DNA of 64,000 bases from Macrostomum lignano (taxonomy: Eukaryota). Of this stretch, positions 1 through 64,000 are shown one piece after another. A program made the position numbers and the translations under genes. The stretch is taken from contig NIVC01000222.1 of assembly GCA_002269645.1 (NCBI GenBank), positions 310,001 through 374,000 on the forward strand, written 5' to 3'. Under the pieces are notes generated by a model. It saw only the letters and a list, made by a program, of their open reading frames with translations, had not been told where the DNA came from and ran no database searches. Position 1 is the stretch's first letter; every line of letters starts with the position of its first letter.

Positions 1-1189
1 TGCATTTTTTACTTATGAAACAAACCCTAAAGCAAAAATTAATATAGCTTTAAGTAAATGGCAAGAGTAACTATATTTATATTATTAAGCTTAAATTAAA
101 TACCTCATCTAATTAGACTATATCCATATTTTAAGTTGACATTTTTGTGACTTGCCTTCATTAGATCGCTTGTTACCTAGTCAAATTAGCTGGATTAGCT
201 GGGTATTAAGCATGCATGCTTGTGAGTACAAGCCAGCTACTTTTTTATTCAGCATTTAAACCTTTTATTCTTTAGTTAGGATATCCTTGATTGCCATTAT
301 TGTAGCCTCTTCCATGTCATTGACTTGAATCTATGTTTTTCAATGACACATTTATCTTAGTAAAGAGCCAGAAGTTGCAGGGGATAGATCTGTCAAGTAG
401 ATAAGCTGGTACCTAGTATAATAATATCATTCTAGTCTAGAAATGGAAAAGTCAATTTAGCTGTTTTAGTAGGTGCATGGTTTTGGTTATTAGTACAATT
501 TCTAACTAAATATTCTTGTCTTTGGTACTCATTCTATGCTTATAATTTTATATAATATGCAAAATAATTTCTATTTGTTGCACTTTATGATTTTGGAACT
601 TGATAGATTTGAAATTATAAATGATTTTCTTAAAACCTAAATTTGAATTCCTATTAAATTTGTTTTACTATATTAATTTTTGTTTAATGCATGCAAGTAT
701 TATCTTATTATTGTGCATTTATACTCTTGGATATAATTTTGCAACTTATTTTGTTTTAAATTTTCATCACATAATTTCACTTTAAGTTCAATTGCAAAAA
801 ATGTATTGCATATTTTTTGCAATTTTTCTATCTTGGCTGTCTTCTGATCTTGAAGCTTCATCATTTCCATAATACCCTAAGGGTGGTTGAATCAAGGATG
901 GTTGATTAAAAACAAACTTTACAATAAATTCATAAAAAAGATATCTGGCCATAGGCACCAGATTTTTCTATAGCAAAGGGCAGCTTCTTAACTATGGCCA
1001 TGTGGCATATGCTAGAATTTACTTAGTGAAATGACATTATTCTGAGTGTAGTATTATTTATCAAGTAACAGATATTACTAGTTACAGTAAATAGATATAG
1101 GAAATGTATAAATCTTTTTTATCTAAAAGAATTATCTAAAAGTAGATTTAGGTAACTAATTTATTTAAATTTTTTTTATTAAAAAATTT

Positions 1190-1370
1190 GTCTATAATAT
1201 CATATAGCTATGTCTATTGCTATACTAGACTACCATATTTCTATAGTCTTAGCTATGTATGTATCTATCTTGCTATTAAAAAAACTGTCTATAATATCAT
1301 ATAGCTATGCCTATGTCTATTGCTATACTAGACTACCATATTTCTATAGTCTTAGCTATGTATGTATCTT
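1190..1370. repeat. Short tandem duplication (~80-90 bp x2)
   Basis: tgtctataatatcatatagctatg...ctagactaccatatttctatagtcttagctatgtatgtatct occurs at ~1190-1268 and again at ~1287-1370. Confidence 0.85.
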
Positions 1371-1549
1371 CCAATATACTAAAAATGAGTTGTCTGTATG
1401 TATGTATGTGTGAGATAGATTTCAGAAAAAACGGCTTAATCAATTTTCTTTAAACTTGCACCATTTGATCAGAAATTTTTCTGGGACGGTACATGCATCT
1501 TGGCTAAGAAATTGCTCAATTTTAAGAAGCGTAATATCAAACATAGAAG

Positions 1550-3105
1550 AGCCACCATGTCAAACATTAAAGAGCCACCATATCAAATATAAAAGAGTTA
1601 CCATGTCAAACATAAAAAAGCCACCATGCCAAACATAAAAGAAGCACCATGTCAAACATATACGTGACTCCATGTCAAACATTTAAGAGCCACCATGTCG
1701 AACATTTAAGAGCCACCATGTCAAACATTTAAGAGCCACCATGTCAAACCTAAATGAGCCACCACGTCTAACATTTAAGAGCCACTATGTCAAACATTTA
1801 AGAGCCATCATGTCAAACATTTAAGAGCCACCATGTCAAACATATATGTGACTTTATGTAAAACATTAAAGAGCCACCATTGTGAACATTAAAGAGCCAC
1901 CATGTCGAACATTAAAGAGCCACCATGTCAAACATAAAAAGGTATACCATGAAGAACATTGAAGAGCCACCATGTCAAACTTTAAAGAGTCACCATTTCG
2001 AACATTAAAGAGCCACCATGTCGAACATTAAAGAGCCACCATGTCGAACATTAAAAAGCCACCATGTCAAACATTGAAGAGCCACCATGTCAAACATTAA
2101 AGAGCTGCCATGTCAAACATAGAAGAGCCACCATGTCAAACATAGAAGAGCCACCATGTCAAACATTAAACAGCTACTTTGTAGAACATTAAAGAGCCGC
2201 CGTGTCAAACATAAAAGAGCCACCAGGTTAAACATTAAAGAGCCACCATGTCAAACATAGAAGAGCCACCATGTCAAACATAGAAGAGCCACCATGTAAA
2301 ACATAGAAGAGCCACCATGTCAAAACATAAAAGTGCCATCATTTCAAACATAGAAGAGCCACCATGTCAAACATAGAAGAGCCACCATGTCAAAGATTTA
2401 AGAGCCACAATGTCAAACATATATGTGACTTTATGTCAAACATTAAAGAGCCACCATCTCAAACATTAAAGAGCCACATTTTTAATTTCAAACATTAAAA
2501 AGCCACCATTTCGAACATTAAAGAGCCACCATGTCAAACATTAAATAGCCACCATGTCAAACATAAAAGAGCCACCATGTCAGACATTAAAAAGCCACCG
2601 TATCAAACATAAAAGAGTTACCATGTAGAACAAAAAACAGCCACCATGTCGAACATAAAAGAGCCACCATGAAGAACATAAAAGAGCCACCATGAAGAAC
2701 ATTAAACAGCCACCATGTCAAAGATTTAAGAGCCACCATGTCAAACTTATGTGACTTTATGTCAACATTAAAGAGCCACCATTTCGAACATTAAAGAGCC
2801 ACCATGTCAAACATTAAATAGCCACCAGGTCAAACATAAAAGAGCTATACCATGAAGAGCATTAAAGAGCCACTTTGTCGAACATTAAAGAGCCACCATG
2901 TCAAACCTAAAAGAGCCAACCATGTCTAACATAAAAGAGCCACCATGTTAAACATTAAAGAGCCACCATGTCAAACATAGAATAGCCACCATGTCAGACA
3001 TTGAAAAGCCACCATATCAAACATAAAAGAGTTACCATGTAGAACATGAAAGAGCCACCATGTCAAACATTAAAGAGCCACCATATCAAACATAAAAGAT
3101 ACACA
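1550..3105 (+). repeat. 23-bp minisatellite (GAGCCACCATGTCAAACATTAAA)n, ~65 copies
   Basis: Period of 23 measured directly (e.g. GAGCC at 1687 and 1710); point-variant units. Confidence 0.95.
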
Positions 3106-3179
3106 ATTTCAAACGTAAAAGTAAGCGAATTTTAAAGGAGCCACTATAATGCTAAGGAAATTGTCGCACTAGCTACTTA

Positions 3180-3420
3180 TTGTCTGGTGGATGCTTGCTA
3201 TTTGGGGATGCTATCTATCTGGGGGATGCTTGCTATCTGGGGGATGCTTGCTATCTGGGGATGCTTGCTATCTGGGGGGTGCTTGCTATCTGGGGGATGC
3301 TTGTTATCTGGGGGATGCTTGCTATTTGGGGATGCTATATATCTGGGGGATGCTTGCTATCTGGGGGATGCTTGCTATCTGGGGCATGCTTGCTATCCGG
3401 GGGATGCTTGCTGTCTTGGG
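3180..3420 (+). repeat. 17-18-bp minisatellite (GGGGGATGCTTGCTATCT)n
   Basis: Visible tandem units; the three overlapping + ORFs at 3180-3579 are repeat read-throughs. Confidence 0.9.
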
Positions 3421-3439
3421 ATGATTTCTTTTTGCATTG

Positions 3440-3615
3440 CACTTCATTTGAATATTTTGTCTTCTACTTTTTATTCTAAGAATCTCTTCTACTTTCTATT
3501 CGAAGAATGTCTTCTACTTTGCATTCTAAAAATGTCTTCTACTTTGTATTCTAAGAATGTCTTCTACTTTCTATTCTAAGAATCTCTTCTACTTTGTATT
3601 CTAAGAATGTCTTAC
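3440..3615 (+). repeat. AT-rich ~25-bp degenerate tandem repeat (TTCTAAGAATGTCTTCTACTTTGTA-like)
   Basis: Recurring ttctaagaat(g/c)tcttctacttt units. Confidence 0.75.
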
Positions 3616-3660
3616 TTTTTATTAGCTTTTATTAAAAAACTAATTAAAAAGACCTGAATT

Positions 3661-4612
3661 ATGGCGCTAGATAAACCAAGGATTACTGCACTTGATAAAC
3701 CAAAAATTATTGCACTTGATAAACCAAGAATTACTGCGCTTAATAAACCAAGGATTATTGCACTTGATAAACCAAGGACTACTGCACTTGATAAACCAAT
3801 GATTACTGCGCTTGATAAACCAAATAATATTGCACTTGATAAACCAAGGATTACTGCACTTGATAAACCAAGGATTACTGCGCTTGATAAACCAAGGATT
3901 ACTATGCTTTACAAACTAAGGATTATTGCACTTGATAAACCAAGGATCACTTCGCTTGATAAATCAAGGAATATTGCACTTGATAAACCAAGGATTATTG
4001 CACTTGATAAACGAAAGATTACTGCACTTGATAAACCAAGGATTATTGCACTTGATAAACCAAGGAATTTTGCACTTGATAAACCAAATATTACTGCACT
4101 TGATAAACCAAGGATTACTGTGCTTGATAAACTAAGGATTATTGCACTTGATAAAGCAAGGATTACTGCGCTTGATAAACCAAGGATTACTGCGCTTGAT
4201 AAACCAAGGATTATTGCACTTGATAAGCCAATGATTATTGCACTTGATAAGCCAAGGATTATTGCACTTGATAAACCAAGGACTACTGTAAGGATTTTTG
4301 CACTTGATAAACCAAGGATTATTGCACTTGATAAGCCAAAGATTACTGCGCTTGATAAACCAATGATTATTGCACTTGATAAGCCAAAGATTACTGCGCT
4401 TGATAAACCAAAGATTATTGCACTTGATATGCCAAAGATTACTGCGCTTGATAAACCAAGGATTATTGCACTTGATAAGCCAATGATTATTGCACTTGAT
4501 AAGCCAAAGATTATTGCATTTGATACACCAAGGATTATTGCACTTAATAAGCCAAAGATTACTGCGCTTGATAAACCAAGGATTATTGCACTTGATAAGC
4601 CAATGATTATTG
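3661..4612 (+). repeat. 24-bp satellite (GCACTTGATAAACCAAGGATTATT)n, left arm
   Basis: About 40 units; translates as ALDKPRII octapeptide repeats (read-through ORF 3661..4662, not a gene). Confidence 0.95.
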
Positions 4613-4729
4613 TTCCCTTTTGTCTATGGTTTCCGGCATTCATACTTGCGGTAACAATTTAATTGTTTGTCGGCTTTTTTCGATTGTTGCCGGATTTCAG
4701 ACGAATGTATTTGGCTATCAAAACAAGGA

Positions 4730-4905
4730 CACAGTGTATTTCTTTGGTAAGATTTTTTGAAAAAAATGGCCACTCAAGATTTTTACTATCATTAATAGAT
4801 CACATTTTTCTAGAGAGGAAGCCACAATATTAAAAAAATCTGTCGAGCGGTTGCTGAGTAACTACTGTTTTTCTGTTTTTCATGCTGTTTCATGCTGTTT
4901 TCATT
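4730..4905 (+). repeat. Left terminal inverted repeat of the transposon
   Basis: cacagtgtatttctttggtaagattttttgaaaaaaatggccactcaagatttttactatcattaatagatca...aactactgtttttctgttttt matches the reverse complement of 7590-7767. Confidence 0.9.
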
Positions 4906-5119
4906 TTTTTGCTTTGATACAGGTTATAATAGGCAAATTGGTATCAAAAACGTTATTCAATGTTTTTCTTTCAACATTAATAAATTATATTATTAGTATA
5001 AATTTAAAGAATGCTTGTACAATATAAAAACTTTCAGCTTGAAACGTAGTTGTACAATGTCAATATAAATTACACATTAGGAGTGAAAACAATGTCAAAG
5101 TCCACACTGACTACATGTC

Positions 5120-7159
5120 CTACACATGTCGGCTATTATAATGACGCACAGCCTGAAGCAAACGACTTCCAAAGCTGGGATTTTCTACATCCTTGACCTT
5201 GAAGTTCGCCCATAGCTGCTGAAAGTCGTGGTGCACTGCTTCAGATGCCTGTTCACTCCAGGGACCAAGTCCTCGCTGTTGCATCAAACAGAACTGTGGC
5301 ACATGATGCAGCACTGTGTGAACTTTCGGTGTCACTGAGATCCCGAGGTCCATGAACGTCACTTGAAAATCAGCGATCGTCTGCTGGAAATTGGAGGCCA
5401 GTTCATTGCCAAAGCAGCTGGACACAACAAGCCTGAAGCAGCGCAGTGCAGCAACGTACGGCAAGCACTGTAGCGGGCACATCGATGCCAGAGCATCAAC
5501 ATTCTGCAGGAGCACTTTGCAGCTGTTGCCGGTAAAACTGCCTCCGTGAATTGCCTCCCTGGCGACGTGGCAGTGATGCAGCCATCTGTCACACTCTGGC
5601 CACACTGACTGCATACTACAGTAAATGGTATTTACTACTCCAGTTAGCAGGTGCAGTTCGGGCGGTGGTACAATTTCTAGGACCATTGTTGAGGCTGGGA
5701 AATTTTCTAGAAGACAGGGACGTACCACATTTCCAAAATTCTTGGCAGCTGCAAGCTTGGAGCCAGAAGCCTGGAAGTTTGCATGGCTGTCTTCGAGAAG
5801 CTTCAGTGTGCGATCTGTGCCCTTCTGCAATAGCTTATTCTTGTGGGCATCGCACCAGCAGCAGGGATGAGCAGCACTGTGAGCCATAAGCCCAAGCAGC
5901 ATGTTGCACAGCTTTAAGTCGCTAGCGATGGTAAATTTGCCTTGAAGACTGCTCAGTCCAGCTGCCCTCCACAGCAACTCCAGGTTCTGGTAATTTTCTT
6001 GAATGGCTGGTGCGATGGCTACAATAAGAATTCGTTTAACACCGGAGTGCTTTAGCCGACTGCTGCGAGAGTTGCTGCTACAGGCTGCCTGTGAAGGCTC
6101 AGTGGAGTCAACACACCAACTGGAATCAAACACAGACAGGCAGATCTTGAAGAACCCACCACCTCCATCAATGCCAACCTTAATCATACAGGTCGATGGG
6201 TTCAGTTGTCTTTCTTGAATAATTCGCTTGAGAAGCTGCTGAATGCGCACACAAATAACAGCTGGACGTGATGTTACTTCTGTCACAACTCCTCGCTCCA
6301 TGTTGACGAAGTCCAACTGTTGTAGTTCAAAAAAGCTGTCGAGCTGGTGGTGAATGTCAGACAGCTTTTGTTGGAGGTACGACTCTACAGCTGTTTTTGA
6401 ACCCGACGCTGCTCTAATATGGTGAGCCAGCTTCAGCATAGAGCGCGTGCTGAGGCCCATATCCTGCTGAATGCTCACCATGCTGCTGACGCTCAGCTGC
6501 TGTGGTTGCTTCGGCGTACTCTGAGATGGTGGCTCCACTTCCATGTAAAAGCCTTCTGCATTATGTGCCCTTGTAGCAGGAGTACAGACATGTGACTTGC
6601 CTCGATTTAGCTGCGAGAGGCACTTCACACAGAGCTTCATGCTGACTGGGCGTCGAGTTTTTGACACAGTGCTGGCAGTGGGCTCGCAAACAATCCTACT
6701 TTGACTGTCAGCGCTTGGCCTTCCTCGTGGTCGCCGATTAACTGCTGCTGGATGTCCAAAGTTTGCGGAGCTTTCTCTGGCAGCCTGACACACAATACAG
6801 TTGCATCGAGTAGCTGCTCGGCTTCGTGTTCGAGGAGGCTGGGCTCCAATCTTAGAGTGGTCGAAGTCGGGCAGCGAGGACGAAAAGTTTCCTTTCTCGT
6901 ACTCTAGCAGCGTTATCCTGCATTTTGTGCACAGAGCACTTGGTAGCCGATTGTCCTGCGTATCGTAGCCATGCATCTTGAACTCTGAGATGAGTGACTG
7001 CATGTGCTCATTTATCCGGCGCATTTCCTTGCCCTTATGCATGCAGATGAGGCAGACGATGAGACGAGCATCTTCGTGCGTTCTGGCACTGCTGCTTTTA
7101 CTCATAATGCCTAACACTGAGCGTGCTTGGTGTCGATTAAGAAAGGTGCTACACAACAA
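5120..7159 (-). CDS. Chapaev-type DDE transposase, 679 aa, with a RAG1/Transib-like catalytic core
   Basis: N-terminal H-x7-CxxC-x33-P-x3-CxxC (Chapa-type zinc motif), extra Cys clusters CNCIVC and CVKC...HVC, AT-hook-like RRPRGRP. Core motifs in RAG1/Transib order: VGIDGGGG (D), IASDLK (D), HPCCWC, PELHLLTG, FTGN, TPKVHTVLHHV, GLGPWSEQASEAVH (E). No stops or introns. Confidence 0.9.
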   Translation of the reverse strand: MLCSTFLNRHQARSVLGIMSKSSSARTHEDARLIVCLICMHKGKEMRRINEHMQSLISEFKMHGYDTQDNRLPSALCTKCRITLLEYEKGNFSSSLPDFDHSKIGAQPPRTRSRAATRCNCIVCQAARESSANFGHPAAVNRRPRGRPSADSQSRIVCEPTASTVSKTRRPVSMKLCVKCLSQLNRGKSHVCTPATRAHNAEGFYMEVEPPSQSTPKQPQQLSVSSMVSIQQDMGLSTRSMLKLAHHIRAASGSKTAVESYLQQKLSDIHHQLDSFFELQQLDFVNMERGVVTEVTSRPAVICVRIQQLLKRIIQERQLNPSTCMIKVGIDGGGGFFKICLSVFDSSWCVDSTEPSQAACSSNSRSSRLKHSGVKRILIVAIAPAIQENYQNLELLWRAAGLSSLQGKFTIASDLKLCNMLLGLMAHSAAHPCCWCDAHKNKLLQKGTDRTLKLLEDSHANFQASGSKLAAAKNFGNVVRPCLLENFPASTMVLEIVPPPELHLLTGVVNTIYCSMQSVWPECDRWLHHCHVAREAIHGGSFTGNSCKVLLQNVDALASMCPLQCLPYVAALRCFRLVVSSCFGNELASNFQQTIADFQVTFMDLGISVTPKVHTVLHHVPQFCLMQQRGLGPWSEQASEAVHHDFQQLWANFKVKDVENPSFGSRLLQAVRHYNSRHV

Positions 7160-7589
7160 ATCTGATATGTAATGAGACGCAGAGATTGTGCAATGAATAT
7201 AAAAACTTCTCTAGTTAGATTAAAGTGAAATCAATCGATAAGAGCGACTTATATATATTCATTGATTGCTGAGCAGACAAGTTTTTAGCTCAGCAAACTT
7301 GTGTGCATTGCGCAATGTATAGCACACTATTTGATTGAGTAATAGATGAGTGACTGCGTTCTTCAACTCCAAATCATGCACACACAGTCTCCCCTCAATA
7401 GAGAAGTAGTACAGTTAGTACAAAACCTATTTGTTACATTCAATCACACAATTGTACCCTGTATTTTTGGAACATTCATTTTGATTAGCATATGAAATGT
7501 GTGTAAAAAACAGCCTATTTGTTGGCTAAACAAATGGACCTTAAGCTTATAAGTGATTTTCTGTTTGAACTAGAAAAACAAAAACAAAT

Positions 7590-7767
7590 AGCACGAAACA
7601 GCATAAAACAGCATTAAAAACAGAAAAACAGTAGTTTCTTAGCAACTGCTTGATGGATTTTTTAAAGTCTTGTAGCATTCTCTCTGGACATACATGATCT
7701 ATTGATGATAGTAAAAATCTGGGGTGGCCATTTTTTTCAAAAAATGTCACCATAGAAATACACTGTG
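7590..7767 (-). repeat. Right terminal inverted repeat of the transposon
   Basis: Reverse complement reads cacagtgtatttctatggtgacattttttgaaaaaaatggccaccccagatttttactatcatcaatagatca... Confidence 0.9.
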
Positions 7768-7963
7768 AGGAACAACAATAGCAACACGGCGAAAGTGTTT
7801 CATAGTCACAAAAAGTTCTTAAGAACAAACCGATCGAATCAATTGTTTTACTTTCCGTAAAAGTTGAATGTGCAGTTGTGGAACTGACCACCACAGAGGC
7901 TTTTCGGCAGGTCTTGGCCGCCCTCGGGTGCTTTCATCAGCTCGCCTCTATCAGACCCAGTTG

Positions 7964-8623
7964 TCACACTTCCGATGGTGGATTCCGCATCGTCGTCAAT
8001 CTACGAAGGGACGTTCGATCAAAGTATGCGCGAATTGTTTGCATGTCGTCCTCGGAAATAGCTTCGTATTTGTCTACCTTCTCTACGTGTCCTTCCATGT
8101 ACATTTTCACCATGGCGACAAGAACGCCATTGCAACGCTTGAAGGCTTCTCCGGTAATGATGTTCACCTGGCGATTAACGGACGGGGATTGCAGGTGGCG
8201 TTGAATAGCCGCACGAAAACAGATGAGAGACTTTGGCGCATAGTAAGTTCCATCCTGCTTTCGAAGGGATGAATAGAAAAGCCTCAGATAATCGTTCAAA
8301 AATCGATCCGGAACACGCTCAAACTCCTGGCAGAGCCCCTTCTCGTTGAGGAACTGTCGGAACCTTGCCACGTGAAGCTTCCGTTGCGTCTCGGTCGATT
8401 TCGGCACTGAGTCACTCTCAAGTCGGTTCAACATTTCCAGATCTTCGCTACCTAGCTCAGGCAGCCCGTTGGAACTGGACGACGCATCCAGGTTGTCCAT
8501 CTCCAGAACGTAGCGCGTGCTCGACTCTCGGGTGACAAAAGCCAACTCGTCCGTGGAGAGTCCACATATTTCTCCGCCAGGAATGTTTGCGTAGCGAATC
8601 ATAGCTACTTTTCCTATTTGCAC
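7964..8623 (-). pseudogene. Truncated Crypton-type tyrosine recombinase (N-terminal part of the DUF3504/ZMYM/KCTD1/QRICH1-type domain), 219 aa
   Basis: STETQRKLHVARFRQFL...LNDYLRLFYSSLRKQDGTYYAPKSLICFRAAIQRHL...FKRCNGVL...AISEDDM follows the Crypton pattern; ORF stops before any catalytic R...HxxR...H...Y region. Confidence 0.75.
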
Positions 8624-8706
8624 TCCGAATAGGAGAATTAATTCAAGCTCAAAATCAACTTGAGAATTAACTCATGGCAGCCAGGCTAGCTGTCTTCACT
8701 GTCCTT

Positions 8707-8803
8707 TAAATTTGCCATAAACGATTAATTATCTCTACAACCCTTTCATTTAGAGAGCAACTAAATTTGCCATATACGATTGATTATCTCTATAACCCTT
8801 TCA
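8707..8803 (+). repeat. 42-bp direct repeat x2 upstream of the Crypton-like ORF
   Basis: taaatttgccataaacgattaattatctctacaaccctttca (8707-8748) vs taaatttgccatatacgattgattatctctataaccctttca (8762-8803). Confidence 0.8.
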
Positions 8804-8898
8804 AAGCGCATTCCGGCAACAATCGCATTTCATACTCAGCATCCGCACTATGTCTGGGCCATAGACAAGGGAAGTCAAAAGGGTACAATAATGACATG

Positions 8899-8987
8899 TA
8901 CCGATTTTTTTCGGCAGCAATTGCTCTACTAAGCTTCAGCCGCTACGCGGCTTCAGCTTACGCAATTGCTGCCGAAAAAAATCGGTA
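8899..8987. other. 89-bp hairpin / possible TA-flanked mini-MITE
   Basis: Perfect 26-bp inverted repeat TACCGATTTTTTTCGGCAGCAATTGC (8899-8924) / GCAATTGCTGCCGAAAAAAATCGGTA (8962-8987), plus inner stems TAAGCT/AGCTTA and GCCGC/GCGGC. Confidence 0.7.
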
Positions 8988-8998
8988 TATATCGTTAC

Positions 8999-9290
8999 AT
9001 TGCACTTGATAAGCCAAAGATTATTGCATTTGATACACCAAGGATTATTGCACTTGATAAGCCAAAGATTACTGCGCTTGATAAACCAAAAATTATTGCA
9101 TTTGATAAGCCAAAGAATACTGCGCTTGATAAACCAAGGAATATTGCACTTGATAAGCCATCGATTATTGCACTGGATAATAAAGAATATTGCACTTGAT
9201 AAGCCAAGGATTATCGCACTTTGATAACAAGGAATATTGCACTTGATAAACCACGGATTATTGCACTCGATAAGCCAAGGTTTATTGCAC
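8999..9290 (+). repeat. 24-bp satellite (GCACTTGATAAACCAAGGATTATT)n, right arm
   Basis: Same unit and orientation as 3661-4612; decays into ttattgcactagctgaga-like units up to ~9470. Confidence 0.92.
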
Positions 9291-9473
9291 TAGATTAGAA
9301 AGGGCTATTGCACTAGCTGAGACATAGATTTTTGTACTTGATGAGTAAAGGATTATTGCACTAGCTGAGAAGCTGATTATTGCGCTGTCTAAAAAAAGAT
9401 TATTGCGCTCACTGAGACGTGGACTGTTGCACAACCTGAGAAAGCGATTATTGCATTAGCGGAGGTAACATTT

Positions 9474-9760
9474 GCACTAGCTACTTGCTGTCTCGCGGAT
9501 GCTTGCTATCTGGAGGATGCTTGCTCTCGAGGGGGGATACTTGCTATTTGGGAGGGGGGTACTGGCTACATGTATGGGATTCTTTCTATCCAGGGATGCT
9601 TGCTATTTAGGGATTCTTGCTATCTGCAGGATGCTTGCTATCTGGGTAGATGCTTCTATCTGGGGGATGCTTGCTATGAGCATTAGAGGATGCTTGCTAT
9701 CTGCGGTTGTTTACTTTTGGAGGGGGTGCTTGCTGTCTTGGGAATATTTTCTATTTAGGG
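9474..9760 (+). repeat. Degenerate second copy of the GGATGCTTGCTATCT minisatellite module
   Basis: Begins with GCACTAGCTACTT (9474-9486), identical to 3166-3178, then the same 17-18-bp units. Confidence 0.75.
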
Positions 9761-10456
9761 GAAGCAATATTTTGTTGTTCGTTTATTAATTTTAGAGAAA
9801 AAGTGATTCTTTCACTTTTTAAACATCTTTGTCCGTGACAATTTTACCCGAATACGAGCTAAGGTGATTTTTAAAAGTGAAGAAGGAATTGGTGTTTAAG
9901 AAAATTTGCTTCTTTATTGTTTTCCGTGAACTATTTTTGCTCCTTTCTTATTGGGCGCCCCAAAGGGGGGCCGCACTAGATTGCTAGTATCTTGCTATAG
10001 TTGCTATGTAGTATATGGTTGTAGTCATAATTATAGAAGAACACTAATAGAAAATCCAAGGACTACTTTTAAGTAAAAGGATTGGAAACTATATTTCTTG
10101 GAAAATTGTAGGAGGCAGGTTTTTGTAATTGCTTTTGATGGGAGGCAGACCCAATGTTTATCTTTTGGTATGTACTGGTATATTGATATTCATAGAGCTT
10201 GCTAAACAGCCCATGAAAAGGTATGAAGCTATGCTAACATGAGTGTAGTTTGTAGTGGATTTTTATTAGTTTAAAATTATTTTTTATTCTGCCTGACCTG
10301 TATAGTGTATATATGTTTGTAAATTTAATATGGTTCCTGATCCCACTTCTGTAATCTCAAGATCCTGACAATAAAAGACATCGCCAACCAATTGCATGTC
10401 ACCATCTATTATTTTATTGCAACACTGCACCAACTGAAACTACTACTCCCTCAATC

Positions 10457-13400
10457 ATGAGCAGTCAGCAACAGAGAGCGCCAAGATCTGGCAATAAACG
10501 GTTTTTAGCCGACTTGTCTGATGTAGCAGCCGCCCTGCCCAGCACTGCCGACGCCCGGCCCATACTTGGCAGCGGCGACAAAACCGACCTGCCTAACACT
10601 GCCGCCCATTCCTGGAATGTCGACGTGCCTGATTTTGTGCCGCTGCGACCCACGGCGGGGGCGGCGGCGGTGACCTCGTCTAGACAGCAGCAGCCTGCCG
10701 CTTCATCATCGTCTATGACTCACCAGCCGCCACCATGGCAACAGCATGGCAACAACGATCCTATTAATCAATTAATTAGCGAGTCTCTGACAATCTTGTC
10801 AGCTGCCAGCGTCGGCGCCAGCAGTCTCAGTGGCGGAGACGATGTTGAATTGAATGCCTGTCTGATGCGACTGTATCAGACCACTCTGACCCGAGATGAC
10901 CCCGCCAAAGTTGTGTCCGCCGCCTTAGATTGCGTTAAACGGGACGGAGCTCTGTGCGATGCGGCAGCCAATTTGCTGACATTCTTGGCTGTGAATTTTG
11001 TTGTGTCGCCTCAGGTGAGGGAAGCTCTGGGGGTAGCGCAGCACCCACTGAAGCAGCTGAGAGGGTAGCGGCACCCACTGAAGCAGCTGAGAGGGAGGGT
11101 TGCGGCACCCACTGAAGCATCTGAGGGGGTAGCGGCACCCACTGAAGCATCTGAGGTTGGGGGTTGCGGCACCCACTGAAGCATCTGAGGGGGTAGCGGC
11201 ACCCACTGAAGCATCTGAGGGGGTAGCGGCACCCACTGAAGCATCTGAGGGGGTAGCGGCACCCACTGAAGCATCTGAGAGGGTTGCGGCACCCACTGAA
11301 GCATCTGAGAGGGTTGCGGCACCCACTGAAGCAGCTGAGGAGGGGTTTGCAGCACCCACTGAAGCATCTGAGGGGGTAGCGGCACCCACTGAAGCATCTG
11401 AGGGGGTAGCGGCACCCACTGAAGCATCTGAGGGGGTTGCGGCACCCACTGAAGCATCTGAGAGGGTTGCGGCACCCACTGAAGCATCTGAGGGGGTTGC
11501 GGCACCCACTGAAGCATCTGAGAGGGTTGCGGCACCCACTGAAGCAGCTGAGGAGGGGTTTGCAGCACCCACTGAAGCATCTGAAATAGGGGGTAGCGGC
11601 ACCCACTGAAGCATCTAAGGGTGTATCTGAATAATTTAGGGAGGGTATACTTGAAGCATTTGGGGAGGGTGTACCTAAAGCATTTGGGGAGGGTGTACCT
11701 GAAGCATCTGAGGGTGTACCTGAAGCATCTGAGGGTGTACCTGAAGCAGATCTGAGGGTGGGTGTACCTGAAGCAGATCTGAGGGTGGGTGTACCTGAAG
11801 CAGATCTGAGGGTGGGTGTACCTGAAGCAGATCTGAGGGTGAGTGTACCTGAAGCAGATCTGAGGGTGGGTGTACCTGAAGCAGATCTGAGGGTGGGTGT
11901 ACCTGAAGCAGATCTGAGGGTGGGTGTACCTGAAGCAGATCTGAGGGTGGGTGTACCTGAAGCAGATCTGAGGGTGGGTGTACCTGAAGCAGATCTGAGG
12001 GTGGGTGTACCTGAAGCAGATCTGAGGGTGGGTGTACCTGAAGCAGATCTGAGGGTGGGTGTACCTGGAGCATCTAAGGGTGAACCTGGGGCATCTAAGG
12101 GTGTACCTGAAGCATCTAAGGGTGTACCTGAAGCATCTGAGGAAGTATCGCTAGCTGAACAAGTTCACCTTCTCATTTGTTTCGCACCCCGCCTCAGGTG
12201 TGCCCGCACCTCATCAGCCCTCGAACCAAGAGTCCATTGGCCTGCAATCCAATCTACGAAGCACTATTAACAGTTTGCTCAACTGAGAACGATAGAATCC
12301 GACGAGAGATTGCTAATCTTCGAGCTGTCAGCTCGGAGCAGGCCAACTACATTAAGCTGTTCTCTTGGCTCTACCTTAATCTGCCTAGCTTGAGCTCGCC
12401 AACCCAGCGTCAGGGTCCTCTAATGCGTAATACTCTGCTGTTTCTTACACAGCTGGTCAATCTTAGCGGCTGTCCGTTGGCTTTTAAAACTGTTCACAGC
12501 ATACTGTCAGCGATTGGTGCGCCTCTGGATTTTGACTGTTGCGATCCGGACTTTGATGGCGGCAGCGATGTTATTCAACTGCTTGGCGACATCTATGATC
12601 AGCTTAGGAATGCCGCCGCCTCTGGCCGTGTGGGAAATCCTCAGGTTGGGATATTACATGATTGGCTGGCTTAGCACCTTTTGTCACCTTTTACCTGTCT
12701 ATCTACTCCTTTTACCTGTCTATCTACTCCTGTTACCTGTCTATCTACTCCTGTTACCTGTCTATCTACTGTTACCTGTCTATCTACTCCTGTTACCTGT
12801 CTATCTACTGTTACCTGTCTATCTACTGTTACCTGTCTATCTACTCCTGTTACCTGTCTATCTACCCCTGTTACCTGTCTATCTAATCCTGTTACCTGTC
12901 TATCTACTCCTGTTACCTAACTATCTACTCCTGTTACCTGTCTATCTACTCCTGTTACCTGTCTATCTACTGTTACCTGTCTATCTACTCCTGTTACCTG
13001 TCTATCTACTGTTACCTGTCTATCTACTCCTGTTACCTGTCTATCTACTGTTACCTGTCTATCTACTCCTGTTACCTGTCTATCTACCCCTGTTACCTGT
13101 CTATCTAATCCTGTTACCTGTCTATCTACTCCTGTTACCTATCTATCTACTCCTGTTACCTGTCTATCTACTCCTGTTACCTGTCTATCTACTCCTGTCA
13201 CCTGTCTATCTACTCTTGTTGCCTGTCTATCTACCCCTGTTACCTATCTATCTACTCCTGTTACCTGTCCATCTACTTGTGCTACCTGTCCACTTGTACG
13301 CCTTCGTCACCGAACTCCATTTAGAATCCATCTATTCTCCGAAATAAACTAACTCTCAACCGTACTTAAAAAGCCTGGTCTCAACCCCCAATCCCCTGCA

Positions 13401-13611
13401 GGTGTCGCTGGATCTGATCCGCCTGTTGGAACTTCGTGCTGCCAGCCTGATGGGCCAGTCTGGCTACCAGCCACCCTCCGCCGGCTCCGGCTTCCCTGGA
13501 CAGCAGCAGCAGCAGCAGCAGTACTCTTATACTGGCGGTGAGATGCAAAACATGACAGACGATATGTACGCCGACTATGAGAAATTTCTGCGGGATTCCG
13601 GTCAGCTTTGA
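10457..13611 (+). CDS. PAIP1: PAIP1-like poly(A)-binding-protein-interacting protein, ~404 aa; exons 10457-11014, 12198-12644, 13402-13611
   Basis: PAM2-like SWNVDVPDFVP, helical MIF4G-like middle, LIRLLELR and acidic C-terminus MTDDMYADYEKFLRDS resemble PAIP1; GT-AG introns, both phase 0, give a continuous frame. Confidence 0.8.
11030..11610 (+). repeat. 30-bp intronic minisatellite (GAGGGGTAGCGGCACCCACTGAAGCATCT-type)n
   Basis: Tandem units inside PAIP1 intron 1; the EGVAAPTEAS read-through ORF is an artefact. Confidence 0.92.
11640..12140 (+). repeat. 27-bp intronic minisatellite (GGGTGGGTGTACCTGAAGCAGATCTGA)n with related 21-bp flanking units
   Basis: Tandem units in the second half of PAIP1 intron 1, sharing CTGAAGCA with the upstream array. 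Confidence 0.9.
12690..13290 (+). repeat. 18/21-bp intronic minisatellite (CCTGTTACCTGTCTATCTACT)n
   Basis: Fills PAIP1 intron 2; LLLPVYL ORF is read-through. Confidence 0.92.
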
Positions 13612-13689
13612 GACGGTGATGGCTTTAACTGTAGAGACTGTTGCAGTGCGGGTGAACTCAAGATTGTAGTGTGAGTGGCTAATTACATC

Positions 13690-13786
13690 TGTCTGTTCTG
13701 TCTGTCTGGCTGTCTGGCTGTCTGTCTGTCTGTCTGGCTGTCTGTCTGTTCTGTCTGGCTGTCTGTCTGGCTGTCTGTCTGTCTGG

Positions 13787-13843
<57 letters not shown>

Positions 13844-13873
13844 GGTGTCTGTCTGTCTGTCTGTCTGTCTGCC

Positions 13874-13922
<49 letters not shown>

Positions 13923-14185
13923 TGTGTCTGTCTGTCTGTCTGTCTGTCTGTCTTAGTGTCTGTCTGTCTGTCTGTCTGTCTGTCTGGCTGTCTGTCTGTC
14001 TGGTGTCTGTCTGTCTGTCTGTCTGTCTATCTGTCTGTCTGTCTATCTGTCTGTCTGTCTTAGTGTCTGTCTGTCTGTCTGTCTTAGTGTCTGTCTGTCT
14101 GTCTGTCTTAGTGTCTGTCTGTCTGTCTTAGTGTCTGTCTGTCTTAGTGTCTATCTGTCTATCTTTCTGTGTCTGTCTTAGTGTC
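13690..14185 (+). repeat. (TCTG)n microsatellite
   Basis: Interrupted tetranucleotide tract downstream of PAIP1. Confidence 0.95.
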
Positions 14186-14754
14186 TGCTCGCAATTCTCA
14201 GCTGTTCCATTTGCGACCGAAATCCTATGATCGCGAATCAATCTATTTTTGTTTTTGTCCTGTGTAAAAATTTGCATCAAAAGATATTGAAATCAAAGTC
14301 CCTTCGATTAGTATGTTTCCTAATGAAAATTTTTTTGTGTTTTCAAACAGACAAATTCCAATTACGCGGTCTGCGCATGCATCCTGTCTGTATTTCAATG
14401 CGATCTGTTAATATTGATTGATTGGTGTATCTGCAGTAGGCTTGCAACGGTGCAATAGTTAATCGGTTGGGCGTCATCTGAGAGTATTTAACAAACCAAT
14501 ACTAGCTTATTAATACGACAAAACTGTTTAATATTATCCTTATATTATGCATATAAAATATCCGCTTCTGATATCCACCCAAAAGTGTGGCTCTGTACAA
14601 CGCACATTTGTTGCTGTTTATATCTGATTGACAAATAAATAATGACTGGTTAGTGTTCTGGTTCGACCGCATCCTCTAATGCCTTTTTATTGCGTTTATT
14701 ACTTTGAACATTAGGTCAGGCAACAGGATAGACAACTAAGTACTGTAGATTACT

Positions 14755-15570
14755 CATAAGACGAAAGGTTGATGGCAGAGTAGACAGAAAGGTAGATAAC
14801 AGAGTAGACAGAAGGGCAGATAACTAAGTAGACAAAAAGGTTGATGGCTGAGTATACAGAAAGGTAGATGGCTGAGTAGATCGAAAAGTAGATGGCTGAG
14901 TAGACAGAAAGTTATATGGCAGATTAGATAGAAAGGTAGATGACTGAAGTAGACAGAAAGGTAGATTGCAGAGTAGACAGACAGGTAGATGGCTGAGTAG
15001 ACAGAAAGTTATATGGCAGATTAGATAGAAAGGTAGATGACTGAAGTAGACAGAAAGGTAGATTGCAGAGTAGACAGAAAGGTAGATGGCTGAGTAGACC
15101 GAAAGGTAGATGGCTGAGTAGACAGAAAGGTAGATGGCTGAGTAGACAGAAAGTTATATGGCAGATTAGATAGAAAGGTAGATGACTGAAGTATACAGAA
15201 AGGTAGATGGCGGAGTAGACCGAAAGGTAGATGGCTGAGTAGATCGAAAAGTAGATGGCTGAGTAGACAGAAAGGTAGATGGCTGAGTAGACCGAAAGGT
15301 AGATGGCTGAGTAGACAGAAAGGTAGATAACAGAGTAGACGGAAAGGTAGATAACAGAGTAGACAGAAAGGTAGATAGCAGAGTAGACAGAAAGGTAGAT
15401 GGCTGATGAGACAGAAGGGTAGATAAAAGAGTAGGCAGAAAGGTAGATAACAGAGTAGACAGAAGTTAGATGGCTGATGAAACAGAAGGGTAGATAAAAG
15501 AGAAGACAGAAAAGTAGATAACAGAGTTGACAAAAAGGTAGATGGCAGAGTAGACAAGCAAGGTAGATAG
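14755..15570 (+). repeat. 24-bp minisatellite (GAGTAGACAGAAAGGTAGATGGCT)n
   Basis: Tandem units that end where the GC-rich CREB-like reading frame begins. Confidence 0.9.
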
Positions 15571-15862
15571 CAGGCTGGGTACGAAGCACTTTAAACCAAG
15601 CCAGTCTCCGGCCCCGATTCTTCAGCCGTCTCGCACCAATCAGCAATCGAAGGCCTCCGCCGCTGCCGCAGGCAAGCGCTCGGCCAGAGCCGCAAGCCCG
15701 ACTGGCGGCGGCAGCGACGACGACGGCGGACGCCGGGCGCCACGGCACTACCCGAAGCTCGAGGCCAACTCGCCGCTAGCGCCTGTGCCGCCGCCGCCCC
15801 TGCTGCACCGTCAGACAGTCTCCGGGTACTCCCTGCCGCCGCACGCCATTCAACGCATCCTC

Positions 15863-16567
15863 ATGACGTCAGCGTCGTCAACTTCGTCGGCGGCGGTGGC
15901 AGCGGCGCCCTCGGCTACGCTGGTTGGCGGAACCAGCAGTTCCGCGTTTGTGCCGGTGAACACCGGGGCAGCCGCTGCTGCCGCCGCCGCCGCGGCCGCC
16001 GCTGCCGCTTTCGCTGCGCAATCGACTTCGTCGATGAACCTGCCGATGCGCCGGCACCATCCTCAGCTGATGTCGGCGGCGGCGTCAGGCGACGATCTCG
16101 ACGACAGTTACGGCGACGGAGGACAAGGCGAAGAGCTCGGCGACAATCTGGAAGGTCCCGAGGAGTCGCAGCCGATGAACGGGGACGGCATGGACGAAGA
16201 CGAATCCAGCTGCGAGTCCTCGGCCGTGTCGCTTCAGCGGCGTCAGCAGCAGCTGCTGCTGCAACAGCACCAGTTGAAGCAGCAGCAGCAGCAGCAGTCT
16301 TCTAGCGCTTCCGGTGTCGCTGGCGCTTCCGGTTCGGGCGGAACCCGCGGCAGCGCCGATCCGGACTATCTGCACCGGAAGCGGGAGTCGCGGCTGATTA
16401 AAAATCGCGAAGCCGCTCGAGTCTGCCGGCAGAAGAAGAAGGACTACATCCGGTGCCTGGAGAACCGGGTTAGGCTGCTGACTACACAGAATCGGCAGCT
16501 GATGGAGGAGCTCGAGAAGTTCAAAGTGATTCTGCACGAGCAGGCTCTGGGTGATGGCGAGGGTTGA
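15863..16567 (+). CDS. CREB: CREB/CREM/ATF1-family bZIP transcription factor (frame open from 15554; first ATG at 15863; an upstream exon is possible)
   Basis: RKRESRLIKNREAARVCRQKKKDYIRCLENRVRLLTTQNRQLMEEL matches the CREB basic region and zipper; polyA and polyQ low-complexity N-terminus; no RRPSY kinase-inducible motif seen. Confidence 0.88.
   Translation: MTSASSTSSAAVAAAPSATLVGGTSSSAFVPVNTGAAAAAAAAAAAAAAFAAQSTSSMNLPMRRHHPQLMSAAASGDDLDDSYGDGGQGEELGDNLEGPEESQPMNGDGMDEDESSCESSAVSLQRRQQQLLLQQHQLKQQQQQQSSSASGVAGASGSGGTRGSADPDYLHRKRESRLIKNREAARVCRQKKKDYIRCLENRVRLLTTQNRQLMEELEKFKVILHEQALGDGEG
15864..15871. promoter_or_regulatory. Perfect CRE palindrome TGACGTCA overlapping the first ATG of the CREB-like ORF
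   Basis: tcATGACGTCAgcg at 15861-15874; function not shown. Confidence 0.35.
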
Positions 16568-16689
16568 GCTGGCCGGTAAAGAATTCTTGTAAAAATTTAT
16601 TGCGGTTCTTACTGTGGTTTTATCGCTTTTTTGGCAGCTTTTGTTCATACGGGGCTGGCTTCGTTTTTGCGGGTTTCCGTGTGAGATTC

Positions 16690-17510
16690 CGGTTTCTAAG
16701 GGTGAGACTCTGTCTTCTAAGGGTGAGATTCCAGCTTCTAAGGGTAAGATTCCAGTTTCTGAGGGTGAATTTCCGGCGTCTAATAGGGTGAGATTCTGGC
16801 GTATAATAGGGTGAGATTCCTGCGTGTAATGAAGTAAGATTTCGGCGTTTAATGGGGTAAGATTCCGGCATGTAATAGGGTGAGATTCTGGTGTCTAATA
16901 GAATAAGATTCTGACGTCTGATAGAGTGAGATTCTTGTGTCTAATGGGATGAGATTCTGACGTCTGATAGAGTGAGATTCTTGTGTCTAATGGGATGAGA
17001 TTCTGACGTCTGATAGAGTGAGATTCTTGTGTCTAATGGGATGAGATTCTGGCGTCTGATAGAGTGAGATTCTTGTGTCTAATGGGATGAGATTCTGACG
17101 TCTGATAGAGTGAGATTCTTGTGTCTAATGGGATGAGATTCTGGCGTCTGATAGAGTGAGATTCTTGTGTCTAATGGGATGAGATTCTGGCGTCTGATAG
17201 AGTGAGATTCTTGTGTCTAATGGGATGAGATTCTGGCGTCTGATAGAGTGAGACTCTTGTGTCTAATGGGATGAGATTCTGGCGTCTGATAGAGTGAGAC
17301 TCTTGTGTCTAATGGGATGAGATTCTGGCGTCTGATAGAGTGAGATTCTTGTGTCTAATGGGATGAGATTCTGGCGTCTGATAGAGTGAGATTCTTGTGT
17401 CTAATGGGATGAGATTCTGGCGTCTGATAGAGTGAGACTCTTGTGTCTAATGGGATGAGATTCTGGCGTTTAAGAAGGTGAGATTCCAGGGTTTAAGGGT
17501 GAGATTTTGT
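16690..17510 (+). repeat. 23-bp minisatellite maturing into a 46-bp dimeric higher-order repeat (GAGATTCTGGCGTCTGATAGAGT-GAGATTCTTGTGTCTAATGGGAT)n
   Basis: Period of 46 measured (16921 to 16967); flanks are degenerate monomers. Confidence 0.92.
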
Positions 17511-18199
17511 TGTCTAATGATGAGGTTTCGGTGTCTAACAGTGACTTCGCTCGAATTGTAAACCCTGATGAAAGCTGTCCCTAATGGAATCCTATTTTAT
17601 TCAACGTTGAACTGCTTTACCAACTGTGGTTAGATTAAACTTTTGAGTGTTCCAATTCGAATAAATATTTTTGTGTAAAAAATAAAATAATTACAATACG
17701 CTGTTCAGACTACTGTCCTGTTAGTAATTAAGTAGTATTATAATTAGAATGCGGCGGCTTGCGATAAAGATGGACCAGAATGAAAATGAGAATCGTATTA
17801 TACGACCAATTTATTCTTCGCGTCAAATCCAACCGTCAGATTTGTTTGTTTGTTGCTGTGAAGTTGCGTGTTTTGTTGTTTTTTGTTATAACTTTTAGTC
17901 GCTTGTTTGCGTTCTCGCCTCATTATTCTATTAGTTTGAGCTCTTCATTTTCCCTTGTTTTGAGTCGATCAGTGCTGGATGAAGCTGTCTGATCTTTTGC
18001 CAATCAAATTCAATTGTTATGGATTACGAATGTGAGTAGTGCATTATTAATAGCTTTTTATCTGGATGTTACATTGGACAATATGTATTCTATTCGATTC
18101 TACTGAAAATAAAACTCGCCCTGTGTCTGTTTGCCGTACTGGCTTCTTGTGCTAACTTTGTCCATGTTTGTAGCAGTTTTTTAGCTCTCTAAAACTGTT

Positions 18200-18930
18200 T
18201 TTGCCACTTCCCCATCAATTGGGATTCTGGGTTGCTTCCGGTTCCGCCACTTCTCCATCAATTGGGATTCTGGGTTGCTTCCGGTTCCGCCACTTCCCCA
18301 TCAATTGGGATTCTGGGTTGATTCCAGTTCCACCACTTCCCCATCAATTGGGATTCTGGGTTGCTTCCGGTTCCGTCACTTCCCTATCAATTGGGATTCT
18401 GGGTTGCTTCCGGTTCCGTCACTTCCCCATCAATTGGGACTCTGGGTTGCTTCCGGTTCCGTCACTTCCCCATCAATTGGGATTCTGGGTTGCTTCCGGT
18501 TCCGTCACTTCCCCATCAATTGGGATTCTGGGTTGCTTCCGGTTCCGTCACTTCCCCATCAATTGGGATTCTGGGTTGCTTCCGGTTCCGTCACTTCCCC
18601 ATCAATTGGGACTCTGGGTTGCTTCCGGTTCCGTCACTTCCCCATCAATTGGGACTCTGGGTTGCTTCCAGTTCCGCCACTTCCCCATCAATTGGGACTC
18701 TGGGTTGCTTCCAGTTCCGCCACTTCCCCATCAATTAGGACTCTGGGTTGCTTCCAGTTCCGCCACTTCTCCATCAATCGGGATTCTGGGTTACTTCCGG
18801 TTCCGCCACTTCTCCATCAATTGGGATTCTGGGTTGCTTCCGGTTCCGCCACTTCCCCATCAATCGGGATTCTGGGTTGCTTCCGGTTCCGCCACTTCCC
18901 TATCAATTGGGATTCTGGGTTGCTTCCGGT
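18200..18930 (+). repeat. 43-bp minisatellite (TTCCGGTTCCGTCACTTCCCCATCAATTGGGATTCTGGGTTGC)n, ~17 copies
   Basis: Contiguous tandem units, no spacers. Confidence 0.95.
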
Positions 18931-19414
18931 TCCTTTCCTTCTCCATGAATGAGGATTCTGGGATATGCTTCCGCCTCCATCAAGTCGGGATTCTGGGACA
19001 ATCTGATGCTCGTTCATTTCATTAACTACTGGGTCTGCGTATCACTTCCTCATTAGCCGAAAGAATTTTTGATCTTTAAGCGTCATTTTTATTGTGATTG
19101 TGCTATACTGTGTCCATAGATACACTTGCACCTTTGCAAAAGTGTTTAATTGTTTGATTTTTTAAATATATTTTCTTTGTTAGTTCTTGCTACTATGGGA
19201 ATGCACTGCTCTGTCGGAGTTATAAATCAACATTTTGCACTATATGTTTTTCAAATTACAAAGAGAAGATTCGTTTTTTTCGGTTGGCTTTTTTGTAAGC
19301 GAAAGCAGATTGAATGCTTTTAATGTAACCGTGTAAAGTTGAATTTCTTGCTGTAGGATTTTGGACTTTCTTAAATTTATTCTCAACGGTAATTGTGCAT
19401 CGTCTGAAGTGGTG

Positions 19415-20775
19415 CAGGAACTTGTGACAGCAACTGAAATGGTGGAGAAACTTGTGACAGCAACTGAAATGGTGGAGAAACTTGTGACAGGGCAACTCTG
19501 AAATTGTGGAGGAACTTGTGACAGCCACTGAAGTGTGGAGGAACTTGTGACAGAGCAACTCTGAAATTGTGGAGGAACTTGTGACAGCAACTCTGAAATT
19601 GTGGAGAAACTTGTGACAGGGCAACTCTGAAATTGTGGAGGAACTTGTGACAGCAAATCTGAAATGGTGCAGGAACTTGTGACAGCAAATCTGAAATGAT
19701 GGAGAAACTTGTGACAGGGCAACTCTGAAATTGTGGAGGAACTTGTGACAGCCACTGAAGTGTGGAGGAACTTGTGACAGAGCAGCTCTGAAATTGTGGA
19801 GGAACTTGTGACAGCAACTCTGAAATTGTGGAGGAACTTGTGACAGCAACTCTGAAATTGTGGAGGAACTTGTGACAGAGCAACTCTGAAATTGTGGAGG
19901 AACTTGTGACAGCAAATCTGAAATGGTGGAGGAACTTGTGACAGCAACTGAAATGGTGGAGGAACTTGTGACAGCAAATCTGAAATGGTGGAGGAACTTG
20001 TGACAGCAAATCTGAAATGGTGGAGGAACTTGTGACAGCAACTGAAATTGTGGAGGAACCTTGTGACAGGGCAACTCTGAAATTGTGGAGGAACTTGTGA
20101 CAGGGCAACTCTGAAATTGTGGAGGAACTTGTGACAGGGCAACTTTGAAACTGTGGAGGAACTTGTGACAGCAGCTGAAATGGTGGAGGAACTTGTGACA
20201 ACAACTGAAATGGTGGAGGAACTTGTGACAGAGCAACTCTGAAATGATAGAGAAACTTGTGACAGCAACTGAAGTGTGGAGGAACTTTTGACAGAAAAAC
20301 TGAAATGGTGCAGGAACTTGTGACAGAGCAACTCTGAAATGATGGAGGAACTTGTGACAGCAACTGAAATGGTGGAGGAACTTGTGACAGCAACTGAAAT
20401 GGTGGAGGAACTTGTGACAGCAACTGAAATGATGGAGGAACTTGTGACAGAGAAACTAAAACGGTGGAGGAACTTGTGACAGCAACTGAAATGATGGAGG
20501 AACTTGTGACAGCAACTCTGAAATTGTGGAGGAACTTGTGACAGCAACTCTGAAATTGTGGAGGAACTTGTGACAGAGAAACTCTGAAATGATGGAGGAA
20601 CTTGTGACAGCAACTGAAATGGTGGAGGAACTTGTGACAGCAACTGAAATGGTGGAGGAACTTGTGACAGCAACTGAAATGGTGGAGGAACTTGTGACAG
20701 CAACTGAAATGGTGGAGGAACTTGTGACAGCAACTGAAATTGTGGAGGAACTTGTGACAGAGCAACTCTGAAATG
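19415..20775 (+). repeat. 30-33-bp minisatellite (GGAGGAACTTGTGACAGCAACTGAAATGGT)n
   Basis: Tandem units with small indels; long minus-strand ORFs here are read-throughs. Confidence 0.95.
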
Positions 20776-21399
20776 GTGAATGGATTGACCTGCTGGCAGA
20801 ATTCGCGTGGCTTAAACTTGCAGAAATCATTGAAAGAAAAATCAATAAATTTCTTTGATTCGCAGTTTCGAGTTTTATTACTTTCAACAGTATATTGCGA
20901 CTTCAATAATGCCAGGTGGCTAATGCCTAAACAACAACTAAAGATACGTGTACATGGTAAATTTATAGTTTATGAAAAGACCGATTTTAAGAGGCAGTTT
21001 AAACAAAATAGACAAAAAACATTGATTGGCTAATTAAATGAATCTGCTTGATTCAACCTGGAAATGCCACAGTTACGAGTACAGTACGATTCCGATTACT
21101 TATGAGTAGTGCTACATAAATGTGACGCTGTTTAGCGTAGAATAATACTCTTCATTTAAACATTAATTGCAATTACATGTAGACTGAAAATTCACAAAAT
21201 ATTGCACGCGCATCAAAGCTGCACTATAAATATACCTCACCATACATTAAAAAAGCGAGAAGACACATGATACTGCACATCAGGTATTCAGCCCAGTCAG
21301 ACTGTTGTTGTTTCTCCGAAAATTCCCACGGTTTGATTAGCTAAGGGGGAATTCTTGATGGGTAATTCGAGAGGACTTGTAGAAGGGTAAGATTCTAGA

Positions 21400-22235
21400 A
21401 AAATAAAATGATGCAGAGGGAATCTTTTCTGTCAGAGAATTTCGATAAAGATTCTCTAAAGGGAATCTTTTCCGTTATAGAAATTCAAAGGAAGATTCCC
21501 CAAGAGAATGTTTTGTCAGAGCAAAATTTCTGAGGATGATTCTCCAAAGGGAATTTTTTCGTCAGGGGACAATTCTGAGGAAGATTGTCCAGAGGGTATC
21601 TTTTCTGTCAGGGGAGAATTCAGAGGAAGATTCTCCAGAGGGAATCTTTTCCGTCAGAGGAGAATTCGGAGGAAGATTCTCCAAAGGGAATCTTTTCTGT
21701 CGGAGGAGAATTTTGAGGAAGATTCTCCAGAGGGAATCTTTTCCGTCAGAGGAGAATTCGGAGGAAGATTCTCCAAAGGGAATCTTTTCTGTCGGAGGAG
21801 AATTTTGAGGAAGATTCTCCAGAGGGAATCTTTTCCGTCGGAGGAGAATTCTGAGGAAGATTCTCCAGAGGGAATCTTTTCCGTCAGAGGAGAATTCGGA
21901 GGAAGATTCTCCAAAGGGAATCTTTTCTGTCGGAGGAGAATTTTGAGGAAGATTCTCCAGAGGGAATCTTTTCCGTCGGAGGAGAATTCTGAGGAAGATT
22001 CTCCAGAGGGAATCTTTTCCGTCAGAGGAGAATTCGGAGGAAGATTCTCCAGAGGGTATCTTTTCTGTCGGAGGAGAATTCTGAGGAAGATTCTCCAGAG
22101 GGAATCTTTTCCGTCAGAGGAGAATTCGGAGGAAGATTCTCCAGAGGGTATCTTTTCTGTCGGAGGAGAATTCTGAGGAAGATTCTCCAGAGGGAATCTT
22201 TTCCGTCAGAGGAGAATTCGTGGAAAGATTCTCCA
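21400..22235 (+). repeat. 46-bp minisatellite (GAGGAGAATTCGGAGGAAGATTCTCCAGAGGGAATCTTTTCCGTCA)n
   Basis: Period of 46 (21661 to 21707); internal AAGATTC/GAATCTT inverted pair; ends just past the nkd stop codon. Confidence 0.92.
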
Positions 22236-22260
22236 GCGGGATTTGCGAGGCTTCCTGATC

Positions 22261-23562
22261 TCAGCAGTCATAGTAGTGATGATAGTGAAAATGGTGGTGA
22301 TGTCGGTGCACGTGTCGGTGCCGATGTACCACGTCGCCCCGGCGTAGAACATCGTCGACTTTGTTTTCTTCGTCGACAATGTCGCTGGAGGCCGTCGCCT
22401 CCGACGGCGGCCGCTGCAGCCACTCGGCAACCAGCTGCATCGCTGAGATGGACGACTCTGCTGCGACAGCCGCTGCAGCATCAGCCGAGCCAGTCGAACT
22501 GTTGGACGGCGTCAAATCACTGGCGTCGTTGGGAGTCGCCGGCAAAGGAGGCGACGGCGGCGGAGGCGGCGGCGGCGGCCGATTCGAGCGGTGCCGCTGA
22601 TGCCGAGATCGGTGACGAGATCCTGCTTCGTGATGGTGATGAAGCGGCTTCAGCGGAGGCTGGAAGCTGCTGCCGGTGCCCGAGCCGATGCCGCAGTCGG
22701 CAGAAAAACTTGACATCGATGTGGCTGCTGTTGAATTTGCGTCTTCTCTGGGCACGATTGAGACGCGAAGCTGCAGCGAGCCTGATGAAGCTGTTGACTG
22801 GGCGGTTGTTGAGGTCGACTTGCAGGTGAGCCGCTTCTCAATGGCTTTGCCCAGGGCCCGAGTCAGGGCTGACAGGTCCTGGGGTTGGATGGGGTTATAC
22901 GCTGGGGCTTCGTCTCTGCTGGGGCTCCACAAAGGCGAGGTAGAGAGGGAGACAAAGGTGAGGTAGAGAGAGAGGGAGACAAAGGTGAGGTAGAGAGGGA
23001 GACAAAGGTGAGGTAGAGAGGGAGAAAAAGGCGAGGTAGAGAGAGAGGGAGACAAAGGTGAGGTAGAGAGGGAGACAAAGGTGAGGTAGAGAGAGAGACA
23101 AAGGCGAGGTAGAGAGAGAGGGAGACAAGGGAGAATTAGAGAGAGAGAGACAAAGGCGAGGTAGAGATATTGAGGAGAGGTGGAGGAGTAGAAAGGCTCT
23201 AGACAGTACAGTAGGGGTGTAGAGATGGGGGTAGAGCGGCAGGGAAAGAAGAGAGAAGAGGGAGAGAAGGGCGTGAGAACATGAGACAGGTACGGAACTC
23301 TACATCATAGATGGCGTGATAAACCGCTCACCTCTCTGGTAAATTTGCCTCTGCCATCAAAATCGTACAAAGTCACAGAGCACTCCCCGGCCTCCGATGC
23401 TCCAGCCGCTTCCTCTGCAGGTGGGCTGCGGCGTTCGGCGAGCAGCCAGGAGGAGGAGGTCTGGCTCGACGCGTCCACCCTGGTGGCAGCGAGTCCGGCT
23501 GCTTGACTTCGACGGGACCTTCGGCGGGCTGAGCAGCCCTGCAGTGCGGAGTCTCTGCTGGC
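22261..23562 (-). CDS. nkd: Naked cuticle-like Wnt antagonist, last two exons (23562-23332, 22878-22261); 5' exon(s) not located
   Basis: Spliced EFX motif ECSVTLYDFDGRGKFTRE|DLSALTRAL across a phase-0 GT-AG intron, and C-terminal His tail VVHRHRHVHRHHHHFHYHHYYDC*; both are Naked-family hallmarks. Confidence 0.85.
22925..23165 (+). repeat. ~25-27-bp purine-rich minisatellite (GAGAGGGAGACAAAGGTGAGGTA)n in the nkd intron
   Basis: Tandem units between the two nkd exons. Confidence 0.85.
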
Positions 23563-23589
23563 CTGTCGGTTTGGGGTGAAGGGGCAGAG

Positions 23590-24210
23590 TTGAATGTGTA
23601 CCAGATTGTAGTGTGAGACTTGTACCAGATTGTACTGCGAGACTTGTAAAAGATTGTAGTGTGAGACTTGTACCAGATTTTAGTGTGAGACTTGTACCAG
23701 ATTGTAGTGTGAGGCTTGTACCAGATTGTAGTGCCAGACTTGTACCAGATTGTAGTATGAGGCTTGTACCAGATTGTAGTCTGAGACTTTTACCAGATTG
23801 TAGTCTGAGACTTTTACCAGATTGTAGTGTGAGGCTTGTACCAGATTGTAGTGCCAGACTTGTACCAGATTGTAGTCTGAGACTTGTACCAGATTGTAGT
23901 GCCAGACTTGTACCAGATTGAAGTGTGATACTTGTACCAGATTGTACTGCGAGACTTGTACCAGATTGTAGTGTGAGACTTGTACCAGATTGAAGTGTGA
24001 GACTTGTACCAGATTGTACTGCGAGACTTGTACCAGATTGTAGTGTGAGACTTGTACCAGATTGTAGTGCCAGACTTGTACCAGATTGTAGTGCCAGACT
24101 TGTACCAGATTGTAGTATGAGGCTTGTACCAGATTGTAGTGTGAGACTTGTACCAGATTGTAGTCTGAGAGTTGTACCAGATTGTAGTCTGAGAGTTGTA
24201 CCAGATTGTG
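23590..24210 (+). repeat. 24-bp minisatellite (ACTTGTACCAGATTGTAGTGTGAG)n
   Basis: Tandem units starting right after the nkd acceptor; RLVPDCSV read-through. Confidence 0.95.
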
Positions 24211-24269
24211 ATCTGTGTTTGTAATAGAATTATGTAGTTTATTAGGCGCTAAATTATTGTTGTTAAACG

Positions 24270-24560
24270 CTGAAGTTCTGGTTGTTTAAGCGCCGAAGTT
24301 ATGGTTGTTTAAGCGCCGAGTTTAAGCGCCGAAGTTATGGTTGTTTAAGCGCCGAAGTTATGGTTGTTTAAGCGCCAAAGTTATGGTTGTTTAGGCGCCG
24401 AAGTTATGGTTGTTTAAGCGCCGAAGTTATGGTTGTTTAAGCACTGAAGTTATGGTTGTTTAAGCGCCGAAATTATGGTTTATTAGGCGCCGAAATTATG
24501 ATTGTTTAGGCGCCGAATTAGTGTTGTTTAAGCGCCGAATTCGTGGTTTATTAGGCGCCG
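24270..24560 (+). repeat. 23-bp minisatellite (GCGCCGAAGTTATGGTTGTTTAA)n
   Basis: About 12 tandem units. Confidence 0.9.
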
Positions 24561-25339
24561 AAAAAAATGTTGCATTTTTTCATAAATTCAACCAGATTTT
24601 CATCATCAATAATCTACCCCCACAAAAATGAGGAAGTTGTCAAACAAACAAAAATCTAGTTATTTGTAAAAAATTCTATAGAAACAAAGTTCAAAGGTTG
24701 CAAATGTTTCAAGCACGTATGACATTGTTTAATTTGAATTGCGAGTTGCGTTTCGAATCGGGTAAAGAATTGAAAATGTAGCTAGCTATAGAAATGAATA
24801 AGCTTGAGTAACGAGATGCGCCTTCATCAAAGCATTCTCAAACATCTCTGCGGGGGGGGGTCCGCAATTGGATTCCGTGAAGAAGCCTTTTAAGTATACC
24901 GACTCCTGTTTATTATTGTCTCGAGTGAACGAGAGCTGTGCCGATTTCAATGACTGATTGCCGACATGCCCCGGGCCTCCAGATGGGGCTTCAATATTTT
25001 AGTAGCTATCGCCAATTTGAGCACACGGCAACAACCGACAGGATTTTAGCTGACTGCCTTTAGCATGCTTTCGGTTGCAGCTCTGATGGATGAATATGAT
25101 AGAATTTGGTGAATTTCTATAGAATTCTATATGCGGGTCTGTGGATTTGAAAACTGGTAGCTTTTTACTGAGTAGTGAGGCTTCCTGATTGATAAGTTTT
25201 GTCTTTTCATTGATTGATAAGCATGTTGTTACACTGATATATTGATATATTGATAAATTTTTGGATAAGTAGATTGGTAGTTTTATATATTCATAGATTT
25301 TTATCAGATAGATTGGTAGATTATATTGCTTGGTAGCTT

Positions 25340-25690
25340 AATAGATTGATAGATTGATAGATTTAAAGATTGATAGATTGATAGATTGATAGATTGATAG
25401 ATTGATAGATTGATAGAGCGATAGATTGATAGATTGATAGATTGATAGGTTGATAGGTTGGTAGATTGATAGATTGATAGATTGATAGATTGATAGGTTG
25501 GTAGATTGATAGATTGATAGGTTGATAGGTTGATAGGTTGGTAGATTGATAGATTGATAGATTGATAGGTTGATAGGTTGGTAGATTGATAGATTGATAG
25601 ATTGATAGATTGATAGAGCGATAGATTGATAGATTGATAGAGCGATAGATTGATAGATTGATAGATTGATAGATTGATAGATTGATTGTT
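25340..25690 (+). repeat. 8-bp microsatellite (GATAGATT/GGTAGATT)n
   Basis: Direct reading. Confidence 0.92.
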
Positions 25691-26054
25691 TGTTTGATAG
25701 ATTAATAGTTTGTTAGTCTATGTTTGGTTTGTTAGGATTGTTTGGTTTTTCAGTTGGTCTCCCCTCTGGATTTCTAGCCCGAGTTGTCCATGGCGCATGC
25801 AAAACCATCTCTCAGCAGTCTCGCTCTCCAGTCTCTCCAGTCAAGTGGAAAGTTAAAAGTTGGGTAAATGTCGGAGTATTAGAATTTGTGCCCTGAGCAG
25901 ACTCTCGGCTCAGCAGGGGGCTCTGGGATAAGGGCTCAAGGATATTTGTACTCAAGTATGAGTCTGTGAGGTTAGCGGAGCAGCCTTGTTTATTAAAGTG
26001 GTTGACATTGCGATGCAGCGCTGTGCAACGCAATCTAGCCAATTTATTAATTCA

Positions 26055-26230
26055 CCAATCTACCAATCTACCAATCTACCAATGTTCTAATCTACTAATC
26101 TACCAATCTAACAATATAACAATCTACCAATCTACTAATCTAACAAGCTATCAATCTACTAATCTTCCAGTCTATGATTCTACCAATCTTCTAATCTACT
26201 AATCTACTAATTTACGTATTTACCAATCTA
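26055..26230 (+). repeat. 8-bp degenerate repeat (AATCTACC/AATCTACT)n, inverted relative to 25340-25690
   Basis: AATCTACC is the reverse complement of GGTAGATT. Confidence 0.8.
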
Positions 26231-26699
26231 CTAATCTACCAGCCTTATTAATCTACAGGTGGGGTCAAACAGCGGGGTCAAATGACCCAACCTAGTAAAG
26301 TTGAATTTTCACTTTACACGATTATTCGTATTTAATGAGCGGCTGAGATAGTGAGACAGCCAATTACCAGAATAAATGTCTCATATTTCTAGCTTAAGTT
26401 GATCCAATTGACAGTAGAAATTAAGCCTGGCACACTGAAAGACCTAGAGGACTGGGTTCTGTAGTGGTCCAGAATTGGTTTTTACGCTTCGCAGATAAGG
26501 TGGCTTATCTAGGTCTAATTTAATTGCGATTGAAAAGGCATAACTCGCTTTATTGCTCCCTCTTAATTGTTTTATTGCCGTGTAAATTCAACACATTGAG
26601 CCTTAGTGTAGATTCTCACTATTCACAATTCAGTGTGATCCGCTATGCACTGCAAAAATCTGCTGCCAAACTTGCTTTAAGAATGCTTATGCTACCTAT

Positions 26700-27035
26700 T
26701 CTTACTAGAACCACAGAATCTGCTATGAAATCTACCACAGAATCTGCTATGAAATCTACCACAGAATCTGCTATGAAATCTACCACAGAATCTGCTATGA
26801 AATCTAACATAGAATCTGCTATGAAATCTACCATATAATCTGCTATGAAATCTAACATAGAACCTGCTAACAAATCTATCATAGAATCTGCTAACAAATC
26901 TACCTTAGAATCTGCTACCTAACGAATCCACCATACAAACTTGCTAATAAATCTATCATAAAATCTCCGCTACTAAATCTACCATTGAATCCGCCACAGA
27001 ATCTGCTACTTAACAAATCTACCGCAGAATCTGCT
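26700..27035 (+). repeat. 24-bp minisatellite (AGAATCTGCTATGAAATCTACCAC)n
   Basis: Tandem units, degenerate at the 3' end. Confidence 0.85.
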
Positions 27036-27271
27036 GCCTCGTGACTGGCTACTCACATTTATACAGAAGACAACTCAACAAACGAGCTGCGACTAACTCA
27101 AAAAAGTCAATCGAATACTTCCCAAATGAGGCTGGTGATTCTTTAATAATTAATTTACCATTGCTTCTCTCATGTCTCCGAACTGGGGCCATTCATTTGG
27201 GAGTTTTTCTACGAGCTGCATGCGCTGCTTGCAGGTGGCTCGCTGCACGGCACAGGTGACTCACAACTTGC

Positions 27272-28730
<1,459 letters not shown>

Positions 28731-29324
28731 AAGAATCAGGAAGCAAATCCCACTGACCCAAAAAAGCACCGGATGCGCTGCCTGATTTTTGCAACCGGCT
28801 CATAAAAACCGTCTTTTCCAATCCACCCTTGCCTGCAGGCTGCACCACCAACATGACAGTTTATAGTTTAATAATAAAATTTTATAGCCTGTTTATTATT
28901 ATGAAAATCGATTAATTCGTTTTTCAAACTCACCGCCAGTTCTGAGCCGGTCTTCTGAATCTCCTTTCAAAAGCGGAAAGAATGCAGAAATTTTTGAGTT
29001 ACAAAACCAGCCTCTGTCGAGTTTCCTAAATAAAAGCAAGAAAACTCAACCAAAATGTTTTGAGTTTTAAAAGCCGAGCGAGACGGGGGATTTGAGCGGG
29101 AGCCAATGGGAGACGAGCCGGGAGGGCGAGAGGTGGGGATCCGAGAGGGACAGGACAGGGCGAGGGCTCTGCTCCCTGGTCTCATAGTGAGTCGGGGGAT
29201 TTCGGTGGCCGAGAGAACTCAACTGATCCCTAGCAGTCAGTCACGAGATTTTTTGGCGATTTCAGCTCGACCGCAAATTCTGGTAGTGCGCTACCTTGTA
29301 CCTGTATCCTCCCCCTGAATTGTA

Positions 29325-30245
29325 CATGATCCGCCCCTAATAAGCATCATCCCCCCCCCTAATAAGCATCATCCGCCCCCTAATAAGCATCGTCCCCCCC
29401 CCTAATAAGCATCATCCGTCCATAATAAACATCATCCGCCCCTAATAAGCATCGTCCGCCCTCACTAAAAGCATCATCCGCCCCCTAATAAGCATCATCC
29501 CCCCTAATAAGCATCATCCGCCCCTAATCAGCATCATCCGCCCCTAATCAGCATCATCCGCCCCTAATAAGCATCATCCGCCCCTAATAAGCATCATCCG
29601 CCTTCACTAAAAGCAGCATCGTCCCCCCCCCTAATAAGCATCATCCGTCCATAATAAACATCATCCGCCCCTAATAAGCATCGTCCGCCCTCACTAAAAG
29701 CATCATCCGCCCCCTTATAAGCATCGTCCGCCCTCACTAAAAGCATCATCCGCCCCCTAATAAGCATCATCCGCCCCCTAATAAACATTATCCGCCCCCT
29801 AATAAGCATCATCCGTCCCCTAATAAGCATCATCCGCCCCCTAATAAGCATCATCCGCCCCCTAATAAGCATCATCCGCCCCCTAATAAGCATCATCCGC
29901 CCCCTAATAAGCATCATCCGCCCCCTAATAAGCATCGTTCGCCCTCACTAAAAGCATCATCCGCCCCCGTCCGCCCTCAATAAAAGCATCATCCGCCCCA
30001 TCCGCCCTCAATAAAAGCATCATCCGCCCCCATCCGCCCTCCCTAAAAGCATCATCCGCCCCCATCCGCCCTCACTAAAAGCATCATCCGCCCCATCCGC
30101 CCCCTAATAAGCATCATCCACCCCCTAAAAGCATCATCCGCCCCCTAATAAGCATCATCCACCCGAATAAGCATCGTCCGCCCTCACTAAAAGCATCATC
30201 CACCCCCATCCGCCCTCACTAAAAGCATTATCCGCCCCATCCGCC
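29325..30245 (+). repeat. 21-bp minisatellite (GCATCATCCGCCCCCTAATAA)n
   Basis: Tandem units, each with CCGCCC. Confidence 0.93.
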
Positions 30246-30859
30246 CCAGTGTCCAGTCACCAGCCGCCGCCCTTCCAGGTGGCAGCAACTCATTCCTCAG
30301 CAACCCCGAGTGTTTCAGTTTTGCCATCAATATCACCATTCGCAACCGGCGGAACGGAGGCAAAAAAATACTTTGAAGTGGCTCCCCGCCGTGTTTCTCG
30401 TGTTTGAACTGAAGAAATTGCTTTTGCTTGATTTTTTTTGTTTCACACCTTCTGGCCTAGAAGTCTCCCGCAGAGTCCGTCTCTTATCATTTTGTTATAT
30501 TGATCCTGCATTAATTATTCCCATTGTTAGAAATGAAAGCCGAAATTTCGGGCTCTTCAAAACGAGGGATATTTCCTTAAGATTGGGGTTAGCATTTAAA
30601 TATGTTTGCTTAAAGGAGCGTGTTTTGATGCATAAGTAGCGAATTTTTTCTTCTTTAAAGGAACTTTAAAAACGAAACTCACCTCACCTGAGCTTCTGCA
30701 CTTTACGTTCAGCGTCAAGTGGAGTGTCAGACTAGCGGCACTAACTAACATAAGTGTCAGATGAGTGTCAGGTCAGTGTCAGATGAATGTCAGATGAATG
30801 TCAGATGAATGTCAGATGAGGTTCAGATGAGTGTTATATGAGTATCGGATGAGTGTCAG

Positions 30860-31290
30860 AAAAGCGCAAAGATGAGTGTCAGAAAAGCGCCAAGATGAGT
30901 GTCAGAAAAGCGCCAAGATGAGTGTCAGAAAAGCGCCAAGATGAGTGTCAGAAAAGCGCCAAGATGAGTGTCAGAAAAGCGCCAATATGAGTGTCAGAAA
31001 AGCGCCAAGATGAGTGTCAGAAAAGCGCCAATATGAGTGTCAGAAAAGCGCCAAGATGAGTGTCAGAAAAGCGCCAAGATGAGTGTCAGAAAAGCGCCAA
31101 GATGAGTGTCAGAAAAGCGCCAAGATGAGTGTCAGAAAAGCGCCAAGATGAGTGTCAGAAAAGCGCCAAGATGAGTGTCAGAAAAGCGCCAAGATGAGTG
31201 TCAGAAAAGCGCCAAGATGAGTGTCAGAAAAGCGCCAAGATGAGTGTCAGAAAAGCGCAAAGATGAGTGTCAGAAAAGCGCCAAGATGAG
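30860..31290 (+). repeat. 23-bp minisatellite (GATGAGTGTCAGAAAAGCGCCAA)n
   Basis: About 18 near-identical units with degenerate GAGTGTCAG flanks. Confidence 0.95.
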
Positions 31291-31866
31291 TGTTTCAAAA
31301 AGGTATCAGACTGTCACCGAGAGTGTCAGGAGAGGGTCAGGTGAGTGTCAGGAGAGGGTCAGGTGAGTGTCAGGAGAGGGTCAGGTGAGTGTCAGACAGA
31401 CTAAGTTTCCTCCAAACTGTTTCTGAATTTCTAAGCGGGAACTTTAATTCTGACTGGCCAAACGGTACAGGAAATCCCCCATCTCATATTGTCGATTGGC
31501 AATGGGAAACTCGCTCACCATCAAACGCGTGTTGTTGTCAAGACAACTGGAGAGAAAAATCCAAGCATCCGTCATATTCTCATAACAATTGAGCATCTCT
31601 GTGTTCTTTGTCTAGGTCGGGGTTGCGCCAGGTATTGTCTTCTCGATTTCAAAGGCAACCGCCCGGCGCTCGGAGCCTCATTTCAAGGATTAGGATTTGT
31701 TCCTGTCGGCTGTTGAACAGGGTGGAGCTTTTGTTGCTGAACTATGTTCGAAGCTGAATACTTGTGTAATGGGAAGATTTGAATGAAAGCTTTGTCTTCA
31801 ATGTTCCTAAAATATCTCTTGCTTTCGGGCGCTTTGCTATAGATTCCTTTGCGTGTTTTCACAGGC

Positions 31867-32248
31867 GATTGGCTGAGCCAGACTCAATCTTAGCAGTAGT
31901 ACACACGTGGCGGTCTGTGATTGGCTGAGCCAGACCCAATCTTAGCAGTAGTACACACGTGGCGGCCTCTGATTGGCTGAGCCAGACCCAATCTTGTCAG
32001 TAGTACACACGTAGCGGTCTGTGATTGGCTGAGCCAGACCCAATCTTGTCAGTAGTACACACATGGCGGTCTCTGATTGGCTGAGCCAGACCCAATCTTA
32101 GCAGTAGTACACACATGGCGGTCTGTGATTGGCTGAGCCAGACCCAATCTTGTCAGTAGTACACACGTGGCGGTCTGTGATTGGCTGAGCCAGACCCAAT
32201 CTTGTCAGTAGTACACACTTGGCGGTCTCTGATTGGCTGAGCCAGACT
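31867..32248 (+). repeat. 52-bp minisatellite (GATTGGCTGAGCCAGACCCAATCTTGTCAGTAGTACACACGTGGCGGTCTGT)n, 7 full units plus a partial
   Basis: GATTGG starts at 31867, 31919, 31971, 32023, 32075, 32127, 32179, 32231. Confidence 0.95.
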
Positions 32249-32453
32249 CAGTCTTATAAGTACACATGACAAGATACATAGAAACAATCTTATTGATTTC
32301 ATCTCAAAATCGATTTTTACCTGAGATACGTACATGTAGATAACAATTAGCCGCGCATCTGAGATGTACACATTCAACCTGTCATTTTTCGGCTCTTTTA
32401 CAAATTACGGGTACTGCATTTGCAACTAAAAAGAGTCCCGACTCCCGGTTACT

Positions 32454-33790
32454 ATGGCCAAGAGGCGCTGTCTGTCGGCAGCAGAAAAAAATGAAAGAAT
32501 GAGAGAAGCTGCGGCGCCTACAGAAAGAAGCCGGCAAGGCTGCTTGGGGCTTTTAGAAGCAGCAACAGCAGCAGAAGATCAAACACATCTATCGCCAGAC
32601 TCTGTGAAGCATTACAAGAGAGGAGCCGGGGGGTTTTTAGAAACTGCTGAGCACAATTGATGGGAACTGGTAGGTGCAGAATTTCAGAGAATAGTCAATT
32701 GTCAAATTCCTACCTGTATGGGGATTTCTCCTGCCTGGAGCAGGCTTCCAATCTAGATATTTACTAGCTACTAATAGAGATAGTGGGCTCTGTCAATCTC
32801 TTTCTCAATTCCCTACAGACTTGCTTTTGTCTGTTAATGCTTTTTCACAGATTTTTTCACTAAATTTCAAATCAACAATTCAAGTGACACTTTTTATTAA
32901 TAAATTAGTAGTTAATCGGTTAATGCAAAATTTTTCGCCTATTCATCAGTTTTCAAATTGTGCTACTTATTTTTGCTCAGTCTCTCAGTTGTGTCTGCTG
33001 TCTGTCTCTCAGTTGTGTCTGCTGTCAGTCTCTCAGTTGTGTCTGCTGTCTGTCTCTCAGTTGTGTCTGTTGTCAGTCTCTCAGTTGTGTCTGCTGTCTG
33101 TCTCTCAGTTGTGTCTGCTGTCAGTCTCTCAGTTGTGTCTGTTGTCTGTCTCTCAGTTGTGTCTGTTGTCGGTCTCTCAGTGGTGTCTGCTGTCAGTCTC
33201 TCAGTTGTGTCTGCTGTCAGTCTCTCAGTTGTGTCTGCTGTCTGTCTCTCAGTTGTGTCTGCTGTCAGTCTCTCAGTTGTGTCTGCTGTCTGTCTCTCAG
33301 TTGTGTCTGCTGTCTGTCTCTCAGTTGTGTCTGCTGTCTGTCTCTCAGTTGTGTCTGCTGTCTGTCTCTCAGTTGTGTCTGTTGTCAGTCTCTCAGTTGT
33401 GTCTGCTGTCTGTCTCTCAGTTGTGTCTGCTGTCAGTCTCTCAGTTGTGTCTGTTGTCTGTCAGTTGTGTCTGCTGTCAGTCTCTCAGTTGTGTCTGTTG
33501 TCTGTCAGTTGTGTCTGTTAATGACTCAAGCCACGCAGTCAATCAAAAGTCAGTCCTTCTCTCGCATTTTCTCAATTCGTCCCAACAGCTCAGCACTAAT
33601 GCCTACAGAGCTGAGCTCACTCACATTCTCGACACCCGTGTCAGAGAACTGAAGCGGAACAGACTGATTGGCCGCGGTGCTCGCCTGACTGACCTTCAAC
33701 TGGAAGATTCCTGCGTCCTCTTTGACACCGATATGTGTGGGTGTCAGATTTCAAACCCTTTCATATTAACCGGTTGTCACGGAAGAATTG
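32454..33790 (+). pseudogene. Possible second, highly decayed Crypton-like recombinase relic split by a minisatellite
   Basis: Segment at ~33600-33770 reads AELTHILDTRVRELKRNRLIGRGARLTDLQLEDSCVLFDTDMCGCQISNPFIL, resembling the Crypton lDa.mkeL...G......t.e....Lf...G..nP..L pattern; upstream piece SPDSVKHYKRGAGGF is interrupted by stops. Confidence 0.3.
32985..33520 (+). repeat. 24-bp minisatellite (TCTCTCAGTTGTGTCTGCTGTCAG)n
   Basis: Tandem units; SVSQLCLL read-through. Confidence 0.95.
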
Positions 33791-33829
33791 ACAATTAATA
33801 TATTACTCGCCCAGCTTTGATGTATCTTA

Positions 33830-34900
33830 TACTCTCCGATACTTCGGGTAGTCTATACCTCCGATACTTCAGGCAGTCTATACCTCCGATACTTCAGGTA
33901 GTCTATACCTCCGATACTTCAGGTAGTCTATACCTCCGGTACTTCAGGCAGTCTATACCTCCGATACTTCAGGCAGTCTATACCTCCGGTACTTCAGGTA
34001 GTCTATACCTCCGATACTTCAGGCAGTCTATACCTCCGATACTTCAGGTAGTCTATACCTCCGATACTTCAGGCAGTCTATACCTCCGGTACTTCAGGTA
34101 GTCTATACCTCCGGTACTTCAGGTAGTCTATACCTCCGGGTACTTCAGGTAGTCTATACCTCCGGTACTTCAGGTAGTCTATGCCTCCGATACTTCAGGT
34201 AGTCTATACCTCCGGTACATCAGGTAGTCTATACCTCCGGTACATCAGGTAGTCTACCTCCGATACTTCAGGTAGTCTATACCTCCGGTACTTCAGGTAG
34301 TCTATACCTCCGGTACATCAGGTAGTCTATACCTCCGGGTACTTCAGGTAGTCTATACCTCCGATACTTCAGGCAGTCTATACCTCCGGGTACTTCAGGT
34401 AGTCTATACCTCCGATACTTCAGGTAGTCTATGCCTCCGGTACATCAGGTAGTCTATACCTCCGGTACATCAGGTAGTCTACCTCCGATACTTCAGGTAG
34501 TCTATACCTCCGGTACTTCAGGTAGTCTATACCTCCGATACTTCAGGCAGTCTATACCTCCGATACTTCAGGTAGTCTATACCTCCGATACTTCAGGCAG
34601 TCTATACCTCCGATACTTCAGGTAGTCTATACCTCCGGTACTTCAGGTAGTCTATACCTCCGATACTTCAGGCAGTCTATACCTCCGGTACTTCAGGTAG
34701 TCTATACCTCCGATACTTCAGGCAGTCTATACCTCCGATACTTCAGGTAGTCTATACCTCCGGTACTTCAGGTAGTCTATACCTCCGGTACATCAGGTAG
34801 TCTACCTCCGATACTTCAGGTAGCCTATACCTCCGGTACTTCAGGTAGTTTGAATACAGCTATACCTCTGATACTTCAGGTAGGTTGAATACAGCTAGAC
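33830..34900 (+). repeat. 25-bp minisatellite (TACTTCAGGTAGTCTATACCTCCGA)n
   Basis: About 42 tandem units. Confidence 0.95.
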
Positions 34901-35519
34901 TACTGATACCTTCGATACAGATACTTGAAGAACCTCAGCTACCAGCCTTTGTGAATCCTTTGTGAAACATCAGTTAAAACAAAGAAAACTAAAACTCTAA
35001 ATACCTGCTTCACTGAAGCGACACAGACCGCCAGGCCTTTCATTTCTCGACCAGTTCTTTTCGGCAAGACACCTGCCGCCTACCTACACCGGAGACCGAA
35101 CTGCTTTAGTCTGTGTGTTTGTCTTCCGAGATATCAATTACCCTCCAGCCTGAACCCAAGCCATTCTATCCCAGGTTTTATTGAATACAACATCGTTTCT
35201 GCCTGATTGCGTAATCGACTGTGTATTGTAAAACAAAGACGACACAATTAGGTAGAGAAGGCATGTAGGAGAGAAAGTTTTAGAGCTTGAATTTATGGCT
35301 TTTGTTTCCTGTCTTGTTTGAATAACCGGGTCTTTTTTATTGCCTCAGTGCCAACTGCTTTAAAATTGTATTTGCGCCCTTGCTGGCAGCGTCCTGGGTG
35401 GCTTTTATTGCAACTCGAAATTTCGGTACCGATTTTATCTCATCATCTTGGAGTTGCTTTAATTGTCCCTGCGCTCTCCAACAAGGGTCTTTGCTGTCTG
35501 AAGTGTCTCTTTCAGTCGG

Positions 35520-37500
35520 ATACTCTCTCTCTACCTCTCATCTTCTCTCTCTACCTCTCATCTTCTCTCTCTACCTCTCATCTTCTCTCTCTACCTCTCA
35601 TCTTCTCTCTCTACTTCTCATCTTCTCTCTCTACCTCTCATCTTCTCTCTCTACCTCTCATCTTCTCTCTCTACCTCTCATCTTCTCTCTCTACCTCTCA
35701 TCTTCTCTCTCTACCTCTCATCTTCTCTCTCTACCTCTCATCTTCTCTCTCTACCTCTCATCTTCTCTCTCTACCTCTCATCTTCTCTCTCTACCTCTCA
35801 TCTTCTCTCTCTACCTCTCATCTTCTCTCTCTACCTCTCATCTTCTCTCTCTACCTCTCATCTTCTCTCTCTACCTCTCATCTTCTCTCTCTACCTCTCA
35901 TCTTCTCTCTCTACCTCTCATCTTCTCTCTCTACCTCTCATCTTCTCTCTCTACCTCTCATCTTCTCTCTCTACCTCTCATCTTCTCTCTCTACCTCTCA
36001 TCTTCTCTCTCTACCTCTCATCTTCTCTCTCTACCTCTCATCTTCTCTCTCTACCTCTCATCTTCTCTCTCTACCTCTCATCTTCTCTCTCTACCTCTCA
36101 TCTTCTCTCTCTACCTCTCATCTTCTCTCTCTACCTCTCATCTTCTCTCTCTACCTCTCATCTTCTCTCTCTACCTCTCATCTTCTCTCTCTACCTCTCA
36201 TCTTCTCTCTCTACCTCTCATCTTCTCTCTCTACCTCTCATCTTCTCTCTCTACCTCTCATCTTCTCTCTCTACCTCTCATCTTCTCTCTCTACCTATCA
36301 TCTTCTCTCTCTACCTCTCATCTTCTCTCTCTACCTCTCATCTTCTCTCTCTACCTCTCATCTTCTCTCTCTACCTCTCATCTTCTCTCTCTACCTCTCA
36401 TCTTCTCTCTCTACCTCTCATCTTCTCTCTCTACTTCTCATCTTCTCTCTCTACCTCTCATCTTCTCTCTCTACCTCTCATCTTCTCTCTCTACCTCTCA
36501 TCTTCTCTCTCTACCTCTCATCTTCTCTCTCTACCTCTCATCTTCTCTCTCTACCTCTCATCTTCTCTCTCTACCTCTCATCTTCTCTCTCTACCTCTCA
36601 TCTTCTCTCTCTACCTCTCATCTTCTCTCTCTACCTCTCATCTTCTCTCTCTACCTCTCATCTTCTCTCTCTACCTCTCATCTTCTCTCTCTACCTCTCA
36701 TCTTCTCTCTCTACCTCTCATCTTCTCTCTCTACCTCTCATCTTCTCTCTCTACCTCTCATCTTCTCTCTCTACCTCTCATCTTCTCTCTCTACCTCTCA
36801 TCTTCTCTCTCTACCTCTCATCTTCTCTCTCTACCTCTCATCTTCTCTCTCTACCTCTCATCTTCTCTCTCTACCTCTCATCTTCTCTCTCTACCTCTCA
36901 TCTTCTCTCTCTACCTCTCATCTTCTCTCTCTACCTCTCATCTTCTCTCTCTACCTCTCATCTTCTCTCTCTACCTCTCATCTTCTCTCTCTACCTCTCA
37001 TCTTCTCTCTCTACCTCTCATCTTCTCTCTCTACCTCTCCTCTTCTCTCTCTGCCTCTCCTCTTCTCTCTCTACCTCTCATCTTCTCTCTCTACCTCTCA
37101 TCTTCTCTCTCTACCTCTCCTCTTCTCTCTCTACCTCTCCTCTTCTCTCTCTACCTCTCCTCTTCTCTCTCTACCTCTCATCTTCTCTCTCTACCTCTCA
37201 TCTTCTCTCTCTACCTCTCATCTTCTCTCTCTACCTCTCATCTTCTCTCTCTACCTCTCCTCTTCTCTCTCTACCTCTCATCTTCTCTCTCTACCTCTCC
37301 TCTTCTCTCTCTACCTCTCCTCTTCTCTCTCTACCTCTCCCTTTCTCTTTCTACCTCTCCCTTTCTCTCTCTACCTCTCCTCTTCTCTCTCTACCTATCC
37401 CCTTCTCCCTTTACCTCTCCCCTTCTCTCTCTACCTCTCTTCTTCTCTATCTACCTATCCCCTTCTCTCTCTACCTCTCCCCTACTCTCTCTACCTCTCC
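35520..37500 (+). repeat. 20-bp polypyrimidine satellite (TCTTCTCTCTCTACCTCTCA)n, ~95 copies, nearly invariant
   Basis: Exact period of 20 over ~1.5 kb; the 739/740-aa ORFs are read-throughs. Confidence 0.98.
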
Positions 37501-38364
37501 CCTTCTGTCTCCTCCTTCCCATCTATTATATTTTTAAACATTCAAAGCAATGAAAACTGGGCAGGCGTGAAGACAACTTTCAATCTTTCAATGAGCAAGT
37601 AGGTGAAACTAAGGCAGACGGTTAAAATAGAAACAAGACCGTGAAACCCCCCCCCCCAGTTGGTGGCAGAGAGGCGGGCGGCCGCCCTGCAAAGAGAGGT
37701 TTTTCAAAGAGAGAGAGGAGAGAGCCAACTAGCCAACGGAAGTGTGGGAACGGCATTATTAAAGGTGGGGAACTAGGAGAGGACTCAAAAATCCTAAAAC
37801 CACACCCAACCTCAACCCCCCTAAACCAGCCCCGTTGGCTTGAGCGAGGCCCGATAGAAGGGCCTGAGCCGATAGAAGTGTGAAAGTGAGGCCTGAGCCC
37901 CTTCAAATTGGCGTGCTCAAGAGAAAGCCAGAGAGAGACGAGTGAGAGTACAGGAATGAGAATAAGAATCCCATCTCCTACTCACTTTCTCCCCTTACTC
38001 TTTTTCTCCCATTAGCAATGCATTGAGCATAACTATAATATATATATGTGTGAGAAGTGTTGTGTAGAAGCAGAGAGGGTGTTTAGAATCGATCACATCA
38101 AAGGAGGCCGCCAGTTCGCAGGCTTGCGCAATCGATATCGCCCTGAGCTGAGCCAAGCAAGGCGAGATATTGGCTGGGCAAATAATGCGGGAGAGCTTTT
38201 GTTTAAATGAAGTCGCCCGGGTTGCCGCAATTATTCTCTGCAAAATGCTGCTCCGTGGATTTTTTTAGCTATAGTACGAATTAAGGAGTCGAGAAATCTT
38301 TGTGCCAAAAAACATAAACTCCTAATTGTAGGGTGAAGAGTGCAGTATGGTCAGTCTCACCTGT

Positions 38365-39600
38365 TAATCTCTCTCTACCTCTCCCCTCCTGTCTCTACCT
38401 CTCCCCTCCTGTCTCTACCTCTCCCCTCCTGTCTCTACCTCTCCCCTCCTGTCTCTACCTCTCCCTCCTGTCTCTACCTCTCCCCTCCTGTCTCTACCTC
38501 TCCCCTCCTGTCTCTACCTCTCCCCTCCTGTCTCTACCTCTCCCCTCCTGTCTCTACCTCTCCCCTCCTGCCTCTACCTCTCCCCTCCTGTCTCTACCTC
38601 TCCCCTCCTGTCTCTACCTCTCCCCTCCTGTCTCTACCTCTCCCCTCCTGTCTCTACCTCTCCCCTCCTGTCTCTACCTCTCCCCTCCTGTCTCTACCTC
38701 TCCCCTCCTGTCTCTAACTCTCCCCTCCTGCCTCTACCTCTCCCCTCCTGTCTCTACCTCTCCCCTCCTGTCTCTACCTCTCCCCTCCTGTCTCTACCTC
38801 TCCCCTCCTGTCTCTACCTCTCCCCTCCTGTCTCTACCTCTCCCCTCCTGTCTCTACCTCTCCCCTCCTGTCTCTACCTCTCCCCTCCTGCCTCTACCTC
38901 TCCCCTCCTGTCTCTACCTCTCCCCTCCTGTCTCTACCTCTCCCCTCCTGTCTCTACCTCTCCCCTCCTGTCTCTACCTCTCCCCTCCTGTCTCTACCTC
39001 TCCCCTCCTGTCTCTACCTCTCCCCTCCTGTCTCTACCTCTCCCCTCCTGCCTCTACCTCTCCCCTCCTGTCTCTACCTCTCCCCTCCTGTCTCTACCTC
39101 TCCCCTCCTGTCTCTACCTCTCCCCTCCTGTCTCTACCTCTCCCCTCCTGTCTCTACCTCTCCCCTCCTGTCTCTACCTCTCCCCTCCTGCCTCTACCTC
39201 TCCCCTCCTGTCTCTACCTCTCCCCTCCTGTCTCTACCTCTCCCCTCCTGTCTCTACCTCTCCCCTCCTGTCTCTACCTCTCCCCTCCTGTCTCTACCTC
39301 TCCCCTCCTGTCTCTACCTCTCCCCTCCTGTCTCTACCTCTCCCCTCCTGTCTCTACCTCTCCCCTCCTGTCTCTACCTCTCCCCTCCTGTCTCTACCTC
39401 TCCCCTCCTGTCTCTACCTCTTCCCTCCTGTCTCTACCTCTCCCCTCCTGTCTCTACCTCTCCCCTCCTGTCTCTAACTCTCCCCTCCTTTCTCTACCTC
39501 TCCTTTCATCTCTCCACCTCTCACCTCCTCTCTCTACCTCTCTGCTTCTCTCTCTCTTTCTCTCCCGCTCTCTTTCTCTCCTTCTTTCTCTATCTCTCCC
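38365..39600 (+). repeat. 20-bp polypyrimidine satellite (TCCCCTCCTGTCTCTACCTC)n
   Basis: Exact period of 20; shares CTCTACCTCTC with the 35.5-37.5 kb array. Confidence 0.97.
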
Positions 39601-40244
39601 TTAATCGTCTTACCTCTCTCCTTCTTTCCACTATCTACCTCTCTCCTTTCCACTATCTACCTCTCCAGTTCTCATAGACTTTTTAAGCTAGAGTTAGGAA
39701 TTAATGGATCGTCAAACACCAAAGAACACCTGATTGTAGGCTAAAGCTAGGTTATAGTCATAGCTAGTGACAGGCACTACTAATAGTAAGCACAAACGAA
39801 AACTGCCGAACTGAAGCGCGAATTTTTTTTCGAACGCCTTTAAAGTTCTTCATAGAAAAATAATTTCAAAAACTGAGTTTAGAAATAAGCTAAAAGAAAA
39901 ATGCATAGTTAGAGACTTTAAATTAATGATGTAGTCAACGCCTCGTATAATGCTTTATGAAAAAAGCCTGATTTGACAGTTACGAGTATTTCAGAATTAT
40001 TTTACATGAATATGCTGTTTATTAATCTGTTTTTTTTAATTAAAATGCTATAGCCTGTTAATTTTGCTACTTTTATTTTTGATAGTAGTATATGACGGCT
40101 TAAATCACTATTTTAGAAGCTCACAGTACAACTTGCGAGTAAAAATACCATACAGCGTTTGTACTCTTCAACTTTCCGCCATTTCTAGAAATAGTACTAA
40201 GATTAGAAATAGTAGGTACATTTCAATTATTTTTAGAGTTTGGG

Positions 40245-40930
40245 ATTTGGGCAACATTTGGATTCTGAAAGTTTGGGATTCGGGAAGTTTAGGATTTGGG
40301 AAGTTTGGGATTTGGGAAGTTTGGGATTTGGGAAGTTTGGGATTTGGGAAGTTTGGGATTTGGGAATTTTGGGATTCGGGAAGTTTGGGATTTGGGAAGT
40401 TTGGGATTTGGGAAGTTTGGGATTTGGGAAGTTTGGGATTCGAAAAGTTTGGGATTTGGGAAGTTTGGGATTTGGGAATTTTATGGATTTGGGACTTTGT
40501 GGATTTGGGAAGTTTGGGATTTGGGAAGTTTGGGATTCGGGAAGTTTATGGATTTGGGACTTTGTGGATTTGGGAAGTTTGGGATTCGGGAAGTTTATGG
40601 ATTTGGGACTTTGTGGATTTGGGAAGTTTGGGATTCGGGAAGTTTATGGATTTGGGACTTTGTGGATTTGGGAAGTTTGGGATTTGGGAAGTTTGGGATT
40701 CGGGAAGTTTATGGATTTGGGACTTTGTGGATTTGGGAAGTTTGGGATTCGGGAAGTTTATGGATTTGGGACTTTGTGGATTTGGGAAGTTTGGGATTTG
40801 GGAAGTTTGGGATTCGGGAAGTTTATGGATTTGGGACTTTGTGGATTTGGGAAGTTTGGGATTTGGGAAGTTTGGGATTCGGGAAGTTTGGGATTTGGGA
40901 AGTTTGGCATTTGGGAAGTTTGGCATTTGG
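40245..40930 (+). repeat. G-tract minisatellite (TTTGGGAAGTTTGGGAT)n with a larger higher-order unit
   Basis: Repeated GGG tracts separated by 4-7 nt. Confidence 0.93.
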
Positions 40931-41509
40931 GAATCTATTGGAACGGAAAAGCCATAAAACTGACTGCATCTCTCAACTCAAAGCAGAAACTCAATCGGTA
41001 ATACAAACAAAAACTAGCTAATGATTTACCATACTATTGAATCCTCCACCCACAGCAACAGCGCGAAAGCAAACAGATGGCAGTGCTCAGCGCAGGCCCT
41101 GGCAGGCAAAAGCGCCTCCTCCCTTCCCCACAGCGCCCACGCGCCTTGGCTCATTTATCGGCTTCATCAATGCTCCTCCAGCAGCTCTCAAAAGAGTCTA
41201 CGGTAGGGGGTAGGGGCTGCACACCCAATTGAAGCCAACCGCTCAGGCAGGTTGGAGAGCTGGAGTGGCCCGCCTACCGCTAAGGCTGGTGAGACTATAC
41301 TCCATGCAGTCAGCTATAGTAGGAGGAGAAGGCAGATTAGGAAAAAAAGCCGACTATTTTTCTATTCCTTTTTTGAGACAATGAGCTGACTAAAATAGAC
41401 GAAAATATTACAATAAAATAGAGGAATTAACGGAAATAGCCGGCTACTTAAGGATAAAAACTGCATGGGAGAAGCTATTTGACTGGCGTTCGAGAGAATA
41501 TGCGGCTAA

Positions 41510-42320
41510 GAATAGAGAGAAGACAGGAAAGAGAAGAGAGGAGAGAAGAGATAGGAGACAGGAGAGAGGGGAGAGAAGATAGGAGAGAAAAATGAAAGGA
41601 AGGAGGAGAGGAGAGAGGAGAGGAGAGAGGAAAGAGGAGAGTGGAAGAGAGAGTAGAGAGAATTGAGAAGATAAGATAGAAAAGGAGATGAGAAAAGAGG
41701 AGAGGAGAAGAGGAAAGAAGGGAGGAGAGGAGAAGAGGAGAGAAGATAGGAGAGGAGAGAGGAGAGGAGAGGAAATATGAGAGAGGAGAGAGGAGAGAGG
41801 AGACAGGAGACAGGAGAGAGGAGAGAGGAGAGAGGAGAGGAGAGAGAAGATAAGAGAGGAGAGGAGAAGAGGAGAGAAGAAAGGAGAGGCAGAGGAAAGA
41901 GGAGAGAGGAGAGAGGGGAGAGGGGAGAGGAGAGAGGAGAGAGGGGAGAGGAGAGAGGAGAGAGGGGAGAGGAGAGAGGAGAGAGGAGAGAGGAGAGAGG
42001 GGAGAGGAGAGAGGAGAGAGGGGAGAGGAGAGAGAAGAGAGGGGAGAGGAGAGAGGAGAGAGGGGAGAGGGGAGAGGAAATAGGAGAGGAGAGAGGAGAG
42101 AGAGGAGAGGAGAGGAGAGAGGAGAGAGAGGAGAGGAGAGGAGAGAGGAGAGAGAGGAGAGGAGAGGAGAGGAGAGAGCAGAGAGGAGAGAGGAGAGAGA
42201 GGAGAGGAGAGGAAATAGGAGAGGAGAGAGGAGAGAGAGGAGAGGAGAGAGGAGAGAGGAGAGAGGAGAGAGGAAAGAGGAGAGAGGAGAGAGGAGAGAG
42301 GACAGAGAGAATGAGAGGAG
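41510..42320 (+). repeat. Polypurine low-complexity tract (GAGAG/GAGAGGAG)n
   Basis: Almost exclusively G and A on the + strand. Confidence 0.95.
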
Positions 42321-42906
42321 ATAGGAGTGGAGGGGGTGAAGCAATCCAGGCAGGAACAGAGCTATCTGCATAACCTATTAGACAAAGGCAAGGTGTGACA
42401 GGCACACGGCAAGGCTACAAGCAGGTGTGAGAAGAAGGGCCATAGCAAGAAGAAAATTGCGCATAGCCAGACTGGAGAGCGAGAGGAAACAGCCGCCGGC
42501 ACACGGCTTGCACACAAACCGTACCTGTCAGTCATCCAATCTAAATAATTCTATTTGTCAAAATTTCCAGCTCATTATTTTCCAATTTCAATGAAGCGCA
42601 CAAACAGCTAGAAATGAACTTGAAGAAGTTCAGGATTTTCAACTCATCGGCAGCAATTCTCAGGCGCCATGCACGCCAGCACCTCGTGTTCAATTCTCAC
42701 CGGGTGGTCTCTCTCCCCCCTCCAAAGAGTGCTCATGCAAGAGCCAAACAGAATTAAGTGCTAAAACTAGCTGTCCAACCACTTACAGTGTCTATAAATT
42801 TTGTGCAGAATTGCCAGACAGCCAGACAGGGCTATAGATAGCTAACGGTTCTTGTTTACGAAGAGTCTTCTTGTGCAAAAGAAGAAAACAACAGAAAACA
42901 ACAGCA

Positions 42907-44433
42907 ATGGCAACAGCTGCTGTGGATCTTGAACTGTCACGGCTGTCCAAGTCGCAGTTTAGTAGGAAAGATTTTGTCACTCCGGCGACAGGGAAACGAC
43001 GCCTGCAGACTGAGACTGCTGGGTGAGCTGATGGGAACAGATCGGCTGAATAGAGATTGAAATATCCGCCTATGCTAAAAATGAGTTGTTTCTTTTTGCG
43101 ACTAAAATTAAGACGTGAATTAACATTGATTTGACTTTAAGAATGACGATTGTGTGACAATTGAGAGTGACAATTGAGTGACAATGAGAGTGACAATTGA
43201 GAGTGACAAATGAGAGTGAAAATGTGATTGACAAATGAGAATGACAATTGAGAGAGACAAACGGGATTGACAATAAAGAGTGACAAATGAGATTGACAAT
43301 TGAGAGTGACAAATGAGAGTGAAAAATGTGATTGACAAATGAGAATGACAATTGAGAGAGACAAACGGGATTGACAATAAAGAGTGACAAATGAGATTGA
43401 CAATTGAGAGTGACAAATGAGAGTGAAAAATGTGATTGACAAATGAGAATGACAATTGAGAGAGACAAACGGGATTGACAATAAAGAGTGACAAATGAGA
43501 TTGACAATTGAGAGTGACAAATGAGAGTGAAAAATGTGATTGACAAATGAGAATGACAATTGAGAGAGACAAACGGGATTGACAATAAAGAGTGACAAAT
43601 GAGATTGACAATTGAGAGTGACAAATGAGATTGACAATTGAGAGTGACAAATGAGATTGACAATTGAAAGTGACAAATGAGTGACAATTAAGAGTGACAA
43701 TGAGAGTGCCGATTAAGAGTGACAAACCGAGTGACAACTGAGAGAGACAATGAGAATGATAAACGGGAGTGACAATAAAGAGTGACAAATGGGAATGACA
43801 AATGAGAGTGACAATGACAGTGACAATTGAGGGTGACAGTTAAGAGTGACAAATGAGTGACATTGAGATTGACATTCCGATAAAAATTCAGGCTAAAACT
43901 AAAACAGCAATTTGGAATAATTTTTTTCTTTAAAAAAACTTTCCAGACATCCAAGAGCAGTCAACTATCAGCATTCAATAAGTGCACCGAAACAGCACCA
44001 GCAGCAGCAACAGCAACAGCAGCCGATTCGAACCTACAGTCTGCAACGCTGGCTTCTGGGCCACCAGCATCCTGCACCCATCGGAAGCTCCATCCAGACA
44101 GCGCGAAAAACGACAACCTCAAAGACAACAGCAGCAAGCAGTTCGACAATCACCAGGACCCGATCCCTGGCCACCATCCCGACAGTCGTTCAGCCTGCAA
44201 GATTGCATCAGCGTAATCTAGCTACTGGATCTAACAAGGAGCCGCTGCCCTGCTTGGAACAGTTCCTGGCCCGCAGCCTCACTCAGGTGATGCAGAACCG
44301 TCCATCGTCTGGTTGGTCTGCGGAGCGGCACGCCTACGCTGTGGAGAAGGTCACCTGCTGGCTGCCGGAGGTGGGCAAAGCTCGATGCCTGGACGATTTG
44401 TTGGCCAGTCAGCAGCTGGGGAGCGACTGCTGA
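42907..44433 (+). CDS. Uncharacterised ~200-aa protein; exons 42907-43022 and 43947-44433 (further 5' exons possible)
   Basis: ATG frame MATAAVDLELSRLSKSQFSRKDF...ETAG; donor GG|GTGAGC and acceptor TTCCAG|A are both phase 2 and join into a stop-free 161-codon frame ending EPLPCLEQFLARSL...CWLPEVGKARCLDDLLASQQLGSDC*. Confidence 0.55.
43150..43870 (+). repeat. ~13-bp monomer repeat (TGACAAWTGAGAG) organised as a 104-bp higher-order repeat, intronic
   Basis: Marker CGGGA at 43262, 43366, 43470, 43574 (period 104). Confidence 0.9.
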
Positions 44434-44519
44434 GACCGATGGACTCCTGCAGTGACGTGCTGAGCTCATTTTTAGTAATTGATCAATTAGAGACGTTGTG
44501 TGCTATAGTTGCTTCAAGT

Positions 44520-45190
44520 AACCCCTCTGATTCTTCAGTGGTCACCGCTACCCCTCCCTGATCCTTCAGTGGTCACCGCTACCCCTCCCTGATCCTTCAG
44601 TGGTCACCGCTACCCCTCCCTGATCCTTCAGTGGGTGCAGCTATTCCCTCCCTGATTTCTTCAGTGGTCACCGCTACCCCTCCCTGATCCTTCAGTGGGT
44701 GCAGCTATTCCCTCCCTGATTTCTTCAGTGGTCACCGCTATCCCCTCCCTGATCCTTCAATGGGTCACCGCTATCCCCTCCCTGATTCTTCAGTGGTCAC
44801 CGCTACCCCTCCCTGATTCTTCAGTGGTGACCGCTATCCCCTCCCTGATTCTTCAGTGGGTCACCGCTATTCCCTCCCTGATTCTTCAATGGGTCACCGC
44901 TATCCCCTCCCTGATTCTTCAGTGGTGACCGCTATCCCCTCCCTGATTCTTCAATGGTCACCGCTATCCCCTCCCTGATTCTTCAGTGGTCACCGCTATC
45001 CCCTCCCTGATTCTTCAATGGGTCACCGCTATCCCCTCCCTGTTTCTTCAGTGGTGACCGCTATCCCCTCCCTGATTCTTCAATGGTCACCGCTATCCCC
45101 TCCCTGATTCTTCAGTGGTCACCGCTATCCCCTCCCTGATTCTTCAGTGGTCACCGCTACCCCTCCCTGATTCTTCAGTGGGTCACCGAT
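44520..45190 (+). repeat. 32-33-bp minisatellite (CAGTGGTCACCGCTATCCCCTCCCTGATTCTT)n
   Basis: About 20 tandem units. Confidence 0.93.
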
Positions 45191-45619
45191 ACCCACTCAG
45201 CGGTTGCCCCCCCCCGTTTACAAGAGTGAGTTTTCAATTTAAACTTTTTGTTTAACGATGAGTTTCTCAGAAATTTCTCAGAGAAATGAATTTATTTTTT
45301 CTTCAGATTTCCTATAAAAACGTTTTTGTCACGCTTTTACAAGTAATAACGCAATTTTGTTTTACTGTACTGAAAGTAAGCTTGTAGACAAATTAATTTT
45401 CTAATTCACTTAATTCACCTGTACACATACTATTGAGTAATAAACTATGATTTGCAAATTTTATCAAATTTATTGATAAAAATAGTTCAAGTTTTGATAT
45501 ACGAGTAATAGTATGTGCTAACTCATCTACTACATTTTAACAAGCTAACGGAAACGATATGCATAACTGAATGTTTTTTGTAGAAAACGCGAGAAAATTC
45601 AACCTGTGGAGTGAAATTC

Positions 45620-46153
<534 letters not shown>

Positions 46154-46426
46154 ATTTAGTATAGGAGGATACATAAATTTCTTTATTGAAGTTTTTATCC
46201 GATGAAAAATGAAACATATTGTAGAAATAATTAAATATTACCAGTTTTTTAGAGGCTTAATTTTTGTTTTAAGATCAGCAGTCATAGTAAAACTCAGATT
46301 CTGCCAATTTTCAGCACGTTAGAGCAGAATTGTTTATGTATAAAGCGCCACGATGCGTTGTTCATGCAATACTCGTAAAGCTACGAGCTATCTGAGACTT
46401 AGCTTAGAAAACTACGCAGTAAATAG

Positions 46427-47932
46427 TCACAGAATAGTGTACAAGTGCAGACTTCTATCATTCCGATCTGCCACACAAAGCAGCAGCCCTTCTTCTGTGT
46501 CACTGGGCAGCACAGACATACTGTGCGGACCTGCCAGGCCAGGGCCGGATTCTCCCTCACCGTCGAGGGTCTGCAGAATCGCCCCGTCACTGGCCAGAAC
46601 TCTGACAGCGGCCTCCTTGTAATCGCAGACGAGAGTGAGGCCACAGTTCTGCGCAACAGCCACGTCTGAAGGGTAGTTGAAGGCTCGCACACCGGACCTG
46701 GCGGTCGGATAAGACGACCTGAGGTATCCACTGATAGTGCTAATCTTGTGCACCTGGCCTTTGCCAAAATCTGTTAGCAATATTGTGGTATCTTGTACGG
46801 CTAGGCTTTCCAGGACCCTGCAACGTGTTTCATAGAATGACTCAAGGCCGATGACAGTCTGCAGCTCGCCAAGCCTGCTGTCCAATCCGTAGATTCTTCT
46901 GTTTTGCTGATCCAGGAAGTAAACTTTGTCTCCGGTTCCGCATGGGCCACACAAGTAGCCTAAAGGATGCCCCAAACTGTCTTGGTCGATCACTCGTACA
47001 ACACAACCGCTCAGGTCTGTCACAGAGATCATACGCTGCTGCGCAACGTACAGCAGTTGCTGGTTGCAGTGGCAGTAAAGTCCGCTAACAAACATTGACC
47101 AATCGATTTTGCTGAAACACTTCAACCTAGTTTTACCATCAGGTGAGAACACAAACAAGTGATCTGCTTTTGGAAATTCAGCCGACACAAATATGCACAG
47201 TCTAGGCAGCGGCGCGGTGCTTGAGCTGCGGGAATCAGCCTTCACCACGCGACCAGATGAGTCGGAGGCGAAGCCAGCGGTGTTGGTGCATGACGTCACC
47301 CATACCGGATTGCCTTCGAGGTTGTCAATTTTGCGTACAAAAGTGCAAAGAGATTTTGGTTTGACGCAAGAGGACTCGCACAGCTTCATCACGTCCCCGA
47401 ACTGCCTGTCGATGCTCAGCTGCAAGTCTCTCAGAGCTCCGCAAACGTCGCCCAGCTCTAATCGTCCTTCAGCCACCGCGTCCTCGAGATCACTGCACTG
47501 CAGCTCCATGCGAGAGGACAGCTCAAATACGCCTCGAAGGTCGCTGGCGCTCTCCGCCGCTGCTATCGAGCTGTCGAACTCCTGCAGCACTGCAAAGTCG
47601 CTCAGCTTCTGCCTTGCTGCGTCAGTTCTGGCAGTGAGTCGACTCGTCACAGCTTCCTTGTGCTTCATCAGCGACTCAATAGCGGCATTGAGCAGATCCT
47701 CAGCCACCTGCAGCTCCGCCTCCAACACCTGCACGTCCGTTCGCAGACAGTCGCGGACGAGCCTCAGAGGCTCCAGCCTGGCCTGAACTCTGGCGTGAAG
47801 TTCACGCACTCTGTCGGAGTCTCGATCCAGGTGTCTCTGGCACAGAGGCTGCGATGTCTGAGCTCTGGTGCCAGCAGCCGCTGCTTTGCAGGTGCCCATG
47901 GAGCAGATGCGGGATTGGACGGCCTCGGTCAT
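46427..47932 (-). CDS. B-box-like / coiled-coil / NHL beta-propeller protein (RING-less TRIM-NHL-like), 501 aa, single exon
   Basis: N-terminal CSMGTC...LCQRH, long heptad helix, C-terminal NHL-type blades FNYPSDVAV...TLVCDY...VRVL and LAGPHSMSV...VADRND. Confidence 0.8.
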   Translation of the reverse strand: MTEAVQSRICSMGTCKAAAAGTRAQTSQPLCQRHLDRDSDRVRELHARVQARLEPLRLVRDCLRTDVQVLEAELQVAEDLLNAAIESLMKHKEAVTSRLTARTDAARQKLSDFAVLQEFDSSIAAAESASDLRGVFELSSRMELQCSDLEDAVAEGRLELGDVCGALRDLQLSIDRQFGDVMKLCESSCVKPKSLCTFVRKIDNLEGNPVWVTSCTNTAGFASDSSGRVVKADSRSSSTAPLPRLCIFVSAEFPKADHLFVFSPDGKTRLKCFSKIDWSMFVSGLYCHCNQQLLYVAQQRMISVTDLSGCVVRVIDQDSLGHPLGYLCGPCGTGDKVYFLDQQNRRIYGLDSRLGELQTVIGLESFYETRCRVLESLAVQDTTILLTDFGKGQVHKISTISGYLRSSYPTARSGVRAFNYPSDVAVAQNCGLTLVCDYKEAAVRVLASDGAILQTLDGEGESGPGLAGPHSMSVLPSDTEEGLLLCVADRNDRSLHLYTIL

Positions 47933-48146
47933 GACTGGCAGAGGCTTGAAAAGATGAGAAAGATGCCGTGATTGATCAATGGGCTCACTAAAAGCTCAAT
48001 AATATACAGCTATAGGGAAAAGACCAAGTTGTAGACGATAAAAACAAGAACATAAACATTTATAGAGTACAGAAGCACTTTTTATTTAAGATGCAATGTA
48101 AAATGCAAGTGTCTTATTAGAATAATGCATTTATCCAGCCAAAACA

Positions 48147-49068
48147 TTAAAATAGGATAATATCAATGAAGCTATGTGTTGGATCCAGAGCAAGAGTTTC
48201 TACATGACTTTGCAAGCTGACCCAGTGGTCAATCGAAAGATGCTGACAGAAAGAGGCTAAGCCTCGCGGATTGTTTAGCTTGTTTTCTGCTGAGCCAGCC
48301 TCACCCTCGACTCCGACAGTCTGCAGCACAGTGCCGTCACTTCGCATCACACGAACCACATGCCTTGAGCTCTCGCTGACGAACAGCAGACATGAGCGAT
48401 GAGCCGCCACTCCTGCAGGCTCTTGAAGCTTGTCAAGCCGACTTCTCTGGGTCGGGTGGGTCGAGATCAGCTGACCACTGGCGATGCACACTTTGTAGAG
48501 CTTGCTGGCTGGCCAGTCAGTGATCAGCACTGCATTGTCAACTACCGACATGTACTTCAGATAAGTGCCGATGCACAGCAGCTTTTGATCTCTGAGACTT
48601 GCTCAGTATAATTATTTTTCCTGAGCCGCAAGTCATTCCGCAGTAGTCCACAGACGGTCCGAGACTGCAGGATTTGATCTCCCGCGTCACAATGCCGCCA
48701 AGATCTGTCACCGTGAGCGACTGGAAGCTCAAAATGTACAGAGCCTGGCGTTTGCTGTCACAACTGATTCCTGAGATGGATTTGGAAAAGTCTAAATTGC
48801 CTTGTACTTTTAGCTTCACCCAGCCGTCGGTGGAACAGGCCAGAAGGTAATCTAGTTTAGAATTCGGAGAAAACACGATGAACAGACACGGCTCAGGAAG
48901 CTGCTACGCCTCATCAACTGCGGACTCAATCTTCACCACTTTGCCAGACGCGTCGGCGTAAAATCCCTTGGTGTTGCTGCACGATGCAATGAAAAATGGC
49001 TGTCCTGGTAAGTTGTTAATTTCGTTAAGGAACTGGCACACCTGACCAGAAGAGCCATGGCGCTGCAT
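48147..49068 (-). pseudogene. Disabled tandem paralogue of the NHL propeller gene
   Basis: CQFLNEINNLPGQPFFIASCSNTKGFYADASGKVVK aligns to CTFVRKIDNLEGNPVWVTSCTNTAGFASDSSGRVVK; in-frame TAG at 48906-48904; frameshift plus deletion near 48590; B-box and coiled-coil absent. Confidence 0.75.
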
Positions 49069-49316
49069 TCTAAATGGTCATCGACTGTGGAGTCACCAGC
49101 TCAACGGTTGAGCGTTAAATCTACGTGACGATTCCGCTGAAATTTTTGCGGTTTTTTCTTAGAACGTCATGTACTGTTTGTTATAAGCTACAGATTTGAC
49201 TTTGCTGACCCAGGAAGGCGCACTTTTGAATGAGTTTCTTTGATTACTAAACCAGTTTCTTATGCACTTTTTAGCTACCAATTTTCACTAAGATCTGCTT
49301 CATAACGGAAGCCGAG

Positions 49317-49410
49317 CAGGGGTCGGCAAACTCCGGTCACATGCGGCTCGCGAAGCCCCTCTATCCGGCCCTCGGGGTCCTTTGAAAGTTTGCAATAGCA
49401 ATCCCGACCG
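49317..49410. mobile_element. Remnant of a hAT (Charlie-like) MITE end
   Basis: CAGGGGTCGGCAAACT...CATGCGGCTCGCG resembles hAT-Charlie termini; right end only degenerate (AAGTTTGC...CCGACC); no TSD confirmed. Confidence 0.4.
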
Positions 49411-50009
49411 AGCAAGGTCTATATCTCTTCTCAGCTCCCGTCTTTTTCTGGCCCTCTGGCCCTGGCCCTTGGGTAAAAAAATTTTTCGACCCGCGCATAA
49501 GAGAGACGGAATAAAATAAGCGTTTTAAAAGAAATTTAAATCTTCGTGTCAATTGACCTGACAAAGATGCTCTTTGTTTAGATGTGTTATTAACAAAATA
49601 CCAAGTCAGTGAGTAATGTTTCGCAGGATATATATCTGAGAACTAGCTCATGAGAAGAGGACGGTAAAATAGAGCTACAGTGTCTAACATGAGTAAACTG
49701 GCATAAGCAGCAATCCTAAAATACTTTCATATCATAGAAGCTGAAAAGATCACAAAGTTTTAAATTTGAAATAATAACAAAAATTTCGATGGAGGTGTAA
49801 TCAGGGAGACAGGAAGTTTCCACGGAAAGTGAGCTTGTGCATGAGTGTGTGATGCATGTGATGGCATGGGCAGGATGTACGATGTTTCTCGTTTAGAAAC
49901 AGGGAAACTTCCTATCTTGATAATACATTTTTGCAGCAACCTTGGCTACATTTGTAACTGTCTAGGCGCCAACACAGTTTTCTCCTTCTGCAAAAGGCGC
50001 ATGCGGAAA

Positions 50010-53000
50010 TCAAATGTCAATGCTGGTGCTGACAGAGGCGTGGTCGCTGAGACTATCGTCCATCCAGCTGGGCTGGTAGGACCCCAGCGAGCCGCTGGAC
50101 AACTGGGCCGCTAGGCGTCGCTCGCTATCGGTTATGTGACCGCCCACGTCGCCCAGGCTGCCTCGGCCAGTGAAAGATGCGTCAGGCGTCACCTGAGTCG
50201 GCTCCGAGACGGCGCCTGTCGCGTTGCTACCCGGAGTGAATGGTTGCTGAGGCTGCTGCAGTCGGCGGCCAGCCCTGTGAGCTGGACTGCCTCCGTTCGC
50301 TGGCAGCGGGGGCTTCTTGGGCGAGCTGGGACCCGAGGCAGATGCAGTGAGCTGCGAGTTTGAGGTGTTGACAATGATTATTAATATGCATGCCTACATG
50401 TACGCACGCCCCAACTCCTGCCCCAAATGTACGCACGGCCCAACTCCGGCCCCAATTGTACGCACGCCCCAACTCCTGCCCCAAATGTACGCACGGCCCA
50501 ACTCCTGCCCTAAATGTACGCACGGCCCAACTCCTGCCCCGAATGTACGCACAGCCCAACTCTTGCCCCAAATGTAGACACGCTCCAATTCCTTCCCCAA
50601 GTGTACGCACGCCTCAACTCCTGCCCCAAATGTACGCAGGCCCAACTCCTGTCCCAAATGTACGCACGCCCCAACTCCTGCCACAAATGTAGATACGCCT
50701 AAACTCCTGCCCCAAATATATGCACGGCCCAACTCTTGCCCCAAATGTAGACACGCTCCAATTCCTTCCCCAAGTGTACGCACGCCCCAATTCCTTCCCC
50801 AAGTGTACGCACGCCCCAACTCCTGCCCCAAATGTACGCAGGCCCAACTCCTGTCCCAAATGTACGCACGGCATAACTCCGGCCCCAATTGTACGCACGC
50901 CCCAACTCCTGCCCCAAATGTACGCAGGCCCAACTCCTGTCCCAAATGTACGCACGCCCCAACTCCTGCCACAAATGTAGATACGCCTAAACTCCTGCCC
51001 CAAATGTATGCACGCCCCAACTCCTGCCACAAATGTATGCACGGCCCAACTCCTGCCACAAATGTATGCACGGCCCAACTCCTGCCCCAAATGTATGCAC
51101 GCCCCAACTCCTGCCACAAATGTATGCACGCCCCAACTCCTGCCCCAAATGTACGCAGGCCCAACTCCGGCCCCAATTGTACGCACGGCATAACTCCTGC
51201 CACAAATGTACGCAGGCCCAACTCCGGCCCCAATTGTACGCAGGCCCAACTCCTGCCCCAAATGTATGCACGCCCCAACTCCTGCCACAAATGTATGCAC
51301 GCCCCAACTCCTGCCCCAAATGTACGCAGGCCCAACTCCGGCCCCAATTGTACGCACGGCCCAACTCCTGCCCCAAATGTACGCAGGCCCAACTCCTGCC
51401 CCAAATGTATGCACGCCCCAACTCCTGCCACAAATGTATGCACGCCCCAACTCCTGCCCCAAATGTACGCAGGCCCAACTCCGGCCCCAATTGTACGCAG
51501 GCCCAACTCCTGCCACAAATGTACGCAGGCCCAACTCCGGCCCCAATTGTACGCACGCCCCAACTCCTGCCACAAATGTATGCACGGCCCAACTCTTGCC
51601 CCGAATGTAGAGACGCTCCAATTCCTTCCCGAAGTGTACGCACGCCTCAAAGCCCGACTAAAATGTCTAACCTGCCAATCGGATGAGCCCTCGGCTCTGT
51701 AGCTCGATAGAGGCTTCTGCTGTTCCTGCTCTTCCTTCTGCTGCCGCTGCTGCTGACCTGGACTTGACCGCCGACCCGCTGACTGTGACTCATCACCGCC
51801 GCTAACAGTCGCCACCGAGTCTTCGGATCGCTGCAGAGCCAACGGTGGAACCGATGACGGCGGCGGCGGCTGATGCTGTTTCTGCTCAGGCTCCGAAGCT
51901 GCCGAAGTCATCGACGTAGCTGAAGTACCCGTAGTGGTTGCCATGGTCTCCTTCGGGGTCAGGCGAAGACGCGGTTTCGCCTGCGGCTGCGGCCGCTGCT
52001 GCGACTGGGTCGGCTGAGGCGGCTGCGACGCCGGCACCGGAGCGGGCGACTTCGTCGAAGGTTGAGGACGAACTGCTGATGGGGCGCTGCGGTGCACAGC
52101 CGATCGGTTCTGGGTGGGCTAGAAAATGGGTTGGTGACGGGTACCAGATTAGTTTTTAAGCAAAATTTAGACACTTCAAAAGCAACCAACAAGAAGCATC
52201 GCATCTCGACTCACCGCTTTTTTGGTTGAACGCGAACCATCGCCACCTGTTGACAGTGTGGCTGCCGGTTTTTGCTGCCCTTCCAGCTGCTGCTGTTGCT
52301 GCTGCAGCTCAGCCAGAGCAGCCGGGTTGTGCTTTGCCAACCGTCTGACGCAGGTAGCCGTCAGTCCGAACTGCAGTCGAGTGGTTGGAGATCCTCTGTA
52401 CCGAGGCGCCTCACGAATCCAAGACCGGCTGGCGGGCACCGTCGGCTGCTGCGTGAGGCCCGGATGTCGATGCGGATGCGTCGTCGACAAGCTCTGACCG
52501 TCGTGCAGTCGTTGCAGGAACAGCTGCTCTGGTGGCGCGAACTCCCGACGTCGATCCGGTGTCTGATTGGGCCGCTGCCGAGCCAGGCTGGTCAGCGAGA
52601 CCGAACGGCCCAGGCGGATTCTGCGCTCGTCGCTGTCTTCATCGCTCCAATCGTCATCGGGGCGGTTGTTTGCCACAGAGTCGCCGGCGCTGCGTCGGCG
52701 GTGCCTCGGGGGCAGCGGTCGGGGCAGAAACCTCAGGCTCTGCGGCGGCTGAACGTAATGGGTTGCTGGTGAGAGTCTCCGTGCGAGATCGAATACACTC
52801 TTATTATTTCACTGATGAGACTCTCACTGTGATCGATGAGACTCGATCCTTAGTTCACTGACTCACACTGAGAGTAAAGAGACTCTCACACTGAGAGTAA
52901 AGAGACTCTCACACTGAGAGTAAAGAGACTCTCACACTGAGAGTAAAGAGACTCTCACGCTGAGAATCAAAAGACTCTCACACTCAGAATCAAAAGACTC

Positions 53001-54607
53001 TCACACTGAGAATGAAGAGACTCTCACACTGAGAATCAAAAGACTCTCACACTGAGAATGAAGAGACTCTCACACTGAGAATGAAGAGACTCTCTCACAC
53101 TGAGAGTAAACAGACTCTCACACCGAGACTGAAAAGACTCTCTCGCTGTCAATCCATAACTAAGATCTGAATTCTATCTCACTTTTCTCGACTCTCTCCC
53201 GCCGCCATCTCCGCCAGTGCTGCTGTACTTTTTCTTCTGACTGCTTGCAGCAGGAGCAGCAGGAGCAGCGGCATCTTCGGCACCAGCAGCTGCTGTGTCC
53301 GCCTGGCCGCTCAGAGCCAGCAGTTCGGACAGAATGCCGTGCAGCAGGGGCATCCGGCCCTGCTGAATCTGCCGACGAGTGTGCAGTGCCAGAGCGGCTT
53401 CTGGTGGGCCCTGGGATGACAGAAAAACGATTATTATGGTCTTAACCCCTCACCTTCATCAGCTTCCAGCCTCTGACCTGCATCAGCTCCCAGACTCTCA
53501 CCTTCATCAGCTCCCAGCCTCTCACCTGCATCAGATCCCAGCCTCTCACCTGCATCAGCTCCCAGCCTCTCACCTGCATCAGATCCCTGCCTCTCACCTG
53601 CATCAGCTCCCAGCCTCTCACCTGCATCATCTCCCAGCCTCTCACCTGCATCAGATCCCGGCTTCTCACCTGCATCAGATCCCTGCCTCTCACCTGCATC
53701 AGATCCCAGCCTCTCACCTGCATCAGCTCCCAGCCTCTCACCTTCATCAGCTCCCAGCCTCTCACCTGCATCAGATCCCAGCCTCTCACCTGCATCAGCT
53801 CCCAGCCTCTCACCTGCATCAGATCCCTGCCTATCACCTGCATCAGCTCCCAGCCTCTCATCTGCATCAGATCCCAGCCTCTCACCTGCATCAGATCTCG
53901 GCTTCTCACCTGCATCAGATCCCAGCCTCTCACCTGCATCAGCTCCCAGCCTCTCACCTGCATCATCTCCCAGCCTCTCACCTACATCAAATCTCGGCTT
54001 CTCACCTGCATCAGATCCCAGCCTCTCACCTGCATCAGCTCCCAGCCTCTCACCTGCATCATCTCCCAGCCTCTCACCTGCATCAGATCCCAGCCTCTCA
54101 CCTGCATCAGCTCCCAGCCTCTCACCTGCATCATCTCCCAGCCTCTCACCTGCATCAGATCCCAGCCTCTCACCTGCATCAGCTCCCAGCCTCTCACCTG
54201 CATCAGCTCCCAGCCTCTCACCTGCATCAGATCCCGGCTTCTCACCTGCATCAGATCCCAGCCTCTCACCTGCATCAGCTCCCAGCCTCTCACCGGCATC
54301 ATCTCCCAGCCTCTCACCTGCATCTGTTTCTGTGTCAGCTTGCGTACAACTTCCTCATATTTGACGTCCTCCACTGACTTCGCAGCATTTTTCTTTTTCT
54401 TAGTCTGCTTTGCTTCTTGCTGCTTTTGTTGTTGCTGCTTTTTCTGGCCCAACGACTGAGTCTGCTTTTTCTGCTGTCGCTTCTGTTGTGTCTGTTGCTT
54501 GGTTGCGCTGGTCCAGGGCAGGCCGCCCTTTTTAGGAATTTGTCTGGCTCTGCATGGCAACGCGTTGACAACGAGAGGGCAACTTATTCGCTTGTTCATA
54601 ATGGCTT

Positions 54608-54675
<68 letters not shown>

Positions 54676-54678
54676 CTA

Positions 54679-54731
<53 letters not shown>

Positions 54732-56318
54732 GGCAGACAGGCAGACAGACAGACAGGCAGACAGGCAGACAGACTCGCTAACAGCTCACCTGCTATTATA
54801 AAACATGGGCGGGGGCTGCAGCGGTCCGCAGCCGGCATCCCTGAACACCGCCGAAGCTGCCAGCGCCTCGGCCTCGGCCGCCTCCGCCGCCGCCGCTGCC
54901 AAATCGTTGATGTCGCCAAATTTGGCGTCGGGCATCTCGTCGACAATTTCTTCTTCGTCATTATTCTCGTCGTCGTGGACATCCTCGAGCCAGACTCTGT
55001 CACTATCGGCGTCCTTGACAGCGTCCTGCTCAGGCACCGGGAACGGGTACTGAGTGCCGCGGCTCCTGCCGGCTTCCGAAGTTTGCGTTGCTGCTGCCGT
55101 TGCCAGGGCCTCGGTGACCGCGGCGGCCTTCGAAATTGAGCGAGTGGCGGGTTGGTGTGACATTATTTTATTCAAATTTATGGGACCGTTTTAACTGGAA
55201 CTACAGGGAAGAACGCCGAGAGGCACACCTTGGAAGTAGACGAAGGCGCTTCAACGGGCGCCTGAGCTGGCAGGTGAGCGGCCACGCTGGGGCCCAAGCT
55301 GGCCAGTCTGACCTTCGCTGTCATTAGGCCAACCTCGTGACCCATCAGGCTGAGAAGGCCGAACACGCCGCTCAGTTCCCTGGATTGGTCGGGCGGTATT
55401 GATAAAAATACGGATTAAATACGAACTGACAGGCAATCAATTATTTAGTTACAGGGGTCATAGGTTTCTTATTGGTCACAGGTACTATGAAATTGGTCAA
55501 ATATATCATACAATAGGTCACAGGTTATTTCACAACTGGTCACAGTTTATCACACAATTGGTCACAGGGTATCACACAGTCAATCGGTCACGGGGCTTCA
55601 CACATAGGTCACGGGGTGTCACACATAAGTCACGGGGTGTCACACCATCGGTCACATGTATCACACAATCGGTCACATGTATCACACAATCGGTCTCATG
55701 TATCAAACAATCGGTCCCAGGGTATCACACAATTGGTCACATGTATCACACAATTGGTTACGGGGTGTCACGCAATCGGTCACAGGTATCACACAATCGG
55801 TCACATGTATCACACAATTTGTCACTGGTGCCACTCTCTAGCCAAAATTACCTGGTCACGGGCACGCCAACTCCGTGCTTGGCCTGATGCTGCAGCACCT
55901 CCTGGGCGAGGCCATCCAACGCCAGACTGCAGACTGCCGCCAGCTTCGGTGGCTGATGATAGGCATCAACCAAGAAGATGTACATCGGCACAGCGGACAG
56001 GCACTTCGCCAATCTGTCTGGCGGCATTCGAAACAGCGCCGATTTTCCGCGACGAATTCTTATGTTACCGTCGGAGTCTCGCAGCTCGTCCAGCTGGCTT
56101 CGTCGCTGACCGCCAGTTGCCCTCTCGTAGTCGGCGATGGCTCGACGAAGGCTGGCAGCTGCGGGGCCCTGCGGACACTCGCTGAGGCGCTGGGTGCCAA
56201 AGTCCAAAAGTTTGAAAAGAGTGGTAGGGAACAGGCAGTCTGCGCTGGGGCTCAACCGGATTCGATCAATGTACAGTTCCACTGAGAATAGCGAATCAAC
56301 AGATGTGGCAGAGGGCAT
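50010..56318 (-). CDS. MAP10: MAP10 (DUF4497/HPHLAWLY-type) microtubule-associated protein-like, ~912 aa; exons 56318-55852, 55379-55229, 55127-54790, 54549-54318, 53410-53183, 52748-52215, 52118-51672, 50351-50010
   Basis: N-terminal LFSVELYIDRIRL...FKLLDFGT...RGKSALFRM...KLAAVCSLAL and GVFGLLSLMGHEVGLMTAKVRLASLG, plus PPPMFY and MPLLHGILSELLAL, match MAP10-family motifs; all 7 introns are GT-AG with matching phases (total 2739 nt). Confidence 0.75.
50385..51650 (+). repeat. 28-29-bp minisatellite (TGTACGCACGCCCCAACTCCTGCCCCAAA)n in MAP10 intron 7
   Basis: Tandem variant units; G4-prone on the - strand. Confidence 0.93.
52860..53145 (+). repeat. 23-bp minisatellite (CTCTCACACTGAGAGTAAAGAGA)n in MAP10 intron 5
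   Basis: About 12 units, each with an internal CTCTCA/TGAGAG hairpin. Confidence 0.9.
53445..54324 (-). repeat. 24-bp minisatellite (ATGCAG|GTGAGAGGCTGGGAGCTG)n: amplified 5' splice site of MAP10 intron 4
   Basis: 37 units, 34 retaining G|GTGAG; the first unit includes the real exon end. Confidence 0.93.
54610..54775 (+). repeat. (GACA)n microsatellite in MAP10 intron 3
   Basis: Direct reading. Confidence 0.95.
55520..55820 (+). repeat. ~21-bp degenerate minisatellite (ATCACACAATCGGTCACATGT)n in MAP10 intron 1
   Basis: Recurring cacacaat(c/t)ggtcac units. Confidence 0.8.
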
Positions 56319-59084
56319 GGTTGCTAAGGTGATTTTCTTGTTGAGCGACTCAAACTTACAGTTGCTGTAATGTCAAACAAAGAAATTTTACAAAATTTAT
56401 AAAAATCAACAAATGGATTGGAAACTATTCTTTTGCTCATGATTTTTGGCTAATGAAATAACAGAATTTACACCAGTGTCTATATATATTTTAATATACA
56501 AAATATAATAGACAGATACTGTAAATCTGCCTTCTAATTATTTGATTTTTTATTGTAAAAAACTATTGAGTAATTTATTATCCCCTGAAACATCTAGTTA
56601 TAACTGCAGTTCAAGTGAAACAAAATATAAGAGGCTAGACATATGGATATTAGTATAGTTTCTATTAAGTAGATCCAAAATGTACATACAGAAAGCAAAT
56701 TAATAAACTATATTAATGCAATCAATTTGTATTGCACAATTAAGTTAATTAAGTTTTAAAAAATGATTTATTTGGATCCAATGAGACAAACAGCTATAAC
56801 CAGTGTTGAAAGCTAAAAAATTGCATAAAATATTATTTAGCTATATGAATATATGGTCAATTGTGACTTTGTTAAATACATTTTAGTTCATATAGGATAG
56901 AAATTCCTTTTTCTGGCTATAAACCTTTGACTGAGCTTACAGCTTTGTTAAATTGTTTTATTTTTCAATTATCACATGCTGAAAAACTGAAAAATAAATT
57001 AAATCAATGTAAATAAGTTTAAAAGTAAATATGTCATAAAATGCTTCACAAAAAAATTTAGGAAGTTCCTGATCCATAACGAATGATTTTCGATAATATT
57101 TTTGTCTGAGTAGGAAGATTGCTATGGGGTCACAAAAAACTGCTTTAAATTCAGTGCTTTACAGTGTTATTCTCAGGTTACGCCTGCTGTTCGATTAATT
57201 AATAACGAAAAATTATTTTCAAAGCTCATCCATCCATAGAATAGCGAAATTATCAACTACTTTATGACAAGCTAAAACATTGATTAAATATTCAAATCTG
57301 CTTTTTGTTTTCTGTTTTTAAAAAACCAAAAAAATTCTGCTGCCATCTGACATCACATCTCAGACCAGGAAGTGAACAAAGTATGGTCTTGAATGTCGCC
57401 GATTTGTCGAAAATATGACCGTTCAAAAAACCATTAAATGAGTCTGTAACAACATAAGGAGTTTTAACAAAATTACAACCATAATTTCGATATGATTGCG
57501 ACAGATTCTATATGTTTTTAATTCGCTTAAAAGCTGTACTGTCTGCTTAAATCTTCTGACCGAGTTTCTTAAGTTAATTTAAAAAAAACAAGCATGCATT
57601 ATGCTTGCATGATAAGCTGGCCTAAACGACTCATCAGACCCAACTTCATATATGTGAGGGTTTCACGACAGATATTCAGACAGACATTCAAAACGATCGT
57701 CTTTAACTTTAAACAAAATTGACCCGCTTCAACCGTCTTTTTGACAAATATTTACGCAAGTGTTGGGCCCAAGTGTTGTCTTTATCCGTGTTGGACCCAG
57801 TGGTCCTTGACTGGACCACTGGGTGGTCCTTGACAGTGGTCCTTGACTTGCAAAACATGAAAATTTCTCAATTGTCCAGCATATTGAAGCGGTTAATATT
57901 TGTCTAACTGTCTAGTAGTTCACGTCCCTTTTAATATACAGGCACGAGATATTAAACATTGTTCTTGGGCCGCTTTAAATTACGAGTATAAACCTTCGGG
58001 AGCAACAACAGTGGAGATTAACACGCATCCAGTCCAACCAGCCAATCGTGCTTAGAGGACCAGGTTTTAAGGCCTCGATATAGAGGCCTACATGTATATC
58101 GGTGCGTCCAGCCTGCTCAGACTGTCCAGACTGATATTACGAGCTACATGTACATGTTCGACGATTAACAAATTCTTATCCGGATAAAAGGAACCAAATT
58201 GAGAGCAGGCAAAAATATGCCTCCTCGGTCTGAATTCAACTAACCCTTAATTAGCTCATAAATTCTGCTGTTGTCCAGTTTGTCTTCATCCGTCTGCAAC
58301 AACCGATAAAAACGCAATTTATAACCACAAGCTCAGAGCCTATATCTTCTGTAGAACATACTTCTCTTTTTATAAAGACAACTAGCTGCTGATGTTATTA
58401 GCGTTTCATAGTAAACGACGCGGGACCATGCAGTCATTTACAAGGCTCCTGATTTGATTATTCACCTCCATACAATGCATTTACAGTGCATGGATTAGAT
58501 TGCACCATAGGCAGTTTCATGTACATGCCTATGCAGAAATACCTGACATTTAATAGGGCATCTTGCTGGGAAGTAAGAGCATAAAATTTTACATTGTACA
58601 TCTACTTGTATATTCGGCCTGCGAAAAACTTTTACAATTGTTCACAATTGTTCTTAAAATCGTTCTTTTGAAATTTTAGTCAACAGTTGCATATGGTGCT
58701 CCTATTTTTTGGTTTTATCTCGGGAAAGAATTGCTACACATAGCAATCACTCTTTAACACTGGCCTTAAGTAAGATAAGGCTTAAGCCCAAGGCTAGTTT
58801 ATTTGAAATTGTGTCCATGAGCAGTTGTGCACAGCCTCGCAGACAGCGTACTCAGGTGCGGTCAAACCTATCAAGTGGGGTAGTGGCAGTGGTGGATAGT
58901 AATTGCGCTCTTCCAGAGGCAACGCTACAAATGTGAAAACCCTCATTATCTTATGCTGAAAATGTGTCTCTGCTTTCAAATGAGGGTGTTTTAGCAAAGA
59001 CATAAAGGCAGCTCATAGCCACAAGCGGTTTCATTTCGTAGTGCTAGCGTTTCATTCTCAATAAGCAACCCCGCACAGACAGCC

Positions 59085-62000
59085 ATGTCCTGCAACCAGG
59101 AGGCTTTCGTCATGCCCCAGGGCGAGAGCACTTTTGCCAAACGGGTGCGTTCAGAGATGTCCGACCCAGCCAAAGTGGAAGCGTTCGCCGCCTTGAAGCA
59201 GAATCTTCGCGACGTTTGGGTAGACGATTTTAATGACGACATCTATCTGTACAGATTTTTCAAGGCCAGACAGTTCGACCGCGTCCGGACTGAAGAAATG
59301 GTACGAAATCATTTGCGTTGGAGGAAAGAATACAAGGCTGATGACCTGCTGGCTAATGGAGGCTTCCAGGTAAGATTGAGATCCTAGAGGAACATGTGCA
59401 ATTTTATTATAGACCTGGAGGGTGTGACGTTTGCTTGGGGTGTGTCCATGCCTGATGTCCGGGTCGTTATGTCTCGCCTTTTGTCACCGTGAGGCGTGGC
59501 ACTCCAATCTGAGGGCTGCAATTCTTGGGCCCTGCTGTCGCCGTAAGGCATGGAAGCCACACAAGCTGCAACCCGGAGAGAAGTTCACTTGGATGTTGTT
59601 TAAGGATGTGCACCTGGGGGAGCTTTGTTTAAGCTGTGAGCTACGTACATGTAGCGGAAGGTACTGGACGAGACTTTTCGTCAATGTAAAATTTTCGAGC
59701 TTTTGCGAAAGAGTCTTAATTGCTCCCACCGTACATCCGGTAAGCGTGTACCAATGTTTGTCCGTGGGCATGGGCATTATTTCCCCCCAACGACCAATTA
59801 ACCACTAGAAGGTCTTAATATTTAAAGAAACGCCCATCGATTAACCGCTCAGGAGGCCGAGGTGATCACCCGCTACTATGCCGGCGGCTTCTGCGGCGTG
59901 GACAAGGAGGGCCATCCAGTTTGGTACGAGCCGTCTGGCCTCATCGATCCGCAGGGCCTGGCCAGGTCAGTGACCAGAGAGCATCTGTTGCGCAGTCGGA
60001 TTTACATCACCGAACGATTCGTGCGTCAAATTCTGCCAGAGATGCGTCGGAAGACCGGTCTGCCGCTCTACTCTTGCACTTTTGTGATTGACCTGACCAA
60101 CTACGGCCGGCGGCACCTGTGGGGCCCCGGCCTGGAATTCTATGCCGAGTTCGTGCAAATCTGCGAGCAGAACTATCCGGAAACAATCGGCACTGCGTAC
60201 ATTGTCAATGCGCCGGCGATTTTTCCAATCGTCTTCAATCTGCTCAAACCGCTGCTACACGTCGAGACGCAGAAGAAGATCAAAGTGCTCGGAAGGAATT
60301 ATAAACAGGTAAAATAGTTATAACATCTAATTTGTATTTAATTCTATGAACAGTACAAGGTGTAAGCAAATATATCCAGACTGTGAAGGGAACAGGGTAT
60401 ATTATTAGAAAGTTAGTCAATAAAAATATTCGTAACTTCGTTGCTTTTTCAGCCCTGGGTGTTGATACGGAGATTATCCAGAAGTTTAGTTCAAACTCTG
60501 TAGCTAAGATTTTAGGTGAGGCCATTAAAATTTATTCAAACTTAGTAAACTGAATGGTACACGTCACATAAAGTTGTGGTTTCGATTCAAAACTTGACCG
60601 GGACTTGGATAATTCTCGTCGACAGAGTACAGTGCGCTATGTGTTCAGTGTCTGACAAAGAGAAAGTCAGTGAAAATGAGAAACCTGTGTTACGTGTTAA
60701 CTGTGTAAATTTGCAGATCCTTCTCAATGCAATCGACGCTGATGAGCTGCCAAAAATTTTCGGCGGCAATCGCACTGACCCTGACGGAGATCCGCACTGT
60801 CGCTCAATGATCTGCTGGGGCGGCGACGTGCCCAAGCATTACTACTTGAAGCCGAATTATCCGGAACGACTGGTGTCGCAGAGCATCGGACGAAGATCTA
60901 CGCACCGCGTTGAACTGAGTGTGCCACCGGCTCCCCAAGCGGGCCAGTGGTGCATCGAATGGGACTTTCTCACCGACGATGGAGATTTGGGATTCGAGAT
61001 TGTCAGCACTGACGATTCTGAGGTGAGAATGCATTACTATTACCATTAAGTGCTTAGAATTTGGGTCGTCTGGTGTGACCAAAGCGTCTTTAAGATAAAA
61101 TCTGGTGTAAGGGATCCAGAGTGTCATTGTAGTGTCTCACTCAGTATCAAAGATTTAAACATTGGTTTGTTAATTGTAAAACATTGACAAAATAAAGCAT
61201 TGAGGGTGCAAAGCATCAAATCTGTGATGCATCGACGCCGACGGGTGTAAAGCATCGAGGGTGCAAAGCATTGAGGGTGCAAAGCATTGAGGGTGCAAAG
61301 CATTGAGGGTGCAAAGCATTGAGGGTGTAAAGCATCGAGGGTGCAAAGCATCGAGGGTGCAAAGCATCGAGGGTGCATAGCATCGAGGGTGTAACGTATC
61401 GAGGGAGTAACGAATCGAGGGTGCAAAGCATCGAGGGTGTAACGAATGGAGGGTGTATAGCATCGAGGGTGTAACGTATCGAGGGAGTAACGAATCGAGG
61501 GTGCAAAGCATCGAGGGTGTAACGAATGGAGGGTGTAAAGATAGTGGGTTGGACTAATTTATGGCATTGAGGTTTCAAACTATAATATATAACAAGGGAG
61601 TGGAATATCGAGTAAGTGTGTGCAACATCGAGAATATAATACAATATTTTAAGAGAAGCACTAAAGATATGATATATTGGGGTTGCAGTATCGAGCAGGT
61701 TTAGAATGTAGGATCAATTAAGGATTAATTTAGGATCAAATTATCTACATGAAGCTGTGCCGTTAAAGAGAGGCTCACTCTACACACCCTACGCAGAGTG
61801 AGCCACTGGTCGGCTACCGAAGAGTCCACTGCGGCATCTGCCCCTGCTCAGGCGCGGTGGCCTGTCCGCAGTCAGCCGACAGCAGGAAGTACACAGTCTG
61901 CTTCGACAATGCGTTCAGTAGGATTCGCTCGAAACGATTGCGCTACTTTGTGCACGTCACCGACAAGCCAATCGCCGCCCTGATGGACACCGACAGCTGC

Positions 62001-62114
62001 AGGACGGCGGCGGACCTCGCAGCGGGGGCCGATCCCGGCGCCGAAGCCTTCGAACGAAACCTGGAAGAGTTTGAGCGCTCGTCGGAGCAGGACGGCGCTG
62101 TTGGGGGCGATTGA
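59085..62114 (+). CDS. SEC14L: SEC14-like lipid-binding protein (CRAL-TRIO + GOLD), ~454 aa; exons 59085-59369, 59853-60308, 60717-61022, 61797-62114
   Basis: DDIYLYRFFKARQFD, GGFCGVDKEGHPVW, EQNYPETIGTAYIVNAPAIFPIVFNLLKPLL, LPKIFGGNRTDPDGDPHC, EWDFLTDDGDLGF, YTVCFDNAFSRIRSKRLRY; three phase-0 GT-AG introns. Confidence 0.92.
61195..61535 (+). repeat. 16-bp minisatellite (AAGCATTGAGGGTGCA)n in SEC14L intron 3
   Basis: Period of 16 (61261 to 61277). Confidence 0.9.
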
Positions 62115-62949
62115 CGTCCAGATCAGGGCAATTCGTCAGCCGAGCTATTTTTTTCAAACCTTCTGCAATAACTATTTGCCAACATGGAGCAATATGCATG
62201 TATAGCACTTGAAGTCAATTTTAAAGTAGAATGTTTCGGTCGGTCTTGAGCGTATTCGACTCGTTGCTGGTTACGCGTCTTTCTCGTATCATTTCTATTC
62301 AGAAATTATGTCAAAATTAATGACGAAATATCCAAGGCAGGGGCGCGTAGCCATGGATTCCATAAAGTTGGTTTTTGTAATTGAAGTTTCGCGGAAAGTT
62401 TGCTTTTAACAATTAAGAAACACGTAGCAATCATTGGGACTTTAGAAACTGTTTATGGCTTTCTGTGTTGCCTCTCCTATGGGAAGGCCAGGATTTCTAC
62501 TAATTGTCAAGCAAGTTAAAAATAAATTAAAATTTAATACAGTCAAACGATGACTGGGTAAAATTTCTTGAAACACTTCGCTCAAAAATGAGACTTACGT
62601 TTCTACTTTCCAACAAGGCACACAAATGGAGGCTGTACCAACGCACAAACTCAAGTGTATTACTTGTACTGAATCTGAGTACAACTCTGATGTTGTCTGG
62701 CATTGCGAATACGCGACATCTTAAGAGCATAAGTTTTGTATTAATGCAAAAATAACTGCAGTTGAGTGGCAACAATTGGCTACTTGTAAGTAGTTGCATG
62801 CGTTTTGACTTTCTTGACATAAAAATTTCCTCAAAAGCGAGGTTATGGAAAATAAGCATGGGCTGTTGCCAAGGTTTCATCACAGCTCATCAATATCAGG
62901 CAGGGTCACCTGTTGAGTTTACCTTGATGAGAATATCCGTAAGCTTCAC

Positions 62950-64000
62950 TCAGCTGATGCTATTGCCATTCAGCCTGCTCACGGCTGCTTCAATCTGGAG
63001 CACACAGCGCTGCAGACTCTGTGTCAGCGTCATCAGGGACGCGGCTGTAGTGACGATGAGCTTGTCTGACTGCGGGTTGCTCTGGTTCAGGTCGCTGAGC
63101 TGTGGCTGACAAGCCAATTGCTGGTGCAATGTCCAGGAGCTCTGCTGCCAGGCAGTTGGAGACTGTCGTTGAACGGGTTGCCATGGCTGCTGCTGCTGCT
63201 GCTGATGCTGCTGCTGCTGCTGCTGCTGCTGATGCTGCTGATGCTGCTGCTGATGCTGCTGCTGCTGATGCTGCTGCTGCTGATGCTGCTGATGCTGCTG
63301 CTGATGCTGCTGCTGCTGATGCTGCTGCTGCTGCTGCTGCTGATGCTGCTGCTGCTGATGATGATGATGCTGGGTTTCATCTGTCGATGGCGATCTGTCG
63401 CGCCCACGGCAGACGAAAGGCGAGCGCTGCAGCATCTGGTTCAGCGTCTGCACCGACGCGCGCTGCTTGTACAGACGCTGCTGCTGCTGCTGCTGCTGAG
63501 CCGCAGGCGCAACGGGCGGCTCCGCCGAGTCTCCAGACGGAGGCGGCACAGCGGATGGCGCCAGACCTTCGAGACGGCGCTGCGCTCGGTCCAGGGTGAG
63601 CAGCAGCTGAGCGAACCCGGAGCTCTTGCCGGGGTCAAAAGTGCAGCAGGAGCCGCCCTCTCCAGCCTCGGTGTCGCAGTCATCGTTGCCGTTGTCCAGC
63701 ACCTCGAGCGTCGTGGCGCTGCTCGCGCTGCCGCTGGAGTTGCAGCCCAGCTCAGCGGTTCTGGGCGGCTCCGGCGGCAGCTCGACTTTGCCGAATCGCG
63801 GCAGCTCCGAGTCCACCGCGTTCGAGCTGCTCGGTGCCGCCAGCTCCGCCTCAGTCGGTGGAAACGACTCGCAGGCGCTCTCCAGGAGCTTTGACTCGAT
63901 CACGCTGTGAACCTGCAGCGGGTTCTGAGGTCCGCCAGCGCGGCAGCCCATCCAGGCACCGTTGTTTCCGTTGGCACCGACTGCACTGCCAGCCTCATGG
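62950..64000 (-). CDS. 3' exon of an unidentified protein with a long polyQ/H tract and C-terminal coiled coil; frame open to the window edge
   Basis: At least 349 stop-free codons, GC-rich, codon style like neighbouring exons; C-terminal helix DKLIVTTAASLMTLTQSLQRCVLQIEAAVSRL; no family recognised. Confidence 0.6.
   Translation of the reverse strand, partial: HEAGSAVGANGNNGAWMGCRAGGPQNPLQVHSVIESKLLESACESFPPTEAELAAPSSSNAVDSELPRFGKVELPPEPPRTAELGCNSSGSASSATTLEVLDNGNDDCDTEAGEGGSCCTFDPGKSSGFAQLLLTLDRAQRRLEGLAPSAVPPPSGDSAEPPVAPAAQQQQQQQRLYKQRASVQTLNQMLQRSPFVCRGRDRSPSTDETQHHHHQQQQHQQQQQQQHQQQQHQQQHQQHQQQQHQQQQHQQQHQQHQQQQQQQQHQQQQQQPWQPVQRQSPTAWQQSSWTLHQQLACQPQLSDLNQSNPQSDKLIVTTAASLMTLTQSLQRCVLQIEAAVSRLNGNSIS

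What the first reader, a model, noticed from the sequence alone, without database searches (positions are those of the whole stretch)
4730..7767. Intact, possibly active RAG1-related transposon: Chapa-type N-terminus plus full RAG1/Transib catalytic and zinc core
Seen: complete element with paired TIRs, a clean 4-bp TSD and an uninterrupted 679-aa ORF. The protein has an N-terminal H-x7-CxxC-x33-P-x3-CxxC zinc motif, two more Cys clusters and an AT-hook. Its core has D (IDGG), D (SDLK), CxxC, LH, FTGN, H-x4-H and SEQASE in RAG1 order. Known: the RAG1 core derives from Transib-type transposases (5-bp TSD); Chapaev transposases share an N-terminal zinc domain with RAG1 and make 4-bp TSDs. Inference: this element joins both RAG1-like modules in one compact intronless protein, with no RAG2 partner. 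It is a candidate live relative of the RAG lineage in a probable flatworm.
Basis: partly seen in the sequence, partly recalled or inferred. Interest (0 to 1): 0.85.

Follow-up and report, generated by a model that had tools for sequence, protein, structure and literature searches.

The report
Active Chapaev DNA transposon in flatworm
This is an intact, very recently mobile cut-and-paste transposon of the already described Chapaev group (distant relatives of the RAG1/Transib enzymes); it is an ordinary member of a very large family, but its ends are unexpectedly built like the signals that RAG1 recognises.

Summary
Window 4730-7767 is a complete 3,038-bp element. It has ~186-bp inverted ends (CACAGTG...CACTGTG), a 4-bp AGGA duplication and one intronless transposase ORF. 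Every listed motif is present and conserved in 48 homologues. The predicted fold matches only RAG1, amphioxus RAG1L and HzTransib in the PDB.

The interpretation does not hold. A Chapa/NZD zinc domain joined to a Transib-like core with C(2)C, LH and H(4)H motifs, CAC...GTG ends and 3-4-bp duplications is the published description of Chapaev transposons. The N-terminus scores 41-62 bits against published Chapaev-1/2/5_HM and Chapaev-1_AA Chapa domains, versus 17-23 bits for RAG1L. An exhaustive profile search finds about 11,000 related protein clusters.

Activity is well supported. Ten copies sit at six sites, and copies at three of those sites differ by only 1-4 nt. At least 40 paralogous empty sites carry a single AGGA.

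One added finding: eight diverged subfamilies in this genome share an end layout of heptamer, 22-23-nt variable spacer and A-rich block, as in Transib ends and RSS23. The searchable literature does not report this for Chapaev.

The parts
4726..4729 (.). Left copy of the 4-bp target-site duplication (AGGA)
   Evidence: Empty paralogous sites carry a single AGGA.
4730..4915 (+). Left terminal inverted repeat (~186 bp). It lies at the 3' end relative to the transposase gene.
   Evidence: repeat pairs I1 and I2, 81-83% complementary to 7581-7767.
4730..4736 (+). Terminal heptamer CACAGTG, identical to the consensus RSS heptamer
   Evidence: CAC is invariant in all 8 subfamilies.
4760..4768 (+). 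A-rich nonamer-like block AAAAAAATG, 23 nt after the heptamer
   Evidence: This is the positionally conserved block; 0 of 20,000 rotations reach the observed conservation.
5120..7105 (-). Transposase ORF: 661 aa plus stop codon, no introns
   Evidence: Homologues align end to end. AF2 model has pLDDT 87.2.
6776..7078 (-). Chapa / NZD-like double zinc finger, residues 10-110 (H10, C18, C21, C59, C62, C101, C103, C106)
   Evidence: 41-62 bits against published Chapaev Chapa domains; best structural match is the ZAD of Pita (7pok), probability 0.99, rmsd 1.7-2.0 A; weak zf-AD hits in 7 of 48 members.
6713..6736 (-). AT-hook-like RRPRGRPS, residues 124-131 (core R127-G128-R129-P130)
   Evidence: Sequence checked. 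The G-R-P core is kept in the family consensus (KxKxGRP).
6584..6631 (-). CCHC zinc knuckle, residues 159-174 (C159, C162, H172, C174)
   Evidence: C159, C162 and H172 are conserved in >=90% of 48 sequences. C174 matches the family consensus.
5123..6343 (-). Catalytic core, residues 255-661: RNase H-like fold with D313, D396 and E622. It includes a ZnB-like site (C415, C418, H596, H601) and the LH motif (484-485).
   Evidence: all 39 significant Foldseek PDB hits are RAG1, BbRAGL or HzTransib (best 4.5e-12); hhalign puts the residues in register with RAG1 D708, C727/C730, H937/H942 and E962; conservation.
7248..7257 (-). TATA-like TATATATAAG, 152 nt upstream of the ATG (candidate promoter)
   Evidence: This is a pattern match only.
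7581..7767 (-). Right terminal inverted repeat. Read inwards it gives CACAGTG, 23 nt, then AAAAAAATG.
7768..7771 (.). Right copy of the target-site duplication (AGGA)

Best explanation
This is an autonomous DNA transposon of the Chapaev group. That group is filed under CMC / 'CMCT' in some schemes and as the Chapaev clade of the Transib superfamily by Kapitonov & Koonin. The host is very probably Macrostomum lignano.

The element's single intronless gene encodes a 661-aa transposase with these parts:
- a Chapa/NZD-type double zinc finger;
- an AT-hook-like GRP motif and a CCHC knuckle;
- a RAG1/Transib-fold DDE core with D313, D396 and E622, plus a Cys2-His2 zinc site (C415, C418, H596, H601).

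Shown here: the element has been inserted precisely, with 4-bp staggered target cuts, at many sites. It moved recently enough that copies at different loci are nearly identical.

Inferred, not shown: transposase subunits bind the two ends, each built as CAC-heptamer, 22-23-nt spacer and A-rich block. The A-rich block is probably read by the AT-hook or the helical region before the RNase H fold. By analogy with RAG and HzTransib, the enzyme would nick at the heptamer border, release the element through a hairpin on the flanking DNA, and integrate it without any RAG2-like partner.
For: Structure of the element:
- TIRs, TSD and ORF are as described.
- Twenty-two of 25 independent insertions across 8 subfamilies have perfect 4-bp TSDs with no target consensus.
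- Paralogous sites without the element carry a single AGGA (six inspected). The joined flanks match >=40 places.

Recent activity:
- Ten copies are >=99% identical and sit at 6 sites. Copies at 3 of those sites differ by 1-4 nt of 3,038.
- Nine of the 10 copies keep the open frame.

Family assignment:
- The N-terminal profile gives 62.1, 52.2, 40.9 and 40.6 bits against published Chapaev-2_HM, Chapaev-1_AA, Chapaev-5_HM and Chapaev-1_HM. RAG1L scores 17-23 bits and Chapaev3 at most 21 (sequences from PMC4411706 Additional file 5).
- The published Chapaev hallmarks are all present: 3-4-bp TSD, CAC...GTG termini, DDE plus C(2)C, LH and H(4)H (PMC4079192).

Fold and catalytic residues:
- Full-length AF2 model has pLDDT 87.2. 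All 39 Foldseek PDB hits at E<=1e-3 are RAG1, BbRAGL or HzTransib, with TM 0.38-0.57 normalised to the target.
- hhalign against RAG1 gives E 1.1e-3 and puts the second D, the catalytic E and the zinc residues in register. The first D (D313) rests on motif similarity only.

Family size: the profile finds 10,942 representative proteins at E<=1e-3.
Against: - No Chapaev core sequences from Repbase could be obtained. Assignment to the Chapaev-1/2/5_HM and Chapaev-1_AA subgroup therefore rests on the N-terminal domain (from OCR-noisy published sequences), the TSD, the termini and the motifs. There is no core phylogeny.
- Sequence similarity of the core to RAG1 is weak. hhalign probability is only 20%, and the Pfam RAG1 model and PDB sequence searches find nothing.
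- The mechanism (hairpin formation, binding of the A-rich block) is by analogy only.
- No poly(A) signal was found in the 204 nt after the stop codon, and expression was not examined.
- One subfamily-A copy has a 5-bp TSD, one subfamily-B copy has a 3-bp TSD and one has none.
Confidence: 0.88

Rival explanations
1. On it, the element is a previously unrecognised lineage that newly combines a Chapaev-type N-terminus with a genuine Transib/RAG1 core. It would then be closer to the RAG lineage than known Chapaevs.
For: Foldseek hits are exclusively RAG1, RAGL or Transib. The terminal heptamer is exactly CACAGTG. The ends have a heptamer, 23-nt spacer and A-rich block like Transib and RSS23 (PMC1131882). 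One copy has a 5-bp TSD.
Against: The combination is the published architecture of Chapaev (PMC4411706, bioRxiv 10.64898/2026.01.24.700457). The N-terminus matches named Chapaev families far better than RAG1L. TSDs are 4 bp in 22 of 25 insertions, not 5. The core is not detectable with the Pfam RAG1 model or by HMMER against RAG1 or HzTransib. No CMC structure appeared among the Foldseek PDB hits, so RAG1 and Transib may simply be the nearest solved relatives of any Chapaev.
Confidence: 0.07
2. A canonical Transib transposon.
For: RAG1/Transib-like fold and Transib-like end layout.
Against: Transib makes 5-bp TSDs and its transposase has no identifiable domain beyond the core (PMC1131882, PMC4411706). 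Here the TSD is 4 bp and a Chapa domain is present. There is no HMMER-level similarity to RAG1 or HzTransib.
Confidence: 0.02
3. A domesticated host gene, or an inactive relic that only looks intact.
For: One of the ten copies carries a stop codon.
Against: The element has paired TIRs and TSDs. Near-identical copies lie at different loci (1-4 differences in 3 kb). At least 40 places match the joined flanks across the insertion point. Many parallel subfamilies keep open frames.
Confidence: 0.03

Closest known systems
Chapaev transposons, RING-less subgroup represented by Chapaev-1/2/5_HM (Hydra) and Chapaev-1_AA (Aedes) (Kapitonov & Jurka 2007; Kapitonov & Koonin 2015, PMC4411706)
   Same: The Chapa domain has the same pattern: HE..R..VC.LC ... 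LP..IC..C ... TRS...C.C..C (41-62 bits). A GRP motif follows it. There is no RING finger. TSDs are 4 bp and termini are CAC...GTG. The core is DDE with C(2)C, LH and H(4)H. The element carries a single transposase gene.
   Different: The host is a flatworm, and no paper in the library links Chapaev with Macrostomum. Identity to the best database relatives is only about 30-45%. The ends carry a conserved second A-rich block at 22-23 nt. I could not find that described for Chapaev, but the original Repbase Reports were not readable here.
Chapaev3 (for example Chapaev3-1_AC, Garfield, Conan; PMC4079192, PMC3014272)
   Same: CAC termini, DDE with C(2)C/LH/H(4)H, and a Chapa-like N-terminal finger.
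   Different: Chapaev3 makes 3-bp TWA duplications between A and T, and the TIRs listed for anole Chapaev3 families are 11-19 bp. Here the TSDs are 4 bp with no consensus and the TIRs are about 130-375 bp. The N-terminal profile scores at most 21 bits against Chapaev3.
Transib / HzTransib
   Same: Same overall fold (Foldseek E 2.7e-7, TM 0.57 to 6pqx_A). Same order of D, D, CxxC, HxxxxH and E. No RAG2 partner. The ends are built as heptamer, 23-nt spacer and A-rich nonamer (Transib consensus CACAATG-N23-AAAAAAATC, PMC1131882).
   Different: Transib makes 5-bp TSDs and has no Chapa domain. Sequence similarity is below HMMER detection.
RAG1 / RAG1L (V(D)J recombinase and RAG-like transposases)
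   Same: The best structural matches are RAG1 (4wwx_E, 4.5e-12). hhalign puts the second D, the catalytic E and the ZnB residues in register. The N-terminal zinc domain is NZD/Chapa-like with a ZAD-like first finger. The terminal heptamer is identical to the RSS consensus CACAGTG.
   Different: There is no RAG2/RAG2L partner, no RING finger and no 12/23 asymmetry, since both ends have the 23-type spacing. TSDs are 4 bp, not 5. Identity in the structural alignments is about 12-14%.

Membership tests
Chapaev (CMC/CMCT; Chapaev clade of the Transib superfamily) | 3-4-bp target-site duplication | tested here: met
   Twenty-two of 25 independent insertions in 8 subfamilies have perfect 4-bp TSDs. 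Empty sites carry a single AGGA. The hallmark is taken from PMC4079192.
Chapaev (CMC/CMCT; Chapaev clade of the Transib superfamily) | TIRs with invariable 5'-CAC...GTG-3' termini | tested here: met
   The window element has CACAGTG...CACTGTG. CAC is invariant in all 8 subfamilies and in the beetle relative.
Chapaev (CMC/CMCT; Chapaev clade of the Transib superfamily) | [quoted passage not shown] | tested here: met
   D313, D396, C415-x2-C418, L484-H485, H596-x4-H601 and E622 are invariant or >=90% conserved in 48 sequences.
Chapaev (CMC/CMCT; Chapaev clade of the Transib superfamily) | N-terminal Chapa domain (complex zinc finger shared with the RAG1 N-terminus) | tested here: met
   The profile of residues 1-125 hits published Chapa domains at 41-62 bits. 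The model's first finger superposes on the ZAD of Pita (7pok). The 2026 preprint reports the same ZAD resemblance for the RAG1 NZD, and that the Chapa domain shares the NZD architecture.
Chapaev (CMC/CMCT; Chapaev clade of the Transib superfamily) | Core groups with Repbase Chapaev transposases in a phylogeny | not testable with these tools
Only N-terminal fragments could be recovered from a published supplement.
Chapaev3 | 3-bp TWA duplication, inserted between A and T | tested here: not met
   TSDs are 4 bp and diverse: AGGA, GGGT, TATG, CCAC, ACTG, CCTT and others.
Transib (canonical) | 5-bp target-site duplication | tested here: not met
   Only 1 of 25 insertions has 5 bp (L009, GGAAT).
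Transib (canonical) | Core detectably similar to the RAG1 core by sequence, with no other domains | tested here: not met
   The Pfam RAG1 model gives no hit in any of 48 members. HMMER against PDB sequences gives none. A Chapa domain is present.
Transib (canonical) | TIR made of CAC-heptamer, ~23-nt variable spacer and A-rich nonamer | tested here: met
   This shows that the element resembles Transib at its ends; it does not make it a member.
RAG-like (RAGL/ProtoRAG) transposon | Convergent RAG1L and RAG2L genes inside the element | tested here: not met
   The only ORFs of >=80 aa lying wholly within 4730-7767 are the transposase and two frames antisense to it.
RAG1/Transib structural class | RNase H fold with an inserted Cys2/His2 zinc module and a C-terminal helical domain | tested here: met
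   Foldseek aligns 520-640 columns to RAG1, RAGL or Transib chains at E down to 4.5e-12.

The most novel reading that the evidence does not exclude
The two-block end layout would be ancestral to the whole Chapaev-Transib-RAG assemblage and not a Transib/RAG speciality. The layout is a CAC-heptamer, a 22-23-nt variable spacer and an A-rich nonamer-like block. On this reading the block is read in this family by the conserved GRP AT-hook, as the GGRPR of the RAG1 nonamer-binding domain reads the RSS nonamer (the RAG1 point is from my own knowledge of the NBD-DNA structure, PDB 3GNA). Because copies are intact and nearly identical, this element would be a live, RAG2-independent, NZD-bearing relative. 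The unknown function of the RAG1 N-terminal zinc domain could be tested on it.
Probability: 0.3. Interest if true: 0.7.

Novelty: new member of a known kind. Interest (0 to 1): 0.38.

Why it matters
As a classification result it matters little. It is one more family in a superfamily with about 11,000 representative protein clusters, and the 'two RAG1 modules in one protein' idea has been in the literature since 2007-2015.

Two things give it some value:
- It is an apparently live Chapaev element: intact frame, copies differing by 1-4 nt, and clean empty sites. A 2026 preprint on the RAG1 N-terminal zinc domain states that experimental validation in Chapaev systems is lacking. A compact, intronless 3-kb element is a practical starting point for that.
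- Its ends, and those of seven diverged sister subfamilies, keep an A-rich block at a fixed 22-23-nt distance from the heptamer. That is the Transib/RSS23 layout. If homologous, it pushes the origin of the heptamer-spacer-nonamer design back before the Chapaev/Transib split.

Tried and rejected
- Pfam on the protein and on all 48 family members gave no RAG1, Transib or Transposase_21 hit. It gave only DUF1280 (9 of 48), weak zf-AD and noise.
- HMMER with the single sequence and with the profile against PDB sequences gave nothing, or tropomyosin noise.
- The Pfam RAG1 model (PF12940) searched over the whole genome returned nothing. The control genomes were also silent, so this is uninformative.
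- A RAG1-core search in the protein database returned only vertebrate RAG1. The RAG1 profile used for hhalign was therefore shallow (Neff 2.4) and the hhalign probability low.
- A second database search with the alignment added only one further protein, and no distant or newly named relatives.
- I tried to read the ends of relatives from other organisms. Most metagenome contigs were too short or showed no detectable TIRs. Only the beetle Brassicogethes aeneus gave a full element. It has CACGGTG termini but no A-rich block, so the block is not universal. One contig (L060) begins 25 nt before an A8-TTG block, but its true terminus is cut off.
- A TIR DNA search for non-autonomous derivatives found none, though such counts are lower bounds.
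- Yuan & Wessler 2011 and the Repbase Reports on Chapaev could not be read.
- Model coordinates are not exposed, so the zinc-site geometry and a residue-level superposition on RAG1 could not be checked.
Full report
**What is there**

Window 4730-7767 is a 3,038-bp element. Its ends are inverted repeats of about 186 bp: 4730-4915 against 7581-7767, 81-83% complementary. They start CACAGTG and end CACTGTG. AGGA flanks both ends, at 4726-4729 and 7768-7771.

The minus strand carries one uninterrupted frame. The stop codon is at 5120-5122. The first ATG is at 7105, which gives 661 aa, and the homologues begin there. No other frame of 80 aa or more lies wholly within the element apart from two frames antisense to the ORF. 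So there is no RAG2-like partner gene.

**The insertion is real and recent**

The genome holds ten copies that are at least 99% identical over the full 3,038 bp. The assembly is 764.4 Mb in 5,269 contigs. One of the few named protein relatives is from Macrostomum lignano.

The ten copies occupy six different sites:
- five sites have perfect 4-bp duplications (AGGA, GGGT, TATG, CCAC, ACTG);
- one site has a 5-bp duplication (GGAAT).

Copies at three different sites differ by only 1-4 nt of 3,038. The others differ by 0.7-1.3%. Nine of the ten copies keep the open frame.

Joining the two flanks of the window copy, with one AGGA, gave at least 40 places in the genome that match at 98-100% identity straight across the junction. 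The six I inspected read ...caaaacaAGGAacaacaat... with a single AGGA. The element therefore landed inside another repeat family. Those other repeat copies serve as empty sites, and they fix the boundaries and the 4-bp duplication exactly.

A search with the end sequence found only the ten copies and five old degenerate relatives. No miniature derivatives were detected.

**The protein motifs**

- H10-x7-C18xxC21-x33-P55-x3-C59xxC62;
- C101/C103/C106;
- an RGRP AT-hook core (127-130);
- a CCHC knuckle (C159, C162, H172, C174);
- in the core: D313 (IDGG), D396 (SDLK), C415xxC418, L484-H485, a G-N motif at 526-527, H596-x4-H601 and SEQASE ending in E622.

In an alignment with 47 homologues of 29-48% identity, these positions are invariant or conserved in at least 90% of sequences.

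**Fold**

An AlphaFold2 model built on that alignment is confident: mean pLDDT 87.2, pTM 0.70. Foldseek against the PDB gave 39 matches at E<=1e-3, and every one is RAG1, amphioxus RAG1L or HzTransib.
- Best hit 4wwx_E: E 4.5e-12, about 600 aligned columns.
- 6b40_A (BbRAGL): E 1.9e-7.
- 6pqx_A (HzTransib): E 2.7e-7, TM 0.57.
- The next hits are noise, at E>0.1.

A profile-profile comparison with a vertebrate RAG1 alignment is weak: E 1.1e-3, probability 20%, with a shallow RAG1 profile. It nevertheless aligns 227 columns in the expected register. In mouse RAG1 numbering (my typed core was confirmed identical to PDB RAG1 over 622 residues) the pairs are:
- SD396LK with YD708EK;
- C415/C418 with C727/C730;
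- ELH with ALH;
- GN with GN;
- H596/H601 with H937/H942;
- E622 with E962.

Plain HMMER sees nothing between this family and RAG1. That is unsurprising, because RAG1 itself hits HzTransib at only E 0.0027.

**Why it is not new**

The literature already defines Chapaev transposons by these features.
- Kapitonov & Koonin 2015 (PMC4411706) divide the Transib superfamily into Transib, TransibSU, Chapaev and Chapaev3. They describe the Chapa domain as the N-terminal part of RAG1, found in Chapaev and Chapaev3. They also note that Chapaev cores are only distantly related to other Transibs.
- PMC4079192 gives the Chapaev hallmarks as a 3-4-bp TSD, CAC...GTG termini, DDE, and the C(2)C, LH and H(4)H motifs. 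It shows that Chapaev3 makes TWA duplications.
[quoted passage not shown] It names the group CMCT.
- A 2026 preprint (10.64898/2026.01.24.700457) solved the RAG1 N-terminal zinc domain. It relates that domain to the Chapa domain and likens its first finger to the ZAD of Pita, 7POK.

To test membership I transcribed the Chapa-domain alignment from Additional file 5 of PMC4411706 (the text is OCR-noisy). I searched it with a profile of residues 1-125 of my family:

| Published sequence | Bits |
|---|---|
| Chapaev-2_HM | 62.1 |
| Chapaev-1_AA | 52.2 |
| Chapaev-5_HM | 40.9 |
| Chapaev-1_HM | 40.6 |
| RAG1L (three sequences) | 17-23 |
| Chapaev3 (best) | 21 |
| Vertebrate RAG1 | 5 or less |

An N-terminal-only model (pLDDT 75.7) has the Pita ZAD (7pok) as its best PDB match: probability 0.99, rmsd 1.7-2.0 A over 57-60 columns, though E is only about 0.1. 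That is the same resemblance reported for the RAG1 domain.

An exhaustive HMMER search of 1.84 billion representative proteins found 10,942 relatives at E<=1e-3 and 1,739 at E<=1e-30. The family is huge and widespread. The element is a RING-less Chapaev of the Chapaev-1/2/5_HM and Chapaev-1_AA type. The missing test is a core phylogeny against Repbase, which I could not run.

**What I found beyond the finding: the ends**

Both ends of the window element read CACAGTG, then 23 nt, then AAAAAAATG. Kapitonov & Jurka 2005 (PMC1131882) give the Transib end consensus as CACAATG, a variable 23-bp spacer and AAAAAAATC. They give RSS23 as CACAGTG-N22/23-ACAAAAACC.

The genome contains many other subfamilies of this transposase, 35-48% identical in protein and mostly with open frames. 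I recovered both ends for seven of them. In the table below, 'block' means what lies from nt 30-31 of the arm.

| Subfamily | Heptamer | Block at nt 30-31 |
|---|---|---|
| A (window) | CACAGTG | A6-7 run then T |
| B | CACGGTG | A6-7 run then T |
| C | CACAGGT | A6-7 run then T |
| D | CACGCCT | AAAGAAAAT |
| E | CACGGTT | A6-7 run then T |
| F | CACTCTT | ATGAAATAT |
| G | CACGCCT | ATGAAATAT |
| H | CACACTG | A6-7 run then T |

Further results on the ends:
- All eight subfamilies start with CAC.
- Mean pairwise identity is 0.35 in the spacer, 0.62 in nt 30-42 and 0.41 beyond.
- In a rotation test that keeps each arm's composition and runs, the best conserved 9-nt window starts at nt 30 with score 51 of 63. 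None of 20,000 rotations exceeded 46.
- The two ends of each element have the same spacing, so there is no 12/23 asymmetry.
- Across these subfamilies, 22 of 25 independent insertions have perfect 4-bp TSDs with no target consensus.

The only complete relative I could read from another phylum is from the beetle Brassicogethes aeneus. It has CACGGTG ends but no A-rich block, so the block is not universal in the family. No paper in the searchable library connects Chapaev with a nonamer-like element.

**How it most likely works**

Shown:
- precise insertion with 4-bp staggered target cuts;
- recent movement;
- conserved DDE and Cys2His2 residues in a RAG1/Transib fold;
- a two-block end.

Inferred:
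- The transposase binds each end through the heptamer, via the core, and through the A-rich block. The block's reader is plausibly the conserved GRP AT-hook or the helical region before the RNase H fold. From my own knowledge of the 3GNA structure, the RAG1 nonamer-binding domain begins with a GGRPR minor-groove motif.
- The enzyme nicks at the heptamer border, forms a hairpin on the flanking DNA as RAG and HzTransib do, and integrates the blunt-ended element, all without a RAG2-like partner.

None of the chemistry has been tested for any Chapaev, as far as I could find.

**Verdict**

Interest is modest and rests on two points: the apparent activity of an experimentally convenient Chapaev, and the RSS23/Transib-like end layout.

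Noticed in passing
window 1537-4612 and 8999-9706: Several tandem arrays flank the insertion: 23-bp unit x69 at 1537-3121, 18-bp unit at 3183-3423, 25-bp unit at 3458-3613 and 24-bp unit x40 at 3658-4612. The 24-bp and 18-bp arrays recur at 8999-9706. The 24-bp array creates spurious 333-aa and 244-aa ORFs (ALDKPRII repeats).
   Followed up: partly
window ~4570-4729 plus 7772-7930, i.e. the host sequence around the insertion: The DNA the element landed in is itself a repeat. At least 40 places in the genome match it at 98-100% identity. I did not identify the repeat family.
   Followed up: partly
window 7964-8602 (-): A 212-aa ORF just right of the element has a weak QRICH1-domain match (PF25561, E 7.7e-6, below the Pfam cut-off). 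From memory, QRICH1 is a Crypton-derived gene, so the host repeat may be a Crypton-like tyrosine-recombinase element.
   Followed up: no
window 15863-16567 (+): A 234-aa ORF carries a clear bZIP domain (PF00170, E 1.4e-14). It is probably a host transcription-factor exon or gene.
   Followed up: no
window 11029-12000: Further tandem arrays with 30-bp and 27-bp units, G+C-rich, overlapping ORFs on both strands.
   Followed up: no
L009 (G000:C1835, element at about 87771-90805): This copy of the same subfamily is flanked by a 5-bp duplication (GGAAT) and not 4 bp. A subfamily-B copy (L017) has only 3 bp (CCC), and L042 has no direct repeat.
   Followed up: partly
G000:C4336:39963-41261, C4776:10924-12222, C4414:10034-11332, C5110:1235-2224: These are old, degenerate relatives of the window subfamily: 65-70% aa identity, 5-17 stop codons, TIRs 75-78% identical. 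The lineage has therefore been in this genome for a long time.
   Followed up: partly
homologues P0008 (residues 209-345) and P0076 (residues 238-364): Pfam DUF1280 (PF06918) matches these homologues above its gathering cut-off (29.6 and 27.2 bits; cut-off 25). The match covers the region before and around the first catalytic Asp. From memory, DUF1280 is a family of uncharacterised Caenorhabditis proteins. It may be a fragment of a Chapaev-type transposase.
   Followed up: partly
L060 (ncbi GCA_013332655.1 JAAUYJ010162480.1), both contig ends: This is a distant relative (P0073, 29% identity). Its contig starts and ends inside the TIR, 25 nt before an AAAAAAAATTG block. That is suggestive of the same end layout, but the true terminus is missing.
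   Followed up: partly
L046 (Brassicogethes aeneus OV121132.1, 64177109-64184043): A 3.1-kb relative with 134-bp TIRs lies within the span of an annotated gelsolin/villin-type gene model, presumably in an intron.
   Followed up: no
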